In this document: piece after piece, positions 1 to 64,000 of the stretch
Layout of the letters: each line of letters begins with the position of its first letter
How positions within the stretch are numbered: position 1 is the stretch's first letter
Source: Alphaproteobacteria bacterium
GTDB lineage: Bacteria > Pseudomonadota > Alphaproteobacteria > UBA7985
Length of the DNA stretch: 64,000 nt
Direction: 5' to 3'
NCBI GenBank assembly: GCA_965661545.1
Contig: CBFIEF010000006.1
Span: 17,522 to 81,521 of the forward strand
Notes under the pieces: generated by a model
Database searches by the model: none
Told to the model about the DNA's origin: nothing
Seen by the model: only the letters and a program-made list of their open reading frames with translations
Program-made: the position numbers and the translations under genes

Positions 1-53
1 CTGCCCAACTCGGCAACCTTGATGAAGTATGAAATGGCGCGGAGTTGATCCAT
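1..53 (-). CDS. LysR-family transcriptional regulator, N-terminal part only (runs off left edge)
   Basis: Reverse strand from ATG at 53 reads MDQLRAISYFIKVAELG, a typical LysR HTH start; GGGAG RBS upstream; divergent from the reductase gene; not in the ORF track. Confidence 0.85.
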   Translation of the reverse strand, partial: MDQLRAISYFIKVAELG

Positions 54-80
54 GCCCGTACTCCCAGCGGTGGATTATTG

Positions 81-95
81 TTGTTGAAAAGACAA
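81..95. promoter_or_regulatory. Putative LysR binding site (T-N11-A)
   Basis: TTGT-N7-ACAA dyad in the AT-rich divergent intergenic region between the LysR gene and the reductase. Confidence 0.55.
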
Positions 96-182
96 TTTTG
101 AATGCCAGTACTGTCGGTTTTCTTAGCTTTGTCATTCTATATATTTGCAAAATATCAATAATACAGCCTTTTGGAGCCGACA

Positions 183-1157
183 ATGAAGGTCATTGAATAC
201 AACGCTATTGGTAACCCTGCCGACGTTCTTGAAATCAAAGACGTTCCGTCGGTTGCCCCCGGTGAGGGGCAGGTTCGGGTCAAGGTGCTGGCAACCCCGA
301 TTCACCCGTCGAACCTGCTGCAGATCAGCGGCAATTACGGCACCATGCCAACCTTCCCCGCGCACCCGGGCGCTGAGGGTGTGGGGCAGGTTGTTGAGGT
401 TGGTGCCGGCGTAAGCCACTTGCAGGCTGGGCAGCATGTTTTGCTATCCGGTGTTGGTGGCACGTGGCGCGAAGAGATCACCGGTCCGGCTCAAGCCTTC
501 ATCCCCGTTCCCGCTGGTGATATCGAGCAAATGTCGATGACGGTCATCAACCCGCTGACGGCGCACTTACTGTTGAAGTCTGTGCAGGACTTGAACGAAG
601 GCGATTGGATTATCCAAAGCGCGGCCAATTCCGCCGTGGGTGAGTACCTGATCCAGCTTGCCGCACAACGGGGCATAAAGACCATTAACGTTGTTCGACG
701 AGAGAGCTTGGCCCCGCGCCTCAAATCATTAGGGGCAGACGTGGTTCTGGTCGACGGTCCCGATTTGGCTGAGCGGGCGAAAGCGGCGACCCAAGGCGCG
801 GATATCGTCTTCGCCATTGATGCGGTTGGGGGCGATGTCTTCACGCGCATGGTTCAAAGCCTCAGCTATGGCTCCAAAATTGCCTGTTACGGCGTGCTCG
901 CCATGCAGATGCCAACGTTGGATCTGATGGCGGTGATCTTCAACAATATTGCGGTGAAAGGCTTCTGGCTGGCGAAGTGGTTTGAAACCGGCTCACCTGA
1001 AGAAAAGCAGGCGGCCTTTGGTGAGATCATCCCGCTCATTGCCGGTGGCAAGCTGTCGTCTGCGGTTGATTCTCGTTTCACGCTGGATGAGATCAAGCAG
1101 GCTGTGACACGCGCTGGTGAATCAAACAGAGACGGCAAAGTTCTGCTGACCCCTTAG
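183..1157 (+). CDS. MDR-family NADPH oxidoreductase, 2-enoyl thioester reductase (ETR)-like
   Basis: PIHPSNLL, GAEGVG, INPLTA, QSAANSAVG and C-terminal GKVLL motifs; no catalytic Zn cysteines; ATG 183 follows GGAG. Confidence 0.85.
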   Translation: MKVIEYNAIGNPADVLEIKDVPSVAPGEGQVRVKVLATPIHPSNLLQISGNYGTMPTFPAHPGAEGVGQVVEVGAGVSHLQAGQHVLLSGVGGTWREEITGPAQAFIPVPAGDIEQMSMTVINPLTAHLLLKSVQDLNEGDWIIQSAANSAVGEYLIQLAAQRGIKTINVVRRESLAPRLKSLGADVVLVDGPDLAERAKAATQGADIVFAIDAVGGDVFTRMVQSLSYGSKIACYGVLAMQMPTLDLMAVIFNNIAVKGFWLAKWFETGSPEEKQAAFGEIIPLIAGGKLSSAVDSRFTLDEIKQAVTRAGESNRDGKVLLTP

Positions 1158-1190
1158 GTCGCCTTGAGCTCTGCTGCTCGAATAGAAATG

Positions 1191-1238
1191 AGAAACGGGG
1201 CGCAGGCTAAAAAAGCCTACGCCCCGTTTCTGCTTTTT
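1191..1238. terminator. Probable bidirectional intrinsic terminator
   Basis: AGAAACGGGGCG...CGCCCCGTTTCT stem with inner AGGCT/AGCCT, between convergent genes, T-rich tail. Confidence 0.75.
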
Positions 1239-1280
1239 CACGATACAGGAGACTGCATCGGGGGTTGTTCGTGGTCTCGA

Positions 1281-2354
1281 TCAGCGCGCGGAGATGAGCA
1301 TTTCATTGGCGTAAACACAGCAGTTTTCGGCCTTGAAGGTCATAAACATCTCACCAGTCGCAATGGGTTGATTACGGTCAACCTTCACCTTGGTGAGCTG
1401 CCCCGATGAACGCCCAACGACAAGCTTGTAGTTCCCAAAATCATCGACCCGATCGACGTGGAAAGGCAGGCAGTTTTCATCGCTCTTTGGGCTATCCTGC
1501 AGCAAGATATGTTCCGCTCGGATGCCCAGCTTCAGGGCTTCACTGGCAGCCCCTTGCAGGCTCGCTTCGACATTGATGGCGCTGCCGGCAACGTCCAATT
1601 GGTGATTCTGCTTCACAGTCGCCGGGAACACGTTCATGGCCGGCGCACCAATGAAGTAGCCGACAAACGTCGTGCTGGGCCGGTCAAACAACTCGCCCGG
1701 CGTCCCCATCTGAACGATGCGACCCTTGTCCATCACCATGATTTGCTCAGCAAAGGTCATGGCTTCGTTTTGGTCATGAGTCACGTAGATCAGCGTCGTC
1801 CGGTATTGCTCATTGATTTCTTTGAGTTTGCGGCGCAGGCGGAACTTTAGATCTGGGTCAATCACGGTCAACGGCTCGTCCATCAGGACCGCCGCCACGT
1901 CATCGCGGACCAAGCCGCGGCCCAGAGAAATCAACTGTTTCTGATCTGCGGTTAGCTTGTTGGCTTTTCGGTCCAACAGGTGTGTCAGGCTGAGCGTGTT
2001 CGCGACTTCTTCGACTTTGGTCTTGATTTGGTCCGAGGGTACATTCCGGCACACCAGCGGAAACGCCAGATTATCCCAAACCCGCATGGTCCCGTAAATC
2101 ACCGGGAACTGAAACACTTGTGCGATGTTCCGGTCGGCAGTTTGAAGATTGGTGATGTCATTGCCGTCAAACAGGATACGACCCTGCGTGGGCTTGATGA
2201 TGCCCGACATGATGTTGAGCATGGTGGTCTTGCCACAGCCCGATGGACCGAGAATGGCGTAGCGGCCACCGTCATTCCAAGTCAGGTCAAATTTCTCCAG
2301 CGCTTCGACGTTGCCGTAGCTGTGCTGGACGCCTTCGAGGTCGATACGTGCCAT
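1281..2354 (-). CDS. ABC transporter ATP-binding subunit (CUT1, GlpT-like)
   Basis: Walker A GPSGCGKT, AQVFQFP, degenerate signature LTADQKQ, Walker B LMDEP, YVTHDQ. Confidence 0.9.
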   Translation of the reverse strand: MARIDLEGVQHSYGNVEALEKFDLTWNDGGRYAILGPSGCGKTTMLNIMSGIIKPTQGRILFDGNDITNLQTADRNIAQVFQFPVIYGTMRVWDNLAFPLVCRNVPSDQIKTKVEEVANTLSLTHLLDRKANKLTADQKQLISLGRGLVRDDVAAVLMDEPLTVIDPDLKFRLRRKLKEINEQYRTTLIYVTHDQNEAMTFAEQIMVMDKGRIVQMGTPGELFDRPSTTFVGYFIGAPAMNVFPATVKQNHQLDVAGSAINVEASLQGAASEALKLGIRAEHILLQDSPKSDENCLPFHVDRVDDFGNYKLVVGRSSGQLTKVKVDRNQPIATGEMFMTFKAENCCVYANEMLISAR

Positions 2355-3430
2355 CAGTCTTTGCTCCCAAATGGTGACTTCACCAACGTCTCATCAGTGC
2401 CAAAAATGTAGAGCCAGTCGGTGTTAATTTTCACCGGGACCACCTCGTTCATTTTCAGGTCCACAACGCCTTCGACGCGCGCAATCATCCCGGTTTCGCC
2501 GCGGCGCAAGTGGATGATGGTCTCGGAACCAGCGATCTCGGACAGTTCAACGACGAATTCCAAGCCCCCGGCTTCGATGCGAATGTCGTTCGAGCGAAAG
2601 CCGACAATGCAGGCGCCTTCGTTCACGCCGCTGGTGTCAGCAGGCGCGGGCAGGTCGATACCCTCGGCAATATGGAATTGACCGCCAGTGAACGTCGCAG
2701 GCCACAGGTTCATGCTCGGGTCGTTGGTGATTTCAGCGACGCGGCACGTTGCCGGATGCTCAAACACGTCAACGGCAGGGCCTTGCTGAATGATGCGGCC
2801 CTCATCCATCACCAGTAGCGTGCCGCCAAACTGCATAGCCTCCAGCGGATCGGTAGTGGAATAGACGACGATGCCGTCCTTGTTAAACTCTGAATCGATC
2901 AGATCTTTGAGCTCTTCCCGCAGCTGCTCGCGCAGCTTGTAATCGAGGTTCACCAGCGGTTCGTCGAGCAGCAGGATCTTTGACGCTTTTGCCAGCGACC
3001 GTGCCAGCGCCACGCGCTGTTGTTGACCGCCAGAGAGCTCTTGGATCTTCCGCAGCTCAAAGCCTTCGAGGCCCACCTGCTCAATCGAGCGAGCCACACG
3101 CTTCTGAATCTCGTCCTTGGAGAGACCCTTCTTACGCAGCGGGAAGGCGATGTTGTTGAAGACGTTGAAGTGCGGGTAGTTAATGAACTGCTGATAGACC
3201 ATCGCTACGTTGCGCTGCCAGACGGGGACTTTGGTAAAGTCCTCGCCCGAACTGCTAAGCGCGCCACTGTCGAACTCCGTCAGACCCGCGATGGACTTCA
3301 ACAGGGTGGTTTTCCCCGCCAATGTCCGCCCAAGGATCGTGTAAAGCCCGCCGGGCGCCATCTCGAAAGAGACATCAGAGAGGTGGGTTTCCCCGCCGAC
3401 TTCGAGTGAAATTTTGTCACCTACCAACAT
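2354..3430 (-). CDS. ABC transporter ATP-binding subunit (CUT1, GlpS-like)
   Basis: GRTLAGKT, AMVYQQFINYP, LSGGQQQR, LLLDEP; H-loop replaced (YSTTDP). Confidence 0.9.
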   Translation of the reverse strand: MLVGDKISLEVGGETHLSDVSFEMAPGGLYTILGRTLAGKTTLLKSIAGLTEFDSGALSSSGEDFTKVPVWQRNVAMVYQQFINYPHFNVFNNIAFPLRKKGLSKDEIQKRVARSIEQVGLEGFELRKIQELSGGQQQRVALARSLAKASKILLLDEPLVNLDYKLREQLREELKDLIDSEFNKDGIVVYSTTDPLEAMQFGGTLLVMDEGRIIQQGPAVDVFEHPATCRVAEITNDPSMNLWPATFTGGQFHIAEGIDLPAPADTSGVNEGACIVGFRSNDIRIEAGGLEFVVELSEIAGSETIIHLRRGETGMIARVEGVVDLKMNEVVPVKINTDWLYIFGTDETLVKSPFGSKD

Positions 3431-3434
3431 GATC

Positions 3435-4283
3435 TTACTTCAACGCTCCGGACAGGTTGCCCTTGGAGAGGAAGCGCTCAACGACGAATGCGACAAGCAG
3501 CAGCGGGGCCACAGAAATCAAAGCTGCGGCTGACAGGCTCCACCAAGGGGTAATTGAGGAATTCAACGCAACGATCCGAACCGGCAGTAACTGCACCTCG
3601 GTAAACGTCAGGATGAAGGAGAAAAAGAAGTCGGTCCAACCAAAGATCAGACAGAACATGGTCGCCACAACCAACCCCGGAATGGAGTTCGGCAGCACGA
3701 CCTGGAAGAACGCTTGGAACGGGTTGCAGCCGTCAATCAGCGCAGTTTCGTCCAGCTCGCGTGGCACCTTGTTAAAGAAGTCCACCATGATCCAAACCGC
3801 AATCGGCATCAGCAGGACGATGTAGACCGTCACCAGCCCGGCAATCGTATCCAGCAGGCCGAACTTGCTCAGCATGATGAAAAACGGGATCGACAGCACC
3901 ACCGGCGGCATGATCCGCTGGGAGATAAAGAAGAACGTGATGTCGTTGTTCTTCACGAACCCAAATTTGAAGGTGTAGCGCGACAAAGCGTAGGCCGCGA
4001 GCGTGCCCAGGGCGATCGAGATGGCACTTGCCAGCGTGGTCACCATCAGGCTGTTCATAAACGGCTCTGCAATATCGACCCCACCGCGCGCCGGGGTCCG
4101 CCACAGGACATTCCAGCCCTCTAGCGTTGGTTTGAACTGCAGCCACGGGATGTACTTTGCCCCAGAAGTGACCGAGGAAAAGTCCTTGAACGACGTACTC
4201 AGCGCCCACAAAAACGGACCGACAACAAAGGCCGTCCAGAGCGCAATCGCGAGATACTTCAGAGTGATATAGAAAGATCGCAT
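3435..4283 (-). CDS. Carbohydrate ABC transporter permease (MalG-like)
   Basis: Multiple TM segments; EAA loop ELDETALIDGC. Confidence 0.9.
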   Translation of the reverse strand: MRSFYITLKYLAIALWTAFVVGPFLWALSTSFKDFSSVTSGAKYIPWLQFKPTLEGWNVLWRTPARGGVDIAEPFMNSLMVTTLASAISIALGTLAAYALSRYTFKFGFVKNNDITFFFISQRIMPPVVLSIPFFIMLSKFGLLDTIAGLVTVYIVLLMPIAVWIMVDFFNKVPRELDETALIDGCNPFQAFFQVVLPNSIPGLVVATMFCLIFGWTDFFFSFILTFTEVQLLPVRIVALNSSITPWWSLSAAALISVAPLLLVAFVVERFLSKGNLSGALK

Positions 4284-5152
4284 CAGTCGTTTCTCCCAAT
4301 AAACACGCGGATCAGAATGTTAACGATGACCGTCAGGCTGAGGATCATCACGATCAGATAGGTGAAGGACATGGCGGCGGAGTAGCCCATCTGGAACTCC
4401 CGCAGGCCTTTGATAAAGATGTAGAAACTGGTCGTTTCCGTGGATGTCCCCGGCCCGCCCGAGGTGAGAACGTAAATCGTATCCATGATCTTCGAGGCTT
4501 CGATCAATCGGATGATAATCGCGCCAATCGAAATCGGTGCCATGAGCGGGAAAGTCACGTAGATGAACTTGCGCAGCGGTCCCGCGCCATCGATTGAGGC
4601 GGCGAGGAAGGCTTCCTTGGGCAAGGAAAGCAGGCCTGCGAGCAGCAGCAAGAACATGAACGGCGTCCACTGCCAGACCTCAACAATGATCACTGTGACC
4701 TTGGAGAGCATCGGATCGCTCAGCCATAGCGGTGTGAGGCCAAACATGGACAGGAAATCGTTAACTGGCCCCAGTGACTCGTGAAACACGGTCTTCCAGA
4801 TCACCGTCATGATGACGGGTGTGGTCATCATGGGAATGAGAAACAGGACGCGGAAGAAACGCTTAAACAGCACATCGCGCCATACCAGCAGCGCCAATCC
4901 AAAACCGAGGATGTACTGCAGGAAAACGGTCGTTAAAGAGAAAAAGGCCAAGCGGGAAAAGGCTTCCCAGAACCGGGGGTCGCTGGTGAACAGACGGACG
5001 TAGTTCTTGATGCCAACAAAATCCAAGCCCGGATTGTAGCTGTTCCAACCGGACAAACTCAGTCGGACCGTAAAGATCACCGGGAAAATCAGAATGGCGA
5101 TCAGGACCAAGAGACCAGGCAGAAGAAACACATATTTATGGCCGTAGCGCAT
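4283..5152 (-). CDS. Carbohydrate ABC transporter permease (MalF-like)
   Basis: FVGIKNY, VWQWTPF, AASIDGA, TSGGPG motifs. Confidence 0.9.
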   Translation of the reverse strand: MRYGHKYVFLLPGLLVLIAILIFPVIFTVRLSLSGWNSYNPGLDFVGIKNYVRLFTSDPRFWEAFSRLAFFSLTTVFLQYILGFGLALLVWRDVLFKRFFRVLFLIPMMTTPVIMTVIWKTVFHESLGPVNDFLSMFGLTPLWLSDPMLSKVTVIIVEVWQWTPFMFLLLLAGLLSLPKEAFLAASIDGAGPLRKFIYVTFPLMAPISIGAIIIRLIEASKIMDTIYVLTSGGPGTSTETTSFYIFIKGLREFQMGYSAAMSFTYLIVMILSLTVIVNILIRVFIGRND

Positions 5153-5176
5153 ACTTTGTCTCCGAAAGTAAAAGAG

Positions 5177-5207
5177 TGATGGCCACCCCTTGGGAAGGTG
5201 GCCATCA
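5177..5207 (-). terminator. Intercistronic hairpin after the binding-protein gene (partial terminator or mRNA stabiliser)
   Basis: TGATGGCCACC-N9-GGTGGCCATCA followed on the minus strand by CTCTTTT. Confidence 0.65.
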
Positions 5208-5222
5208 TCAGAGGTCAGGAAA

Positions 5223-6761
5223 TCAACGGAGGTTGTCTTCCAGGGCTACGCCAACGGCGTATGCTTCGCGAACGTTGTCGACACCGACACGCTCGATAAT
5301 CGCTTCCCACTCAGCCGCAACTTCATCGAGTGCTTCCTGTGGAGAGAGCTGGCCAGCCAGAGCTTTGGAGGTTCCGGTTGCAACTGCGCTTGTGAACTCA
5401 AAGACGCCTGGTACACGCAGTGGGAACACACGGTTTGTGCTCTTTTCTTCCATGTCCATGAGGGTCTCTGTGTACTCTTCTGCGATCTGCTGATCCCAAC
5501 CCTGACGCTCAACGTAGATGTCTGGCACAAAGTCAGACTTCTTGAACGGGTTCACACCGAAACGACCAATGGCAATGTCTGCCTGGTGGTTCGCATCGTT
5601 GGAGAAGAAGCAAAGGTAGTCAAAGGCCAACTCGTGGTTCTTGGACTTCTTCGCAACAGCCGCTGCCCAGCCCCATACGATGTACGGTGCCTGGTTGTAG
5701 GTCTCGTCCCATGCGCCGGTTTCCCGGTTCCAGACACGATCTGCGCCCGGCAGAGGAGCAACACCAACCTTGTTCTTAATGGCGCTGCCGTCTTCCATGG
5801 CAGCAACGAAAGCATCATCCCAAGAGAAGCTGAACAGTGCTTGTCCGCCGCCGAAGGAGTTAATTTCGTCACCAAGGCTAAAGTTAATGCCACCCGGTGG
5901 CACGTAGTTTACGGCCTCAACCCAATCGGTCAGCGCCTCAACAAAACCAGGGCTGTTGATCAGCGGGGTCATGGTATCGAGGTCGAAGAAGAAGCCACCC
6001 GGCGTTGCTGGGTTCTTGGCGTAGGCAACCGAACGGCTAAAGAATGCCGCGTACATCAGGTCGTCTTTCTTCATGACTTCTGCAGAGCCGTATTCCAGCT
6101 CGCCATCGCCATCCCAGTCCCAGCCATTAAAGTACGCTGCGATTTCGGCGTACTCTTTCCACGTCTGTGGAACGCGCAACTCATTGCCTGTTTCAGCCAA
6201 GTACTTGGCCTGAAGCTCGGGGTTGTCGATCACGTCTTTGCGGTACTTGAGGTAATGACGGTCGCCATCGATCGGGAACTGCATCATCGTACCGTCCCAA
6301 GACGCCACATCGATGTGTGACTTGGTCACGTCCTGCATCTGACGCATGTTGACGTAGTACTCGGGCACGGGCTCGAGGTAGGCCATCCAGTCGCGGATGA
6401 AGTTCGAGAAACCGAAGACGATGTCGTACGGCGCTTGACCGGCTTGGAAAGGGATCATCGCCTTGGAGTACAAGTCACCCGCCGGGGTGTGAATGACGTT
6501 AACCTCTGCGCCCGTCAGCGCTGAAAATTGCTCAGCGTGCAGTGCCGTTGGCTCACCCATTACTGGAACAGCGTGGGTGTTGATCGTCAGAGTTTGGCCA
6601 CTGTAGTCCTTTTGGGACATGGACTCATAGGAACACTCACCAGCAATATCGCCAGTGTTCTTAATGTGCGGGAACTGATCGCTCCACTTGTCACCAGCCG
6701 CGATACCAGCGGCGGTGACGCCAACCAACATGCTTGTGACTGCTAAGGTAATTCTCTTCAT
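5223..6761 (-). CDS. Extracellular solute-binding protein (CUT1 / SBP family 1)
   Basis: Signal peptide, YRKD, PQTWKEY, C-terminal SPQEALDEVAAEW; lies in ABC operon. Confidence 0.9.
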   Translation of the reverse strand: MKRITLAVTSMLVGVTAAGIAAGDKWSDQFPHIKNTGDIAGECSYESMSQKDYSGQTLTINTHAVPVMGEPTALHAEQFSALTGAEVNVIHTPAGDLYSKAMIPFQAGQAPYDIVFGFSNFIRDWMAYLEPVPEYYVNMRQMQDVTKSHIDVASWDGTMMQFPIDGDRHYLKYRKDVIDNPELQAKYLAETGNELRVPQTWKEYAEIAAYFNGWDWDGDGELEYGSAEVMKKDDLMYAAFFSRSVAYAKNPATPGGFFFDLDTMTPLINSPGFVEALTDWVEAVNYVPPGGINFSLGDEINSFGGGQALFSFSWDDAFVAAMEDGSAIKNKVGVAPLPGADRVWNRETGAWDETYNQAPYIVWGWAAAVAKKSKNHELAFDYLCFFSNDANHQADIAIGRFGVNPFKKSDFVPDIYVERQGWDQQIAEEYTETLMDMEEKSTNRVFPLRVPGVFEFTSAVATGTSKALAGQLSPQEALDEVAAEWEAIIERVGVDNVREAYAVGVALEDNLR

Positions 6762-6798
6762 TTTTACCTCCCAATAAAAAGAGAAAGTGTTTCAGTGC

Positions 6799-7860
6799 TT
6801 AAGGCACCAAAACGGCTCGACCCTTGACGTTGCCGTCGTTGAGGTCGTGCAGGGCTTTATTCGCTTCAGAGAGTTTGTATTCGGACATGGAGAGCTTCAC
6901 GCGCCCTCTATTGGCCAACTCCATTAACTCATAGAGCTCTGCCCAAGTTCCCACCAAGTTGCCGACGATCGTCTTTTCAGAGCTCACCAAATCAACTGTA
7001 GGAATCTTGATATCTTCACCGTATCCAACGATGTAGTAGTGCCCGGCTGCAGCCGTCATGTTCAGACCCATGCTGGTTGAGCCATGCTCGCCCACAAAGT
7101 CGATGACAGCCTCTGCGCCCTTGCCACCGGTCAAAGACAGGATGGCTTCATGTTCGTTGCCATCGATCAGCACGCCGTGATCCGCGCCGAGGTCCATGGC
7201 GTGAGTGAGTGCGTTAATCGATTTTTCCACCACGATGATATCTGCGGCACACATGGCCTTCAGACACTGGATTCCGATGTGGCCCAGTCCACCAGCACCG
7301 ATGATCACACAGGCTTGGCCCGGCAGCAGATGACGGCTCGCCTTCTTCACCACGCGATACGCCGTCAGGCCCGCGTCTGAGAACGGTGCAACGTCTTTTG
7401 GTGCGAGGACGGATGGCAGTTTGATCAGGTTACGGACGCTGGTTTTCAGATATTCCGCGTAACCGCCTTCCTTGATGTTCAAGCCGGGGAATGCGCCGTC
7501 TTCCGCTTGCATGTCGTGACCTCGGCGACAGGACAGACAAGTCCCATCCGTGCCTGAAATCAGCGGGTGCAAGATCACAGGGTCGCCTACTTTGAAATTT
7601 GTCACGTCGGAACCGATTTCTTCGACCCAACCAGCATTTTCATGCCCCATGACGCACGGCAAAAGCGTGTTGTCAGGGTCTTGGATATGCCGCCACACCC
7701 CTTCGATGATGTGCAGATCGGTGCGGCAAACGCCTGCTGCGCCAATTTTCACGATCACGTCCGAAGATTTCACAATCTTCGGCTCGGGAAGATCCGCTTC
7801 TTGGACCCACAGGTCCTTCTGCATGGACGGATCGTATTCGTATAGAACCTGAGCTTTCAC
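6799..7860 (-). CDS. NAD(P)-dependent Zn alcohol dehydrogenase
   Basis: GVCRTDLH, GHENAG, DAGLTAY, GAGGLG Rossmann motif, GRAVLVP; GTG start after GAGGA. Confidence 0.92.
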   Translation of the reverse strand: MKAQVLYEYDPSMQKDLWVQEADLPEPKIVKSSDVIVKIGAAGVCRTDLHIIEGVWRHIQDPDNTLLPCVMGHENAGWVEEIGSDVTNFKVGDPVILHPLISGTDGTCLSCRRGHDMQAEDGAFPGLNIKEGGYAEYLKTSVRNLIKLPSVLAPKDVAPFSDAGLTAYRVVKKASRHLLPGQACVIIGAGGLGHIGIQCLKAMCAADIIVVEKSINALTHAMDLGADHGVLIDGNEHEAILSLTGGKGAEAVIDFVGEHGSTSMGLNMTAAAGHYYIVGYGEDIKIPTVDLVSSEKTIVGNLVGTWAELYELMELANRGRVKLSMSEYKLSEANKALHDLNDGNVKGRAVLVP

Positions 7861-7931
7861 GGCTTTCCTCCTCGAACAGTTCGTTGGGGGAGAAGGTCGG
7901 TGAGAGCGCTAGACTTTAATATCGTAATACG

Positions 7932-7980
7932 TGTCCAGTTTTCGGCCAGACTCGGCAAAATAGTGTTCAGTTATTGAACA
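7932..7980. promoter_or_regulatory. Two putative operator sites for the divergent GAF-Fis regulator
   Basis: Perfect TGTTCA-N5-TGAACA (7964-7980) and degenerate TGTCCA-N5-CGGCCA (7932-7948), 32 bp apart. Confidence 0.6.
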
Positions 7981-8052
7981 GAGCCATGGCTTTCGTGGAT
8001 AAGTGGACTACAATAAAAGTCATCATATCAAGCAGTAACGTTGGGGATGGAT

Positions 8053-10002
8053 ATGAAGGATGACTCATCACAGACCCCGTCTGACGGGTTGGTCGAAGCG
8101 CCATTACTTAGCGCGCAGGTCGCTGAGAGTTGGGAGCGTTGCCAGTTTGCTGGACTTCGACGGGAAGACCCCCTGCGCTCCGTCATGCTCCATGCCTCAG
8201 AACTGCGCGAGAAGCGGGAGCAGAACAATGCGCTGATCCAGCTCGCGCAAACAGAACTGCAAGAACTGTTCTCGCAAGTCGCCGGTTCGAACTATGTCGT
8301 CGCCTTTGCGGACAATACCGGGACCATCCTCGAAGCCATCCACGACCAAGAATTCTCCTCCAGCAGCGCCAGCCGTATGGTGGTGCCGGGTTCGATTTGG
8401 CAGGAAGATATCCGTGGAACAAACGCGCTGGGTCTGTCGATCGCGACCCGTCGCGCTTCTGTGGTGGATGGCGGTGAACATTACTTGAGTCGTCTCGATC
8501 AAATCTCCTGTTTTGCCTGTCCGGTCCGCAATTCGCGCAACGAAGTGGTGGGGGTTATTGATGCCTCGACCGACGCCCGCTCGCGCCAGCGGCACACGCT
8601 GGCTTTGGTGAAGCTTGCTTCTGTTAATGTCGAAAACCGTCTGTTTCGATCCGAACACGCTGGCGCGTTGGTCCTCGGATTTCACCCCCGAAAAGAATAC
8701 CTCAACACCACCAGCGCTGCTCTGCTGGCGCTGAATGAAGACGGTTTTGTGGTGGGGGCGAATGGCAGCGCGCAAGAGATGCTGCAAGGCTCAGATTTGA
8801 GCCGGCCGATCGCCTTTGAGAATCTTTTCGACGCGCGCTTCTCGACGCTGCTGCAGGAGGTGCTGACCCGAGGCACGGCGATGGTCAAAGACCACATGCG
8901 CTCGACGGTTTACTTCACCATCAAAGAAATCGGTCACTTGATGCGGTACATCAACAAGATCCATTTCTCAGCCCCTGAATCGCGCATTTTTGGCGGTGTA
9001 TCAAAGGCGCCCAGCCAGCCAACACCTCAGCCAAAAGCTGCAACCGACGCGCGCGACCCGCAGATCCTCGCGCAGCTGGATAAGCTGGAAGAGAGCTTGG
9101 CAGATGGTGGTGCCTTGGTGTGTCACGGACCCTATGGTGCCGGAAAATCCGTCATTGCCCGCCAGCTTCTGACGCGGGTGTCGCCCGGCTCACCTGTCCT
9201 CGAGTTGGACTGTGCGCTGATCGATGGGCGGACGTACGAAGGTCTGCTGTTTGGCAACGGGGGCCGTCTCGGGTACTTCGAGCCTGATTTCATGTCGCCG
9301 GTGACGACGACTGATCCCCGCCAAAGCCATGATACGGAGATGTCGCGTGTCTTCTCCGGCAAGATCCAGAAATCGGCCAAGGGCATGCTGTACCTGCGCA
9401 ATGCAGAGAAGATGCCGGAGAGAATGGCGGATGATTTGCTGCGTGTAATCCGTGCAATGGAAACACCCGATCCCGACCACCACAAGTTCCATATTTTGTT
9501 GCCAAACCTTTTGGTCCTTGCCTCGTCCCGTTCGCGTGAAGAGTTTGCAGAATGCGCCTCGCCTGCCCTGCGGGAGTTGCTCGCTGAAATCCCGGACGAA
9601 CTGGCTGTTCCATCGCTGAATGAGCGTATGGACATCGATTACGTGATCCGCAGCACGGCAACCGGGTTGGATGATAGTAAGATTTTGACCGTGGAAACCG
9701 TGCGGTTGCTCTCGCAAACCTACTGGCCTTCGTCGATCCGGTCGATGCGAAAGACGCTGCGCCAGATCTTGCGGGCTAGCACCGATCAGTACGTCAGGCC
9801 CCAGCAGGTCGCGCCTTTCCTCTCCACTGAGGAAGATGAAGTACAGCCTTGCCCGTCGTGCTCGGACGGCGTGATCAAGCGGGACAAGTGCATGACCATC
9901 CGCCGGACGTGGCTGCAGAATGACGGCAACATATCGCTTGTTTCACGGAAGCTGGGGCTATCCCGAACAACCATCTATGCGCATCTGCCGACAAGCGACT
10001 AA
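8053..10002 (+). CDS. AcoR-like GAF / AAA+-like / Fis-HTH transcriptional regulator with degenerate sigma54-interaction domain
   Basis: ESWERC, GSIWQEDIRGTNALG GAF motif, Walker A GPYGAGKS, C-terminal GNISLVSRKLGLSRTTIY HTH; start uncertain (8041/8047/8053). Confidence 0.85.
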   Translation: MKDDSSQTPSDGLVEAPLLSAQVAESWERCQFAGLRREDPLRSVMLHASELREKREQNNALIQLAQTELQELFSQVAGSNYVVAFADNTGTILEAIHDQEFSSSSASRMVVPGSIWQEDIRGTNALGLSIATRRASVVDGGEHYLSRLDQISCFACPVRNSRNEVVGVIDASTDARSRQRHTLALVKLASVNVENRLFRSEHAGALVLGFHPRKEYLNTTSAALLALNEDGFVVGANGSAQEMLQGSDLSRPIAFENLFDARFSTLLQEVLTRGTAMVKDHMRSTVYFTIKEIGHLMRYINKIHFSAPESRIFGGVSKAPSQPTPQPKAATDARDPQILAQLDKLEESLADGGALVCHGPYGAGKSVIARQLLTRVSPGSPVLELDCALIDGRTYEGLLFGNGGRLGYFEPDFMSPVTTTDPRQSHDTEMSRVFSGKIQKSAKGMLYLRNAEKMPERMADDLLRVIRAMETPDPDHHKFHILLPNLLVLASSRSREEFAECASPALRELLAEIPDELAVPSLNERMDIDYVIRSTATGLDDSKILTVETVRLLSQTYWPSSIRSMRKTLRQILRASTDQYVRPQQVAPFLSTEEDEVQPCPSCSDGVIKRDKCMTIRRTWLQNDGNISLVSRKLGLSRTTIYAHLPTSD

Positions 10003-10037
10003 GCTTCGAGGGGACGCACGCGGGATTTTGGTAATGA

Positions 10038-10111
10038 TGGACCATACAGGATTCGAACCTGTGGCCTTCCGATTAGGAATCGGACGCTCTATCCGACTGA
10101 GCTAATGGTCC
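10038..10111 (-). tRNA. tRNA-Arg(CCT)
   Basis: GGACCAT acceptor stem, TAGCTCAGTCGGATAGAGC D arm, TCCGA-TT-CCT-AA-TCGGA anticodon arm, GGTTCGAATCC T arm; CCA not encoded (TCA follows). Confidence 0.95.
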
Positions 10112-10158
10112 ATCGCGGGGGCATAATAGGGTTTAATCCGGATGCGTCTAGGGCCGGA

Positions 10159-11109
10159 TTACCAGGCCTTTGCGTCTTCCACCGCTTGTGTAAGCGCCTC
10201 GGCGATGGTTGGTTCGCCGGCGGAATGCCCTGCTTGCTGAATGACGCGCAAATCCAACGTTGGCCACAGCTCTTTGAGGGCAAAAGCGCCTTCGAGTGGG
10301 CAGATCATATCAAACCGACCGTGCACCAGAATCCCTGGCACGGACGGTGCGGACGTGAGCGCGGAGAGTGCGCCAGCGTGGATGTCGTCGAAGAAGCAAT
10401 GGTGCGCGAGATAGTGCGCTTCGAGCCGTGCCATGCGCCATGCTCCTTCGGAGCGGCCAAAACCTCGGCTTCCAGCCAGAGAAGAACAAGCCGCCTCATA
10501 GTTCGCCCACGCTTCGCCCGCCGCCAGACGAACAGTGGTATTTCGGCTGCCAAGCTGTTGCAGATAGCCCTCGAGTGGCTGGTCCCGCAAATCTTCAGGC
10601 AGGGCGTTGAGCCATGCTTGGTGGGCGTCGGGGTAGAATTGCCTGAGGCCATCGAGGAACCAAGCGCGATCCCCCTCTCGGCCCAAAAACAGGCCGCGCA
10701 AGATCATGCCCTGAACCCGGCTTGGGTGCGTACCAAGGTAAGCCAGCGCCAACGTCGCGCCCCATGAACCGCCAAAGACCAGCCAATCAGAGAGGCCGAG
10801 GGCCTCTCGCAGCGTCTCGATATCAGCCACCAGATGCGGCGTTGTGTTGGCGTATAGCCCGCCGGAGGGAGTCGATTTTCCTGCGCCGCGCTGGTCAAAC
10901 TGGATGATGCGATAGTGATCGAGATCGAAAAAGCGCCGGGTCCACGCGTTTGAACCCGCGCCCGGTCCGCCGTGCAAGCAGACTACGGGCACGCCGTCGG
11001 GGTTCCCGGCTTGCTCGTAGTAAAGCGTATGGCCATCTGAAACGGCCAAATAGCCGCTATCATAGGATTGATAGCGGGGATGTTGCTGAGAGTGTTCGAC
11101 CTTATCCAT
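10159..11109 (-). CDS. pip: Proline iminopeptidase
   Basis: LHGGPG, FDQRGAGKS, GGSWG nucleophile elbow, GRFDMIC, AGHS. Confidence 0.92.
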   Translation of the reverse strand: MDKVEHSQQHPRYQSYDSGYLAVSDGHTLYYEQAGNPDGVPVVCLHGGPGAGSNAWTRRFFDLDHYRIIQFDQRGAGKSTPSGGLYANTTPHLVADIETLREALGLSDWLVFGGSWGATLALAYLGTHPSRVQGMILRGLFLGREGDRAWFLDGLRQFYPDAHQAWLNALPEDLRDQPLEGYLQQLGSRNTTVRLAAGEAWANYEAACSSLAGSRGFGRSEGAWRMARLEAHYLAHHCFFDDIHAGALSALTSAPSVPGILVHGRFDMICPLEGAFALKELWPTLDLRVIQQAGHSAGEPTIAEALTQAVEDAKAW

Positions 11110-11160
11110 GCTTCACCCTATATCAGAGCTAACGCTTCACTTCACGAAATGAGATACGCC

Positions 11161-12516
11161 ATGAGCACTGCAAACACGGCTGACGACCTGCAACTGGAAA
11201 ACCGTGTTGCGACCTTGTTGGACCTTGCAAAGAAAGTTGGGGCCGATGCAGCGGACGCGACCGTCTTTGGCAGCGATCAGATTTCTGTGGGCCGTCGCTT
11301 GGGACAGGTTGAGACGCTGGAACGGGCGGACAGTGCCGGTGTTGATTTACGCGTGTTCGTCAACGGACAGATTGCACAAGTCAGCGGCAGCGACTTGACC
11401 GATGGCGGTTTGGAGCGGTTGGCAGAACGGGCTGTGGGCATGGCAAAATATAGCCCCGCCGACCCGTTTGCTCAGCTTGCAGACCCGGATCAGCTGGCGA
11501 CGGATCTTCCAGTGCTTGAGACTTGCGATCCTGTGGAACCCAGTACCGAGGACATGCTGAACCGAGCAGCAGAGGCTGAGGAAGCCATGCTCGGGGTTGA
11601 GGGGATTACGAACTCTGGGGGTGCTTCAGCAGGTTGGACGAAATCTTCGCTGGTGATTGCCACGACCAACGGTTTTTTGGGCAGTGTTCAGTCAACGCGC
11701 CAAGGTCTGTCGGTAAGTGGCATCGCAGGCGAGGGCGAAGCGCAGAAGCGGGATTACGACTACTCGCTCGCAGTGTTCGGTGAAGACCTGAAAGACGCGC
11801 GTGAAATTGGCCTTGAAGCAGGCCGTCGCTCCGTCCGGCAGCTTGGCGCGAAGCAGGGGGCTACGGCGCAGGTTCCAGTAATTTTTGAGCCTCGCGTCGC
11901 GGTGCGCATGTTTGCGCTGCTGATGGGGGCGATCAATGGGGAGTCCGTGGTGCGCGGCACGTCTCTGCTGGCGGATCATGTCGGTAAGCCTGTGATTGCA
12001 CCGGGGCTTTCCGTGTTTGAGGATCCGTTCAGAGAGCGCGGTCAGGGCTCGCGACCTTTTGACGGTGAAGGATTGCCCGTGCGCCAAAATACGTTGTTTG
12101 ATCAGGGTATTCTCACCACACATCTGCATAACCTCGCAACGGCTAAGCAGGCTGGCGTTGAGCCAACGGGCCATGCAAGCCGAGGCGGCGCTTCGGTCGG
12201 GATCGGTTACGCCAACGCGTGGTTGTCGCCGTCGGAGCTTTCTGTTGAGGACATGCTGAAAGACGCGGGTGTGGCATTCTACGTCACCTCCCTGATGGGG
12301 CAGGGCGCGAATATGATTACGGGTGACTACAGCCAAGGCGCCACCGGTTTTTGGGTGCGCAATGGCGAGTTGGCGGAGCCGGTTGAAAGCATGACGTTGG
12401 GCGGTAAGCTGCAAGATATGTGGATGGCCATGTCCACTGCCAGCGACTTGACGTGGTTTGGCGGTATGGGGGCGCCCACGTTGCAGATGACCGGCTTGAC
12501 GATCGCCGGAACCTGA
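11161..12516 (+). CDS. pmbA: TldD/PmbA family protein, PmbA (TldE) type
   Basis: PFDGEG, TGHASRG, ITGDYSQGATG, C-terminal TIAG; no HEXXXH. Confidence 0.88.
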   Translation: MSTANTADDLQLENRVATLLDLAKKVGADAADATVFGSDQISVGRRLGQVETLERADSAGVDLRVFVNGQIAQVSGSDLTDGGLERLAERAVGMAKYSPADPFAQLADPDQLATDLPVLETCDPVEPSTEDMLNRAAEAEEAMLGVEGITNSGGASAGWTKSSLVIATTNGFLGSVQSTRQGLSVSGIAGEGEAQKRDYDYSLAVFGEDLKDAREIGLEAGRRSVRQLGAKQGATAQVPVIFEPRVAVRMFALLMGAINGESVVRGTSLLADHVGKPVIAPGLSVFEDPFRERGQGSRPFDGEGLPVRQNTLFDQGILTTHLHNLATAKQAGVEPTGHASRGGASVGIGYANAWLSPSELSVEDMLKDAGVAFYVTSLMGQGANMITGDYSQGATGFWVRNGELAEPVESMTLGGKLQDMWMAMSTASDLTWFGGMGAPTLQMTGLTIAGT

Positions 12517-12532
12517 TTTAGCGGTCAGGCAG

Positions 12533-13660
12533 ATGGTCCTGTTGCTGCTCTATCGCTTCGTAACATTTCTCGCTGCACCCTTTGTTGCGCTGGCGCTACT
12601 GCTGCGCGGTGATGGTTTTAGAACAGTGGGGCATCGCTTGGGCTTTGTGCCGAGTAAAGCGCGCGCAACGCTGTGGTTTCACGCAGCTTCCGTCGGTGAA
12701 TTTCGCGCGCTACAGCCTTTGATCGAAATGGACTGGGACCGCGATGTTGTCGTGACACTTCAGAGCCGCCAAGGCCTGGCTGTGGCGCGGCAAGACTTGG
12801 CCCCTCATTTCGCAGTTTTACCCGCCCCGCTGGACGCGCCCTTTACCACTTCAGCTTTCGTCCATCGAATGAAGCCGGCGGCTTTGGTTCTGGTCGAAAG
12901 CGAGCTTTGGCCGGGTTGGATGGCGACGCTCAACAGTCGGCGTATACCCGCTGTATTACTGGATGGCGCTGTGTCGGAAACCAGCGCTCGGCGTTGGGGA
13001 CAGTTGACCGGCTTGGCGCATCCGATTGGCGATGCTTTGGCCCAAGTCACGACGAGCAGTCAGGCTAAGAAACGGGCGCTCGACGCCGTGGGTTTCGGGC
13101 CTGCAACTCTTGCTCTACCCCTCAAGCTCGCTGGCGAAGCTTTGCCAGTCGATGCTTCTTTGCATCGGCAATGGGTCGAGTGGCGCGGAACCGCGCCGCT
13201 CGTCATTTTGGCGAATGCCCACCGGTCGGAGATTGATGCGCTGAAAGCGCTGATTGGTGACGTGGATCCAGCGGCGAAGTTCATCATTGCCCCGCGTCAT
13301 CCGGATCAAATCAACGCCTTTCAAAGAGCCTTTGGCGCGGCGGATGAGCAGCTGGCCTATTGGACCAGCTTCGGCACTTTGGGCTCGCTCTATGCCTTAG
13401 GCGGAACCGTGGTGATGGGGGGAGGGTTTGATGACGAAATCGGGTCTCACAATCCCCTTGAGGCGCTGCGAGCGGGGTGCGCCGTGGTTCGAGGGCCCCA
13501 CGCGGGAAAGCAGGCGGACGTCATCACTTTGCTGGAACAGCACGGGATGATTACGGTAGCTCCGGGTTGGCCCAAGACAACTGCGGATATCGAGGAATTG
13601 GATCAGCTTGCACGCACTGCATTGCAACAGGCGCGCTGGGCCATCGAAACCGTGCTTTAG
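12533..13660 (+). CDS. waaA: 3-deoxy-D-manno-octulosonic acid (Kdo) transferase, short and divergent
   Basis: WFHAASVGE, PLD, ESELWP, IAPRHP, HNPLE motifs. Confidence 0.82.
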   Translation: MVLLLLYRFVTFLAAPFVALALLLRGDGFRTVGHRLGFVPSKARATLWFHAASVGEFRALQPLIEMDWDRDVVVTLQSRQGLAVARQDLAPHFAVLPAPLDAPFTTSAFVHRMKPAALVLVESELWPGWMATLNSRRIPAVLLDGAVSETSARRWGQLTGLAHPIGDALAQVTTSSQAKKRALDAVGFGPATLALPLKLAGEALPVDASLHRQWVEWRGTAPLVILANAHRSEIDALKALIGDVDPAAKFIIAPRHPDQINAFQRAFGAADEQLAYWTSFGTLGSLYALGGTVVMGGGFDDEIGSHNPLEALRAGCAVVRGPHAGKQADVITLLEQHGMITVAPGWPKTTADIEELDQLARTALQQARWAIETVL

Positions 13661-15186
13661 AGCAGAGAGCCTTGGTCGTCCGCCGGAGGGCTCGGCTTTT
13701 TTGGGCGAGAGGCGGGCTTTACGGGCGGCTTGGGAGTTCCCTCCGGAGCCGCAACCACGTCCACGGCACCATCGATAAAGTGCAGCTTCAGCCCCATCCC
13801 GTCTTCGACTGCGCCGGCGCGCGGAACCACTTCACCATCGGCAGTACTGACCCAAACATAGCCTTGCTCCAGCAATCGATCCCGGCTTTTGGCAAATGAA
13901 TCCAGCAGGCGCTGAGCGTTATCGAGGGTTTGCTTATACTGTGTCAGGCTTCGTGTGCTCGCCTGCAGCAGGCGATCGGCGAAGCGCTGGGCTTGCACAT
14001 TTTGGCCAAGCGTTTGCAGCCGCTGCCGAGAGGCCCCGCGGAGGCGATCTCCCAAGCTGCTGGTCTGCTCCGCCATGCGGTGCAGTTTTTCGCGCGGATG
14101 TCTGACTTTGGCCGACAGAGTATCCAACCGGCTCTTTTGCGCCCGAATGGCCGTTTCCAACGCTCGATCCAGCCGCTGGTCGAGCACGTCCAATGATTGC
14201 AGACGCTGATGTAGCAGCCGGTTTGGATCACCTAAGCCACGCGCCAGACCGGAAAGGTCGGATTGCGCCAGCGTGACGCGGCGCTGTAGCCCACGACCCA
14301 AACGCGAGCCAAATTCTTCGATACCGAGCAAAAGGTCTGCGCGCACCGGGACGGCCATCTCGGCCGCACCTGTTGGCGTTGGAGCACGACGGTCGGCGAC
14401 AAAGTCGATCAAGGTCGTGTCGGTTTCGTGGCCCACAGCGGAAATGACCGGAATGGTGCTTTCGGCTACAGCGCGCACGACGGCTTCTTCGTTGAAGCCC
14501 CAAAGATCTTCGAGTGATCCACCACCGCGACCGACAATCAGGACATCGGGACGCGGAACGGAGCCCTCGGCTGGCAACGCGTTAAAGCCGCGCACCGCTT
14601 TGGCAATATCGGGGGCGGCTTTTTCGCCCTGAACCGCCACGGGCCACAGAATGACGTGGCGCGGAAAACGGTCGCTGACGCGGTGCAGTATATCGCGAAT
14701 GACGGCCCCGGTCGGGGAAGTCACAACGCCAATAACCCGAGGTAAGAACGGAATGGGCAGCTTGCGGTCGTTGTCAAACAGCCCTTCTTCCATCAGCCGT
14801 TTGCGACGGTCTTCGAGCAGCTTCAGCAGTGCGCCTTCGCCCGCCAGCTCCATCGATTCAATAACGACTTGATACTTTGATCCGCCGGGGAAGGTGGTCA
14901 GCTTGCCGGTGACGATGACTTCCATGCCTTCTTCGGCACGGATTGACAGCTTAGAAACCGCGCCGCGCCAACAGACGGCATCAATCACCGCTTTTTCGTC
15001 CTTGAGCGTCAAATAGAGATGCCCGGAGCGGTGATAATTAGGCCGCGAGATTTCCCCGCGAATGCGCACGCGGTCAAAGGTCGTCTCAACCGTCCGCTTC
15101 ACCGCTTGCGCGATTTCCGTAACGCTGAATTCGGGAGCGTTGGAGGCTTGGGGGGCCTCTTTGTCATCGAAGTCGAAAATGTCCAT
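13657..15186 (-). CDS. xseA: Exodeoxyribonuclease VII large subunit
   Basis: SGHLYLTLKD, VVTSPTGAVIRDI, GRGGGSLEDLWGFNEE, SAVGHETD, APTPTGAAE. Confidence 0.96.
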   Translation of the reverse strand: MDIFDFDDKEAPQASNAPEFSVTEIAQAVKRTVETTFDRVRIRGEISRPNYHRSGHLYLTLKDEKAVIDAVCWRGAVSKLSIRAEEGMEVIVTGKLTTFPGGSKYQVVIESMELAGEGALLKLLEDRRKRLMEEGLFDNDRKLPIPFLPRVIGVVTSPTGAVIRDILHRVSDRFPRHVILWPVAVQGEKAAPDIAKAVRGFNALPAEGSVPRPDVLIVGRGGGSLEDLWGFNEEAVVRAVAESTIPVISAVGHETDTTLIDFVADRRAPTPTGAAEMAVPVRADLLLGIEEFGSRLGRGLQRRVTLAQSDLSGLARGLGDPNRLLHQRLQSLDVLDQRLDRALETAIRAQKSRLDTLSAKVRHPREKLHRMAEQTSSLGDRLRGASRQRLQTLGQNVQAQRFADRLLQASTRSLTQYKQTLDNAQRLLDSFAKSRDRLLEQGYVWVSTADGEVVPRAGAVEDGMGLKLHFIDGAVDVVAAPEGTPKPPVKPASRPKKPSPPADDQGSLL

Positions 15187-15203
15187 AATGTTGGCTTAGC
15201 AGG

Positions 15204-15647
15204 TCAGCGACGCTGGGCAAAGAACCGCTTGAGGACTTCTCCACAGCGGCTTTCCTCAACACCAGCGATGACTTCCGGCGCGTGGTGGCAGGTTGGTTGC
15301 GAGAACACGCGCGGACCATGGTCTACGCCGCCAGATTTTGGGTCTGGCGCGCCGTAGTACAGCCGACGAAGCCGGGCCAGAGAAATGGCACCGGCACACA
15401 TGGGGCAGGGCTCTAAGGTAACGTACAAATCGCAGTCATGGAGCCACTTTGAACCAGTTTTCGCCGTTGCTTCACGGATGGCGAGCAATTCGGCGTGCGC
15501 GGAGGGGTCTTGGTCGCCCTCGACTCGATTGCGTGCGGTGGCAATGATTATCCCGTCGCGCACAATCACGGCCCCCACCGGGACTTCCCCCGCCTGTTCT
15601 GCCTCTCGCGCGGCGGCAAGGGCGTCTTCGATAAAGGCAAGGGTCAT
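15204..15647 (-). CDS. tadA: tRNA adenosine deaminase
   Basis: GEVPVGAV, AHAE, TLEPCPMC Zn motif. Confidence 0.9.
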   Translation of the reverse strand: MTLAFIEDALAAAREAEQAGEVPVGAVIVRDGIIIATARNRVEGDQDPSAHAELLAIREATAKTGSKWLHDCDLYVTLEPCPMCAGAISLARLRRLYYGAPDPKSGGVDHGPRVFSQPTCHHAPEVIAGVEESRCGEVLKRFFAQRR

Positions 15648-15655
15648 GGCGGCGA

Positions 15656-17080
15656 CTAGACCTGTGTGCCGCCAACAGTAATAGCGTCGATCTTACAAGT
15701 CGGCTGTCCGACCGTCACCGGCAGGCTTTGGCCGGCCTTGCCACACATGCCTACGCCTTTTTTGATGGCCATGTCGTTGCCGACCATGGAGACGCGGCGC
15801 ATGACCTCAGGGCCATTGCCGATGAGTGTTACACCCTTGATCGGTTCCGCGATCTTGCCGTTCCGAATGCGGTAAGCCTCCGTAATTTTGAACGTGAATT
15901 GGCCGTTGGTGATGTCCACTTGGCCACCACCAAAATCGACGGCGTAAATACCGTCTTTGACCGACGCAATGATTTCAGCCGGATCGTCGTTTCCAGCCGC
16001 CATAAAGGTGTTGGTCATCCGTGGCATGGGTGCGTGTGAATAGGATTCACGCCGCCCATTGCCCGTCGCCGCAACGCCCATGAGGCGGGAGTTCATGCGA
16101 TCCTGCATGTAACCGACCAGCCTGCCGTTCTCGATCAGCACGTTCCGCTGCGTCGGCGTGCCTTCGTCGTCGATGGCGAGCGAGCCTCGGTGATCGGTCA
16201 GCGTACCATCGTCGATGATGGTCACGCCGGGGGCAGCGACCATCTCACCCATCATGCCCGCGTAGAGCGAGGTTTGTTTGCGGTTGAAATCGCCTTCTAG
16301 GCCGTGGCCCACCGCCTCGTGCAGCAGCACGCCGGGCCAGCCGGGACCGCACACAACAGTCATTTCGCCCGCAGGCGCATCGACGGCTTCGAGGTTCACT
16401 TCGGCTTGGCGAATGGCTTGCTGGATTGCTTCTTCCCACGCCAACTCGCCGATATGGGGATCGAGCGCTGTGCGGCCACCGAGCGCAAAGCCGCCCGCTT
16501 CGCGCTTTTCACCGTCCTGGAGCATCACCGAAACGCGCATGGACGACATGGGCCGGGAGTCGCTGACGCGAAAACCGCCCGGGCGCAGGATGGTGACATC
16601 CTTGTGTGCGGTGGAAAGTGCCACGGTTACCTGACGCACGCGAGGGTCCGCCGCGCGTGCGGCGGCGTCGATGGTCTGTGCTAGGGAGACCTGGCGTTCG
16701 AACGATGGCCCAGACTCGATCACGTCTTCGTCGGTGTAGGGGCGCTGGTTGGTGCCAGATGGATCCACGGCGAAACTACCGCCGCCAGATTTGGCTGCAG
16801 CAGCAGCGGTCTGCCCGGCACGGACAAGCGAATCTTCAGTCAGGCGATCCGAATGCGCGTAGCCCGTTAGCTCGCCCGCCACGGCGCGCAAGCCAAAGCC
16901 GCGATCCTCGTCATAGGACGCGCGCTTGAGCCGTCCATCGTCGAAAACCAGCGTTTGAGCCTTGGAGTGTTCAAGGTACAGCTCGCCATCATCAGCACCG
17001 GAAAGCGCCGACTCCGTTTTTGTCAAAGCAACATCGGGGTCGAGGTCGAGGTCAGGAAGCAGCGGCAGGCCCATATTCAA
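15656..17080 (-). CDS. tldD: Metalloprotease TldD
   Basis: GWPGVLLHEAVGHGLEGDFNRK, DDEG, TGNGRRES, PMPRMTNT, CGKAGQ. Confidence 0.96.
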   Translation of the reverse strand: MNMGLPLLPDLDLDPDVALTKTESALSGADDGELYLEHSKAQTLVFDDGRLKRASYDEDRGFGLRAVAGELTGYAHSDRLTEDSLVRAGQTAAAAAKSGGGSFAVDPSGTNQRPYTDEDVIESGPSFERQVSLAQTIDAAARAADPRVRQVTVALSTAHKDVTILRPGGFRVSDSRPMSSMRVSVMLQDGEKREAGGFALGGRTALDPHIGELAWEEAIQQAIRQAEVNLEAVDAPAGEMTVVCGPGWPGVLLHEAVGHGLEGDFNRKQTSLYAGMMGEMVAAPGVTIIDDGTLTDHRGSLAIDDEGTPTQRNVLIENGRLVGYMQDRMNSRLMGVAATGNGRRESYSHAPMPRMTNTFMAAGNDDPAEIIASVKDGIYAVDFGGGQVDITNGQFTFKITEAYRIRNGKIAEPIKGVTLIGNGPEVMRRVSMVGNDMAIKKGVGMCGKAGQSLPVTVGQPTCKIDAITVGGTQV

Positions 17081-17324
17081 TCATCCTAAGCAAAGGTGCG
17101 TTGCAGAGTCAGGTAGGCTCTGCGGTCAGCATTGCCAAGTGTAACGTTTTCTAAAGCCACGAATAGCAGATTTCCCGCGTCAATACGCCCTGCGGCTCAC
17201 CTATGACTTTGCTTGTGAAAGTATGTCGTCTAAGAACATCTCGAAGCAGGCGGAAGACGGCATGGTTTCTCCCATCCGACCCCGCCAATTCGCTTAACAT
17301 TTTAACGGCAAGTAGACAGGTCCC

Positions 17325-18275
17325 ATGGTGCGGATTTTCAAAACGTTCATGCTCGCGATGTCACTCTTTTTGATGACCAGCGCAGCGGCCCAAGCTCAAG
17401 TTACGGTACAGGGCGTGCCCGTTGAGCGTGGTCTTGGCTTCCAAGACCCTGCAACTCCAATCATGGAGCGTGCAGTAGCACAGTACAATGTGCTGATTCT
17501 TCCGATTATGGCAGCGGTGACGATCTTCGTTCTCGTCCTTCTGCTGTGGACATGCTGGAAGTTTCGGGAGCAAGAGGGTCGCCAGCCAAGCACAGTGACC
17601 CACAACACGATGATCGAGGTGGTTTGGACAGCGGTTCCGATCCTTATCCTCGTTGTCTTGTTCATCCCGGCGATGCGTTTTCTCTACTTCAATGAGAACG
17701 GTCCAGACATGCTGATCAGCGGTGAGCGCGGCTATGATAAGCACGCTGAGCTGGTGATCCAAGCTACGGGAAACCAGTGGAACTGGTCCTACGAATACCT
17801 GCTGTATCGGGACGAGAACGGTGTAGAGACCGATGTTTCTGGCATCGAGTTTACCGCCAACATGCTCTCCCGCGACGCTTTGCTGGCCGATACTCGTCGG
17901 GACCAAGGCCTCTATAAGGGCGAAGCTGATTACCACCTGGTCATTCCGACCAACACGGTTGTTCGTTTCAACGTAACCGCATCCGACGTTTTGCACGCTT
18001 TTGCGATGCCAGCGTGGGGTGTGAAAATTGATGCGATCCCGGGTCACATGAACGCGACGTGGGCTTTGGTTAATGCAGACAAGGCTGGCCTGTACATCGG
18101 TCAGTGCTCGGAGATCTGCGGCGACCGGCACTCTTTCATGCCAATCGCGGTTGATGCATTGCCTAAGGACGAGTTCCTGACGTGGGCGGCAACGGCCAAG
18201 CAAGAGCTTGAAGGTGGCGCTATCGGCCCATCCCTGCCAGCGGTTTACGACAACCAAGTCGCAGCAGCGAACTAA
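17325..18275 (+). CDS. coxB: Cytochrome c oxidase subunit II
   Basis: THNTMIEVVWT, GNQWNWSYEY, DVLH, CuA motif CSEICGDRHSFM. Confidence 0.96.
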   Translation: MVRIFKTFMLAMSLFLMTSAAAQAQVTVQGVPVERGLGFQDPATPIMERAVAQYNVLILPIMAAVTIFVLVLLLWTCWKFREQEGRQPSTVTHNTMIEVVWTAVPILILVVLFIPAMRFLYFNENGPDMLISGERGYDKHAELVIQATGNQWNWSYEYLLYRDENGVETDVSGIEFTANMLSRDALLADTRRDQGLYKGEADYHLVIPTNTVVRFNVTASDVLHAFAMPAWGVKIDAIPGHMNATWALVNADKAGLYIGQCSEICGDRHSFMPIAVDALPKDEFLTWAATAKQELEGGAIGPSLPAVYDNQVAAAN

Positions 18276-18291
18276 GACAGACCGTATTCGG

Positions 18292-18317
18292 GGCTGAAAG
18301 GCGACGTTCTTTCAGCC
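18292..18317 (+). other. Intercistronic stem-loop between coxB and coxA
   Basis: GGCTGAAAG-N8-CTTTCAGCC, no U-tract. Confidence 0.5.
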
Positions 18318-18360
18318 TCATACGACAAAGAATACAGGCCAAAGATTCAAGGAAGAGACT

Positions 18361-19980
18361 ATGGCTTACGCAGCAGATCACGCAGCCGATCATCACGATC
18401 ACAAGCCCAACCCATTTTGGCGTTGGTTTGGTTCTACGAACCACAAGGACATTGGTACGCTGTACCTGGTGTTCTCCGTTATCACTGGCCTTATTGGTGC
18501 AGCACTTTCCGTTGTTATGCGGATGGAGCTGTCCGAGCCGGGTGTAGAATTCCTCGTTCGCGCCGATGGCGAGCCGAACGGTCACTTCTGGAACACCATT
18601 ATCACCGCCCATGGCGTTATCATGATCTTCTTCGTGGTCATGCCCGCGCTGATCGGTGGTTTTGGTAACTGGTTCGTTCCGCTGATGATTGGCGCGCCGG
18701 ATATGGCGTTCCCGCGGATGAACAACATCTCGTTCTGGTTGCTCGTTCCTGCTGTGATCTTCGGTATTTTGTCCGCGGTCGTCGGTGGCGGCGCGGGCAC
18801 AGGGTGGACCTTCTATCCACCGCTGTCGGTCACACAGCCGGAAAGTATGTCGGTGTCTCTTGCGATTTTCGCGCTCCACATGGCGGGTGCATCATCGATC
18901 ATGGGCGCGATTAACTTTATCACCACGATCCTGAACATGCGCGCACCGGGCATGACCCTGCACCGCATGCCTTTGTTTGCCTGGGCGATGCTGGTTACGG
19001 CATTCTTGCTGCTGCTAGCGGTCCCAGTACTGGGTGGCGCGATTACCATGCTGTTGGCTGACAACGCGCTGGGTACGTGTTTCTTCTGTGCTGAAGGTGG
19101 CGATCCGGTTTTGTTCCAGCACTTGTTCTGGTTCTTCGGTCATCCTGAAGTCTACATCATGATCCTGCCGGCTTTTGGTATTGTAAGCCACGTGATCAGC
19201 ACATTCTCCCGCAAGCCAATCTTTGGCTATCTCGGGATGGCTTACGCCATGGTCTCCATCGGCTTTATCGGCTTCGTCGTGTGGGCTCACCACATGTACA
19301 CCGTCGGCATGCCAACCAACGTGCAGGCGTACTTCACGCTCGCAACCATGGTTATTGCCGTACCAACTGGTATTAAGATCTTCTCTTGGATCGCGACCAT
19401 GTGGGGCGGCTCGCTTCGCTTCACCACGCCGATGCTTTGGGCGATTGGCTTCATCTTCCTGTTCACGCTGGGTGGCGTAACAGGCGTGATGTTGTCGATG
19501 GCACAGTTCGATAAGCCGCTGCACGATACCTACTTCGTGGTTGCGCACTTCCATTACGTACTGTCCATGGGCGCGGTCTTCGGGATCTTCTGTGGTTGGT
19601 ACTACTGGATCGGCAAAATGTCGGGCCGTCAGTACCCAGAGTGGGCCGGCAAGTTGCACTTCTGGACGTTCTTCATCGGTGTAAACGTAATTTTCTTCCC
19701 GCAGCACTTCTTGGGCATGCAGGGGATGCCGCGTCGTTACATCGACTATCTTGATACCCAGGCGTTCTACAACATGATCTCAACGTGGGGTGCATACCTG
19801 TCGTTTGGTTCGACGCTCTTCTTTATTGGCATCGCGATCTACACTTTGGTTGCGGGTCGCCGTGTTGGTGACAGCTACTGGGGTGATGGTGCCACGACGC
19901 TGGAGTGGACTGTATCGTCTCCTCCTCCATTCCACACGTTCGATGACCTGCCACAGATTGAACCTGAGGCCGCTCACTAA
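18361..19980 (+). CDS. ctaD: Cytochrome c oxidase subunit I (A1 type)
   Basis: [47 protein letters not shown]. Confidence 0.98.
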
Positions 19981-19988
19981 GGGCAAGT

Positions 19989-20957
19989 ATGACGACAATC
20001 GTCGACGATAAGAACGCAGCCGCTGATGAATCCTCAAAGATCACAGCCGCTGAGTTGAGTGAAAAAGACGCGCCACAGAACCCCTCTGTGGCGCGCGCTT
20101 ATTTCCAATTGCTGAAGCCGCGTGTGATGACGCTTGTGGTCTTCACCGCTGCGGTTGGTCTCTGGCTCGCGCCAGGTCAAATTGAAGCGTGGCGGGCTGT
20201 GCTCGGCTTGGTCATTTTGGCCATTGGTGCCGGGGCTTCCGGCGCGCTGAACATGTGGTACGACCGTGACATTGACGCGGTTATGTCCCGCACGGCCAAG
20301 CGCCCCATTCCCAACGGTGATGTAACGCCAAACCATGCACTGATCTATGGTCTCGTGCTGTCGATTTGTTCCGTGGTTGCGCTCGGTTTTGTGACCAACT
20401 GGGTCTCAGCTGGCATCCTCGCGTTTACCAATGCGTTTTACGTTGTGATCTACACTATGTGGCTCAAGCGCCGGACCGCGCAAAACATCGTCATCGGCGG
20501 TGCAGCGGGCGCGTTTCCGCCAATGATCGGCTGGGCGATGGTTTCGGGTGACATCACATGGGTCGGCTTCGTGCTGTTCAGCCTGATTTTCCTGTGGACC
20601 CCGCCCCACTTCTGGGCTTTGGCGTTGGTCAAGGAATCCGAATATGGCGCCGTGAATGTTCCCATGCTGCCAAATGTTGCCGGCGCTAAGGAAACCAAGC
20701 GTCAAATCGTGATCTACACAGCGGCCATGTCGCTGACCGGTTTGGTGCCGTTCCTGCTGGGTGCCGCGGGCTACATCTACTTTGTCGTGGCTTTGGCTTT
20801 TGGCGCTCTGTTCATGGTAAACGCATGGCAGTTGATGCGCGGCGATTCGCTCGCCCCCGCCAAGCGGATGTTCGGCTATTCTATCTTCTACCTCTTCCTG
20901 ATGTTTGGCTTATTGCTGTTCGATGCTCGAACGCATGTGAGCCTGACTTGGATCTAA
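19989..20957 (+). CDS. ctaB: Protoheme IX farnesyltransferase (heme O synthase)
   Basis: [43 protein letters not shown]. Confidence 0.96.
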
Positions 20958-20985
20958 ACCCTGTTTTTGTTGGAGGCCGTCGAAA

Positions 20986-21132
20986 ATGGCAGACAAAAAA
21001 GACGATAAGCGCCCCGAGTGGACTAAAGGCCGGTCCAAGGGCAATTGGATTATCCTTGCGGTGCTCGTGGTGTTCGTTGTGGGCTGGTACGGTTTCTTTC
21101 TCGCAAACACTGCTTCGCGTGCGGCGGGCTAA
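20986..21132 (+). CDS. Small single-TM protein (CoxF-like position), 48 aa
   Basis: GGAGG RBS then MADKKDDKRPEWTKGRSKGNWIILAVLVVFVVGWYGFFLANTASRAAG; fills ctaB-ctaG gap; absent from the ORF track. Confidence 0.75.
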   Translation: MADKKDDKRPEWTKGRSKGNWIILAVLVVFVVGWYGFFLANTASRAAG

Positions 21133-21138
21133 GACCGG

Positions 21139-21720
21139 ATGACAGCGCAGCAGCAACAGCCTCGCTCCACACAGTCCAAGAACACGCGCGTTCTGCTGAT
21201 GACCTTGGGCGTGATTGGATTCATGTTGGCTCTGGTCGCTACCGCGCCCGCAGCCTACCGCAAGTTCTGCGAAATCACGGGTATTTCAGGAACAACGCAA
21301 GTTGCGAGCGCTGCGGAGCTCTCCGATGCCCAGCAGGCCGCGCAGGCGGGCGGTTTGGGTGAAATTGAGATCCTTTTTGCAGCATCTGTTGAGCCATCGC
21401 TGGACTGGAAATTTCGGCCCAAGCAGCGGACGATCAAGCTTCAGATTGGCGAGCAGCGCCAAATCGAATACGTGGCAAAAAATCAATCCAAAACGATGAT
21501 TACGCGGGGAACCGCGACGTTCAACGTGACGCCGCTTCAGGCTGGAAGATACTTTTCCAAGATTCAGTGTTTCTGCTTCGAAGATCAGCAGCTAGAGCCG
21601 GGGCAATCTATTGATATGCCAGTGATTTTCTACGTTGACCCGGCTATTCAGGATAACCCGGATTTGAAGGACCTGCGCCAGATTACGTTGGCTTATACGT
21701 TCTTCAACGCAGCCGATTAA
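21139..21720 (+). CDS. ctaG: Cytochrome c oxidase assembly protein CtaG/Cox11
   Basis: YRKFCEITG, ATFNVTP, KIQCFCF copper motif. Confidence 0.96.
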   Translation: MTAQQQQPRSTQSKNTRVLLMTLGVIGFMLALVATAPAAYRKFCEITGISGTTQVASAAELSDAQQAAQAGGLGEIEILFAASVEPSLDWKFRPKQRTIKLQIGEQRQIEYVAKNQSKTMITRGTATFNVTPLQAGRYFSKIQCFCFEDQQLEPGQSIDMPVIFYVDPAIQDNPDLKDLRQITLAYTFFNAAD

Positions 21721-21842
21721 TCCCGCGGGCCGGACGCTTTCCAAAAACGCAAAGGTCAGAACCGCTCATAGAGCGTTGCACCGTCGCGCCGTGCCCCTTA
21801 GAAGGGGGTAATGTACAAATTCTAGCACGAGGACATCCAGCG

Positions 21843-22697
21843 ATGGCTGACGCACATCACGGTCCGAACCACGACTATCACTTGCTCGAGCCTTCCATTT
21901 GGCCGCTCGCAACTTCCATCGCCGTCGGCATTCTGCTGTTCGGTGCGGTGCTCATGTTCCACAACAACCCCAGTCAAGCTGAAGGCCTGATGAACACGCT
22001 CATGGATGCGCGCTGGTTTATCGTCGGGCTTGGCGGTGCGGGCTTCATTGCCTCTGTATTCGGCTGGTGGAGTGACGTGATCAAGGAAAGCCGTCAGGGC
22101 GACCACAAGCCAGTGGTTCAGCTTGGTCTGCGCTACGGCATGCTGTTCTTCATCGCGTCGGAAGTGATGTTCTTCTTTGCGTTCTTCTGGGCCTACTTCA
22201 ACTTCGGCGTGACCGAAGAAGTGTGGCCGCCGCAGGGTACGGATACCTTCAACCCGATCGATATGCCGCTTTACAACACGGTGATCCTGCTCCTCTCGGG
22301 CGTGACGGTCACGTGGGCGCACGAGGCAATTCGCCATGGCGACCGCCGGGACTTCCTGTTGTCTCTGGGTCTCACGGTCCTGCTGGGTATTCTGTTTACC
22401 TGCATGCAGGCTGTTGAGTACTTCGAGGCATTCGCAGTTTATGGCTACGGCTACAATGCCGAAGGCGTCGTTGAGACCTACCCATCCACCTTCCTGATCG
22501 CGACCGGCTTCCACGGTTTTCACGTGATCATCGGTACCACTTTCCTTGCGGTTTGCTGGTTCCGTGGTTTGGCGAACAACATGACCAAGGAAAAGCACTT
22601 CGGTTTCGAGGCAGCGGCTTGGTACTGGCACTTCGTCGATGTGGTGTGGCTGTTCCTTTACGTTTCCATCTATTGGGGCATTTTCGATCGCGGTTAA
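21843..22697 (+). CDS. coxC: Cytochrome c oxidase subunit III
   Basis: HDYHLLEPSIWP, FIASEVMFF, TGFHGFHV, AAWYWHFVDVVW. Confidence 0.97.
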   Translation: MADAHHGPNHDYHLLEPSIWPLATSIAVGILLFGAVLMFHNNPSQAEGLMNTLMDARWFIVGLGGAGFIASVFGWWSDVIKESRQGDHKPVVQLGLRYGMLFFIASEVMFFFAFFWAYFNFGVTEEVWPPQGTDTFNPIDMPLYNTVILLLSGVTVTWAHEAIRHGDRRDFLLSLGLTVLLGILFTCMQAVEYFEAFAVYGYGYNAEGVVETYPSTFLIATGFHGFHVIIGTTFLAVCWFRGLANNMTKEKHFGFEAAAWYWHFVDVVWLFLYVSIYWGIFDRG

Positions 22698-22722
22698 GCG
22701 GTCCGTTGCACGCGGGGAAATC

Positions 22723-23115
22723 ATGACCAAAGAGCCGTCTTTTCCCCGCCGGACATCCGCCGAGGCCGTAGCCCTCGGTCTGAGCCAAAAGTGCCCCCGA
22801 TGTGGGCAGGGCTCGCTGTACCAATCTTTCCTAAAAGTCCGCACCAGTTGCGACGTCTGCAGACTCGATCTCAGCCGTGAAGACAGCGGGGACGGACCGG
22901 CGGCCTTTTTGATTTTCGGCATTGGTGGTGTGGTGTTGTTCCTCGCGCTGGTCGTTGAGCTCGCTGCACAGCCACCCTATTGGGTCCATTTCAGCATTTG
23001 GTTGCCCATGGTGTTGGTGTTGTTCTGGCTGCTCGCTCCCCGAGCCAAGGCCATCTTTATCGCCCTGCAGTACCTGAACAAATCGTCCGACAGCGGCAGC
23101 GCGAAATATAAGTGA
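22723..23115 (+). CDS. DUF983 family protein
   Basis: CPRCGQG...CDVC, DSGDGPA, two TM segments; usual position after coxC. Confidence 0.88.
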   Translation: MTKEPSFPRRTSAEAVALGLSQKCPRCGQGSLYQSFLKVRTSCDVCRLDLSREDSGDGPAAFLIFGIGGVVLFLALVVELAAQPPYWVHFSIWLPMVLVLFWLLAPRAKAIFIALQYLNKSSDSGSAKYK

Positions 23116-23837
23116 TCATGCGCACCATGAACCGACACTTCAAACCTCGTCCCCTGATGTATCTGCTTGCCCTGCCGTGCTTCGCGCTGCTGTGCGTCTT
23201 GGGGACGTGGCAGCTCCAGCGGTTGGCGTGGAAGAAAGCCTTGCAGCAAAGCCAAGCGACCCTCAACGCTACCCCGGCGATCGAAACCGACGCCAGTCAC
23301 CCACTCTTTGGGCTGGAGGACCATTATCCAGTGGTTCTGACCGGTACACTTGATCTGGGTAAAGCCATTGGCTTTTTCGGTCGATCTTTGAACGGCAAAA
23401 CCGGCGAAGATTACTACGCTCCGCTAACGCTAGCCGATGACCAGATTGCGTGGGTGAAGCTCGGGTTTGCGCAAGGTTATGATGCAGCTGACGCGCCCGT
23501 TGCCTTCGGTGAGCTGCCACGCGGGCAAGTGTACGGTGGCGGTTGGCGCGGAAACCCTGCCTTTGACCCCGGCAACCAGCCAGAACGGGATATGTGGGCC
23601 GTAGCAGACCCAGAAGCGATGTCGAGCCATGCGGGGCTCGACCCACAGGTCACGCTTCCCATGCTGGTTGAGCTGACAGAGTCCCTGGGCGAACGCAGCC
23701 CCTTTACGCCCACCCCGACCAACAATGCACTTCGCAATCCGCATCTGAGTTACGCCGTTCAGTGGTTCAGCTTTGCTTTGATTTTGGCGGTGTTTGTGTT
23801 GATCCTAAGCTTTCCAAAACGAGGAGACGCGGCATGA
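23112..23837 (+). CDS. SURF1 family protein
   Basis: LGTWQLQRLAWK and NPHLSYAVQWF. Confidence 0.92.
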   Translation: MIMRTMNRHFKPRPLMYLLALPCFALLCVLGTWQLQRLAWKKALQQSQATLNATPAIETDASHPLFGLEDHYPVVLTGTLDLGKAIGFFGRSLNGKTGEDYYAPLTLADDQIAWVKLGFAQGYDAADAPVAFGELPRGQVYGGGWRGNPAFDPGNQPERDMWAVADPEAMSSHAGLDPQVTLPMLVELTESLGERSPFTPTPTNNALRNPHLSYAVQWFSFALILAVFVLILSFPKRGDAA

Positions 23838-25324
23838 CTAATTACGCTGAGATGGAAGCCTTGAACGCCAAGGCGGGAACTTTGTCTGAGGCGCTGTCGA
23901 TCCTGTACTGGGATCAGCAATCCATGATGCCAACCGGCGGCGGCCCGAGCCGTTCTGACCAGACGGCGTTGTTGGAAACAATGGTGCACGACATCACTGC
24001 AGGCCGAGAGCTAGGCGAAGCGATCAAAGCGGCAGAGGGTGACAACGCCCTGACCCCGTGGCAGCGAGCCAATGTCGAGGAAACCAAGCGCTCATACATT
24101 CGCGCGACGGCCATTCCTTCCGATTTGGTTGCGGCCAAGTCAAAAGCGGAAAGCCGCGCGCTGGCTATTTGGCAAGACGCACGCCCCAACAACGATTTCG
24201 CTGCGGCGCTTCCGGCATTGCGCGACTGTTTCAACCTCGCCAAGCAAGCCGGACAAGCCATCGCTGATAAAACCGGCCAACCGCTCTATGAAGCCATGAT
24301 CGATGGGTTCGAGCCAGATCTGACTGTCGCGCAAATCGATGCTGTTTTCGACGACTACGCCGCTTTCCTGCCAGACTTTCTGGATGACGTTTTGGCGGCG
24401 CAAGACGCGCGCGGCGAACCGCTGCCGCTGGATGGCCCTTTTGATATTCCGACGCAGCGCAACGTGTTCCAGGACATTATGAAGTCTGTCGGCTTTGATT
24501 TCGAACATGGCCGTTTGGACACCTCCGCGCATCCGTTTTGCGGCGGTACGCCCTCTGATGTCCGCATGACCACCCGCTACCGTGATGAAGACTTCATGGA
24601 CGCGATGATGGGCGTTTTGCACGAAACCGGTCACGCGCTGTACGAGCAAGGTCTGCCCAAGGATTACGCCCGACAGCCCGTCGGCCTCGCACGCGGGATG
24701 GTGCTGCATGAAAGCCAGTCCTTGACCATCGAGATGCAAGTCGTCCGCAGCCGTGCCTTCATGACCTATGCCGCACCGATGCTGGCAAAAGCGTTTGGCA
24801 AGTCTGGCCCCGCGTGGACGGGCGAGAACCTGTCGCGCCATGCTGCGCGTGTGGAGCGTTCTTTCATCCGCGTTGAGGCGGATGAAGTCACCTATCCGGC
24901 GCACGTGATTTTGCGGTATCGCCTCGAAAAAGCGCTCCTGTCCGGCGATCTCGATCTCGCCGATTTGCCCCAAGCGTGGGGCGACGGTCTGGAAGCGCTG
25001 CTCGGCATTCGCCCGAAGACCGATCGCGAAGGTTGCTTACAGGACATCCACTGGTATTCCGGCGCGTTTGGCTATTTCCCAACCTACAGCCTTGGCGCCA
25101 TGTGCGCGGCTCAAGTCTTCAACGCCGCGCGCGAGAAACTGGGCGATGTTGAAGCACAGATCGAGCGCGGGGAGTTTGCGCCGCTGGTGCAGTGGCTGCG
25201 GGATAACGTGCACGGCAAAGCGTCTTCCGGGTCCACGGACGAGATCCTCACCGCTGCGACCGGCACTGGCCTCCGCGCTGACGCGTTCAAAGCGCATTTG
25301 CGCAAGCGTTACCTCGACGGCTAA
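23834..25324 (+). CDS. Carboxypeptidase, M32 family
   Basis: HPF, DVRMTTR, HETGH, HESQS, IRVEADE, GCLQDIHW, GYFPTY; ATG 23834 after GGAG. Confidence 0.95.
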   Translation: MTNYAEMEALNAKAGTLSEALSILYWDQQSMMPTGGGPSRSDQTALLETMVHDITAGRELGEAIKAAEGDNALTPWQRANVEETKRSYIRATAIPSDLVAAKSKAESRALAIWQDARPNNDFAAALPALRDCFNLAKQAGQAIADKTGQPLYEAMIDGFEPDLTVAQIDAVFDDYAAFLPDFLDDVLAAQDARGEPLPLDGPFDIPTQRNVFQDIMKSVGFDFEHGRLDTSAHPFCGGTPSDVRMTTRYRDEDFMDAMMGVLHETGHALYEQGLPKDYARQPVGLARGMVLHESQSLTIEMQVVRSRAFMTYAAPMLAKAFGKSGPAWTGENLSRHAARVERSFIRVEADEVTYPAHVILRYRLEKALLSGDLDLADLPQAWGDGLEALLGIRPKTDREGCLQDIHWYSGAFGYFPTYSLGAMCAAQVFNAAREKLGDVEAQIERGEFAPLVQWLRDNVHGKASSGSTDEILTAATGTGLRADAFKAHLRKRYLDG

Positions 25325-25361
25325 TCTGCTTTCACACCAACGCCTGAAACGGACCCCGAAC

Positions 25362-26756
25362 ATGCAGTATATTTCCACGCGCGGCGAAGCGCCAAAGCTT
25401 GGCTTTGATGACGTGCTTCTCGCCGGACTGGCCAACGATGGCGGCCTCTACGTGCCGGAAAGCTGGCCGCAGGTCGACGCTGAAACCATGCGCAGCTGGC
25501 GGGGGTTGTCCTACCCGGAGCTTGCGGTCGAGGTCATGCTGCCATTCGTCGAGAAAAGCATTCCGCGCGAAGATTTCGCCAAGCTGGTTCAGCAGGCTTA
25601 CTCGACCTTTCAACACAGCGCCGTAACACCGGTGAAGCAGCTCGACACCAACGTCTACCTGCTAGAGCTGTTCCACGGCCCAACCTTGGCGTTCAAGGAC
25701 TGCGCGCTGCAACTGTTGGGACATTTGTTTGACTACGTGCTGGAGCGTCGGAACGAGCGCGTGACCATTGTTGGCGCGACCTCTGGCGATACGGGTTCGG
25801 CGGCGATTGAAGCCATCAAGGGCCGCAAGCGCGCAGATATCTTTATCCTGTTCCCCGAAGGCCGAGTGAGCCCTGTGCAGCAGCGACAGATGACAACCGT
25901 TGACGCGGAAAACGTTCATGCGCTGGCGGTTGAAGGTACTTTTGACGACTGCCAAGACTTGGTTAAGGCGATGTTTGCGGATGCGGATTTCCGAGGTGAG
26001 GTCAGCTTGTCGGCTGTGAACTCGATCAACTGGGCGCGAATCATGGCGCAGATTGTTTACTACTTCTGGGCATCTCTTCGTTTGGGTGGTCCGGATCGCG
26101 AAGTTGATTTCTGCGTTCCAACCGGCAACTTCGGCAACGTGTTCGCCGGCTATGCCGCCAAGCAAATGGGCTTGCCTATGGGCCGGTTGATGGTTGGTTC
26201 TAACCGCAACGACATCCTGACCCGCTTTTTCGAAAATGATGACATGTCGATCCAAGGTGTTGAGCCGAGCCTCAGCCCGTCAATGGATATTCAGATTTCC
26301 TCCAACTTCGAGCGCTATCTGTTTGATCTGCTCGATCGTAGTGGCGCTGCGACTGCAAAAACCATGATCGATTTTCGGGCCTCGGGCCGTATGAGCGTTG
26401 GTCAAGGGGGATGGGATCAGGCGAAGCAGGATTTTCACGCCTTCTCGCTGGATGACAACAAGTGTCTGGACGCCATGCGGAAATGGTTTGATCAAACCGG
26501 CGAAGTCCTAGACCCGCATACCGTGATTGGCGTCGAGCATGCGGTGCAATTTGGGCGCGACGGGGTTCCTACCGTAGCGCTTGCTACAGCCCATCCAGCA
26601 AAGTTCCCGGCGGCTGTTGAGCAGGCCTTGAACCACACGCCGGACTTGCCTGCACACCTAAGTGATCTCTACGACCGTTCAGAAAGCTTCACCTCGCTGC
26701 CAAACCAGTTAAAAGAGGTGCAGCAGCACGTGCGCAATCACCGAAGACACACTTAG
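25362..26756 (+). CDS. thrC: Threonine synthase
   Basis: MQYISTRG, ELFHGPTLAFKD, ATSGDTG, NSINWAR, PTGNFGN, TAHPAKF. Confidence 0.97.
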   Translation: MQYISTRGEAPKLGFDDVLLAGLANDGGLYVPESWPQVDAETMRSWRGLSYPELAVEVMLPFVEKSIPREDFAKLVQQAYSTFQHSAVTPVKQLDTNVYLLELFHGPTLAFKDCALQLLGHLFDYVLERRNERVTIVGATSGDTGSAAIEAIKGRKRADIFILFPEGRVSPVQQRQMTTVDAENVHALAVEGTFDDCQDLVKAMFADADFRGEVSLSAVNSINWARIMAQIVYYFWASLRLGGPDREVDFCVPTGNFGNVFAGYAAKQMGLPMGRLMVGSNRNDILTRFFENDDMSIQGVEPSLSPSMDIQISSNFERYLFDLLDRSGAATAKTMIDFRASGRMSVGQGGWDQAKQDFHAFSLDDNKCLDAMRKWFDQTGEVLDPHTVIGVEHAVQFGRDGVPTVALATAHPAKFPAAVEQALNHTPDLPAHLSDLYDRSESFTSLPNQLKEVQQHVRNHRRHT

Positions 26757-26792
26757 TGTCCGTGACTTCCGCGTAACGCGCGGGGAGGTTTT

Positions 26793-28058
26793 TTGAGCGT
26801 TAAAATCAGTCAACTCGATAACGGCTTACAAGTCGTTACCGATCCGATGGAAGGGGTGGAGTCCACCGCCCTTGGCCTGTGGTTCAAAGTCGGTGCGCGC
26901 TATGAGACCGCTAAACTCAGCGGCATGGCGCATTTCATTGAACATATGCTGTTCAAAGGCACGGGACGACGCTCCTCGTTTTCCATCAGCCAGGAAATCG
27001 AAGCCACGGGCGGCTATCTGAACGCCTACACCAGTCGAGAAAATACCGCATTCTACGCGCGCATGCTGGCGCAGGACACGGAGCTCTGTCTGGACGTGCT
27101 TGCCGATGTGCTGCAGCACTCTCTGTTTGAGCCTGAAGACATTGAACGCGAGCAAACAGTCATCAGTCAGGAAATCGCCCAGGCCGAAGACACACCCGAC
27201 GACGTGGTTTTCACCGATTTTCAGTCACAGGCTTTTTCGGGGCAGGGGTTGGGGCAATCGGTGCTTGGCTCGCAACAAACCCTGAGCAACATCACCCGCG
27301 AGAACGCGATGGCGTTTTGGCAGTACCATTACCGGCCCGACAAGGCGATTTTGGTGGCCAGTGGTGGTGTCGATCATGATGCCTTTGTGAAACTGGCAGA
27401 GCGCCTGTTCTGGCCCGATCGCGGCGAGCGTGGCCCCCGTGAAATGCCAACGGGTGCCAAGTACACAGGCGGCGTCACGTTAAAGACCCGCGCGCTGGAG
27501 CAGGTTCATACGGTTTTGGGCTTCGAAGGCGCTTCGATGACTGATCCGCGGTACTTTGCCAGCGCGGTCCTATCGACTTTGCTCGGCGGCGGATCATCGT
27601 CGCGTCTGTTCCAAGAAATCCGCGAAAAGCGCGGGTTGGCCTATCACGTTGGCGCACACACGTCCGGCTATGCCGATACCGGACTGTTTGGCGTGTACGC
27701 AGGGACAGCGCCAGAGGCCGAGGCCGAGCTGCTTTCCGTGCTAATCGACGAGTTCAAGCGGTTGGTTGATACCAACGTGCCAGAGCAGGAAATCGAGCGG
27801 GCCCGTGCACAAATCCGGGCGTCGGTGCTCATGGGGCGCGAGAGCACCTCCAGCCGAGCAGAAGATGCTGCACAGCAAATGCTGGTGTACGGCATTCCGC
27901 GGACGGTGAGCGACTTGATCGGTCAATTGGATGCTGTCGATGCCGACGCGATCCGGCGCGAGGCTGAATTGATGCTGGCAAGCCCCGTGACGCTTTCAGC
28001 CATTGGGCCGCTGTCCGATACCGACGCCCTCTACGACATCAATCAGCGGCTGGCTTAG
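26793..28058 (+). CDS. M16 (pitrilysin / processing-peptidase-like) metallopeptidase
   Basis: HFIEHMLFKGT inverted zinc motif, LNAYTSRE, SSRLFQEIREKRGLAY; TTG start after GGAGG. Confidence 0.93.
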   Translation: MSVKISQLDNGLQVVTDPMEGVESTALGLWFKVGARYETAKLSGMAHFIEHMLFKGTGRRSSFSISQEIEATGGYLNAYTSRENTAFYARMLAQDTELCLDVLADVLQHSLFEPEDIEREQTVISQEIAQAEDTPDDVVFTDFQSQAFSGQGLGQSVLGSQQTLSNITRENAMAFWQYHYRPDKAILVASGGVDHDAFVKLAERLFWPDRGERGPREMPTGAKYTGGVTLKTRALEQVHTVLGFEGASMTDPRYFASAVLSTLLGGGSSSRLFQEIREKRGLAYHVGAHTSGYADTGLFGVYAGTAPEAEAELLSVLIDEFKRLVDTNVPEQEIERARAQIRASVLMGRESTSSRAEDAAQQMLVYGIPRTVSDLIGQLDAVDADAIRREAELMLASPVTLSAIGPLSDTDALYDINQRLA

Positions 28059-28063
28059 ATTCG

Positions 28064-28642
28064 CTAATCGTGCTCAGGCAGGATGACCGCTTGAGCGCAT
28101 CGGACATTGCCATCGACCGTGGTCATGCTCGGATCGCCGTAAAGCACGTAACCGTCGGCCAGTGCCTTTGATACCTTCTTGCAAAACTCGCGGCTGTCCA
28201 GGCCGGTGAGCAGGCGGTAGGCCAGCCGTTCTTTGCTAGCGGTCTCTTCCTCAGCTTTGGGCTTGATGGTTTCGATGCGGTACTGCGCGGTCGCGTCGTC
28301 CACTGTGGACCAAGCCATTTCCTGCCATTTGCCTTCAGCTTCGGCATAGCTGGCGTAAGGACCGAAGCGCTCCGGCACGCCTGCCCACTCTTTAAACGAC
28401 GTGTCTTTGAACGTACCGCCGATGACCCAATAAGCCCCCGCCGCGCCGAAATCGACATCTTCTTCTTCGATGTGGAAATGCGCGTTGCAGTCGTCGACGG
28501 TTTCCCACGCCAAACGCTGCCATTCTTTTAGCGCTTTATCGTAGTCGTCAAACGGACCTTCGCGGACTTCGGTGGAGCCTTCTGCAAGGTTCTTGAAAGC
28601 GGTCGACTCGTATTCGCCGCCTACGACCCAGAATTGACGCAT
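28064..28642 (-). CDS. Protein with two DUF4170-like domains and a C-terminal DUF1737-like domain
   Basis: Internal duplication WVVGGEY...GPF...W..LAWETVDD / WVIGGTF...GPY...W..MAWSTVDD, then YRLLTG..FCKKVSKALADGYVLYGDP. Confidence 0.7.
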   Translation of the reverse strand: MRQFWVVGGEYESTAFKNLAEGSTEVREGPFDDYDKALKEWQRLAWETVDDCNAHFHIEEEDVDFGAAGAYWVIGGTFKDTSFKEWAGVPERFGPYASYAEAEGKWQEMAWSTVDDATAQYRIETIKPKAEEETASKERLAYRLLTGLDSREFCKKVSKALADGYVLYGDPSMTTVDGNVRCAQAVILPEHD

Positions 28643-28725
28643 GATTCTTGTCTCAACTGTTTTGGTGATGTTGGACAGTTTCTTTAACCGGCTACGCCGC
28701 GGTTGTCATCGGACAAGCTGGTAAA

Positions 28726-29322
28726 TCAGGCGTGACCACCGATGGAAGCAAGTTGGCCGGGGTCGATGCCCAGCTTGTCGATGGCTTGTTTCCACGCAGG
28801 TTCGTTCTCAGAGACAAAGATCAACTCGTGGTCTGGCTCGATGCTGACCCACGCATTGGCCTCGAGTTCCTGTTCCAACTGCCCTGGCGACCACTGGGAG
28901 CAGCCGAGCGCGATCAGATAGTTCTCTGGGCCCACGCCTTCCGCAATATCACGCAGAATTTCGACCGCTGTTGTCAGGCAGACGTCGTCGGTGACTTTGA
29001 TGGTTGTGTCGTGGCTGTAGTCCGGTGAATGCAGCACGAACCCGCGTTGTTCCTGCACCGGACCACCGCGCGTTACCCGTCCGCGTGGAGGGACCAAAGC
29101 GTCAATCGACAGGTTTTCCAGAACTTCCGTGAACGTCAAAGCGTGATGGACATGGTTCACCACCACACCCATCGCCCCGTCTTCACCATGCAGGCACATG
29201 TAGATGACGGACTTTTCAAATAATGGATCACCCACGTGCGGTGTTGCCACCAGCAGCTTTCCTTGTAAGCCAAAGGGTGTGTTTCTCATCGAAAAGTCTG
29301 GATCAGTCACAATGTCTTCCAT
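28726..29322 (-). CDS. YqgE/AlgH family protein
   Basis: LLVATP..DPLFEKSVIY, GGPVQEQRGFVLH, WSPGQLEQEL, C-terminal GHA; start uncertain. Confidence 0.92.
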   Translation of the reverse strand: MEDIVTDPDFSMRNTPFGLQGKLLVATPHVGDPLFEKSVIYMCLHGEDGAMGVVVNHVHHALTFTEVLENLSIDALVPPRGRVTRGGPVQEQRGFVLHSPDYSHDTTIKVTDDVCLTTAVEILRDIAEGVGPENYLIALGCSQWSPGQLEQELEANAWVSIEPDHELIFVSENEPAWKQAIDKLGIDPGQLASIGGHA

Positions 29323-29549
29323 GGTTGTAAGACTAGGGGACCGTGGCTGGGTGTAAAGGCGCAAATCGGTCCTATTGTGTTTCACATCTTTTCACAGGAC
29401 AGTCGGTCACACGACACGTCATGCTCCGCAGGACGTGATGCGACAGGAGCGAGAAAATTGCTTAAGGGATGAAGCAGAGACGATTCTGCCCGCTCGCCGG
29501 AAGGGGTCGAACCATATTCAGGCACCGCATTCGTTCTGGCAGGGGATCA

Positions 29550-31676
29550 ATGACACTATTCCAGCGCATTTGGCTCGGCTTGGCCGCCATCTCAACGCTC
29601 GCCTTTGGCGTGTCCGTTTCTCCCGCAATAGCAGATGCATCGTTCTGGATGCAGGGTGTGAAGTCCGAGGTACGCGTGATTTCTCCCTATACGGCTACCG
29701 GTGAGAACGAGGCCACGGTGCCGCTCGGGCTTGAGTTCAAAATGAACGAGGGCTGGCACATCTATTGGCGTAATCCTGGGGAGGCGGGCTTGCCGCCAAA
29801 GTTGGAATACGGTCAGTCCCTGAATATCCAAGACGTATCCTTTTCCTGGCCTGTCCCTGTTCGCGATGTGCAGTTCGGCATCGAGACCTTCATCTATAAA
29901 GACACCGTCGTTTTGCCCTTTGACGTGACCCTGCAGCAGCCGGGGCAACCGTTAGATCTGCGCGGGCGGGTTGATTTCCTGATTTGTGAGGAAGTCTGCA
30001 TTCCCGATACGGTGGATGTTGCCTTTACCCTGCCCGGTGGACCCGCCAGCGTTGCCGCGAATGAGGCGGCGCTGCTCAATACCTTTGAGACACGGGTTCC
30101 AGCAGACAATAGCGGATCGGTGGGGTTGACGGTTGATGCCATCACCTTTGAACCAGCGACCGACCCAGAAACACCAGCTCTGATTGGTCATCTCGTGACC
30201 GACATCAGTTCGGTCTTTGAGATGAGCAACCCTGACGTTTTCGCTGAAGTACCAGAAGGCTATTTCGTGCGTCAGCCAGTGGTGAGCTTGGCCGAAGATG
30301 CAATGACTGGCGTGGTGCGTTCGCCGGTTTTTCGGGAAAACTGGGCGACAGAGGAAACATCTACAGCCGAGTTTAAGATCACCGTAGCCGATGGTATTCG
30401 CGGCGTTGAGCTGACGCCGTTCCGCTTGCTCGACGGTTTCGGAACTGGAGCAATGACGACGGCTTCAGCGCCGGACGTTTTGGACCTGTCACTGCCGACA
30501 CTGCTGGGTATGCTGGTGCTGGCCGTCATTGGTGGTTTCATTCTAAACTTTATGCCGTGTGTGCTGCCGGTGCTATCGCTGAAGATGTTCTCGGTGGTTT
30601 CTCATGGCGGTCAAGCGGATACAAAAATTCGGCTGTCTTTTGCTGCCACGGCGGCTGGAATTTTAGTCAGCTTTCTGATCCTTGCTCTGATCTTCGCGGG
30701 CCTGAAGCTTGCCGGCGCATCCTTTGGATGGGGCGTGCAGTTTACCCAGCCGTTGTTCATCCTCGCGCTGCTGGTCGTCTTACTTGGCTTTGCCCTGAAC
30801 CTCTTTGGCCTTTTCGAGATTCCCAACATTCCCGGCCTTGGCGGCTTGGGGGCCAATCAGCGCGGCTTTTTGGGTGATTTCACTTCGGGTGTTTTAGCAA
30901 CTTTGCTGGCGACACCCTGCTCTGCGCCTTTCCTGGGCACGGCCATTGGTTTTGCACTCGCTGCGCCGATCTCAATCCTTATCCTGATCTTTATGTTTGT
31001 CGGGGTCGGTCTCGCACTGCCGTACTTGGCCGTGATTGCTTTCCCCAAGTTGGCATCCGTGATGCCAAAGCCGGGCCGGTGGATGATGCAGCTGCGTCAA
31101 GTGCTGGGCCTCGCACTGGTAATTACGGCGGTTTGGCTGGTGGGCGTGTTGCTCAAGCAGTGGGGCGTTGGTTCGGACTGGCGCTTGGCTGCGGCGCTGA
31201 TTGCCGGTGCTGCCTTTGCGGTGGGTGCTTACTTTGCCAAGTGGCGCACAGTTGGACTAGGTGCGATTGCAGCGGTCCTTCCACTCGCCGCCATCATCGT
31301 CGCTAGCCCCCAAGCGGCGGTGAGCAAAGATGCAATCTTCCAGCCCTTTAGCGAAGCGGCGCTACAGGCGGCTTTGGACGATGGTAAAACAGTGTTTGTC
31401 GATGTTACGGCGGACTGGTGCCTTACGTGTAAAACCAACAAGATCCGCGCCATCAACGTCGACAATGTTAAAGCTGAATTGGCAAAAAGTGACGTTGTCG
31501 CTTTGCAGGCCGATTGGACCACTTATGACCCATCTATCACCACCTATCTGGCGTCGTTGGGTCGTCGAGCCATCCCGTTTGATGCTGTCTACAGCGGTAA
31601 AACAGGTGCGGTTGAGGTTCTGCCAGAGCTGCTATCTGCGAACAATGTGCTGGAAGCGCTTGATCGTGCGCGATGA
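29550..31676 (+). CDS. Protein-disulfide reductase DsbD family (ScsB-like)
   Basis: GWHIYWRNPG, CEEVC, LNFMPCVLP, LATPCSAPF, TADWCLTC thioredoxin domain. Confidence 0.92.
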   Translation: MTLFQRIWLGLAAISTLAFGVSVSPAIADASFWMQGVKSEVRVISPYTATGENEATVPLGLEFKMNEGWHIYWRNPGEAGLPPKLEYGQSLNIQDVSFSWPVPVRDVQFGIETFIYKDTVVLPFDVTLQQPGQPLDLRGRVDFLICEEVCIPDTVDVAFTLPGGPASVAANEAALLNTFETRVPADNSGSVGLTVDAITFEPATDPETPALIGHLVTDISSVFEMSNPDVFAEVPEGYFVRQPVVSLAEDAMTGVVRSPVFRENWATEETSTAEFKITVADGIRGVELTPFRLLDGFGTGAMTTASAPDVLDLSLPTLLGMLVLAVIGGFILNFMPCVLPVLSLKMFSVVSHGGQADTKIRLSFAATAAGILVSFLILALIFAGLKLAGASFGWGVQFTQPLFILALLVVLLGFALNLFGLFEIPNIPGLGGLGANQRGFLGDFTSGVLATLLATPCSAPFLGTAIGFALAAPISILILIFMFVGVGLALPYLAVIAFPKLASVMPKPGRWMMQLRQVLGLALVITAVWLVGVLLKQWGVGSDWRLAAALIAGAAFAVGAYFAKWRTVGLGAIAAVLPLAAIIVASPQAAVSKDAIFQPFSEAALQAALDDGKTVFVDVTADWCLTCKTNKIRAINVDNVKAELAKSDVVALQADWTTYDPSITTYLASLGRRAIPFDAVYSGKTGAVEVLPELLSANNVLEALDRAR

Positions 31677-31718
31677 ATGAACCACTTCTGAGGCATACGT
31701 ACCAAAATATGAAAAGAG

Positions 31719-32195
31719 ATGTCTCACATGACGATTAAAGTTGGCGACGCGCTTCCCGACGTAATGGTAAAGACTTGGGAGGACGGTGTTGCTGACCTTT
31801 CCATCGGTTCTCTGACCGAAGGCAAAACCGCTGTGATCTTCGGTTTGCCTGGTGCCTTTACGCCAACATGCAGCATTCGACACCTGCCGGGTTTCGTCGA
31901 TCATGCTGAGGAATTGATGGCGAAAGGCGTAGACATCATCGCCGTTCATTCGGTCAACGATCCGCACGTCATGAACGCCTGGAACAAGCAGCAAGGGTCT
32001 GAACTCATTCACACCATTGCTGACTGGAACGCTGAGTTTGCCAAAGCACTGGGTGTCGAGGCGGACATGTCACGGACCGGCCTTGGCATTCGCGCTAAGC
32101 GGTACGCCATGATCGTCAAGAACGGCCAAGTCACATACTTCGGCGAAGGTGATTTGGAATTTTCTGGTGCAGAGGCAATTCTTGCTGCGCTCTAG
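31719..32195 (+). CDS. Peroxiredoxin (Prx5 / type II)
   Basis: PGAFTPTCS..HLPG, SVNDPHVMNAW. Confidence 0.93.
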   Translation: MSHMTIKVGDALPDVMVKTWEDGVADLSIGSLTEGKTAVIFGLPGAFTPTCSIRHLPGFVDHAEELMAKGVDIIAVHSVNDPHVMNAWNKQQGSELIHTIADWNAEFAKALGVEADMSRTGLGIRAKRYAMIVKNGQVTYFGEGDLEFSGAEAILAAL

Positions 32196-32207
32196 CGCCT
32201 TAGGAAC

Positions 32208-32645
32208 CTAAGACTTTCGAGAGGGCATAGCGAGGCGCGCCAGCTCGTCACACCGTTCGTTTTCGGCGTGGCCCGCGTGCCCTTTTACCCATTTCCACTC
32301 GACTGTATGCCGCGAACGGGCCGCATCGAGGGCCTTCCACAAGTCCTCGTTCTTCACTGGCTTTTTCTGCGAATTTTTCCAGCCGCGTTTCTTCCACCCA
32401 TCGATCCAAGACGTAATGCCGTCCTTGACGTAGGTGCTGTCTGTTGTCAGCACGATATCGCAAGGTCGTTTCAGGGCGTTCAGCGCTTCGATCGCAGCGG
32501 TCAGTTCCATGCGATTGTTGGTGGTATCCGCCTCGCCGCCCGAAAGCTCCCGGACTGTCTCGCCATAGCGCAAGATCGCGCCCCAACCGCCCGGGCCGGG
32601 ATTGCCGCTGCACGCGCCATCGGTAAAAATCTCGACCTGAGCCAT
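32208..32645 (-). CDS. rnhA: Ribonuclease HI
   Basis: [32 protein letters not shown]. Confidence 0.97.
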
Positions 32646-33610
32646 TAGACGACATCTCGCAATTCAAGCGGCACGTTGAAGATCACGTTTTCCTCGCGGA
32701 CAACTTCGAGATTGACGGTCACGTCGAAATCCAGCCGCAGCGCGTCCAAGATTTCTTCAACCAGCACTTCTGGTGCCGACGCGCCAGCGGTGAGGCCCAA
32801 GGTGCTGACGCCGGAGAGGTCCAACTGGGCCACGTCAGCGCCGCGCTGGACCAAGAAAGCTTTGGCGACGCCGGACTGTTGCGCCACGTCCACCAAGCGA
32901 TTCGAGTTCGATGAATTTGGTGCGCCAACAACAAGAAAACCGTCACACCCCGGCGCAATAATCTTCACGGCTTCCTGCCGATTGGTGGTGGCGTAACAAA
33001 TGTCGCCGGCTTTTGGCTCTGTGATGGCCGGAAAGCGCTGTTTGAGGGCTTCTATTACCGCACTGGTGTCATCAACCGAAAGCGTCGTTTGGGTCACGTA
33101 GGCGAGGCCTGAACCGTCTTCACCGTCATTCGCGTCGATGCTTGCCACGTCAGCGGGGTGCTCAATCAGTGTTACGGCATTAGCGGGGAGCTGTCCTAGG
33201 GTTCCAATGACCTCTGGGTGGCCGTCATGGCCGATCAGGATCACGCGCTTGCCTGCGCCGTGAGCGCGCTCGGCTTCGCGGTGGACTTTTGAGACGAGCG
33301 GACACGTTGCATCGACGAAGTGCAGGTTTCGCCGCTGGGCTTCTTCAGGAACGGATTTTGGTACGCCGTGAGCGGAAAAGATGACGGGACGGTCGTCTGG
33401 TGCTTCGGTCAATTCATCGATGAAGATTGCGCCCTTGGTCTCTAGTCCTTCGACCACGAAACGGTTGTGCACGATTTCATGGCGGACATAGACCGGCGGC
33501 CCGTACTTCTTCAAAGCCAGTTCGACAATATCAATGGCACGGACAACGCCGGCGCAAAAACCACGAGGTGCGGCGAGCTTGACGGTCAGGTTAGGTTTGG
33601 TGGCGCTCAT
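32645..33610 (-). CDS. ispH: 4-hydroxy-3-methylbut-2-enyl diphosphate reductase
   Basis: [52 protein letters not shown]. Confidence 0.97.
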
Positions 33611-33658
33611 GGGGACTGATCCTTCATCACTGTCCCTCAAATAGAATCCTCCGAGCAA

Positions 33659-35192
33659 CTAAGCCAGTGCTGTCCGTCGGAAAGATAGCGCTTCTGCAAT
33701 GTGCAGACGTTTGATCCGGTCCTGATTTTCGAGATCAGCGATGGTTCTGGCGACCCTCAGCAGACGGTGAAACCCGCGCGCTGACAGGTTGAGTTGCTCT
33801 GCGGCTTCAGCGATCAGCGCTTGGCCATCGGGTTCGAGTTCACAGTGCTTTTCCAGGAGTTCGCCCTCGAGAGACGCGTTAACCGGTGGCTTATTGAGCA
33901 GATTTTCTGTGCTCTGGCGGCTGAAGCGGTCGGCCTGTCGGGCCCGTGCCTGCTGCACCCGCTTTGCGATGTCCGCGGTGCCTTCTTTGGCCGGTGCCAA
34001 AGTCAGGTCCATCGCGGACACGGCTGGGACTTCCAAAACCAGATCAATCCGGTCGTAGAGCGGCCCGCTGATTTTCGCCTGATAATCCTGTCCGCACTTT
34101 GGCGCACGAGAGCATGCGCGCGAGGGGTCGGCCAAATAGCCGCACCGACATGGATTCATCGCGGCAATCAGCTGAAAGTGTGCGGGATAGGTTACGTGCG
34201 CGTTAGCGCGTGAAACAGTTACAGTGCCAGTCTCGATCGGCTGGCGCAAAGCCTCCAACACGCGCCGATCAAACTCGGGCAACTCATCGAGAAACAGCAC
34301 GCCTAAATGCGCCAGCGTGACCTCGCCCGGCTTAGCCTTGCTGCCGCCGCCGACCAATGCAGGCAGACTCGCAGAGTGATGCGGGTCGCGGTAAGGACGA
34401 GCCGTGACAAGCCCTTCTTCGGTGAGTGTGCCAGCTAAGGAATGCACCATCGTGACGGAAAGCGCTTCTTCGGCGCTCAGCGGCGGTAACAGGCCGGGCA
34501 GGCGTGCGGAGAGCATGGATTTGCCCGCACCGGGTGGACCGAGCAGCAGCAAGTTATGCCCGCCCGCTGCGGGTAATCTCTAACGCGCGTTTGGCGGTTT
34601 CCTGGCCTTTGATATCGCGCATGTCCAAAGCAACGTTGTGCGTGCTGACGCGCTCTTGCACTTGAGGACGCGGGATTTGTCCTCGTCCCATCAAGTGGTT
34701 CATCAGTGAAAGCAGGCTCTTGGGCGCGATGATGTCGAGGTTTTCGCCAGCCCACGCCGCTTCAGTTCCTTGTGCTTCGGGGCAGATGAAGCCGTGGTTT
34801 TGGCGGTTGGCGTGAATGGCAGCGGGCAGGGCGCCCAGCACGGAGTTGATCGACCCGTCCAATCCCAACTCGCCCATTGCCAGCATGCCATCGAGACAGT
34901 CTGGCGGCAGCACTTCCATTTCCACCAGCAAGGCCAACACAATGGGCAGGTCGAAATGCGTGCCTTCCTTGGACAGATCCGCAGGGGCAAGATTGATAGA
35001 AACGTGCGCAGGCGGTTGCATCAGCCCCAACGACGCCAAAGCGCCGCGCACACGCTCCTTGCTCTCACCGACCGCGCGTTCAGGCAGGCCGACGATGTTG
35101 ACCTTTGGCAATCCGCTGGTCATGAGCACTTGAACGTCGACGGTTTGCACGTCGAGGCCTTGGAAAGAAACTGTTTTGATATGAGCGACCAT
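33659..35192 (-). pseudogene. comM: ComM/YifB Mg-chelatase-like AAA+ helicase, split by a 1-nt insertion (pseudogene or sequencing error)
   Basis: ORFs 34554-35192 (ESKERVR, INLAPAD, KEGTHFDLP, DIKGQ) and 33659-34552 (GPPGAGKS, PHHS, LFLDE, AMNPC); removing one G from GGG at 34571-34573 restores EITAAGGHNLLLLGPPG. Confidence 0.9.
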
Positions 35193-35230
35193 GCACGGGC
35201 TTTAGCACCTTTTGCGTGTGATCGCGATGC

Positions 35231-36550
35231 CTAACTCGCCTTCGCCAAGGGGCGGCTGTCCGTGTTGCGCAAGGCGAGCCAAGCGACCCCACAGGCAAAG
35301 AAAATGAACACCCCACCGAACACGCATTGCGTCGAGTAACTCACGCCCAAATCCTTGAGCCCGCCCATGACCAGCGGGCCAGAGGCAGAAACAAAAACGA
35401 CGGCCGTGGTGCTCAGCGTCCGTACCTTGCCTAAGTGCTGCACACCGTAAAGCTCCGGCCACAGCGTGTTGAACGTGGTCCCATAAAACGCCACTGCAAT
35501 GGCCAGCAGCAGCAAGCACAGCATCATCGCAGCAAACGGCGTCAGCGCGCCCAGCAGCAGCAGGCCAAGCCCAAATGGTAGCAGGGAGAACGGGAACAAA
35601 CGGGTAGCCGTGAACTTGTCCACCAGCCAGCCTGCGACCGGATTTAGGGCAAAAGCCGCAATGGGGTAGAAACTCCAGTAATAGGGCCAAAGCTCCGGGT
35701 TCCAGCCCTTTTCCTCTAGGACGGAAACAATGTGGAAAAATAGGCCGGTGAAGATCCCCGACTGCGCCAGCAACATTGGGACAATCAACCAGAAGCGCCC
35801 ATCGCGCAGAACTTCGCCGCGTGTCCATTGACGCCGCCGCGAGCCCGGTTGGGCTGCCAGTACACGGGCATCATCGGCCAATCTGGCCTCCAGCGCGTTG
35901 TTTCGGGCTGGCATATCGCGGAGCAAGAACGGCAGCACGGGAAAGACGCTCAGCGCAATCAAGCCGGACATGACCAGGAAAGCCCCGCGCCAACCAATAT
36001 CAATCTCGAACATCGCCAGCGCGGGTGGCAGGGCCAATTGGCCAATCAAATAGGACGCAAACAGCGGTAGGATTAGCTCTCCGGCTGAATAGGCGACACC
36101 GAGTAAACCTGTCGCACGCCCTTTGAATCGCTCGTAATAGCGCCCCATGCTGGCGTTTGCGACATGCCCCATCAAGGCCTGACCAAATTGTCGGAGCAGG
36201 AAGAAGGACAGCAGTAAGAAGATCCAATGCGGGGTTGCAGCCATGGTCAATCCGGCAACAACGGCCCCGAGAACAACGATCCCGCCGATGCGACTGAGCG
36301 GCATACGATCCACCAGACCCCCAGACCATAGGATCAGCAAGCCACTGGCAAAAGTCGCTGCGCCATAGATTTGACCATACTGGCCGTCGGTCAGAGAGAA
36401 CGCTTCCCGCAGTTCGCCGCCAAAGAAGCCAATCAGGTAGGTTTGACCAATACCAGACCAAAACACCAGCGACGCACCAAAGCCAACAAATCGAATATCA
36501 GGCCACCCAAGGTCGCGCCAATGCGCCGGATCCCAGTTTTGCGGCTTCAT
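35231..36550 (-). CDS. MFS transporter
   Basis: Many TM segments, GQTYLIG, GGLVDR, GWLVDK; ATG 36550 overlaps gshB stop (TGATG). Confidence 0.88.
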   Translation of the reverse strand: MKPQNWDPAHWRDLGWPDIRFVGFGASLVFWSGIGQTYLIGFFGGELREAFSLTDGQYGQIYGAATFASGLLILWSGGLVDRMPLSRIGGIVVLGAVVAGLTMAATPHWIFLLLSFFLLRQFGQALMGHVANASMGRYYERFKGRATGLLGVAYSAGELILPLFASYLIGQLALPPALAMFEIDIGWRGAFLVMSGLIALSVFPVLPFLLRDMPARNNALEARLADDARVLAAQPGSRRRQWTRGEVLRDGRFWLIVPMLLAQSGIFTGLFFHIVSVLEEKGWNPELWPYYWSFYPIAAFALNPVAGWLVDKFTATRLFPFSLLPFGLGLLLLGALTPFAAMMLCLLLLAIAVAFYGTTFNTLWPELYGVQHLGKVRTLSTTAVVFVSASGPLVMGGLKDLGVSYSTQCVFGGVFIFFACGVAWLALRNTDSRPLAKAS

Positions 36551-37515
36551 CAGGCGAAGCGTCTTTCGATTGCATCCCAAATCAAAGCAGGGCCATCGGT
36601 GCCGTCAAAGCGCTGCAGTTCTTGCAAGCCAGTGGGGGAGGTCACGTTGATTTCTGTCATGCTGTCACCGATCACGTCGATACCGACAAAGATCAGATCC
36701 CGCTCTTTGAGCACGGGGCCGAGCGCATCACAGATCTCGCGCTCGCGGTCGGTGAGTTTGACAGGCTCAGCACGCCCACCAACGTGAAGGTTTGCGCGAG
36801 CTTCGCCGGCAGCCGGGATGCGGTTGATCGCGCCGATGGGCTCGCCATCCACTAGAATGATGCGCTTATCACCCGCGCGGATTGCGGGCAAATAGGCTTG
36901 GATCATCAGTTGCTCTCTGGATGACAGCAGCAGTGTTTCCAGCAGGGATGTAAGGTTCTCGTCGTCGGGCTTGAGATGGAATACCCCCGCGCCGCCATTC
37001 CCGAACAGGGGCTTTACAATGATGTCGCGATGCTCGTCGCGGAAGGCCATGATGTCTTCGGCGTTTCGGCTGATCATTGTCGGCGGCATGAACTCAGCGA
37101 ATTCGGTCACGAAAATCTTTTCGGGGGCATTGCGGACGTGGCCGGGATGGTTCACGCAAAACGTCTGATTCTCACCCACGCCGTGAATGCTTTCCAGCAG
37201 GTGCGTTGCGGCGATGTATTGCATGTCAAAGGGAGGATCTTGCCGCATCAGCACGACGTCACTTTCGCGCGCCAAATCGATTGAGCGAGCGGCGCTGAAT
37301 TGCGCGTGGTCATCATAGTCGCGCTGGATGGTTACAGGGCGCACGTGTGCACGGATGGTGCCATTTTCGTACGTCAGGGTGTCTGGATGGTATTCAACCA
37401 TGGAATGCCCGCGCCGCTGGGCTTCGAGCATCATTGCAAAAGTTGAGTCGGCGTCAATATTGACGCTTTCGAGTGGGTCCATCTGGACCGCGATACGCAG
37501 AGCCATGCTTACCAT
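36550..37515 (-). CDS. gshB: Glutathione synthetase
   Basis: IAVQMDP, MRQDPPFD, NAPEK, KPLFGNGG, GDKRI, EINVTSPTG. Confidence 0.97.
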   Translation of the reverse strand: MVSMALRIAVQMDPLESVNIDADSTFAMMLEAQRRGHSMVEYHPDTLTYENGTIRAHVRPVTIQRDYDDHAQFSAARSIDLARESDVVLMRQDPPFDMQYIAATHLLESIHGVGENQTFCVNHPGHVRNAPEKIFVTEFAEFMPPTMISRNAEDIMAFRDEHRDIIVKPLFGNGGAGVFHLKPDDENLTSLLETLLLSSREQLMIQAYLPAIRAGDKRIILVDGEPIGAINRIPAAGEARANLHVGGRAEPVKLTDREREICDALGPVLKERDLIFVGIDVIGDSMTEINVTSPTGLQELQRFDGTDGPALIWDAIERRFA

Positions 37516-37539
37516 CCCCTTGGATCAAGTGCTGGCCCA

Positions 37540-38472
37540 TCAATTCAACTGACTGCGCACCTCGTCAAGCAGGGACTGCACGCGAACAGACAACGCAGGC
37601 TCCTGCATTGTCTCAACCGCGTTCTCAAACGCGAGGACAGCAGCGCGCAAATTGCCCAGCCGCTGATGGATTAAACCGGCTTCTTGCCAGAAAACACCGT
37701 TCCCCGGTTCGAGCAATAAGAGCCGCTCCAGCACCAAAATCGCGTCCTCCAAACGGCTTTCCCTCAGCGCCCGGATTTTCAGGTTGTTCTGCATGCGGGT
37801 GAGAACGTCTCGGTCGCGAACGCTGCGGGTAAATGACAGATCCATTTCTGCCGCAGGTCCGTGGAATCGCTTGAGCGTGGCGCGCAGGTCTTGGGGTTCA
37901 AGGATGCGGGCGTCGTTGAAGGGATCAAAAATCGCTGACCCTTCGTCGGTATTAATGCGCAGCAAAAAGTGTCCCGGGAAGTTCAAGCCATCAACGCTAA
38001 AGTTGCAGCAGCGGGCAACGTGGATATACAGCAGTCCTAGACTAACCGGCAGTCCGCGCCGGTTGTCGATCACGGAAACGATGTCGGCGTTTTCTGAAGC
38101 ATCGTAGTTTTGCGTCGCACCAACAAAGCCCCCCTCACTCTGCATAATCTGGCGCAGCCAATCGACCTGTTCGGCGGCAGGTGGTTTGCTGTCGTACACG
38201 GCAACCCACTCTTCAGCAGCCTGAGACAGGGCGTTCATCTGTTCAATAGTGGCATCAAAGTCTGGAAAGCCTGTGTTGGTCTGAATGCGCGCGTAAGCCG
38301 CGATATCCAGCGCGGCTTGCAGGATTGGAAACGACCCGAGTGACGACTTTCCATGCGCCCGAAGCTTGGCAACCAATTCGCGCTCGGTTGCTGGTGGGAC
38401 GGTCAGTGGGTTAGGCACTCTGAAGTCAGTCAAGGCCAAATCCAGTTTGTTTTCAGTTGTTTGCTGAGGCAC
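37540..38472 (-). CDS. SirB1 family (transglutaminase-like + TPR) protein
   Basis: VIDNRRGLPVSLGLLY, GLNFPGHFLLR, FDPFN, RMQNNLK, TPR-like C-terminus. Confidence 0.88.
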   Translation of the reverse strand: MPQQTTENKLDLALTDFRVPNPLTVPPATERELVAKLRAHGKSSLGSFPILQAALDIAAYARIQTNTGFPDFDATIEQMNALSQAAEEWVAVYDSKPPAAEQVDWLRQIMQSEGGFVGATQNYDASENADIVSVIDNRRGLPVSLGLLYIHVARCCNFSVDGLNFPGHFLLRINTDEGSAIFDPFNDARILEPQDLRATLKRFHGPAAEMDLSFTRSVRDRDVLTRMQNNLKIRALRESRLEDAILVLERLLLLEPGNGVFWQEAGLIHQRLGNLRAAVLAFENAVETMQEPALSVRVQSLLDEVRSQLN

Positions 38473-38475
38473 GAA

Positions 38476-38838
38476 TCACGTGGTCCATGCCCCTTCGATA
38501 TGCTGCAATTTTTGTTCTGCGCCAACGAGTATCGCATCGAATCTGAACAAGTACGTCGGCTTGAAGGCGTTTTCGCGGATCCACAATTGAGCGGCATTCG
38601 CAATGCGCCGTTGTTGAGCTTGGCCTATCATTTGGCGTGCGGAGTGGATTGTTCTGCTTGTTTTGACCTCGACGAAGATAATCATCCGGTTTTTCTGCGC
38701 GATTATGTCAATTTCGCCAATCTTGCAGGTCCAGTTTGTTTCCAGAATTTCAAAGCCGTTCGTCAGAAGGTGACGCTTTGCCGCAGCCTCGCCGCCTTGG
38801 CCCACAAAATTATTTACCTGCGCCTGCCACGGTTTCAT
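38476..38838 (-). CDS. yraN: YraN family nuclease
   Basis: GEIDIIA..IFVEVK, RFDAI. Confidence 0.92.
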   Translation of the reverse strand: MKPWQAQVNNFVGQGGEAAAKRHLLTNGFEILETNWTCKIGEIDIIAQKNRMIIFVEVKTSRTIHSARQMIGQAQQRRIANAAQLWIRENAFKPTYLFRFDAILVGAEQKLQHIEGAWTT

Positions 38839-38855
38839 CGAATATGCCTCTCACC

Positions 38856-39680
38856 TCACTCTCCTTTTTGGAGAGCTAAGGCACGTTGATACACGTCTCG
38901 CTTGGGTAGGTTCAATGTTTTTGCAACTTCAGCGGAAGCGTTCTTGACTGACAAGGTCTCCAAAGCCGCCATTAAGGCGCCATCCAAATCCGCAGCAGTG
39001 ACGGGTTCTGGCGGCAAGGGTGCGCCGACGCAGATACAGATTTCGCCCTTGGGTGCGCCAGCCTCTTGATAGTGCTCTGCCAGCTCAGCCAAGGAACCGC
39101 GCCGGGTTTCCTCAAACTGCTTGGTCAGCTCGCGGGAGACCGAGGCTGGACGATCGCCAAAGACATCGGCCATGTCGCTCAGCGAGGCGGCCAGACGGTT
39201 GGCTGATTCGTAGAAGATCAAGGTTGCCGGAACAGCAGTCATATCCTCTAGCCACTTCTTACGCCCAACGGTCTTGTTTGGCGCAAAGCCAGCAAAGAGG
39301 AACCGGTCTGTTGGCAAGCCGCTAAGCTGCAAAGCCATTAGTGCAGCATTGGCGCCCGGGACGCCAGTAACCGCATAGCCTGCGCCAATGACCGAACGAA
39401 CCAGCCGGTAGCCGGGATCGGAAATGAGCGGCATTCCGGCATCAGAAACCAGAACGACCGTTTGGCCTTGCCCCAGGCGGTACAGGATCCCGTCGATCAT
39501 TTGGTCTTCATTGTGGTCGTGCAGCGGTACCAAGCGCGTTTCGACGCCGAAACGGGTGGTGAGCTTACGGGTGACGCGCGTGTCTTCACACAGCACCACG
39601 TCCGCGGCTTTCATCGCTTCAATACCGCGTGGCGGCATATCTCCAAGATTTCCAATGGGTGTCGTGACAAGGATCAGCAT
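38856..39680 (-). CDS. rsmI: 16S rRNA C1402 2'-O-methyltransferase
   Basis: TPIGNLGD, CEDTR, VSDAGMPLISDPG, FYES, RELTK.FEE. Confidence 0.96.
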   Translation of the reverse strand: MLILVTTPIGNLGDMPPRGIEAMKAADVVLCEDTRVTRKLTTRFGVETRLVPLHDHNEDQMIDGILYRLGQGQTVVLVSDAGMPLISDPGYRLVRSVIGAGYAVTGVPGANAALMALQLSGLPTDRFLFAGFAPNKTVGRKKWLEDMTAVPATLIFYESANRLAASLSDMADVFGDRPASVSRELTKQFEETRRGSLAELAEHYQEAGAPKGEICICVGAPLPPEPVTAADLDGALMAALETLSVKNASAEVAKTLNLPKRDVYQRALALQKGE

Positions 39681-39683
39681 GAC

Positions 39684-40850
39684 TTAGGACTGAAGGTAGC
39701 GAGCCAGCGCGTCAATAACCGGACGGCCCTCGTCTGTTACTTTTAAGATATCATCCGTGGTCGTTAGTAAGCTTTCGCGCTCCAGCGTATCGAGATGTTC
39801 CGCATTCAAGGGTGCTTGGGCGAGGGCATGGTAATGGCTCAGCGGCATGCCTTCAGACAGACGCAGGCCAAAGGGCAGGGCTTCGGCCAATTGATCCTCT
39901 GGAGTCAGCACGTCTCGGGTGACCGTGGCGTGTCCCGCATCACTTTCCACATGATCCAGCCAAACAGTCGGTGCCCGGTGTTGTCGCGTCGCTAATTTGG
40001 ACCCACCGGTTGTCAGCCGTCCATGCGCGCCGGGGCCAATGCCGATGTAGTCCTGATATCGCCAATACAGGCTGTTGTGCTGGCTTTGTAGATTGGCAGA
40101 CGGGGCGTGATTGCTGACCTCGTAGCCCTCATAGCCCGCCTGTTCGAGTGCCTTTCTGGTGGCGAGATAGAAGTCAGCTGTATCATCCTCGCTCTTGGGC
40201 TGGATCAAGCCCTTGCGTGTGAGTTGCTCAAAAATCGTGTTGGGTTCAATGGTCAGTTGGTAGAGCGAGATGTGGTTCGGCTTGAGCGCCAACGCTTGGA
40301 CCAGTTCGTTTTGCCAGTCCTCAAAGGTTTGGCGCGGGCGGGCGTACATCAGGTCGAAGCTGATGTTATCAAATACGGAGCGCGCCACTTCCAGCGCGGC
40401 CAGCGCTTCTTCGACGCTGTGTTGTCGACCAAGCGCGAGCAACGCCTTGTCGCGCAAGCTTTGCACACCGAGCGAAAGCCGGTTCACGCCGGCGTCGCGA
40501 TATCCGGTGAAGCGGTCGGCATCTGAACTGGTGGGATTGGCTTCGAGGCTGATTTCAATGTCGTTGCGAAAGCCGATTTCGGCCTGCGCGGCACGAATGA
40601 CCGCAGCGACGGTTTCCGGCTGCATCAGCGAAGGCGTGCCGCCACCAAAAAAGATGGATGTGAGTTTCCGGCCCTGGGCCAGCGGGGCAAAGTGTTGCAA
40701 CTCTCGGACCAAGGCCGACGCCCACCGTTGATGGTCAGTGGGGTCGTCGAGGCCAACTTCGTGGACGTTGAAGTCGCAATAGGGGCAGCGTTTCTGGCAA
40801 AAGGGCCAGTGGACATAGAGACCGAGTTTGAAATCTTCTGCCGCGATCAT
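39684..40850 (-). CDS. hemW: Radical SAM heme chaperone HemW (HemN-like)
   Basis: [48 protein letters not shown]. Confidence 0.93.
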
Positions 40851-41446
40851 TCAGTAAAGCAAGCGGCGACAAGCTGTTCAAAGGCATGAGCGCGGTGGCT
40901 CATTGCGTGCTTTTTCGCCGGGTCCATTTCGCCAAAGGTTTGGCTGAAGCCTGTGGGAACGAAAATGGGATCATAGCCAAAGCCATGTTTGCCCTTTGCC
41001 GGGAACGTCAGCGCGCCTGTGATGGTGCCGAGAAACGTCTCGTCATGGCCATCGGGCCAGGCCAGCGTAAGCGCGCAAATGAACATCGCTTCCCGTGAGG
41101 GGTTGTCGCCCAACTCCTCGCGTACGCGATCCATGGCAACCCCGAAATCCTTGGTCGGACCTGCCCAACGTGCTGAGTAAATCCCGGGCGCGCCATCCAG
41201 TGCCTTGACCGACAAACCACTATCATCGGCGAGCGCCGGCAGGCCGGAAGCCTTTGCCGCCGCATGAGCCTTGAGCCGGGCGTTGCCCTTGAACGTCGTT
41301 TCTGTTTCTTCAGGCTCGGGCAAGTCCAGCTCACCCGCTGACACAACCTCGATGCCGAACGGCTTCACCAAGTCGGCGATTTCGACGACTTTGCCGGGAT
41401 TGTGAGTCGCAAGGACGAGTTTAGGCTCTTTGAAAAGACGCGCCAT
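40847..41446 (-). CDS. rdgB: Non-canonical purine NTP pyrophosphatase
   Basis: [31 protein letters not shown]. Confidence 0.96.
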
Positions 41447-41453
41447 TGGGTTG

Positions 41454-42179
41454 CTAGCCTTCTAATGCTTTGTTCTGGGCTTCGGCAATTTCGCTCACGC
41501 CCTTCTTTGCGAGGGCAAGCAGGGCCATGAACTCGGTCTGCGCAAAGGGTGTTTCTTCTGCCGTCGCTTGGATTTCCACGATGCCGCCATCGGCCACCAT
41601 GACAAAGTTCGCATCAGTCTCAGCGGTGCTGTCTTCGGCGTAGTCCAGATCAAGCAGCGCTGTGCCGTCGCAAATGCCGCAGGAGATCGCAGCCAGTTGC
41701 CCGGACATGGGGCTTTCCTTCAGCATGCCGATTTTCATCAGGTGCTTGAACGCCATTTGCAGGGCAACGTAGGCGCCAGAGATCGATGCTGTTCGCGTGC
41801 CGCCGTCGGCCTGCAGAACATCACAATCAACCTTGATTTGGACTTCGGGCAGCTTGCTCAGGTCAACGACGGCCCGCAGGGAGCGGCCAATTAAGCGCTG
41901 AATTTCCTGCGTGCGGCCCGACTGTTTCCCGCGCGCTGCTTCTCGGCCCATGCGTTGGTCTGTTGACCGTGGCAGCATGCCGTACTCAGCCGTAATCCAG
42001 CCCTTGCCCGTATTTCGCATCCAGCCCGGAACCGAATCTTCAACGGTGGCGGTAACCAAAACTTTGGTGTCGCCGAAGCTGATCAGGCAGGAGCCTTCAG
42101 CGTACTTGTTGACGTCGGTTTCGATGGTGATTTCACGCATCTGGTCAACTGCGCGGCCAGAAGGACGGGTATAGGACAT
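41454..42179 (-). CDS. rph: Ribonuclease PH
   Basis: [43 protein letters not shown]. Confidence 0.97.
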
Positions 42180-42253
42180 GAAAAACTTCCTGTTTCGATG
42201 GGGGCAGACCGGAATTCGGGATCTGGTGGACCTTTGTTGTCGCAGATAATGGC

Positions 42254-43087
42254 TTAATTCGGAACTCTCCGATCGTGAACCACTGTCACCCGGTTCATGC
42301 AGCGGTACGTGGGGAGATAGTCGGCGACGGCGTAATGCATAGTGACGCGATTGTCCCACATGGCCAGATCACCCGCTTGCCACCGCCATCGAACCTGCAG
42401 CTCGGGCCTGTTCATGTGATTGGCAAGCCAAGTCTTGAGACTGTTGGCTTCGTTCGTGGTCAGGCCTTTGATGTGATTTACAAAAGCTTCGTTGAAATTG
42501 AGGAACGAGCGGCCTGTCACTGGATGATGGTCGATCAGCGGTCGGACGCGATGGCCAAAGCGGCTTACGGCGTCATTCAGACTTTGGTCGGGGTCGGTAT
42601 TCTCAGCAAAGGTATTGCGGAAATCGCCCATATCGTGAATCGCCTCCAGTCCCTGCAGGTCGGCTTTCATGCCCTCCGGCAATCGATCAAAAGCGGCGTA
42701 AAGACTGGACCAAAGCGTGTCTCCGCCCACAGACGGAACACTCCTTGCCACCAGAATGCTCGCAAACGGCTGCTGACGTTTGAAGGTCAGGTCGGTGTGC
42801 CAGCTGTTTGTATCCGGCGGTGCCCCGCTATCGTTCTCGAGCTTCACGATGCGGTCAAAGCCATCCACGTGTGGATAGAGCGGGTGTGGCTCGTCCAGTT
42901 GTCCGAACGCTTGGGCAAAGGCCAAGTGCTGCTCGGGTTTGATGTCGGTTTGGCGGATGAAGACGACTTGGTGCTCCATAAGGGCTCGATAGACCGCATC
43001 GGACAGTGCCTCGATCCCGTCTTCATCCCATTTCACACCTTGCAAAACCGCGCCTAACGCTGGCGTAAGCCTTTGTTCGTCCAACAT
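42254..43087 (-). CDS. TauD/TfdA family Fe(II)/2-oxoglutarate dioxygenase
   Basis: [24 protein letters not shown] facial triad. Confidence 0.9.
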
Positions 43088-43262
43088 TCGAAACTCTCTC
43101 TCGTCCGATATTCACGGACCCTAGCCAACATAAGCCCCAAAAGTGCGCCCAATCAGGTCAACTTTGTCTTGAGCAAGCCATTGGCAGCGATTGTTGGCTG
43201 TTGGCTCAGCCAGATTGTTCGGCGGCGTTGACCTCCTCTCATGCCGTTCATACATAAGCTGA

Positions 43263-44342
43263 ATGAATTTCGATGATGCCAAGAATGCCAATTCCGCGAT
43301 GACCTCGCTTTCCGAACGCGCGCAGAGCGTGATGCGGAGCGTTGTGGCGCAGTATATGGAGACGGGTTCAACGGTCTCCTCACGCTTCATTTCCAAGTTG
43401 CCCGACTTCGGGCTGTCATCGGCATCGATCCGTTCGGTGATGCTGGACCTCGAAGAAGCTGGCTTGCTCTACGCGCCGCACACGTCCGCTGGACGAATGC
43501 CGACCGAGGCCGGCTTGAGGCTGTTTGTCGAAGGGTTGCTGGAACAGAACAATCTGAGCGCTGACGACCGTTCGGACATTGAAGGCCAATGTCAGGTCGC
43601 GGGCCGATCTGTTGATGCAGTGCTCGCCGATGCCTCTGGCGTGCTCAGTGGCCTGTCATCCTGCGTCGGCCTTGTGGTGGCGCCAACGGTTGAAGAACCC
43701 ATCCGGCATATCGAGTTTGTGCCGCTGTCACCGGGACGCGCGCTGGTGGTGCTGGTGTTTGAGGGCGGTCATGTCGAGAACCGCCTGCTGGAACTGCCCG
43801 TCGGTGTTGGCAGCGACGCGCTGATCCGAGCAGGCAACTTCTTGTCGGCTCGCTTGGCGGGCAAAACGCTGGATCAGGCTCGGGCCTCGATCTCAGCAGA
43901 AGTGAATTCAAACCGCGCAGAGATTGATCGCCTGACCGCCTCGATCGTTGAAGCGGGATTGGCGACGCAAGGGAAGGACGTGAAGGATGGCGTTCTGATC
44001 GTGCGCGGGCAATCCAACCTGCTTAAAGATGTGCGCCAGCTTGAAGAACTGCACAAAGTTCAAACGCTCTTCCAAGCGTTAGAGACCAAAGAAACCATGC
44101 TGAAGCTGCTGGAAAGCACGGACACCGCCGAGGGCATCCAGATTTTTATCGGCGAGCAAACCGAGCTTTTTGGACTTTCTGGGTGTTCGATGATCCTCGC
44201 GCCGTACCAAAATCAGTCTAATCAAGTCGTGGGTGCCGTTGGCGTCATAGGCCCCATGCATATGAATTACGGGCGTATTATTCCCATGGTGGATTATACC
44301 GCCCAGATTGTAAGCCGTGCGCTTGGCAATGCATCCGCCTAA
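43263..44342 (+). CDS. hrcA: Heat-inducible transcriptional repressor
   Basis: LSSASIRSVM.DLE..GLL..PHTSAGRMPT, GVIGP..MNY; start may be 43299. Confidence 0.96.
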   Translation: MNFDDAKNANSAMTSLSERAQSVMRSVVAQYMETGSTVSSRFISKLPDFGLSSASIRSVMLDLEEAGLLYAPHTSAGRMPTEAGLRLFVEGLLEQNNLSADDRSDIEGQCQVAGRSVDAVLADASGVLSGLSSCVGLVVAPTVEEPIRHIEFVPLSPGRALVVLVFEGGHVENRLLELPVGVGSDALIRAGNFLSARLAGKTLDQARASISAEVNSNRAEIDRLTASIVEAGLATQGKDVKDGVLIVRGQSNLLKDVRQLEELHKVQTLFQALETKETMLKLLESTDTAEGIQIFIGEQTELFGLSGCSMILAPYQNQSNQVVGAVGVIGPMHMNYGRIIPMVDYTAQIVSRALGNASA

Positions 44343-44397
44343 GCAAGGATCCTGCCGTAGCGCTCCCCCTATGAAACGTTGATTGAGGAAGACCTTC

Positions 44398-45045
44398 GTG
44401 TCCGACCAAAAGACCACGCCAGATATCGATCCAGAAGACATCAAGGCTGCAGAACGCGCTGCAGGCATTGAGTCGGTACCTGACGAAGACGAATTGCCCC
44501 CCGAGACCTCCCCCGAAGAACAAACGGCTGATGATTTGGTCATTGAGCTCGAAGCTCAACTTGCCGAAGCCAAAGCCGACCGGCTGCGCGCCGTGGCCGA
44601 AGCGGAAAACACCCGCAAGCGAGCAGAGCGTGAGATCGCAAATGTACGTAAGTACGCATCTGAACCGTTGGCCCGTGACTTTCTGCAGGTGTCTGAGTTC
44701 ATTCGCATGGCGCTGCAAAGCGTAAGCGAAGAGCAGGCCGACGCAGACCCGCTGCTGAAGAATTTGCGGGTTGGCGTTGCGATGACCGAAAAGACGCTGC
44801 TGGACGCTTTTGAGCGAAACAACGTCAAGCAAATCACCGCGAAGGCTGGCGATCCCTACGACCACAATGCCCACGAAGCCATTTCACGGGTTGATGCCCC
44901 TGAAGGCGTCGAGCCGGGGCAGATTGTGCAAATGATTGGCGCGGGTTATCGCCTGCACGATCGCTTGATCAAGCCCGCAACTGTTGTCGTCGCGCAAGCG
45001 CCTCAGGCCCCTGAGGAGAGCAGCGACGAGGAAGCCGCGGAATAG
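44398..45045 (+). CDS. grpE: Nucleotide exchange factor GrpE
   Basis: RAVAEAENTRKR, YDHNAHEAI, GYRLHDRLIKPA.VVV; GTG start after GAGG. Confidence 0.95.
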   Translation: MSDQKTTPDIDPEDIKAAERAAGIESVPDEDELPPETSPEEQTADDLVIELEAQLAEAKADRLRAVAEAENTRKRAEREIANVRKYASEPLARDFLQVSEFIRMALQSVSEEQADADPLLKNLRVGVAMTEKTLLDAFERNNVKQITAKAGDPYDHNAHEAISRVDAPEGVEPGQIVQMIGAGYRLHDRLIKPATVVVAQAPQAPEESSDEEAAE

Positions 45046-45117
45046 AACAACACCCTCACTTGAATTTATGGACGGTTCGGTATGCACGTAAGACACCACT
45101 ACGCGCATGCGACAGCC

Positions 45118-45145
45118 ATTGCGACAGGATTTCCAGACCCTATAT
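45118..45145 (+). promoter_or_regulatory. Putative RpoH (sigma32) promoter of dnaK
   Basis: ATTG-N17-CCTATAT, one mismatch from the alphaproteobacterial CTTG-N17-CCTATAT consensus. Confidence 0.6.
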
Positions 45146-45305
45146 CTCCAAATGAAAGAGGAACGGAGCATTTCGTTCCGCCATTCATGTTCGCTCTCGC
45201 TCAAAAGCCGTGTGGCAACGAGGAAAGCACCTGGAGGGGGCCGGAAACCGGGGCTTCGACTGAAGACTGGTTCGAGCGTCCGCTGAAGAAAGGAATAGAA
45301 GTAGT

Positions 45306-47228
45306 ATGAGCAAAGTCATCGGTATTGACTTGGGTACAACCAACTCGTGTGTGGCCGTTATGGAAGGCTCCAACACGAAGGTTATCGAAAACGCAGAAGG
45401 CGCGCGTACCACGCCTTCGATGGTGGCATTCAGCGACGGTGGCGAGCGGCTCGTAGGCCAATCCGCTAAGCGTCAGGCTGTTACCAACCCCGCCCGCACA
45501 CTCTACGCAATCAAGCGTCTTGTTGGTCGTCGGTTCGACGATGCGCAGACTGCTAAGCATGCTGAAATGGCGCCTTTCAAAGTTGTGAAGGCTGACAACG
45601 GCGATGCATGGGTTGAAGTCGATGGCGAAAAATACTCTCCGAGCCAGGTTTCGGCTTTCATCCTCGGTAAGATGAAAGAAACCGCTGAAGCGTACTTGGG
45701 CGAAAATGTAACCGAGGCCGTGATTACCGTTCCGGCTTACTTCAACGACGCACAGCGCCAGGCGACTAAGGACGCGGGCAAGATTGCTGGTCTGGAAGTC
45801 AAGCGGATCATCAACGAGCCAACCGCAGCGGCTATGGCCTACGGCCTCGAGAAAAAGGGCGAAGGCACGATTATCGTCTATGACCTTGGCGGTGGTACTT
45901 TTGACGTATCCGTTCTCGAAGTCGGCGACGGCGTGATCGAGGTTAAGGCCACCAACGGTGACACCTTCCTCGGCGGCGAAGATTTCGATATTCGCATCAT
46001 GGATTACCTCGCGGACGAATTCCAAAAGGAAAACGGCATTGACCTGCGTAAGCAGACCGACGCGCTTCAGCGTTTGAAGGAAGCTGCCGAAAAAGCAAAA
46101 ATCGAGCTTTCCTCTTCCATGGAAACCGAAGTGAACCTGCCGTTTATCACTGCAGACGCAACCGGCCCAAAACACCTGATGCTCAAGATTTCCCGCGCCA
46201 AGCTCGAGGCGCTGGTTGACGATCTGCTGCAGCGGACGATGGACCCGGTCAAGAATGCACTCAAAGATTCCGGCCTCGCGGCTGGCGATATTGATGAGAT
46301 CGTGATGGTTGGCGGCATGACTCGCATGCCAAAGGTTAAGGAGATCGTGAAGGGCTTCTTCGGCAAGGAGCCGAACCAAGGTGTGAACCCGGATGAAGTT
46401 GTGGCCATCGGCGCAGCGGTTCAGGGCGGCATCTTCCAAGGCGACGTTAAGGACGTTCTGTTGCTCGACGTTACCCCATTGTCGCTGGGTATCGAAACGC
46501 TGGGCGGGCAGATGACCCGCTTGATTGACCGCAACACGACCATCCCGACCTCCAAAGGCCAGACCTTCTCAACGGCGGCGGACAACCAGTCCGCTGTGAC
46601 CATCCGGGTTTTCCAGGGTGAGCGTCCGATTGCGGCTGATAACAAGATGCTGGGCCAGTTCAACCTCGAAGGCATTCCACCAGCACCGCGTGGCGTGCCA
46701 CAGATCGAAGTGACCTTTGACATCGACGCCAACGGCATTGTCTCGGTTCAGGCTAAAGACAAAGGCACGGGCCACGAGCAGAAGATCACCATTCAGGCCT
46801 CTGGCGGTTTGTCGGATGACGATATTGACCGCATGGTCAAGGACGCAGAAGCGAACGCAGCCGATGACCAGAAGCGTAAAGATCTGATTGAGGCCCGCAA
46901 CTCCGCAGATAGTCTCGCCTACCAGGCGGAAAAGACCATCAAGGACAACGCGGACAAGATCGACGATGCGGCCAAGGCTGACATTCAGGAAAAGGCCGAT
47001 GCGCTGAAAGTTGCGTCTTCGACTGAAGATCTGGATGACATCCGCGCGAAGACGGAATCGCTGTCTGAGGCCATGATGGCCATCGGTTCGGCGATTTACG
47101 GTGACCCGAATGCTGCAGAAGGCGGTGCTGGCTTCAATCCTGAAGACATGGCCGGCGGCGCAGGTATGGGCGGCGATGACGACGTGGTTGACGCTGACTT
47201 CGAAGAAGTCAACGACGACGACAAATAA
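45306..47228 (+). CDS. dnaK: Chaperone DnaK
   Basis: [33 protein letters not shown]-terminal VDADFEEV. Confidence 0.99.
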
Positions 47229-47240
47229 TCAACTGCCACC

Positions 47241-47276
47241 GCATGACACGCGCGGATTGCTCCGCGTGTGTCGTGC
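47241..47276 (+). other. Long intercistronic hairpin between dnaK and dnaJ
   Basis: GCATGACACGCGCGGA-TTGC-TCCGCGTGTGTCGTGC, 16-bp stem with G-U pairs, no U-tract. Confidence 0.65.
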
Positions 47277-47334
47277 AGCGGAGTGACGATGAGGGGCCGC
47301 TTGCTGGCCTCTCTTAAGTCTGGAGTGCAGTCCC

Positions 47335-48468
47335 ATGTCAAAACGCGATTACTACGACGTTCTGGGCGTATCAAAGTCAGCGACCGAGAAGGAACTCAAG
47401 TCGGCATTTCGTAAGCTGGCAATGGAGCACCATCCGGACCGCAACCCTGGCGATGAAGTGGCCGAAAAGACCTTCAAGGAGGTCAACGAGGCTTATGAGG
47501 CGCTGAAAGATCCTCAGAAGCGTGCAGCCTACGACCAATATGGCCATGCTGCCTTTGAACAAGGTGCGGGCGGTAATCCCTTTGGCGGCGGCGCTGGCGC
47601 GGCTGGTTTTGACGGTTTTGGTGACATCTTTGAGGAGATGTTCGGCTCTGCTTTTGGTGGGCGTCGAGGCGGTGGACGCAGCCAACCGGGTCGGGGCTCC
47701 GACCTGCAGTACAACATGTCGATTTCGCTCGACGAGGCCTTTGAAGGCAAAACGACCCAAATCAAAGTGCCGTCGGCTGAGTCCTGTTCGACCTGTTCGG
47801 GTTCTGGCGCAAAGCCGGGGACCAGCCCGACGACCTGTGGAACGTGCGGGGGCCGTGGACGTGTGCGGACCCAGAACGGCATTTTCGCAATGGAGCGGGG
47901 CTGTCCGACCTGTTCGGGGCAGGGGCAGGTCATAAGCGACCCGTGCCGGTCCTGTGGGGGCGCGGGTAAGGTTGCCAAGGACAAGCAGCTTTCCGTCAAC
48001 ATCCCCGCCGGTGTCGAAGATGGCACGCGGATCCGATTGTCTGGCGAAGGTGAATTAGGCCAGCGCGGCGGAACATCGGGCGACCTGTACATCTTCCTGA
48101 CCATCAAGGATCACGACCTCTTTGAACGAGAGGCACAGCACCTGTTTATATCCATGCCAATCGCGGTGACGACAGCGGCGCTGGGCGGTGAGATCGAGGT
48201 GCCGAGCATCGATGGCGCACGGGTTCGGGTAAAGATCCCGGCTGGCGCGCAATCCGGCCAACAGCTGCGCTTGCGTGGCAAAGGTATGTCCATCTATCGC
48301 CGTCAAGAGCGGGGCGATTTGTATGTCCGTGTGGACGTTGAGACCCCGACGAATCTTAGCAAGCGACAACGGGAACTGCTAGAAGAATTCGAGAAAGAGG
48401 GCAACGCCCACTCGCCTCTGGCCGCCAAATTCCTCAATCAGGTTAAGGGCTTTTTCAACGCAGAATAG
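47335..48468 (+). CDS. dnaJ: Chaperone DnaJ
   Basis: J domain HPD, G/F-rich region, four CxxCxGxG repeats. Confidence 0.99.
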
Positions 48469-48535
48469 CCCGGTGCAATTTTTGTCTCACTTGTGATATA
48501 GCTCCGGCGATATCGACATAACGGGAGGGTCATCG

Positions 48536-49042
48536 ATGTTCACCGAACTCTACACAAAGCAATTAGCTGGTTACGCCAGCTACCACCAGGACGAACGGAA
48601 TGAAGCGACACACTTCATCGGTATTCCGCTGATCGTCATTGGGGTTCTGTTCGTGGCGTCATGGCCAAAGCTCTTTGGACTACCAGTTTCGGTCTATGCT
48701 TTTGTGGCTTTTGCTGTCCTGTGGATGTCGATGGATCTGCTGATTGGCGGCATTGTCGTATTGCTCACCCTGCCATTTCTATGGCTTGGAGTTACCTGGT
48801 ACGACCCGACGCTCTCCGTGATGTGGAAGATCATTATTGCCATTGGTCTGCAGGTTGTAGGGTGGGGTTTCCAGCTGGTAGGCCACGCTTTCGAAGGGAA
48901 GCGTCCGGCGCTGTTGGACAATTTGTTTCAGGGGCTGCTCGGGCCAACGTTTTTGGTCTATGAAGTGGTTCACCGCTTTGGCCTGAAGCAGAAACTCAAA
49001 GATGACGTAGACGCTGAACTGGCCCGATTGATTCAGTCTTAG
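48536..49042 (+). CDS. Mpo1-like / DUF962 membrane protein
   Basis: YASYHQDERN..THFIGIP and QLVGHAFEGKRPALLDN. Confidence 0.88.
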   Translation: MFTELYTKQLAGYASYHQDERNEATHFIGIPLIVIGVLFVASWPKLFGLPVSVYAFVAFAVLWMSMDLLIGGIVVLLTLPFLWLGVTWYDPTLSVMWKIIIAIGLQVVGWGFQLVGHAFEGKRPALLDNLFQGLLGPTFLVYEVVHRFGLKQKLKDDVDAELARLIQS

Positions 49043-49062
49043 TTGAGGTCTCCCCGAAAACC

Positions 49063-49617
49063 ATGATCCGTCGTCTCCTGCCTTGGGCAATTATCGCTTT
49101 CCTCGCGGCTATCGCATTCTTCGTCAGCAGCGCATTTATCCGAGCGTGGCAATTGCCCGAGGACTTGAGTGCCTCGGTAACCGAGACGGTTGAGTCCCCG
49201 GTTGCGGCGGTTTGGATGGTTGTGAATACAGCAGGTGTTCTCGAAGAGCGCTTTGACGAGGTGGAATTCGAGAACGTCGTCGAAGACGACTTTGGTTTGG
49301 TCAGCTGGACATCACGCCACGAAGACCGGAATTACTACACCCAATTCACCCGAACCCGCGCTGAGCAGCCCACGGATGGTTCAGACTGGGTCTATGCCTA
49401 CAGCATCGTACCCGACGACGTGCCGGTGTTAACCGCACGATTGATTGAGATGCGCGACCTCGGGAACGGGACAACGGAAGTTCAGATCACCGATAAGCTC
49501 AGCGTCAAAGACCGACAGCTGCGCATGTGGATGGGGATTTTGGGCCTTGATAGCGGCGTGAAGAATGAGATGAAGGCGATTACGTCTCTGGCCAGCGCAG
49601 CGGAAGCAGCGCTCTAG
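49063..49617 (+). CDS. Membrane-anchored hypothetical protein, possibly SRPBCC/START fold
   Basis: N-terminal TM, then ASVTETVESPVAAVW and GTTEVQITD patterns and a C-terminal helix. Confidence 0.5.
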   Translation: MIRRLLPWAIIAFLAAIAFFVSSAFIRAWQLPEDLSASVTETVESPVAAVWMVVNTAGVLEERFDEVEFENVVEDDFGLVSWTSRHEDRNYYTQFTRTRAEQPTDGSDWVYAYSIVPDDVPVLTARLIEMRDLGNGTTEVQITDKLSVKDRQLRMWMGILGLDSGVKNEMKAITSLASAAEAAL

Positions 49618-49648
49618 CACCCGCCCCTTTGCCAACCAAGAAACCCAC

Positions 49649-49686
49649 AAAAAAAGGCTCCGGTCAGGACGACGGGAGCCTTTTTT
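49649..49686. terminator. Bidirectional intrinsic terminator
   Basis: AAAAAAAGGCTCC...GGAGCCTTTTTT between convergent genes. Confidence 0.85.
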
Positions 49687-49706
49687 CGTGCAGGGGTGTT
49701 CGCCCC

Positions 49707-50735
49707 CTAGATGATCTTCATTTCGACCAGTTTTTCCGCGATCTGAACGGCGTTCAGCGCTGCGCCTTTGCGCAGGTTGTCCGCTACGCACCAGAACGCC
49801 AAACCATTCTCGGTGGTTGCGTCTTCGCGGATGCGGGAGACATAAACAGCGTCTTCGCCAGCGGCTTCCTTGGGTGTGACATAGCCCTCATCTTGGCGAT
49901 GATCGACAACGATGCAGCCTTCTTGCGCGGAAAACGCCTCGCGGGCTTCTGCGGTTGTGATTGGATTTTCGAACTCGACGTTGGCTGAAACCGCATGTGA
50001 GATGAACACGGGAACGCGGACACAAGTTGCGGCCAGCTTGATCTTCGGATCAAGGATCTTCTTCGTCTCCGCCATCATCTTCCACTCTTCTTTAGTGGAG
50101 CCATCATCCATGAATGAGTCGATGTGCGGGATGCAGTTAAAGGCGATTTCCTTGGTCAATTGCTCAGGCATCACTGGCTCGTTCACGTAGATGCCGCGCG
50201 TCTGGCGGAACAGCTCGTCCATTGCTTCCTTACCCGCGCCAGAGACCGACTGGTAAGTCGAGCAGACAACGCGCGTGATTTTGGCCGCATCGTGCAAAGG
50301 CTTAAGCGCCACCATCAACTGGATCGTGGAGCAATTTGGGTTTGCGATGATGTTTTTGCGGTTGGCTTTCGCGGCCCAAGGTTCGAGCGCCTCAGCGTTA
50401 ACCTCAGGAACGATCAGGGGACAGTCTGGGTCCATGCGGAAGTGGGAGGTATTGTCGATAACAATACAGCCCGCCGCCGCAGCCTTTGGAGCGTATTCCG
50501 CAGAAACGGCCCCACCTGGCGAAAACAGCGCGATGTCCACACCATTGAAATCAAACTTGGAGAGATTTTCAATCTTGAGGATCTTGTCTTCGCCAAAGCT
50601 AACCTCCTGGCCGGCAGAGCGGCTGGAAGCGACTGCGTGGACTTTGTCCACGGGGAACTGCCGTTCGTCGAGGATAGACAGGATCTCGCGACCCACGTTG
50701 CCGGACGCGCCGACGACTGCAACCGTATAACCCAT
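49707..50735 (-). CDS. asd: Aspartate-semialdehyde dehydrogenase
   Basis: VVGASGNVG, IANPNCST, TYQSVSGAG, CVRVPV, DNLRKGAALN. Confidence 0.98.
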   Translation of the reverse strand: MGYTVAVVGASGNVGREILSILDERQFPVDKVHAVASSRSAGQEVSFGEDKILKIENLSKFDFNGVDIALFSPGGAVSAEYAPKAAAAGCIVIDNTSHFRMDPDCPLIVPEVNAEALEPWAAKANRKNIIANPNCSTIQLMVALKPLHDAAKITRVVCSTYQSVSGAGKEAMDELFRQTRGIYVNEPVMPEQLTKEIAFNCIPHIDSFMDDGSTKEEWKMMAETKKILDPKIKLAATCVRVPVFISHAVSANVEFENPITTAEAREAFSAQEGCIVVDHRQDEGYVTPKEAAGEDAVYVSRIREDATTENGLAFWCVADNLRKGAALNAVQIAEKLVEMKII

Positions 50736-50752
50736 GATGCGTAGTTCCTCGA

Positions 50753-51865
50753 TTAACCAGAGATTGTCTTGGAAAGCTCAGCCAGAACGGCGTCGCCCAT
50801 GCCGGTACAGCTTGTGAGCGTGGAGTCTGCGGACATGATGTCGCCTGTCCGGACGCCAGAGCCGAGAACCCGGTCAACTGCCGCTTCAAGCAAATCGGCA
50901 TCATCGCCACGATCCAGCGAGTAACGCAGGGCCATCGCGAAAGACAGGATACACGCCAGTGGGTTGGCTTTGTTCTGACCCGCGATGTCAGGCGCGGAAC
51001 CGTGTACAGGCTCATAAAGCGCATGAGATTTGCCGGTGCTCTCATCTTTCGCACCCAGGGATGCGGACGGCAGCATGCCCAGGGAGCCGGTCAGCATGGC
51101 CGCGACGTCTGAAAGCATGTCCCCGAACAGGTTATCTGTGACGATCACGTCAAACTGTTTTGGCGCACGGACCAGCTGCATGCCGCAGTTATCGGCGAGG
51201 ATGTGGTCGAGTTGCACGTCGGCAAATTCATTGTCCCGGACCCACTGCACTTCCTCTTTCCAAAGGATGCCAGATTCCATGACGTTGTTTTTCTCGGACG
51301 AATGAACGCGATTTCCACGCTTGCGGGCCAAGTCAAAGGCAACGCGGGCAACGCGGCGAATCTCGTAGGTGTCGTAAACCTGCGTGTTGATGCCGCGACG
51401 TTCGCCATTGGGCAGATCGCTAATGCCACGCGGTTCGCCGAAGTATACGCCGCCCGTAAGCTCGCGAACAATCATGATGTCCAAGCCGGCCACCAGCTCT
51501 TTCTTCAGCGAGGACGCTTCAGAGAGTGCATCGAAGCAAATTGCGGGACGCAGATTGGCGAACAGCTCGAGGTCTTTGCGCAAGCGCAGCAGACCGCGCT
51601 CAGGGCGTAAGGAGAAGTCCAAAGTGTCGTACTGCGGACCACCCACAGCGCCGAACAGAACACATTCAGCGTCAAACGCTTTATCCATGATCGCATCGGT
51701 GATGGGCGCGCCATAGGCGTCGTATGCGGAGCCACCAACCTTGTCTTCGGTGATGTTCACGTCCAGGCCGCGATTGTCGCCAAACCAATCGATGGTGCGC
51801 CGAACCTGTGTCATCACCTCCTGACCGATACCGTCACCGGGGAGAACGAGGATGTTGTGAGCCAT
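50753..51865 (-). CDS. leuB: 3-isopropylmalate dehydrogenase
   Basis: [43 protein letters not shown]. Confidence 0.98.
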
Positions 51866-52061
51866 GTTTTTTGGTCCTTACGTGAAAACCTAAATCTATC
51901 CTTTTGGTGTATTGCCATGGGGGGAGAGTGTCCACGGGTGCAGCCTTGTCATTGCGGCTGGCCAGCGGCGTTCCATACGCAACGCGACTAAACTCTACGA
52001 TTGTGACATTCGCGCATAACTCCCTGATTTTGGGTAGATTATGAGAGAATAATTTGTCATT

Positions 52062-52892
52062 ATGCGCCCGCTTTCGGGGATGGGAGTTACGAGGAGCACG
52101 CGCGTGCCGTACCTAAAGAAATTGGCAGTGATTTGGCTGATCGCTTTCACTGCCCTGGGCGTTCCAATCGGTGCGCAAGCACAGCAAGATGGCAGCGGCG
52201 TTGCTTTGGCGAGTCTCAGAAACGCGCCGGGTGACTCGCCGTTGTTGGGCGAGAACGTTGAGTTTTCGCTGCAGGTGATCCATTCCGTCAAATTCTCGCT
52301 CACCGCCGAGCGTTGCTACTATCAGTTCTTCGTTGACGCTTTGGGCTCCAGTCCTCTGTCCGAAGTTCGCTTTGACATCGAGCTGGCCCACGAGGGGCGG
52401 ATCGTGGCCAAAACGCAGGCTACGGTCGCTGATCTGGACGGACGGAGGGTGTCAAAGCGCATCCGTGAGTTTGCCTTTGATGGACCATGCCAACTCGATG
52501 GCATTCGCATCGTCGAAGCCGTCGGTTCATTCGAGAATCCGGGTTTAACCGCGGTTTTGAATGTGAACCTGTTTGAGCGCAACGCCGTTTCAACACAGGA
52601 ATTTGAGCCTCTGGATATTGCCCTGGGTCTCACGTCGCGCCTTCCTGGCGCGGCTTTGGCGGAGGTGCCGGAGGCCTCAGGCCTGAACAGTTTGGAACGA
52701 GGGTGCATCGTTCGTGCATCAAACCTTCGCACCGGTCCGGGCACTGAATTCAATATCGTAACGATCCTCGAACCGGGGATGTCGGTTTTCGTCGAAAAGC
52801 GGACGGGAGACGGCACTTGGAATCGGGTACGCACACAATTTGGCCGTCAAGGCTGGATTTACTATACGCTGCTTGGAAGTTGTCCAAGCTAG
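52062..52892 (+). CDS. Exported protein with C-terminal bacterial SH3 domain
   Basis: Signal peptide ending AQA; C-terminal NLRTGPGTEF...WNRVRT..GRQGWI; start uncertain. Confidence 0.8.
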   Translation: MRPLSGMGVTRSTRVPYLKKLAVIWLIAFTALGVPIGAQAQQDGSGVALASLRNAPGDSPLLGENVEFSLQVIHSVKFSLTAERCYYQFFVDALGSSPLSEVRFDIELAHEGRIVAKTQATVADLDGRRVSKRIREFAFDGPCQLDGIRIVEAVGSFENPGLTAVLNVNLFERNAVSTQEFEPLDIALGLTSRLPGAALAEVPEASGLNSLERGCIVRASNLRTGPGTEFNIVTILEPGMSVFVEKRTGDGTWNRVRTQFGRQGWIYYTLLGSCPS

Positions 52893-52914
52893 CGGCTTTG
52901 GAAAGGACTAAAAG

Positions 52915-53175
52915 ATGCCTACAATCAAAAAGGGTTTAACCTTCGGTGCGGCTGCAACGGCGGTTTTGGCTTTGGCGGCTTGTGGTGGGGGCGATCAACG
53001 CCTTTGCACCGAAGCCAATTGGTACCAGACTGGCGTCTATCATGCCCAACAAGGGTATGAGAACCGCTTGGAAAAGCTCCAAGGCATCTGTGCTGATATT
53101 GGCATTGTGCCGCAGGCATCTGAATATTCCCGAGGCTATGCCCAAGGGCCAACCTTGCCTCGTTTACAACTATAG
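52915..53175 (+). CDS. Small lipoprotein, DUF2799-like
   Basis: Lipobox LAAC; C...NWYQTG...QG...C...YSRGYAQG pattern. Confidence 0.75.
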   Translation: MPTIKKGLTFGAAATAVLALAACGGGDQRLCTEANWYQTGVYHAQQGYENRLEKLQGICADIGIVPQASEYSRGYAQGPTLPRLQL

Positions 53176-53186
53176 GAACGCGGATC

Positions 53187-53660
53187 ATGCGCCTTCGTCT
53201 TTTTGGTTTCATCTTTTCGACGCTGGCGGCTTTGATCCTTCCCGGCTGTGCTGCGGCACAACTCTACATGAGTGGATCCGCAGGTGCTTACAGCAATTTG
53301 GAAAGCGACGGCCTCGCTGGACGGTTTGCGCTTGGTGCCGCACCCCTTGATTGGATCAAGGTGGAGGGGGCTGCGTTGGCGTCAGGGCATAACGAAGCCT
53401 GTTGTTCTATCGCGCTGGATGCGACAGGTTGGCTCACGGTTATGGGGGTTGGCCCCTTTAGCCTTGGGCTTGGCGGAGGTGGAGGCGTGGTCTCCTACGT
53501 TGATATCGACGATCCGAGCCAAGACTATGATTGGACGCCCTACTTCATATCCGGTGTCGAAGCAGAGTTTGAGCTGACGCGACACTTTGCTTTCTTCGGC
53601 CGAGGTGAACTGGGCCTTGGAGAATTACGTGGATACGCAGGCATCAAACTCGGCTTTTAG
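53187..53660 (+). CDS. Small outer-membrane beta-barrel-like protein
   Basis: Signal peptide, alternating beta-strand pattern, C-terminal YAGIKLGF BAM-type signal. Confidence 0.6.
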   Translation: MRLRLFGFIFSTLAALILPGCAAAQLYMSGSAGAYSNLESDGLAGRFALGAAPLDWIKVEGAALASGHNEACCSIALDATGWLTVMGVGPFSLGLGGGGGVVSYVDIDDPSQDYDWTPYFISGVEAEFELTRHFAFFGRGELGLGELRGYAGIKLGF

Positions 53661-54666
53661 TACTCTTCTTGAAGAACGTGGCGCACTGCTCGCCGATGGC
53701 GCAACAGGAACCAACCTGTTTGCCATGGGTTTGGAAAGCGGCGAGGCACCTGAGGCCTGGTTGCTGGAGCATCCGGATCGTGTTCAGGCACTGCATCAAT
53801 CATTTGTTGATGCGGGCAGCGATCTCTTCCTAACCAACACCTTTGGCGGCACTAAGCACCGTCTGAAACTGCACGGGTTAGAGGGGCAAGTCACGTCCCT
53901 GAACCGCACCGCGGCACGACTAGCGCGAGAAGTCGCGGACAACGCCGAGCGACCGGTTTTGGTCGCCGGGTCCGTCGGTCCAACCGGCGAACTTCTGTCC
54001 CCGCTAGGAAGTCTCGAAAAGGCTGATGCTGTCACCAGTTTCAAAGAGCAAATCGAAGGGTTGGTCGACGGTGGTATTGATCTGGTCTGGATCGAAACCA
54101 TCTCCGCACCAGATGAGCTGGAAGCGGCAGCAGAAGCCGCGCGCTCTTTCGATATTCCTGTATGCGCGACAATGAGCTTTGACAGCGCAGGCCGCACCAT
54201 GATGGGCCTGACACCCCGCGCCTTTGCCAGTCTCGCTGAGGACTTCAATCTCGACGGTTTTGGCGCAAACTGTGGTGTGGGCGCGTCTGATTTGATGAGC
54301 TCGGTGCTTGGCTTTGCCGATGCGCAGCCCACCGCGCCAATCATCGCCAAAGCCAATTGCGGCATTCCGAGTTACGAGGACGGCAAAATTGTTTACAGCG
54401 GCACGGTCGAGCAAATGGCCGCCTACGCCCAACTCGCGCGCGCTGCTGGCGCCAAGATCATTGGCGGCTGTTGCGGCACCAAGGCTGAGCACATCGCCGC
54501 GATGCGCAAGGCATTAGACGAGAACGACCAGCCGGATTTCCGCGTTTTGGCGATTGAATTGGCCTTGGGGAAAATGTCTGACGGCGCCCGTCAGATTGCC
54601 ATTGGCCAAGATGCACTCAAGCACTCCACCCGTCGCAGCGGCAGCAACCGCCGACGCAAGGGCTGA
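53629..54666 (+). CDS. bmt: Stand-alone homocysteine S-methyltransferase (Bmt type)
   Basis: LLADGATGTNL, LTNTFGG, GSVGPTG, GRTMMG, GANCG, IIGGCCGT; GTG start after GGAG. Confidence 0.88.
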   Translation: MDTQASNSAFSTLLEERGALLADGATGTNLFAMGLESGEAPEAWLLEHPDRVQALHQSFVDAGSDLFLTNTFGGTKHRLKLHGLEGQVTSLNRTAARLAREVADNAERPVLVAGSVGPTGELLSPLGSLEKADAVTSFKEQIEGLVDGGIDLVWIETISAPDELEAAAEAARSFDIPVCATMSFDSAGRTMMGLTPRAFASLAEDFNLDGFGANCGVGASDLMSSVLGFADAQPTAPIIAKANCGIPSYEDGKIVYSGTVEQMAAYAQLARAAGAKIIGGCCGTKAEHIAAMRKALDENDQPDFRVLAIELALGKMSDGARQIAIGQDALKHSTRRSGSNRRRKG

Positions 54667-54671
54667 TCGAG

Positions 54672-57547
<2,876 letters not shown>

Positions 57548-57582
57548 TCAATCTCCTCGATAGCGTCACGCCCATCATCGAA

Positions 57583-58086
57583 TTAGCGCGAGAATATATT
57601 TCGACTTAGTCCAAAAATACTCAAACCCAATAGAGGTAAGACAGCAAGCAGATGCCACGTCGCCATGGATAATCCAGGCCAAATAATTGTGGGTTTTGAG
57701 CAGTCTGGTCTCTCCAGTGCGAAGAGTTGGTCAGGAGAAGACATTTTTTCAACCAATCCGCCACAGGCCATTGGGCCTTTCCACCAGCCGTATTCCACGC
57801 CGATGTGCTTTGCCGCAAGGAATACGGCTGCCCCCATCGTCACCGTTGCGACGACATAAAATGCCTTGCGATAGATCGCATAGAGGCTGGGCAGGAACTG
57901 ACCTACGAAGAACATAACGACCGTCGGGACCAGAAAAAACAACAACACGTAGTGCGGGACGCGTTGCTGCAAACACAGAATACAGGGTAGCAAGCCAGCC
58001 CACTGATACGCCCATGCCGACCCGACGACAGCAAGGGAGCCGAGGTGGATCAGGCCGGGTAATAGCAATGACGAAAACCGTGTCAT
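57583..58086 (-). CDS. Disulfide bond formation protein DsbB family
   Basis: PCILCLQQR, HIGVEYGWW.GP..C, PDC...GLSMATW; four TM segments. Confidence 0.88.
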   Translation of the reverse strand: MTRFSSLLLPGLIHLGSLAVVGSAWAYQWAGLLPCILCLQQRVPHYVLLFFLVPTVVMFFVGQFLPSLYAIYRKAFYVVATVTMGAAVFLAAKHIGVEYGWWKGPMACGGLVEKMSSPDQLFALERPDCSKPTIIWPGLSMATWHLLAVLPLLGLSIFGLSRNIFSR

Positions 58087-58200
58087 AGAACGTCTCTCCG
58101 CTCACGCAGTAAATTTAACGGCACCATCCCCCTGAAGAGGATGCTAACGCGGCCTTCCTTAGCGCGATTTCCCACTTGTCGCTGTAAAAAAAGGTTTTTC

Positions 58201-60435
58201 TCACTGAGGTTTGATGCCGCCTGGGGACCACCGCGATGCCTGCGTTTGAGGCGTTTGGCGTTTGTCAGGCAGGACAAAGCGATTGTCGCCTGCGGGGAAG
58301 CGCTGACACGGCCGCTTCTCTGCGCCAATCAGGCGCTTTGAGCGAAGTGAGATGGTTAGGTCGTATCGCCGAGGGTTCGACTTCCAAAGGGTCCGCACAT
58401 CGGTCTCAGCACGAGTTAAGCGCGCTCGCAAAGCCTCGTCGCTCAAGCCGGCCGCACTTGAGTAGTCTATGATCAGGCGGGAGGGGCCCTGATCGAGCAC
58501 CTGCATCAAGCTGGCAAGCGTGCTGGGCCAAGACGGGTGAAAGCGGGAACCGGTTTTACCATCGAAAAAGGTGCAGTCCCCGATGTTCAACATAACTTCA
58601 CGGGACAGGCGGGCACCAAAGTTGGCTTTGGCGATCTTTCCCCGCGTTACACGCACAACACGCGGGTTCTCGCTGGTCATTTTATAACCAGCCGGCAAGG
58701 TGCGTTCGTCCAACTTGAGCACGAGATTTCTACCGGCGCCGTTTGGAACCAGCTCGCACGGCAGGTGGAAGCGTCCGTGTTCATCAGTCTTGATAAGCAG
58801 TCCACTATGCTCGCCTAGCCGAGCGGCGGCGATGCCTGGTTCTCCGGGGTCGGGGAGACCATTCGAGTTATCGTCTTTGAAAACCCGTCCAATCACCGTT
58901 GTGCAGCCCAACTGCTGATCCTGCCGCAGCTCAAAAGGCAGGGCAGCGAGGTTGGAAAATACCTGAGTGGTACCATAATTTGCGACGGCAAAGGCCAAGT
59001 TGCGGTGCGTGCCAACATCAAGCCCAATGGTCGCTAAAGTGCTGAAATCCACTTCCCTGGTTTCGCCCGGTTCCAGCAGAAGATTTGGCCAATGAATCAC
59101 AGCGCTAAGATCGTCGGCGCTCATGCCCGGATGCCGCACGGGGGTTGCATCGGTATCACTGGGGGCCCCCAGTTGTCCGCCCGTCCTGAGGTTCAGCCTG
59201 CTTGGATCAACCGCGAGGCCAACTGGGAGAATATCCAGCAAAGTCGCCGAAACGGCTGTATTCGACCTGTTTTCAACGGACAGGGTCCAACGGACGACAT
59301 CGCCCGTGGAAAACCGTGTTTGGTTCGCCGACTTTGTTACCCACAGCTGGATAATCGCGCCGGCCTCGGGGTCCAGATAGTCTGGGCGACCATCACCATC
59401 ACGGTCATCGTCGCATGGTGTGCCGGACTGATCCCAATCCTCGTCACGGGTCGGAATGCCATCACCATCGTCATCGGGATCGAGGTAGTCGGGAACCCCG
59501 TCGTTATCGCTGTCATCCGGGCCTTGTCCGTCGTTGTTTGAGTCCCATTCCTTGTGGTTGGGCACGCTGTCATTGTCGGTATCTTCTTCACCCGACAAGC
59601 GCAGGGCAAATGTCAGCGCGAGATAGGTGCGCGGTTCGAGCAAGCGGGCGGTGACAGAGCCGCTGGCGCTGGTGGAAAGGCTGCCTGCTTGACCGTCCAG
59701 ATCCACCCAACGATCGCCGTCCCAGCCGGCTAGCGTCAGGTTATCCAATGTTGCCCCGGGGGTGCTTTGGAGCAAGAGATCGATGCGGCTAGAGGCTTCA
59801 TATATGGGTGAAATATCAATGAGACTGTCCGCCCAAACCCGCCAGTACTCGCGGTCTGACACAGCCACGAGCAAGTTTTCCTGCTGCGGGCCGAAGTCTA
59901 ACTGTCCGTTGCGCCAAAAATAGTGTGCATCCACATCACTCGCAGTTTGATCCGCCGCTAACCCCACCAATCCACGATAGGTTTCGCCGCCTTGGATATC
60001 GCCCGTCGGGAAGACAAAATCTCCACCACCAACGCGCCGCACAGGGCCGTCGATGACACTATCAACGTCACCGCCATCGAGGATGGCACTGGGGTTAATG
60101 GATTGCGCGGTTGAGAGAAAGATGGTGTGAAAGTCTGGACGCTCGATCGGCGTTTCTGCGGCGCGCAGCCACCCGCCGTGCAGAGTGCCGCCCGTCTCAT
60201 CAATGACTCCCTGCACAAAATGCAGATCGCCAGAAATGAGTAAGGTTCCCTGATTAATGGTGCGCTGAGTGCTGTCATCCTGAATGAAATCGCCATTAAT
60301 CATGACGATCTCATCAGTTGAGATAAACAAACTGCCCGTATTAATGACCTGAGCCTGCGATTGCTGAACGGTCATCGTCAGGCTCGTCAACATTGCCGCT
60401 GCCAGTCGAAAGGGCAAAGCAAACCAATTTTTCAT
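58201..60435 (-). CDS. Exported multidomain protein: Bacteroidota-like N-domain, Ca-binding repeats, DUF11 and SdrD-B-like / C-terminal domain
   Basis: Signal peptide ending SQA; IDGPVRRVG...FVFPTGD, VSDREYW, AGWDGDRWVDL; DxDxDG repeats; VTKSAN..GDVVRWTLSVEN; IGRVFKDDNSNG..DPGEPGI, TDEHGRFH, LKLDERTLP, ENPRVVRVTRG. Confidence 0.75.
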   Translation of the reverse strand: MKNWFALPFRLAAAMLTSLTMTVQQSQAQVINTGSLFISTDEIVMINGDFIQDDSTQRTINQGTLLISGDLHFVQGVIDETGGTLHGGWLRAAETPIERPDFHTIFLSTAQSINPSAILDGGDVDSVIDGPVRRVGGGDFVFPTGDIQGGETYRGLVGLAADQTASDVDAHYFWRNGQLDFGPQQENLLVAVSDREYWRVWADSLIDISPIYEASSRIDLLLQSTPGATLDNLTLAGWDGDRWVDLDGQAGSLSTSASGSVTARLLEPRTYLALTFALRLSGEEDTDNDSVPNHKEWDSNNDGQGPDDSDNDGVPDYLDPDDDGDGIPTRDEDWDQSGTPCDDDRDGDGRPDYLDPEAGAIIQLWVTKSANQTRFSTGDVVRWTLSVENRSNTAVSATLLDILPVGLAVDPSRLNLRTGGQLGAPSDTDATPVRHPGMSADDLSAVIHWPNLLLEPGETREVDFSTLATIGLDVGTHRNLAFAVANYGTTQVFSNLAALPFELRQDQQLGCTTVIGRVFKDDNSNGLPDPGEPGIAAARLGEHSGLLIKTDEHGRFHLPCELVPNGAGRNLVLKLDERTLPAGYKMTSENPRVVRVTRGKIAKANFGARLSREVMLNIGDCTFFDGKTGSRFHPSWPSTLASLMQVLDQGPSRLIIDYSSAAGLSDEALRARLTRAETDVRTLWKSNPRRYDLTISLRSKRLIGAEKRPCQRFPAGDNRFVLPDKRQTPQTQASRWSPGGIKPQ
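59368..59583 (-). repeat. Thrombospondin-type-3-like Asp-rich calcium-binding repeats (protein level)
   Basis: DTDNDSVPN, DSNNDG, DSDNDGVPDYLD, DDDGDGIP, DWDQSG, DRDGDGRPDYLD. Confidence 0.8.
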
Positions 60436-60461
60436 TGCTGTGTTCTGCCCTGATCAAGTGG

Positions 60462-61523
60462 CTAGCTTGGCGTGCAGCTGTGATTGGCTGCTACTGAAAT
60501 CCGACCTTTGAGCGACAACGCAGTCTCGGTGAAGCCATAGGCCCCAACGGGCACAATCGCGTAGCCGTGAGCGTCAAAGGAAACTGGGCCACGCGGCGAT
60601 TGCCAAGACAGCGCAACAACATTGTCGAATAGCGTCTCCCGCGTTCCCTTCATGGCCTTAACCAGTAAGTTACCGGCTTCGAAGCCCATGAGGCCTGCAA
60701 AGCTGGGGTCTTCTCCGATCCACGCGTTGAACGCGGTCTTGAACTTGGTCGCATCAACGGTGTCGGGGTTCCAAGCGGATAGAAGCGTCACCGAAGAAAG
60801 GGCACTTCGTGTGGTGTTGGACAATCGATCGTAGTCGATTTCTGACGTGGTAACGGCCTTTAAGTCGTCTGCGATTACGCCTTCAGCATAGGCGTTGAGG
60901 TAGCCATAGAGGGCTTCGCCTTCGAGATCGAAGTAAGCCCCATCCGCCTTAGTGACCCGCAGAATTGCGATTTCGTTGTTAAAATCGTCTTGGTTGGGCG
61001 TGGCAAAAGCGGCACCACCGAGTCCGCCAGTATAGGCGCGCTGAAAATCATCGAGGTTCTGCTTCCCCTCTTCGCCTTGCTTCACAAACGCAAAGGTACG
61101 CTGCGCATTCAAGCTGTTCATATAAAGCGCGGCGAGCCTTCCTAAGGCGACATCACCGGCAAGGTGGACGGTACGTTTGTCACATGAACCAGTCAGATCA
61201 GGACTGAGGTTGATGAGCAGCGGTCCGTCATCCGTACCGTTTAGCGCACCACCAGCCTCGGCAACGTTGGTGATGACAACATCAGCGCCCGTGTCAGCGA
61301 CAACCGTTGCCAAGGGTTGAGAGCCTGAATAGGCCACGGCATCCAAAACTTGAATGTCATCTTGGCCCCTGAGCGAAAGCGCTAAACCAGCTTGCACATG
61401 CTCGGACCAGCTCAGGTCCATCGTGCGCGATGGGTCAAAGATAACGGATACGGAAAGAGCATTTCCACTGCCTGGCAGTGCCAAAGCGCCCAAGGCCAAA
61501 ACGGCCAGCGACAGCATTTTCAT
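60462..61523 (-). CDS. Orphan periplasmic-binding-protein type I fold protein (LivJ/K-like, divergent)
   Basis: Signal peptide; DFNNEIAILRVTKADGAY, FKTAF, WQSPRGPVSFD typical of branched-chain SBPs; ATG overlaps upstream TGA; no permease nearby. Confidence 0.7.
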   Translation of the reverse strand: MKMLSLAVLALGALALPGSGNALSVSVIFDPSRTMDLSWSEHVQAGLALSLRGQDDIQVLDAVAYSGSQPLATVVADTGADVVITNVAEAGGALNGTDDGPLLINLSPDLTGSCDKRTVHLAGDVALGRLAALYMNSLNAQRTFAFVKQGEEGKQNLDDFQRAYTGGLGGAAFATPNQDDFNNEIAILRVTKADGAYFDLEGEALYGYLNAYAEGVIADDLKAVTTSEIDYDRLSNTTRSALSSVTLLSAWNPDTVDATKFKTAFNAWIGEDPSFAGLMGFEAGNLLVKAMKGTRETLFDNVVALSWQSPRGPVSFDAHGYAIVPVGAYGFTETALSLKGRISVAANHSCTPS

Positions 61524-62467
61524 CAAAAATATTCCTCAGTTTGTAAACTTTGATTGGAGTGGTTCAAGAAAGCGCTCGCAGGAAATCTACGGGCGCTAAG
61601 GGCTTTTCCCTGCGAAATCTCGGGTGCGACCAGCGCCTCGAGCTCTTCGAGCCGTGTACGGAGTTCATCGATTTCTCGGGTTTTTTCATCGAGTGCCTTC
61701 ACTGCGGAAATCAGGGTGAAGACCAACCGCTGACTGTCCACGCCGAGATAGGTCGTTGGCGCCGTCGGTTGAGTGCTGGCAGGCAGGTTGAAGGATTGGA
61801 CAAGGTTGGGATCAATGCTGGCCGCCTCTTGAGCGATCAGGCCGTAATACAGGCGCTCGCTCGGCCCACCGGGTGCATCATCCGTGTATCGAAACTGCTT
61901 TGGCTCCATCGCACGGACTTGTTCGAGACCGTTGTCGTAGCTCTGAATATCGCGCTTAAACCGTCGATCTGATGTGGCAAAGGTTGCATGTGTGATCACT
62001 TGGTTTGAGGCAAAGAGAGAACCAGTCGCCCGAACGTCGCCTTGGACATCTAACGCGTACGCCGGGACTTCCACGCCAATACCTACGCGATTGTTTGTGT
62101 AAATAGCGCTGTCGATGGTGAGCGCGCTGCCCTCGACTGACCCGCGCCAATCGTCATCGGCGGGCATCTGAGAGGCGGTGTCGTCGGTCTGTTCAAAGGC
62201 GATGTCATCGGGTTCGATTGCGTGAAAATATCCCTGGTCGTCGGTTACGACGACGCGCAGTTGGGCCTCAGCTTGGGGGGGGTCGAGGTTCTCGATGCGA
62301 AGATCGCGACCGGCTTGTTCGCTTTCCCCAACAATGTGCAGTTTTGCTGCGGGCGTTTCCGTCCCGATACCAACATCTGCGGCACCCCAAGGCGGTGTGA
62401 ATAGAATGCCTGCAAGCGCGAAAATCGCGAAAGGGTATCGTTTAACGGATGGGGAACGAGATTTCAT
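61523..62467 (-). CDS. Exported short fibre protein with peptidase S74 intramolecular chaperone domain
   Basis: Signal peptide then VGIGTETPAAKLHI; VGIGVEVPAYALDVQG; TSDRRFKRDI, YGLIAQE, C-terminal coiled coil; start approximate. Confidence 0.85.
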   Translation of the reverse strand: MKSRSPSVKRYPFAIFALAGILFTPPWGAADVGIGTETPAAKLHIVGESEQAGRDLRIENLDPPQAEAQLRVVVTDDQGYFHAIEPDDIAFEQTDDTASQMPADDDWRGSVEGSALTIDSAIYTNNRVGIGVEVPAYALDVQGDVRATGSLFASNQVITHATFATSDRRFKRDIQSYDNGLEQVRAMEPKQFRYTDDAPGGPSERLYYGLIAQEAASIDPNLVQSFNLPASTQPTAPTTYLGVDSQRLVFTLISAVKALDEKTREIDELRTRLEELEALVAPEISQGKALSARRFPASAFLNHSNQSLQTEEYF

Positions 62468-62509
62468 TGTAGAACAATTCAATTTGTAAAATGGCAATGG
62501 GAGAAGAGG

Positions 62510-62539
62510 ACCGGGCAGGCGTGGGGGTACCTGCCCGGT
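62510..62539 (-). terminator. Hairpin downstream of the large fibre gene (possible partial terminator)
   Basis: ACCGGGCAGG-N10-CCTGCCCGGT followed on the minus strand by CCTCTTCT. Confidence 0.55.
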
Positions 62540-62601
62540 TTGTACTGATCAGCATCTGGCTCCTTCGGGGGACTAGGGAGGAGCCAGTAAAGTTTGGGGG
62601 T

Positions 62602-64000
62602 CTACTGATCAGAGACGCCGAGACGCGCTTCCATGAGGCGCATCCGATCTTCGAGAGCGGCGATGCGAATTTCAGACTCCATCACCATTGCCGCCATCCG
62701 CGCATTGTCAGCATCAATCTGCTGCAAAGCATTCGCGAGAACGTAGATCATGGATTGAACATTCACCGTCAGGTATTCAGTGCCATCTTCTGGAGAGAAA
62801 AATGAGCCCACGAGTTCAGGGTCAATCGCCTGCAGCTCCTGTGCAATTACACCGTAGTGCACCCGATCCGTATTCGTTGGCAGGCCCATACCGTTGTAAC
62901 GGTAAGAGACAAGGCGCAACTGGCGCAGGATCTCGAGACCACGGTTAAAGCCTTCCACTCCTGTCTTCAGACGGCGGTCTGAGGTTTGGAAGAAGTTGGA
63001 CGCGAGGAACTGGTCACCCGAGTAGATGTTACCCGTCGCACGAATATCGCCAGTGACGTCCAAGGCGTAACCCGGCGTATCGGTTCCGACGCCTACACGA
63101 CCCAGAGTCTGTCCGTTATCAGTTGCTTCACGGACCACCAAGGCGTTCTGGGTTGCCGCTGTATCAATAACCAGAGGGTAAGCAGGTGTGTTGGTGTTAA
63201 TGCCAACGTTACCATTGGTGTAAATGTCGTCACTGACCCGTGTTGCGAGGCTGTTGGTCGTGCCGGCAGCAGCCCAGTCGTTGTCTGTCGTGTCACTGTT
63301 CACAGCCGACAAGTCTACTGTCACGCTGCCCGCTTCATCGGTAATGGTTAGGACGTCGTCCGACCCCCGGAATGTCGCTGAGATGTTGGCAATGGTTGTA
63401 TCAACGAGAGTGTCCGACAGTGCAGAAAGATCCACGGTTACATCACCAGTTTCATCGGTGATGGTCAGCACATTGGTTGATCCGTCCAGCGCCGCTGCCG
63501 TGTTGGATACTGTCGTATCGCTCAGGGTTACGGCTAGGTCGGAAAGATCGACGGTTACATCACCAGTTTCATCTGTAATGGTCAGCACATTCTGCGCATC
63601 AAGCGTTGCGCCAGTGTTGGAAATCGTTGTGTCAGCTTGGGCACTTACTTCTCGCACGTTACCGGCAGCATCCACGGTCAGGTAGAGATCGTTCACCGCA
63701 TCGCCAACAACGAGTGCGTCACCCGTGCCGTATCTTGGCATGGTTACTTGACCGTTTGTGTCAAAGATAAACCTTTCCGTCGCTATGTTGTTGTCGTCTT
63801 CCGTTGCAATAATAAATCGATCAGAACCGGCAAGTGAATCATCGCCCAAAACGAGGGTTAGTTCAGAATCGTTGAAGCCGTTGTCAGTTCGACGCATCAG
63901 AATAGCGTCTGAATTCTGCATCAATGTGCCGAAGCGCAAAGCGGAATTTTGTCCAACGGCAACTATGCCGTCCTCAAAGTTGAGGGTATTGCCTGCCATG
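62602..64000 (-). CDS. Large fibre/adhesin protein with peptidase S74 chaperone domain, 5' end outside window
   Basis: Open frame to window edge; GQVTMPRYGTG, LTVDAAGNVRE, three LTITD..TVDLS repeats, GNVGINTNTP, VGVGTDTP, TSDRRLKTGV, YGVIAQE, coiled coil. Confidence 0.85.
   Translation of the reverse strand, partial: MAGNTLNFEDGIVAVGQNSALRFGTLMQNSDAILMRRTDNGFNDSELTLVLGDDSLAGSDRFIIATEDDNNIATERFIFDTNGQVTMPRYGTGDALVVGDAVNDLYLTVDAAGNVREVSAQADTTISNTGATLDAQNVLTITDETGDVTVDLSDLAVTLSDTTVSNTAAALDGSTNVLTITDETGDVTVDLSALSDTLVDTTIANISATFRGSDDVLTITDEAGSVTVDLSAVNSDTTDNDWAAAGTTNSLATRVSDDIYTNGNVGINTNTPAYPLVIDTAATQNALVVREATDNGQTLGRVGVGTDTPGYALDVTGDIRATGNIYSGDQFLASNFFQTSDRRLKTGVEGFNRGLEILRQLRLVSYRYNGMGLPTNTDRVHYGVIAQELQAIDPELVGSFFSPEDGTEYLTVNVQSMIYVLANALQQIDADNARMAAMVMESEIRIAALEDRMRLMEARLGVSDQ
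63295..63633 (-). repeat. Three tandem ~38-39-codon repeats in the fibre gene
   Basis: DTT(I/V)(S/A)N..A..(DA/DG/RG)..(N/D)VLTITDE(T/A)G(D/S)VTVDLS starting at 63633, 63519 and 63402; DNA 63551-63591 nearly identical to 63434-63474. Confidence 0.9.

Follow-up and report, generated by a model that had tools for sequence, protein, structure and literature searches.

A four-gene operon for exported S74 fibers and two candidate partner proteins in a marine alphaproteobacterium

Within a 64,000-nucleotide stretch of an alphaproteobacterial genome (here the window), four co-directional genes encode a large S74 fiber, a small S74 fiber, a protein with the type I periplasmic-binding-protein (PBP-I) fold and a 744-aa multidomain protein. 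The evidence supports a chromosomal, non-phage set of exported S74 fibers with two partner genes. On balance, we favor the reading that this operon specifies a small surface-fiber apparatus of the MAT (mosaic adhesive trimer) kind known from Bdellovibrio bacteriovorus (Caulton, 2024), likely for adhesion; we infer a surface location, contacts with the partner proteins and a target of the fibers. The features are as follows:

62602..64000, minus strand: large S74 fiber gene, 3' part (465 codons; ORF call, the ORF at 62602-63999 leaving the window)
62809..62982, minus strand: Peptidase_S74 domain of the large fiber, aa 844-901 (Pfam, 58.1 bits, E 1.1e-15)
61523..62497, minus strand: small S74 fiber gene (ORF call; Peptidase_S74)
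62213..62383, minus strand: shared N-terminal module directly behind the leader of the small fiber, DVGIGTxxPxAxLHxVGE..DLRIENLDP..VVVTDDxG (BLASTP)
61799..61972, minus strand: Peptidase_S74 domain of the small fiber, aa 176-233 (Pfam, 52.5 bits, E 5.9e-14)
61521..61525, minus strand: TGATG stop/start overlap of the small-fiber and binding-fold genes (read directly from the DNA)
60462..61526, minus strand: orphan gene for a type I periplasmic-binding-protein fold, 354 aa (phmmer, AF2, Foldseek)
60436..60461, minus strand: 26-nt intergenic gap between the binding-fold gene and the 744-aa gene (read directly)
58201..60435, minus strand: gene for the 744-aa multidomain protein (ORF call, domain scan)
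59590..60351, minus strand: N-terminal domain (aa 29-282) of the 744-aa protein, specific to this lineage (highly conserved in the family alignment)
59365..59589, minus strand: Asp-rich thrombospondin-type-3-like repeats of the calcium-binding type, aa 283-357 (TSP_3, below cut-off)
58921..59358, minus strand: DUF11-type Ig-like domain, aa 360-505 (DUF11/TIGR01451 scores, Ig-like fold)
58321..58902, minus strand: SdrD_B-like segment and alpha/beta end domain, aa 512-705 (invariant C511, C560, C621 and C710)

The first-pass annotation of this DNA had described the same gene order, which the ORF calls confirm with all four genes on the minus strand, and had noted the overlap and the gap, both of which can be read in the DNA. 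The binding-fold gene is translationally coupled to the small-fiber gene through the TGATG overlap and a GAGGA located 9-13 nt upstream of it, likewise read directly. Retrieval of the sequence to the right of the window, as that annotation had proposed, gave the rest of the large-fiber gene, which extends 1.5 kb further in the genome sequence to window-equivalent 65511, and no barrel gene; no outer-membrane barrel gene adjoined the operon. The large fiber measures 969 aa from a TTG codon or 951 aa from the probable start MKTKLL (leader MKTKLLLAGASALALSWAQSARA), and the small fiber 324 aa from TTG or 314 aa from a probable ATG start at 62467. Sec-type leaders with a charged n-region, a hydrophobic core and an A-x-A-type site, assigned by eye and without a predictor, were seen on all four proteins, so that the full large fiber joins the three complete genes for which leaders had been claimed. 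By the same inspection, none of the four leaders contained a lipobox Cys.

Both flanks of the operon consist of housekeeping genes. The 13 ORFs to the left include HrcA, GrpE, DnaK, DnaJ, Asd, LeuB-like and similar proteins, and the eight to the right encode DUF1045, DUF1801, AP endonuclease, MttB, two DMG-dehydrogenase-like proteins, a LysR regulator and one protein with no Pfam match. Genes for capsid, terminase, tail tube or sheath, integrase and lysis were absent from all 21 of these ORFs, in agreement with the earlier remark that none was in view, and the eight right-hand (upstream) ORFs held no prophage or gene-transfer-agent (GTA) structural genes. No phage genes were found within about 15 kb of the operon, and in GC (0.54-0.58) the module resembles the remainder of the window.

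Both Peptidase_S74 domains (PF13884) score above the Pfam gathering cut-off of 22 bits and open with the catalytic S-D-x-x-x-K motif (SDRRFK with S176 in the small fiber, SDRRLK with S844 in the large). Across 13 family members the S, D and K of this motif were invariant and the intervening Arg was partly conserved. The S74 domain of the large fiber aligns to the ICA domain of MyRF (7dc3), and the capping-loop motif VG(I/V)G..P...L, present in three copies in the large fiber, aligns to the MyRF loop. Judging from these domains, each fiber probably trimerizes via its C-terminal S74 chaperone and then self-cleaves. Between larger blocks the large fiber, which contains no Cys, has about eight repeats of ~38 aa (..NxLTITDETGDVTVDLS..), and its length differs across genomes (969, 776 and 699 aa) with variable repeat number. 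The N-terminal module is common to both fibers (49% over 35 aa, E 1e-5, BLASTP of small vs large) and is kept in both fiber classes of three genomes.

Resemblance of the fibers to phage proteins is confined to their C-terminal ~150-200 aa. Twenty-five PHROG tail-fiber families matched the small fiber, solely in its C-terminal part, and all 17 phage records had at most 20% query coverage, with identity below 60%. Neither the binding-fold protein nor the 744-aa protein had a PHROG match, and searches of a viral contig collection with the small-fiber and 744-aa protein alignments returned no relatives. The S74 domain and its preceding stalk are shared with phage tail fibers and tailspikes (K1F endosialidase, T5 L-shaped fiber) and with MyRF ICA. 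Unlike phage fibers, however, the proteins here have export leaders, no virion gene context and shafts without phage relatives.

The closest match in design is to the MAT fibers of B. bacteriovorus, described as secreted, non-phage S74 trimers that are surface-exposed and combine a signal peptide with an N-terminal end that is conserved and an S74 end (PMC10769870). Given this comparison, the claim of the first-pass annotation that the system is undescribed is not supported in full. As in S74-subgroup MATs such as Bd3182, the genes are chromosomal and non-phage, and encode a signal peptide and a long beta-rich fiber ending in an SDxxxK S74 chaperone; the S-D-x-x-x-K motif and the capping-loop motif V-G-x-x-x-x-P-x-x-x-L are both given in that report (PMC10769870). 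In both systems the capping-loop motif is present and one end is conserved among paralogs while the rest varies. In contrast to the 21 scattered MAT paralogs of a predator, two fibers are encoded here in one operon of a non-predatory-looking marine alphaproteobacterium. The conserved, beta-rich domain behind the MAT leader is ~130 aa long, against ~55 aa for the shared N-terminal part here, a comparison by reported length only. Whereas the MAT anchor is stated by the authors to be unknown (PMC10769870), the fiber genes here come with two dedicated partners in the operon. This partnership, of a binding-fold protein coupled to a fiber gene and a chimeric 744-aa protein, looks to be the new part.

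The binding-fold protein (354 aa) has a Sec leader and invariant cysteines C115 and C351. No Pfam family matched it at E <= 10 except DUF3142 (0.091), and its close relatives form only one 50%-identity cluster among 1.84 billion representatives. An exhaustive phmmer search gave 31 matches at E <= 0.001, 11 of which were scanned, and 10 of these 11 carried Peripla_BP_6. The AF2 model (pLDDT 78.8, pTM 0.73) has a two-lobed alpha/beta fold with best Foldseek matches to 4evq, 3i45, 3hut, 1usg and 2liv (E 8e-15 to 2e-11); against LivJ/LivK-type proteins E was 8e-15 to 1e-10 and TM 0.54-0.70. These results uphold the PBP-I fold assigned from the sequence alone. The protein shares the two-lobed type I fold and a distant sequence similarity with LivJ/LivK-type (Peripla_BP_6) ABC solute-binding proteins. 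Unlike them, it falls under every Pfam threshold and is coupled to a fiber gene, and no ABC transporter permease or ATPase genes were present beside it among the flanking ORFs scanned.

The 744-aa protein has a leader (aa 1-28) and a mature N-terminal Gln29 that is near-invariant across its family. The model was poor overall (mean pLDDT 54.9), with a confident beta-sandwich at aa 150-290 and low confidence at aa 21-136, and yielded no fold matches for the N-terminal and end domains. The Asp-rich repeats score 17.3 bits with TSP_3, under the cut-off of 25, with invariant D/G columns; such repeats also occur in protein P0028, called OmpA family by its source. The next domain scores under the cut-offs of DUF11 (20.6 bits; Pfam cut-off 24.6) and TIGR01451 (22.9 bits; NCBIfam cut-off 24), homologs with the same C-terminal module score DUF11 at 1.6e-13, and VIA Z scores of 10-11.5 against MG/CLIPPER/pilin-type domains indicate an Ig-like fold. 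The C-terminal half (aa ~364-705, Ig, SdrD_B-like and alpha/beta) aligns collinearly with the C termini of giant adhesin-like Pseudomonadota proteins built from DUF11/DUF7507 repeats, with 34-38% identity over ~340 aa in the same order. Among 401 genomes of the phylum, 9 encode the whole module (E 2e-43 to 3e-66), in each case closing giant multi-Ig ORFs 2000-4900 aa long. No profile match in these 401 genomes outside G000 began before profile position 280, and the N-terminal ~260 aa were seen in this lineage only. The 744-aa protein is a chimera of a lineage-unique N-terminal domain and a Pseudomonadota giant-adhesin C-terminal module, as had been proposed; the long repeat stalk of the giants is replaced by the unique ~260-aa domain and the Asp-rich repeats.

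The cassette recurs, at the same site and with its gene order unchanged, in four other genomes of the genus, with synteny complete in G009 and G006 and reaching the contig ends in G003 and G002. Four further members (G001, G004, G008 and G010) have an empty site; none of these contains an S74 domain, vs two copies in G009. The cassette is an indel within the genus, and the gene-order comparison that had been suggested shows that its four genes stay together in every genome having any, as far as contigs allow. Between G000 and G009, the cassette genes had dN/dS of 0.09-0.15 at 68-74% amino-acid identity, whereas the flanking DsbB, AP endonuclease and MttB were 95-98% identical. The cassette diverges faster than its flanks, yet is under purifying selection. 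Of the first reading of this locus, the non-phage fiber module, the chimera and the co-occurrence are supported; a wholly undescribed system and a derivation from a Bacteroidota type IX secretion (T9SS) context are not.

In the apparatus that we favor, both fiber proteins would be exported by Sec, and each would probably trimerize, as is known for the family, by means of the intramolecular S74 chaperone at its C terminus; the chaperone would then release itself by cleavage at the Ser of SDRRxK. This would yield two beta-rich trimers, a long one (~825 aa) and a short one (~137 aa), both with the ~55-residue N-terminal module. This shared end would be retained and cell-proximal, and binding would fall to the freed C-terminal tip. 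A candidate holder is the 744-aa protein, whose C-terminal Ig/SdrD_B/alpha-beta module may tie it to the envelope and whose unique N-terminal domain may dock the fibers. The binding-fold protein, made in step with the small fiber, could serve as an accessory subunit that assists assembly, escorts the fiber or forms a ligand-binding head. Such an apparatus would probably let the cell adhere to marine particles, algae or other cells. The genome (94% complete) showed no secretin, and a route across the outer membrane is not evident. More tentatively, and with considerable doubt, the 744-aa and binding-fold proteins may be the missing holder of MAT-type fibers, the former seated in the envelope via its adhesin module with its N-terminal domain gripping the shared fiber module, perhaps together with the latter.

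Other explanations of the operon were weighed against this reading. The DUF11 protein OmcB can be periplasmic, as can type I binding-fold proteins, so all four products could remain within the envelope, either in the periplasm or lining the outer membrane from the inside, and form a structural or sensing assembly instead of an adhesin. The plain Sec leaders on all four proteins, the lack of a secretin and of a T9SS tag, a binding fold typical of periplasmic proteins, the TSP3-type repeats shared with P0028 and the conserved Cys pairs of both partner proteins, which fit periplasmic disulfide formation, are consistent with such an assembly. We nevertheless consider it unlikely, since the length of the fibers, their variable repeat number and their fast divergence are traits of exposed surface proteins, the C-terminal module belongs to adhesin-like giant ORFs, and MAT fibers of the same build are surface-exposed (PMC10769870). 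Far less credible is a decaying or piecemeal co-opted tail-fiber leftover of a phage, tailocin or gene-transfer agent with the partner genes as mere neighbors. The phage-like S74 ends and the indel within the genus would suit a leftover of this kind, but the phage-free flanks, the export leaders on all four products, the low dN/dS, the joint retention of the genes as far as contigs allow, the coupling of fiber and partner genes and the absence of relatives in the viral contig collection (small-fiber and 744-aa alignments) argue against it.

The first-pass annotation had instead called the fibers Bacteroidota-style and T9SS-recruited, the module being imported and a proteobacterial C-terminal module taking the place of its sorting domain. 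The clearly chimeric 744-aa protein would fit such an import, and its near-invariant mature N-terminal Gln recalls the Bacteroidetes Q-rule (PMC5837995). The one hint that points to Bacteroidota itself, an Atlas feature score of 0.82 to hypothetical clusters of that phylum, is by the tool's statistics no better than chance. No Bacteroidota sequence relative was among those retrieved for the four proteins, the Bacteroidota genomes themselves lying outside the direct search, and no T9SS C-terminal sorting domain (type A or B) was detected in any of the four with Pfam and NCBIfam. PorP_SprF had 0 matches in the genome, although the control likewise matched in no genome. The VGIGT..P..L motif, cited as typical of Flavobacteriia surface proteins, is a general S74 capping-loop motif common to MyRF, and the GC content of the module resembles the rest of the window. 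A Bacteroidota donor is also unnecessary, given that 20 of the 301 Alphaproteobacteria genomes sampled encode S74 proteins. We regard an import of this kind as improbable.

Secreted phage-type fibers have so far been studied in one predator only. With two candidate partners in a minimal four-gene package, the question of anchoring becomes testable with four proteins. If the holder reading is true, this compact operon would be a first genetic handle on how a Gram-negative cell retains and displays secreted S74 fibers, a question left open in the MAT paper (PMC10769870), and the adhesin end module would be a portable anchoring device. That module, common to giant adhesin-like proteins of Pseudomonadota, is now defined, and what it contributes to export or anchoring is apparently unstudied in the literature. 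A near-identical stretch was recovered from 16 marine metagenome runs spread over at least 12 studies, making the host a widespread marine bacterium.

The four minus-strand genes of the cassette, encoding a large S74 fibre, a small S74 fibre, a binding-fold protein and a 744-aa protein, were confirmed with the gene order and junctions that the first-pass annotation had described.

Genes of the cassette and its flanks (window positions; window-equivalent positions continue the same numbering past the window end)
62602 to window-equivalent 65511, minus strand: large fibre gene, a 969-aa ORF from TTG; likely start MKTKLL, giving 951 aa
61523-62497, minus strand: small fibre gene; likely ATG start at 62467, giving 314 aa
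60462-61526, minus strand: binding-fold gene, 354 aa
58201-60435, minus strand: ORF of the 744-aa protein
Left flank: HrcA, GrpE, DnaK, DnaJ, Asd, isopropylmalate-type dehydrogenase, homocysteine methyltransferase, FMN oxidoreductase, DsbB
Right flank: DUF1045, DUF1801, AP endonuclease, MttB, two dimethylglycine-dehydrogenase-like genes, LysR regulator

Both junctions read in the sequence exactly as annotated: the small fibre ends in EEYF followed by TGA, its stop overlapping the ATG of the binding-fold gene in a TGATG with GAGGA just upstream, and 26 nt separate the binding-fold gene from the 744-aa gene. Judged by eye, each of the four proteins starts with a leader of the A-x-A type, charged and hydrophobic, and the same reading found no lipobox cysteine in any of the four leaders. 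None of the 21 flanking ORFs was a phage gene, and the only two S74 domains of the genome (G000) both lie in the cassette. The window corresponds to G000:C6:17522-81521. The roughly 600 nt that separate DUF1045 from the start of the large fibre (window-equivalent 65512-66124) lack a convincing ORF and are presumably the promoter region; a scan for consensus promoters and for terminators stayed at chance level.

The cassette was also found in other genomes. The same four genes, in the same order and between DUF1801/DUF1045 and DsbB, were present in G009 and G006, and G003 and G002 showed the same arrangement as far as their short contigs extend. The sister genomes are recorded as uncultured marine Alphaproteobacteria MAGs, and family members carry the public names "hypothetical protein [Rhodospirillaceae bacterium]" and "[Alphaproteobacteria bacterium TMED89]". 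Four further genomes of the genus (G001, G004, G008 and G010) have an empty site where AP endonuclease and DUF1801 directly adjoin DsbB, and no S74 domain was found in these four. DsbB was considered as a member of the island and rejected, because it keeps the same position in genomes that have no cassette; none lies beside the protein of G015 that bears the C-terminal module of the 744-aa protein.

Between the window's genome and G009, the cassette proteins share 68-74% identity compared with 95-98% for DsbB, AP endonuclease and MttB, and the flanking DUF1045, at 71%, behaves as the cassette does. In the same comparison dN/dS of the cassette genes was 0.09-0.15, and pS was 0.62-0.72 in the cassette against 0.43-0.53 in DsbB, AP endonuclease and MttB; with the adjacent DUF1045 included (58201 to window-equivalent 66820) the pS range was 0.62-0.74. 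The cassette genes are real, constrained and fast-moving. The higher pS of the cassette and DUF1045 relative to the other three genes suggests that the alleles of the island predate the host or species split, or have been exchanged by recombination. A near-identical stretch was recovered from 16 marine metagenome runs of at least 12 studies. Short RNA-Seq contigs from two runs of one study fell on three cassette genes, only a hint of expression since DNA can occur in such libraries.

Both fibres contain Peptidase_S74 well over the Pfam cut-off, and in both the domain starts with an intact S-D-R-R-x-K, SDxxxK being described as the catalytic motif of S74 proteins (PMC10769870). The stalk preceding the domain has a VG(I/V)G..P...L loop that aligns with its counterpart in the MyRF ICA domain. 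PHROG matches of the fibres were to tail-fibre C-termini only, and all 17 phage records matching the large fibre were confined to aa 758-966 (at most 20% of the query, below 60% identity); at the level of sequence, likeness to phages is limited to the C-terminal S74/stalk part. The large-fibre shaft is free of cysteine and has about eight repeats of about 38 aa (DTT.SNTAA..G..N.LTITDETGDVTVDLS) with larger blocks in between, and the length of this fibre among relatives is 969, 776 and 699 aa. An Atlas score of 0.91 for the shaft, to unnamed clusters that have no taxa, is a lead only. Right after the leader, the two fibres have in common a module of about 55 residues, (E/D)xVG(I/V)G..P.A.LH..G(D/E)....D....NL(D/N)...D..G, and three genomes show this module conserved in each of the two fibre classes. 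The small fibre has a C-terminal tail (61526-61576) of the form ..FL......L....(Y/F)F with a terminal Phe, seen in 9 of 13 family members and positioned past the S74 chaperone and its coiled coil.

The 744-aa protein opens with a leader, after which a highly conserved region at the N-terminus (aa 29-282) leads into thrombospondin-type-3-like repeats rich in Asp; these are followed by an Ig domain of the DUF11 type, an SdrD_B-like segment and an alpha/beta end domain with invariant Cys. Searched against 5.8 billion proteins, it matched 12 clusters (its own included) over at least 72% of its length, and the other 232 matches covered mainly the Asp-rich stretch or pieces of the C-terminal half. 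The N-terminal region returned its own family in 10 of 10 matches. A whole-family profile searched against 401 genomes of the phylum had matches in 52; apart from those in the window's genome, all matches begin at profile position 280 or later. The C-terminal module in full, from the DUF11-type Ig to the alpha/beta end (approximately positions 370-700), was found in nine of the 401 (E 2e-43 to 3e-66), in ORFs of 2079-4907 aa in eight of them and in a 743-aa ORF in G443; at two inspected loci it forms the C-terminal end of DUF7507/DUF11-repeat proteins. Because the head matches its own family alone and the C-terminal module ends DUF7507/DUF11-repeat proteins elsewhere, the 744-aa protein is a true chimera of a unique head and a widely used adhesin tail.

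The Ig domain resembled macroglobulin, CLIPPER and pilin domains (VIA Z 10-11.5). For the remainder of the protein, the VIA-wide, Foldseek PDB and BFVD lists returned the Ig domain or weak long alignments and no E value fell below 0.13 in a profile search of the PDB; a new fold is not claimed. Profile comparison of the 744-aa and small-fibre families found no relationship. Elsewhere in the same genome (G000:C13:58070-66140), minus-strand ORFs of 950, 270, 298, 300, 251 and 374 aa form a run that ends with a copy of the C-terminal module, 40% identical to aa 544-710, and could represent a giant adhesin gene that frameshifts or the assembly have broken up. In G443 (C1:1844001-1863000, locus L056), a 740-aa end-module protein belongs to a row that also includes two further DUF11 proteins, an ORF of 1432 aa and a LysM/FecR protein. 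The 1432-aa ORF, which has Phe at its end, is a possible outer-membrane protein or barrel; it has no Pfam family and, used as query, had no match in the window's genome.

The binding-fold protein had no family match in Pfam, NCBIfam or PHROG. An exhaustive phmmer search of 1.84 billion representatives gave 31 matches at E <= 0.001 and one alone at E <= 1e-30; 11 of the 31 were scanned, and 10 contained Peripla_BP_6. Its AF2 model (pLDDT 78.8, pTM 0.73) matched LivJ/LivK-type solute-binding proteins in Foldseek (E 8e-15 to 1e-10, TM 0.54-0.70), so the earlier label of a PBP-I fold was right. The protein has two invariant cysteines and is an orphan, with no adjoining transporter genes and translationally coupled to the small fibre. 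Genome-contig and metagenome scans gave this lineage alone and no second distant one; one distant protein match, P0150 (26% identity), belongs to a cluster that has no names.

The mosaic adhesive trimer (MAT) fibres of Bdellovibrio bacteriovorus are described as long, meandering trimers exposed on the cell; they have a signal peptide and are conserved at one end, and 13 of the 21 carry an S74 end (PMC10769870). By sequence, the fibres of the cassette match this design as described there, and the cassette is most likely a MAT-type fibre kit for that reason. New relative to MAT is that the fibres are encoded together with two dedicated partners. Literature searches turned up no description of an operon of this kind; MAT-like proteins of other strains are tabulated in PMC10769870 (Supplementary Tables 3 and 4), and relatives may be among them. 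From the gene order, the coupling, the common fibre N-terminus and the chimeric build of the 744-aa protein, we infer that the latter would be an envelope-tethered dock for the fibres and the binding-fold protein a coupled accessory. A periplasmic assembly rather than a surface adhesin is a fair alternative: no outer-membrane route is visible for the cassette proteins, since no secretin was found in the genome (2.79 Mb in 68 contigs, 94% complete), none of the proteins has a T9SS tag and no barrel gene neighbours the cassette.

The first-pass interpretation is partly supported. Its PBP-I fold and its chimeric 744-aa protein stand, whereas its proposed Bacteroidota origin is not supported beyond two points. 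These are an Atlas score of 0.82 linking a homologue to Bacteroidota clusters, which is at chance level and a lead only, and the near-invariant mature N-terminal Gln of the 744-aa family. Of 301 genomes sampled from the cassette's own class, 20 already have S74 proteins. The Gln in question, Gln29 (60349-60351), is the predicted mature N-terminus and is Gln in 10 of 10 full-length members, the eleventh row being N-terminally truncated. It recalls the Bacteroidetes Q-rule as given in PMC5837995, and may just as well be a normal residue of the domain.

Neither partner has a relative at four of the other alphaproteobacterial S74 loci (L052-L055). At four of the ten such loci inspected, namely L041 (G061, a genome flagged unpublished), L042 (G171), L046 (G166) and L048 (G139), the S74 protein is 456-546 aa long and starts with a leader like that of type IV prepilins (G-F/Y-T/S-L/M-V-E and a hydrophobic helix); by sequence, these look like fusions of a pilin N-terminus to an S74 C-terminus. 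Several small genomes (1.2-2.4 Mb) have three to five copies of S74, and some of these lie in ORFs 2000-4600 aa long.
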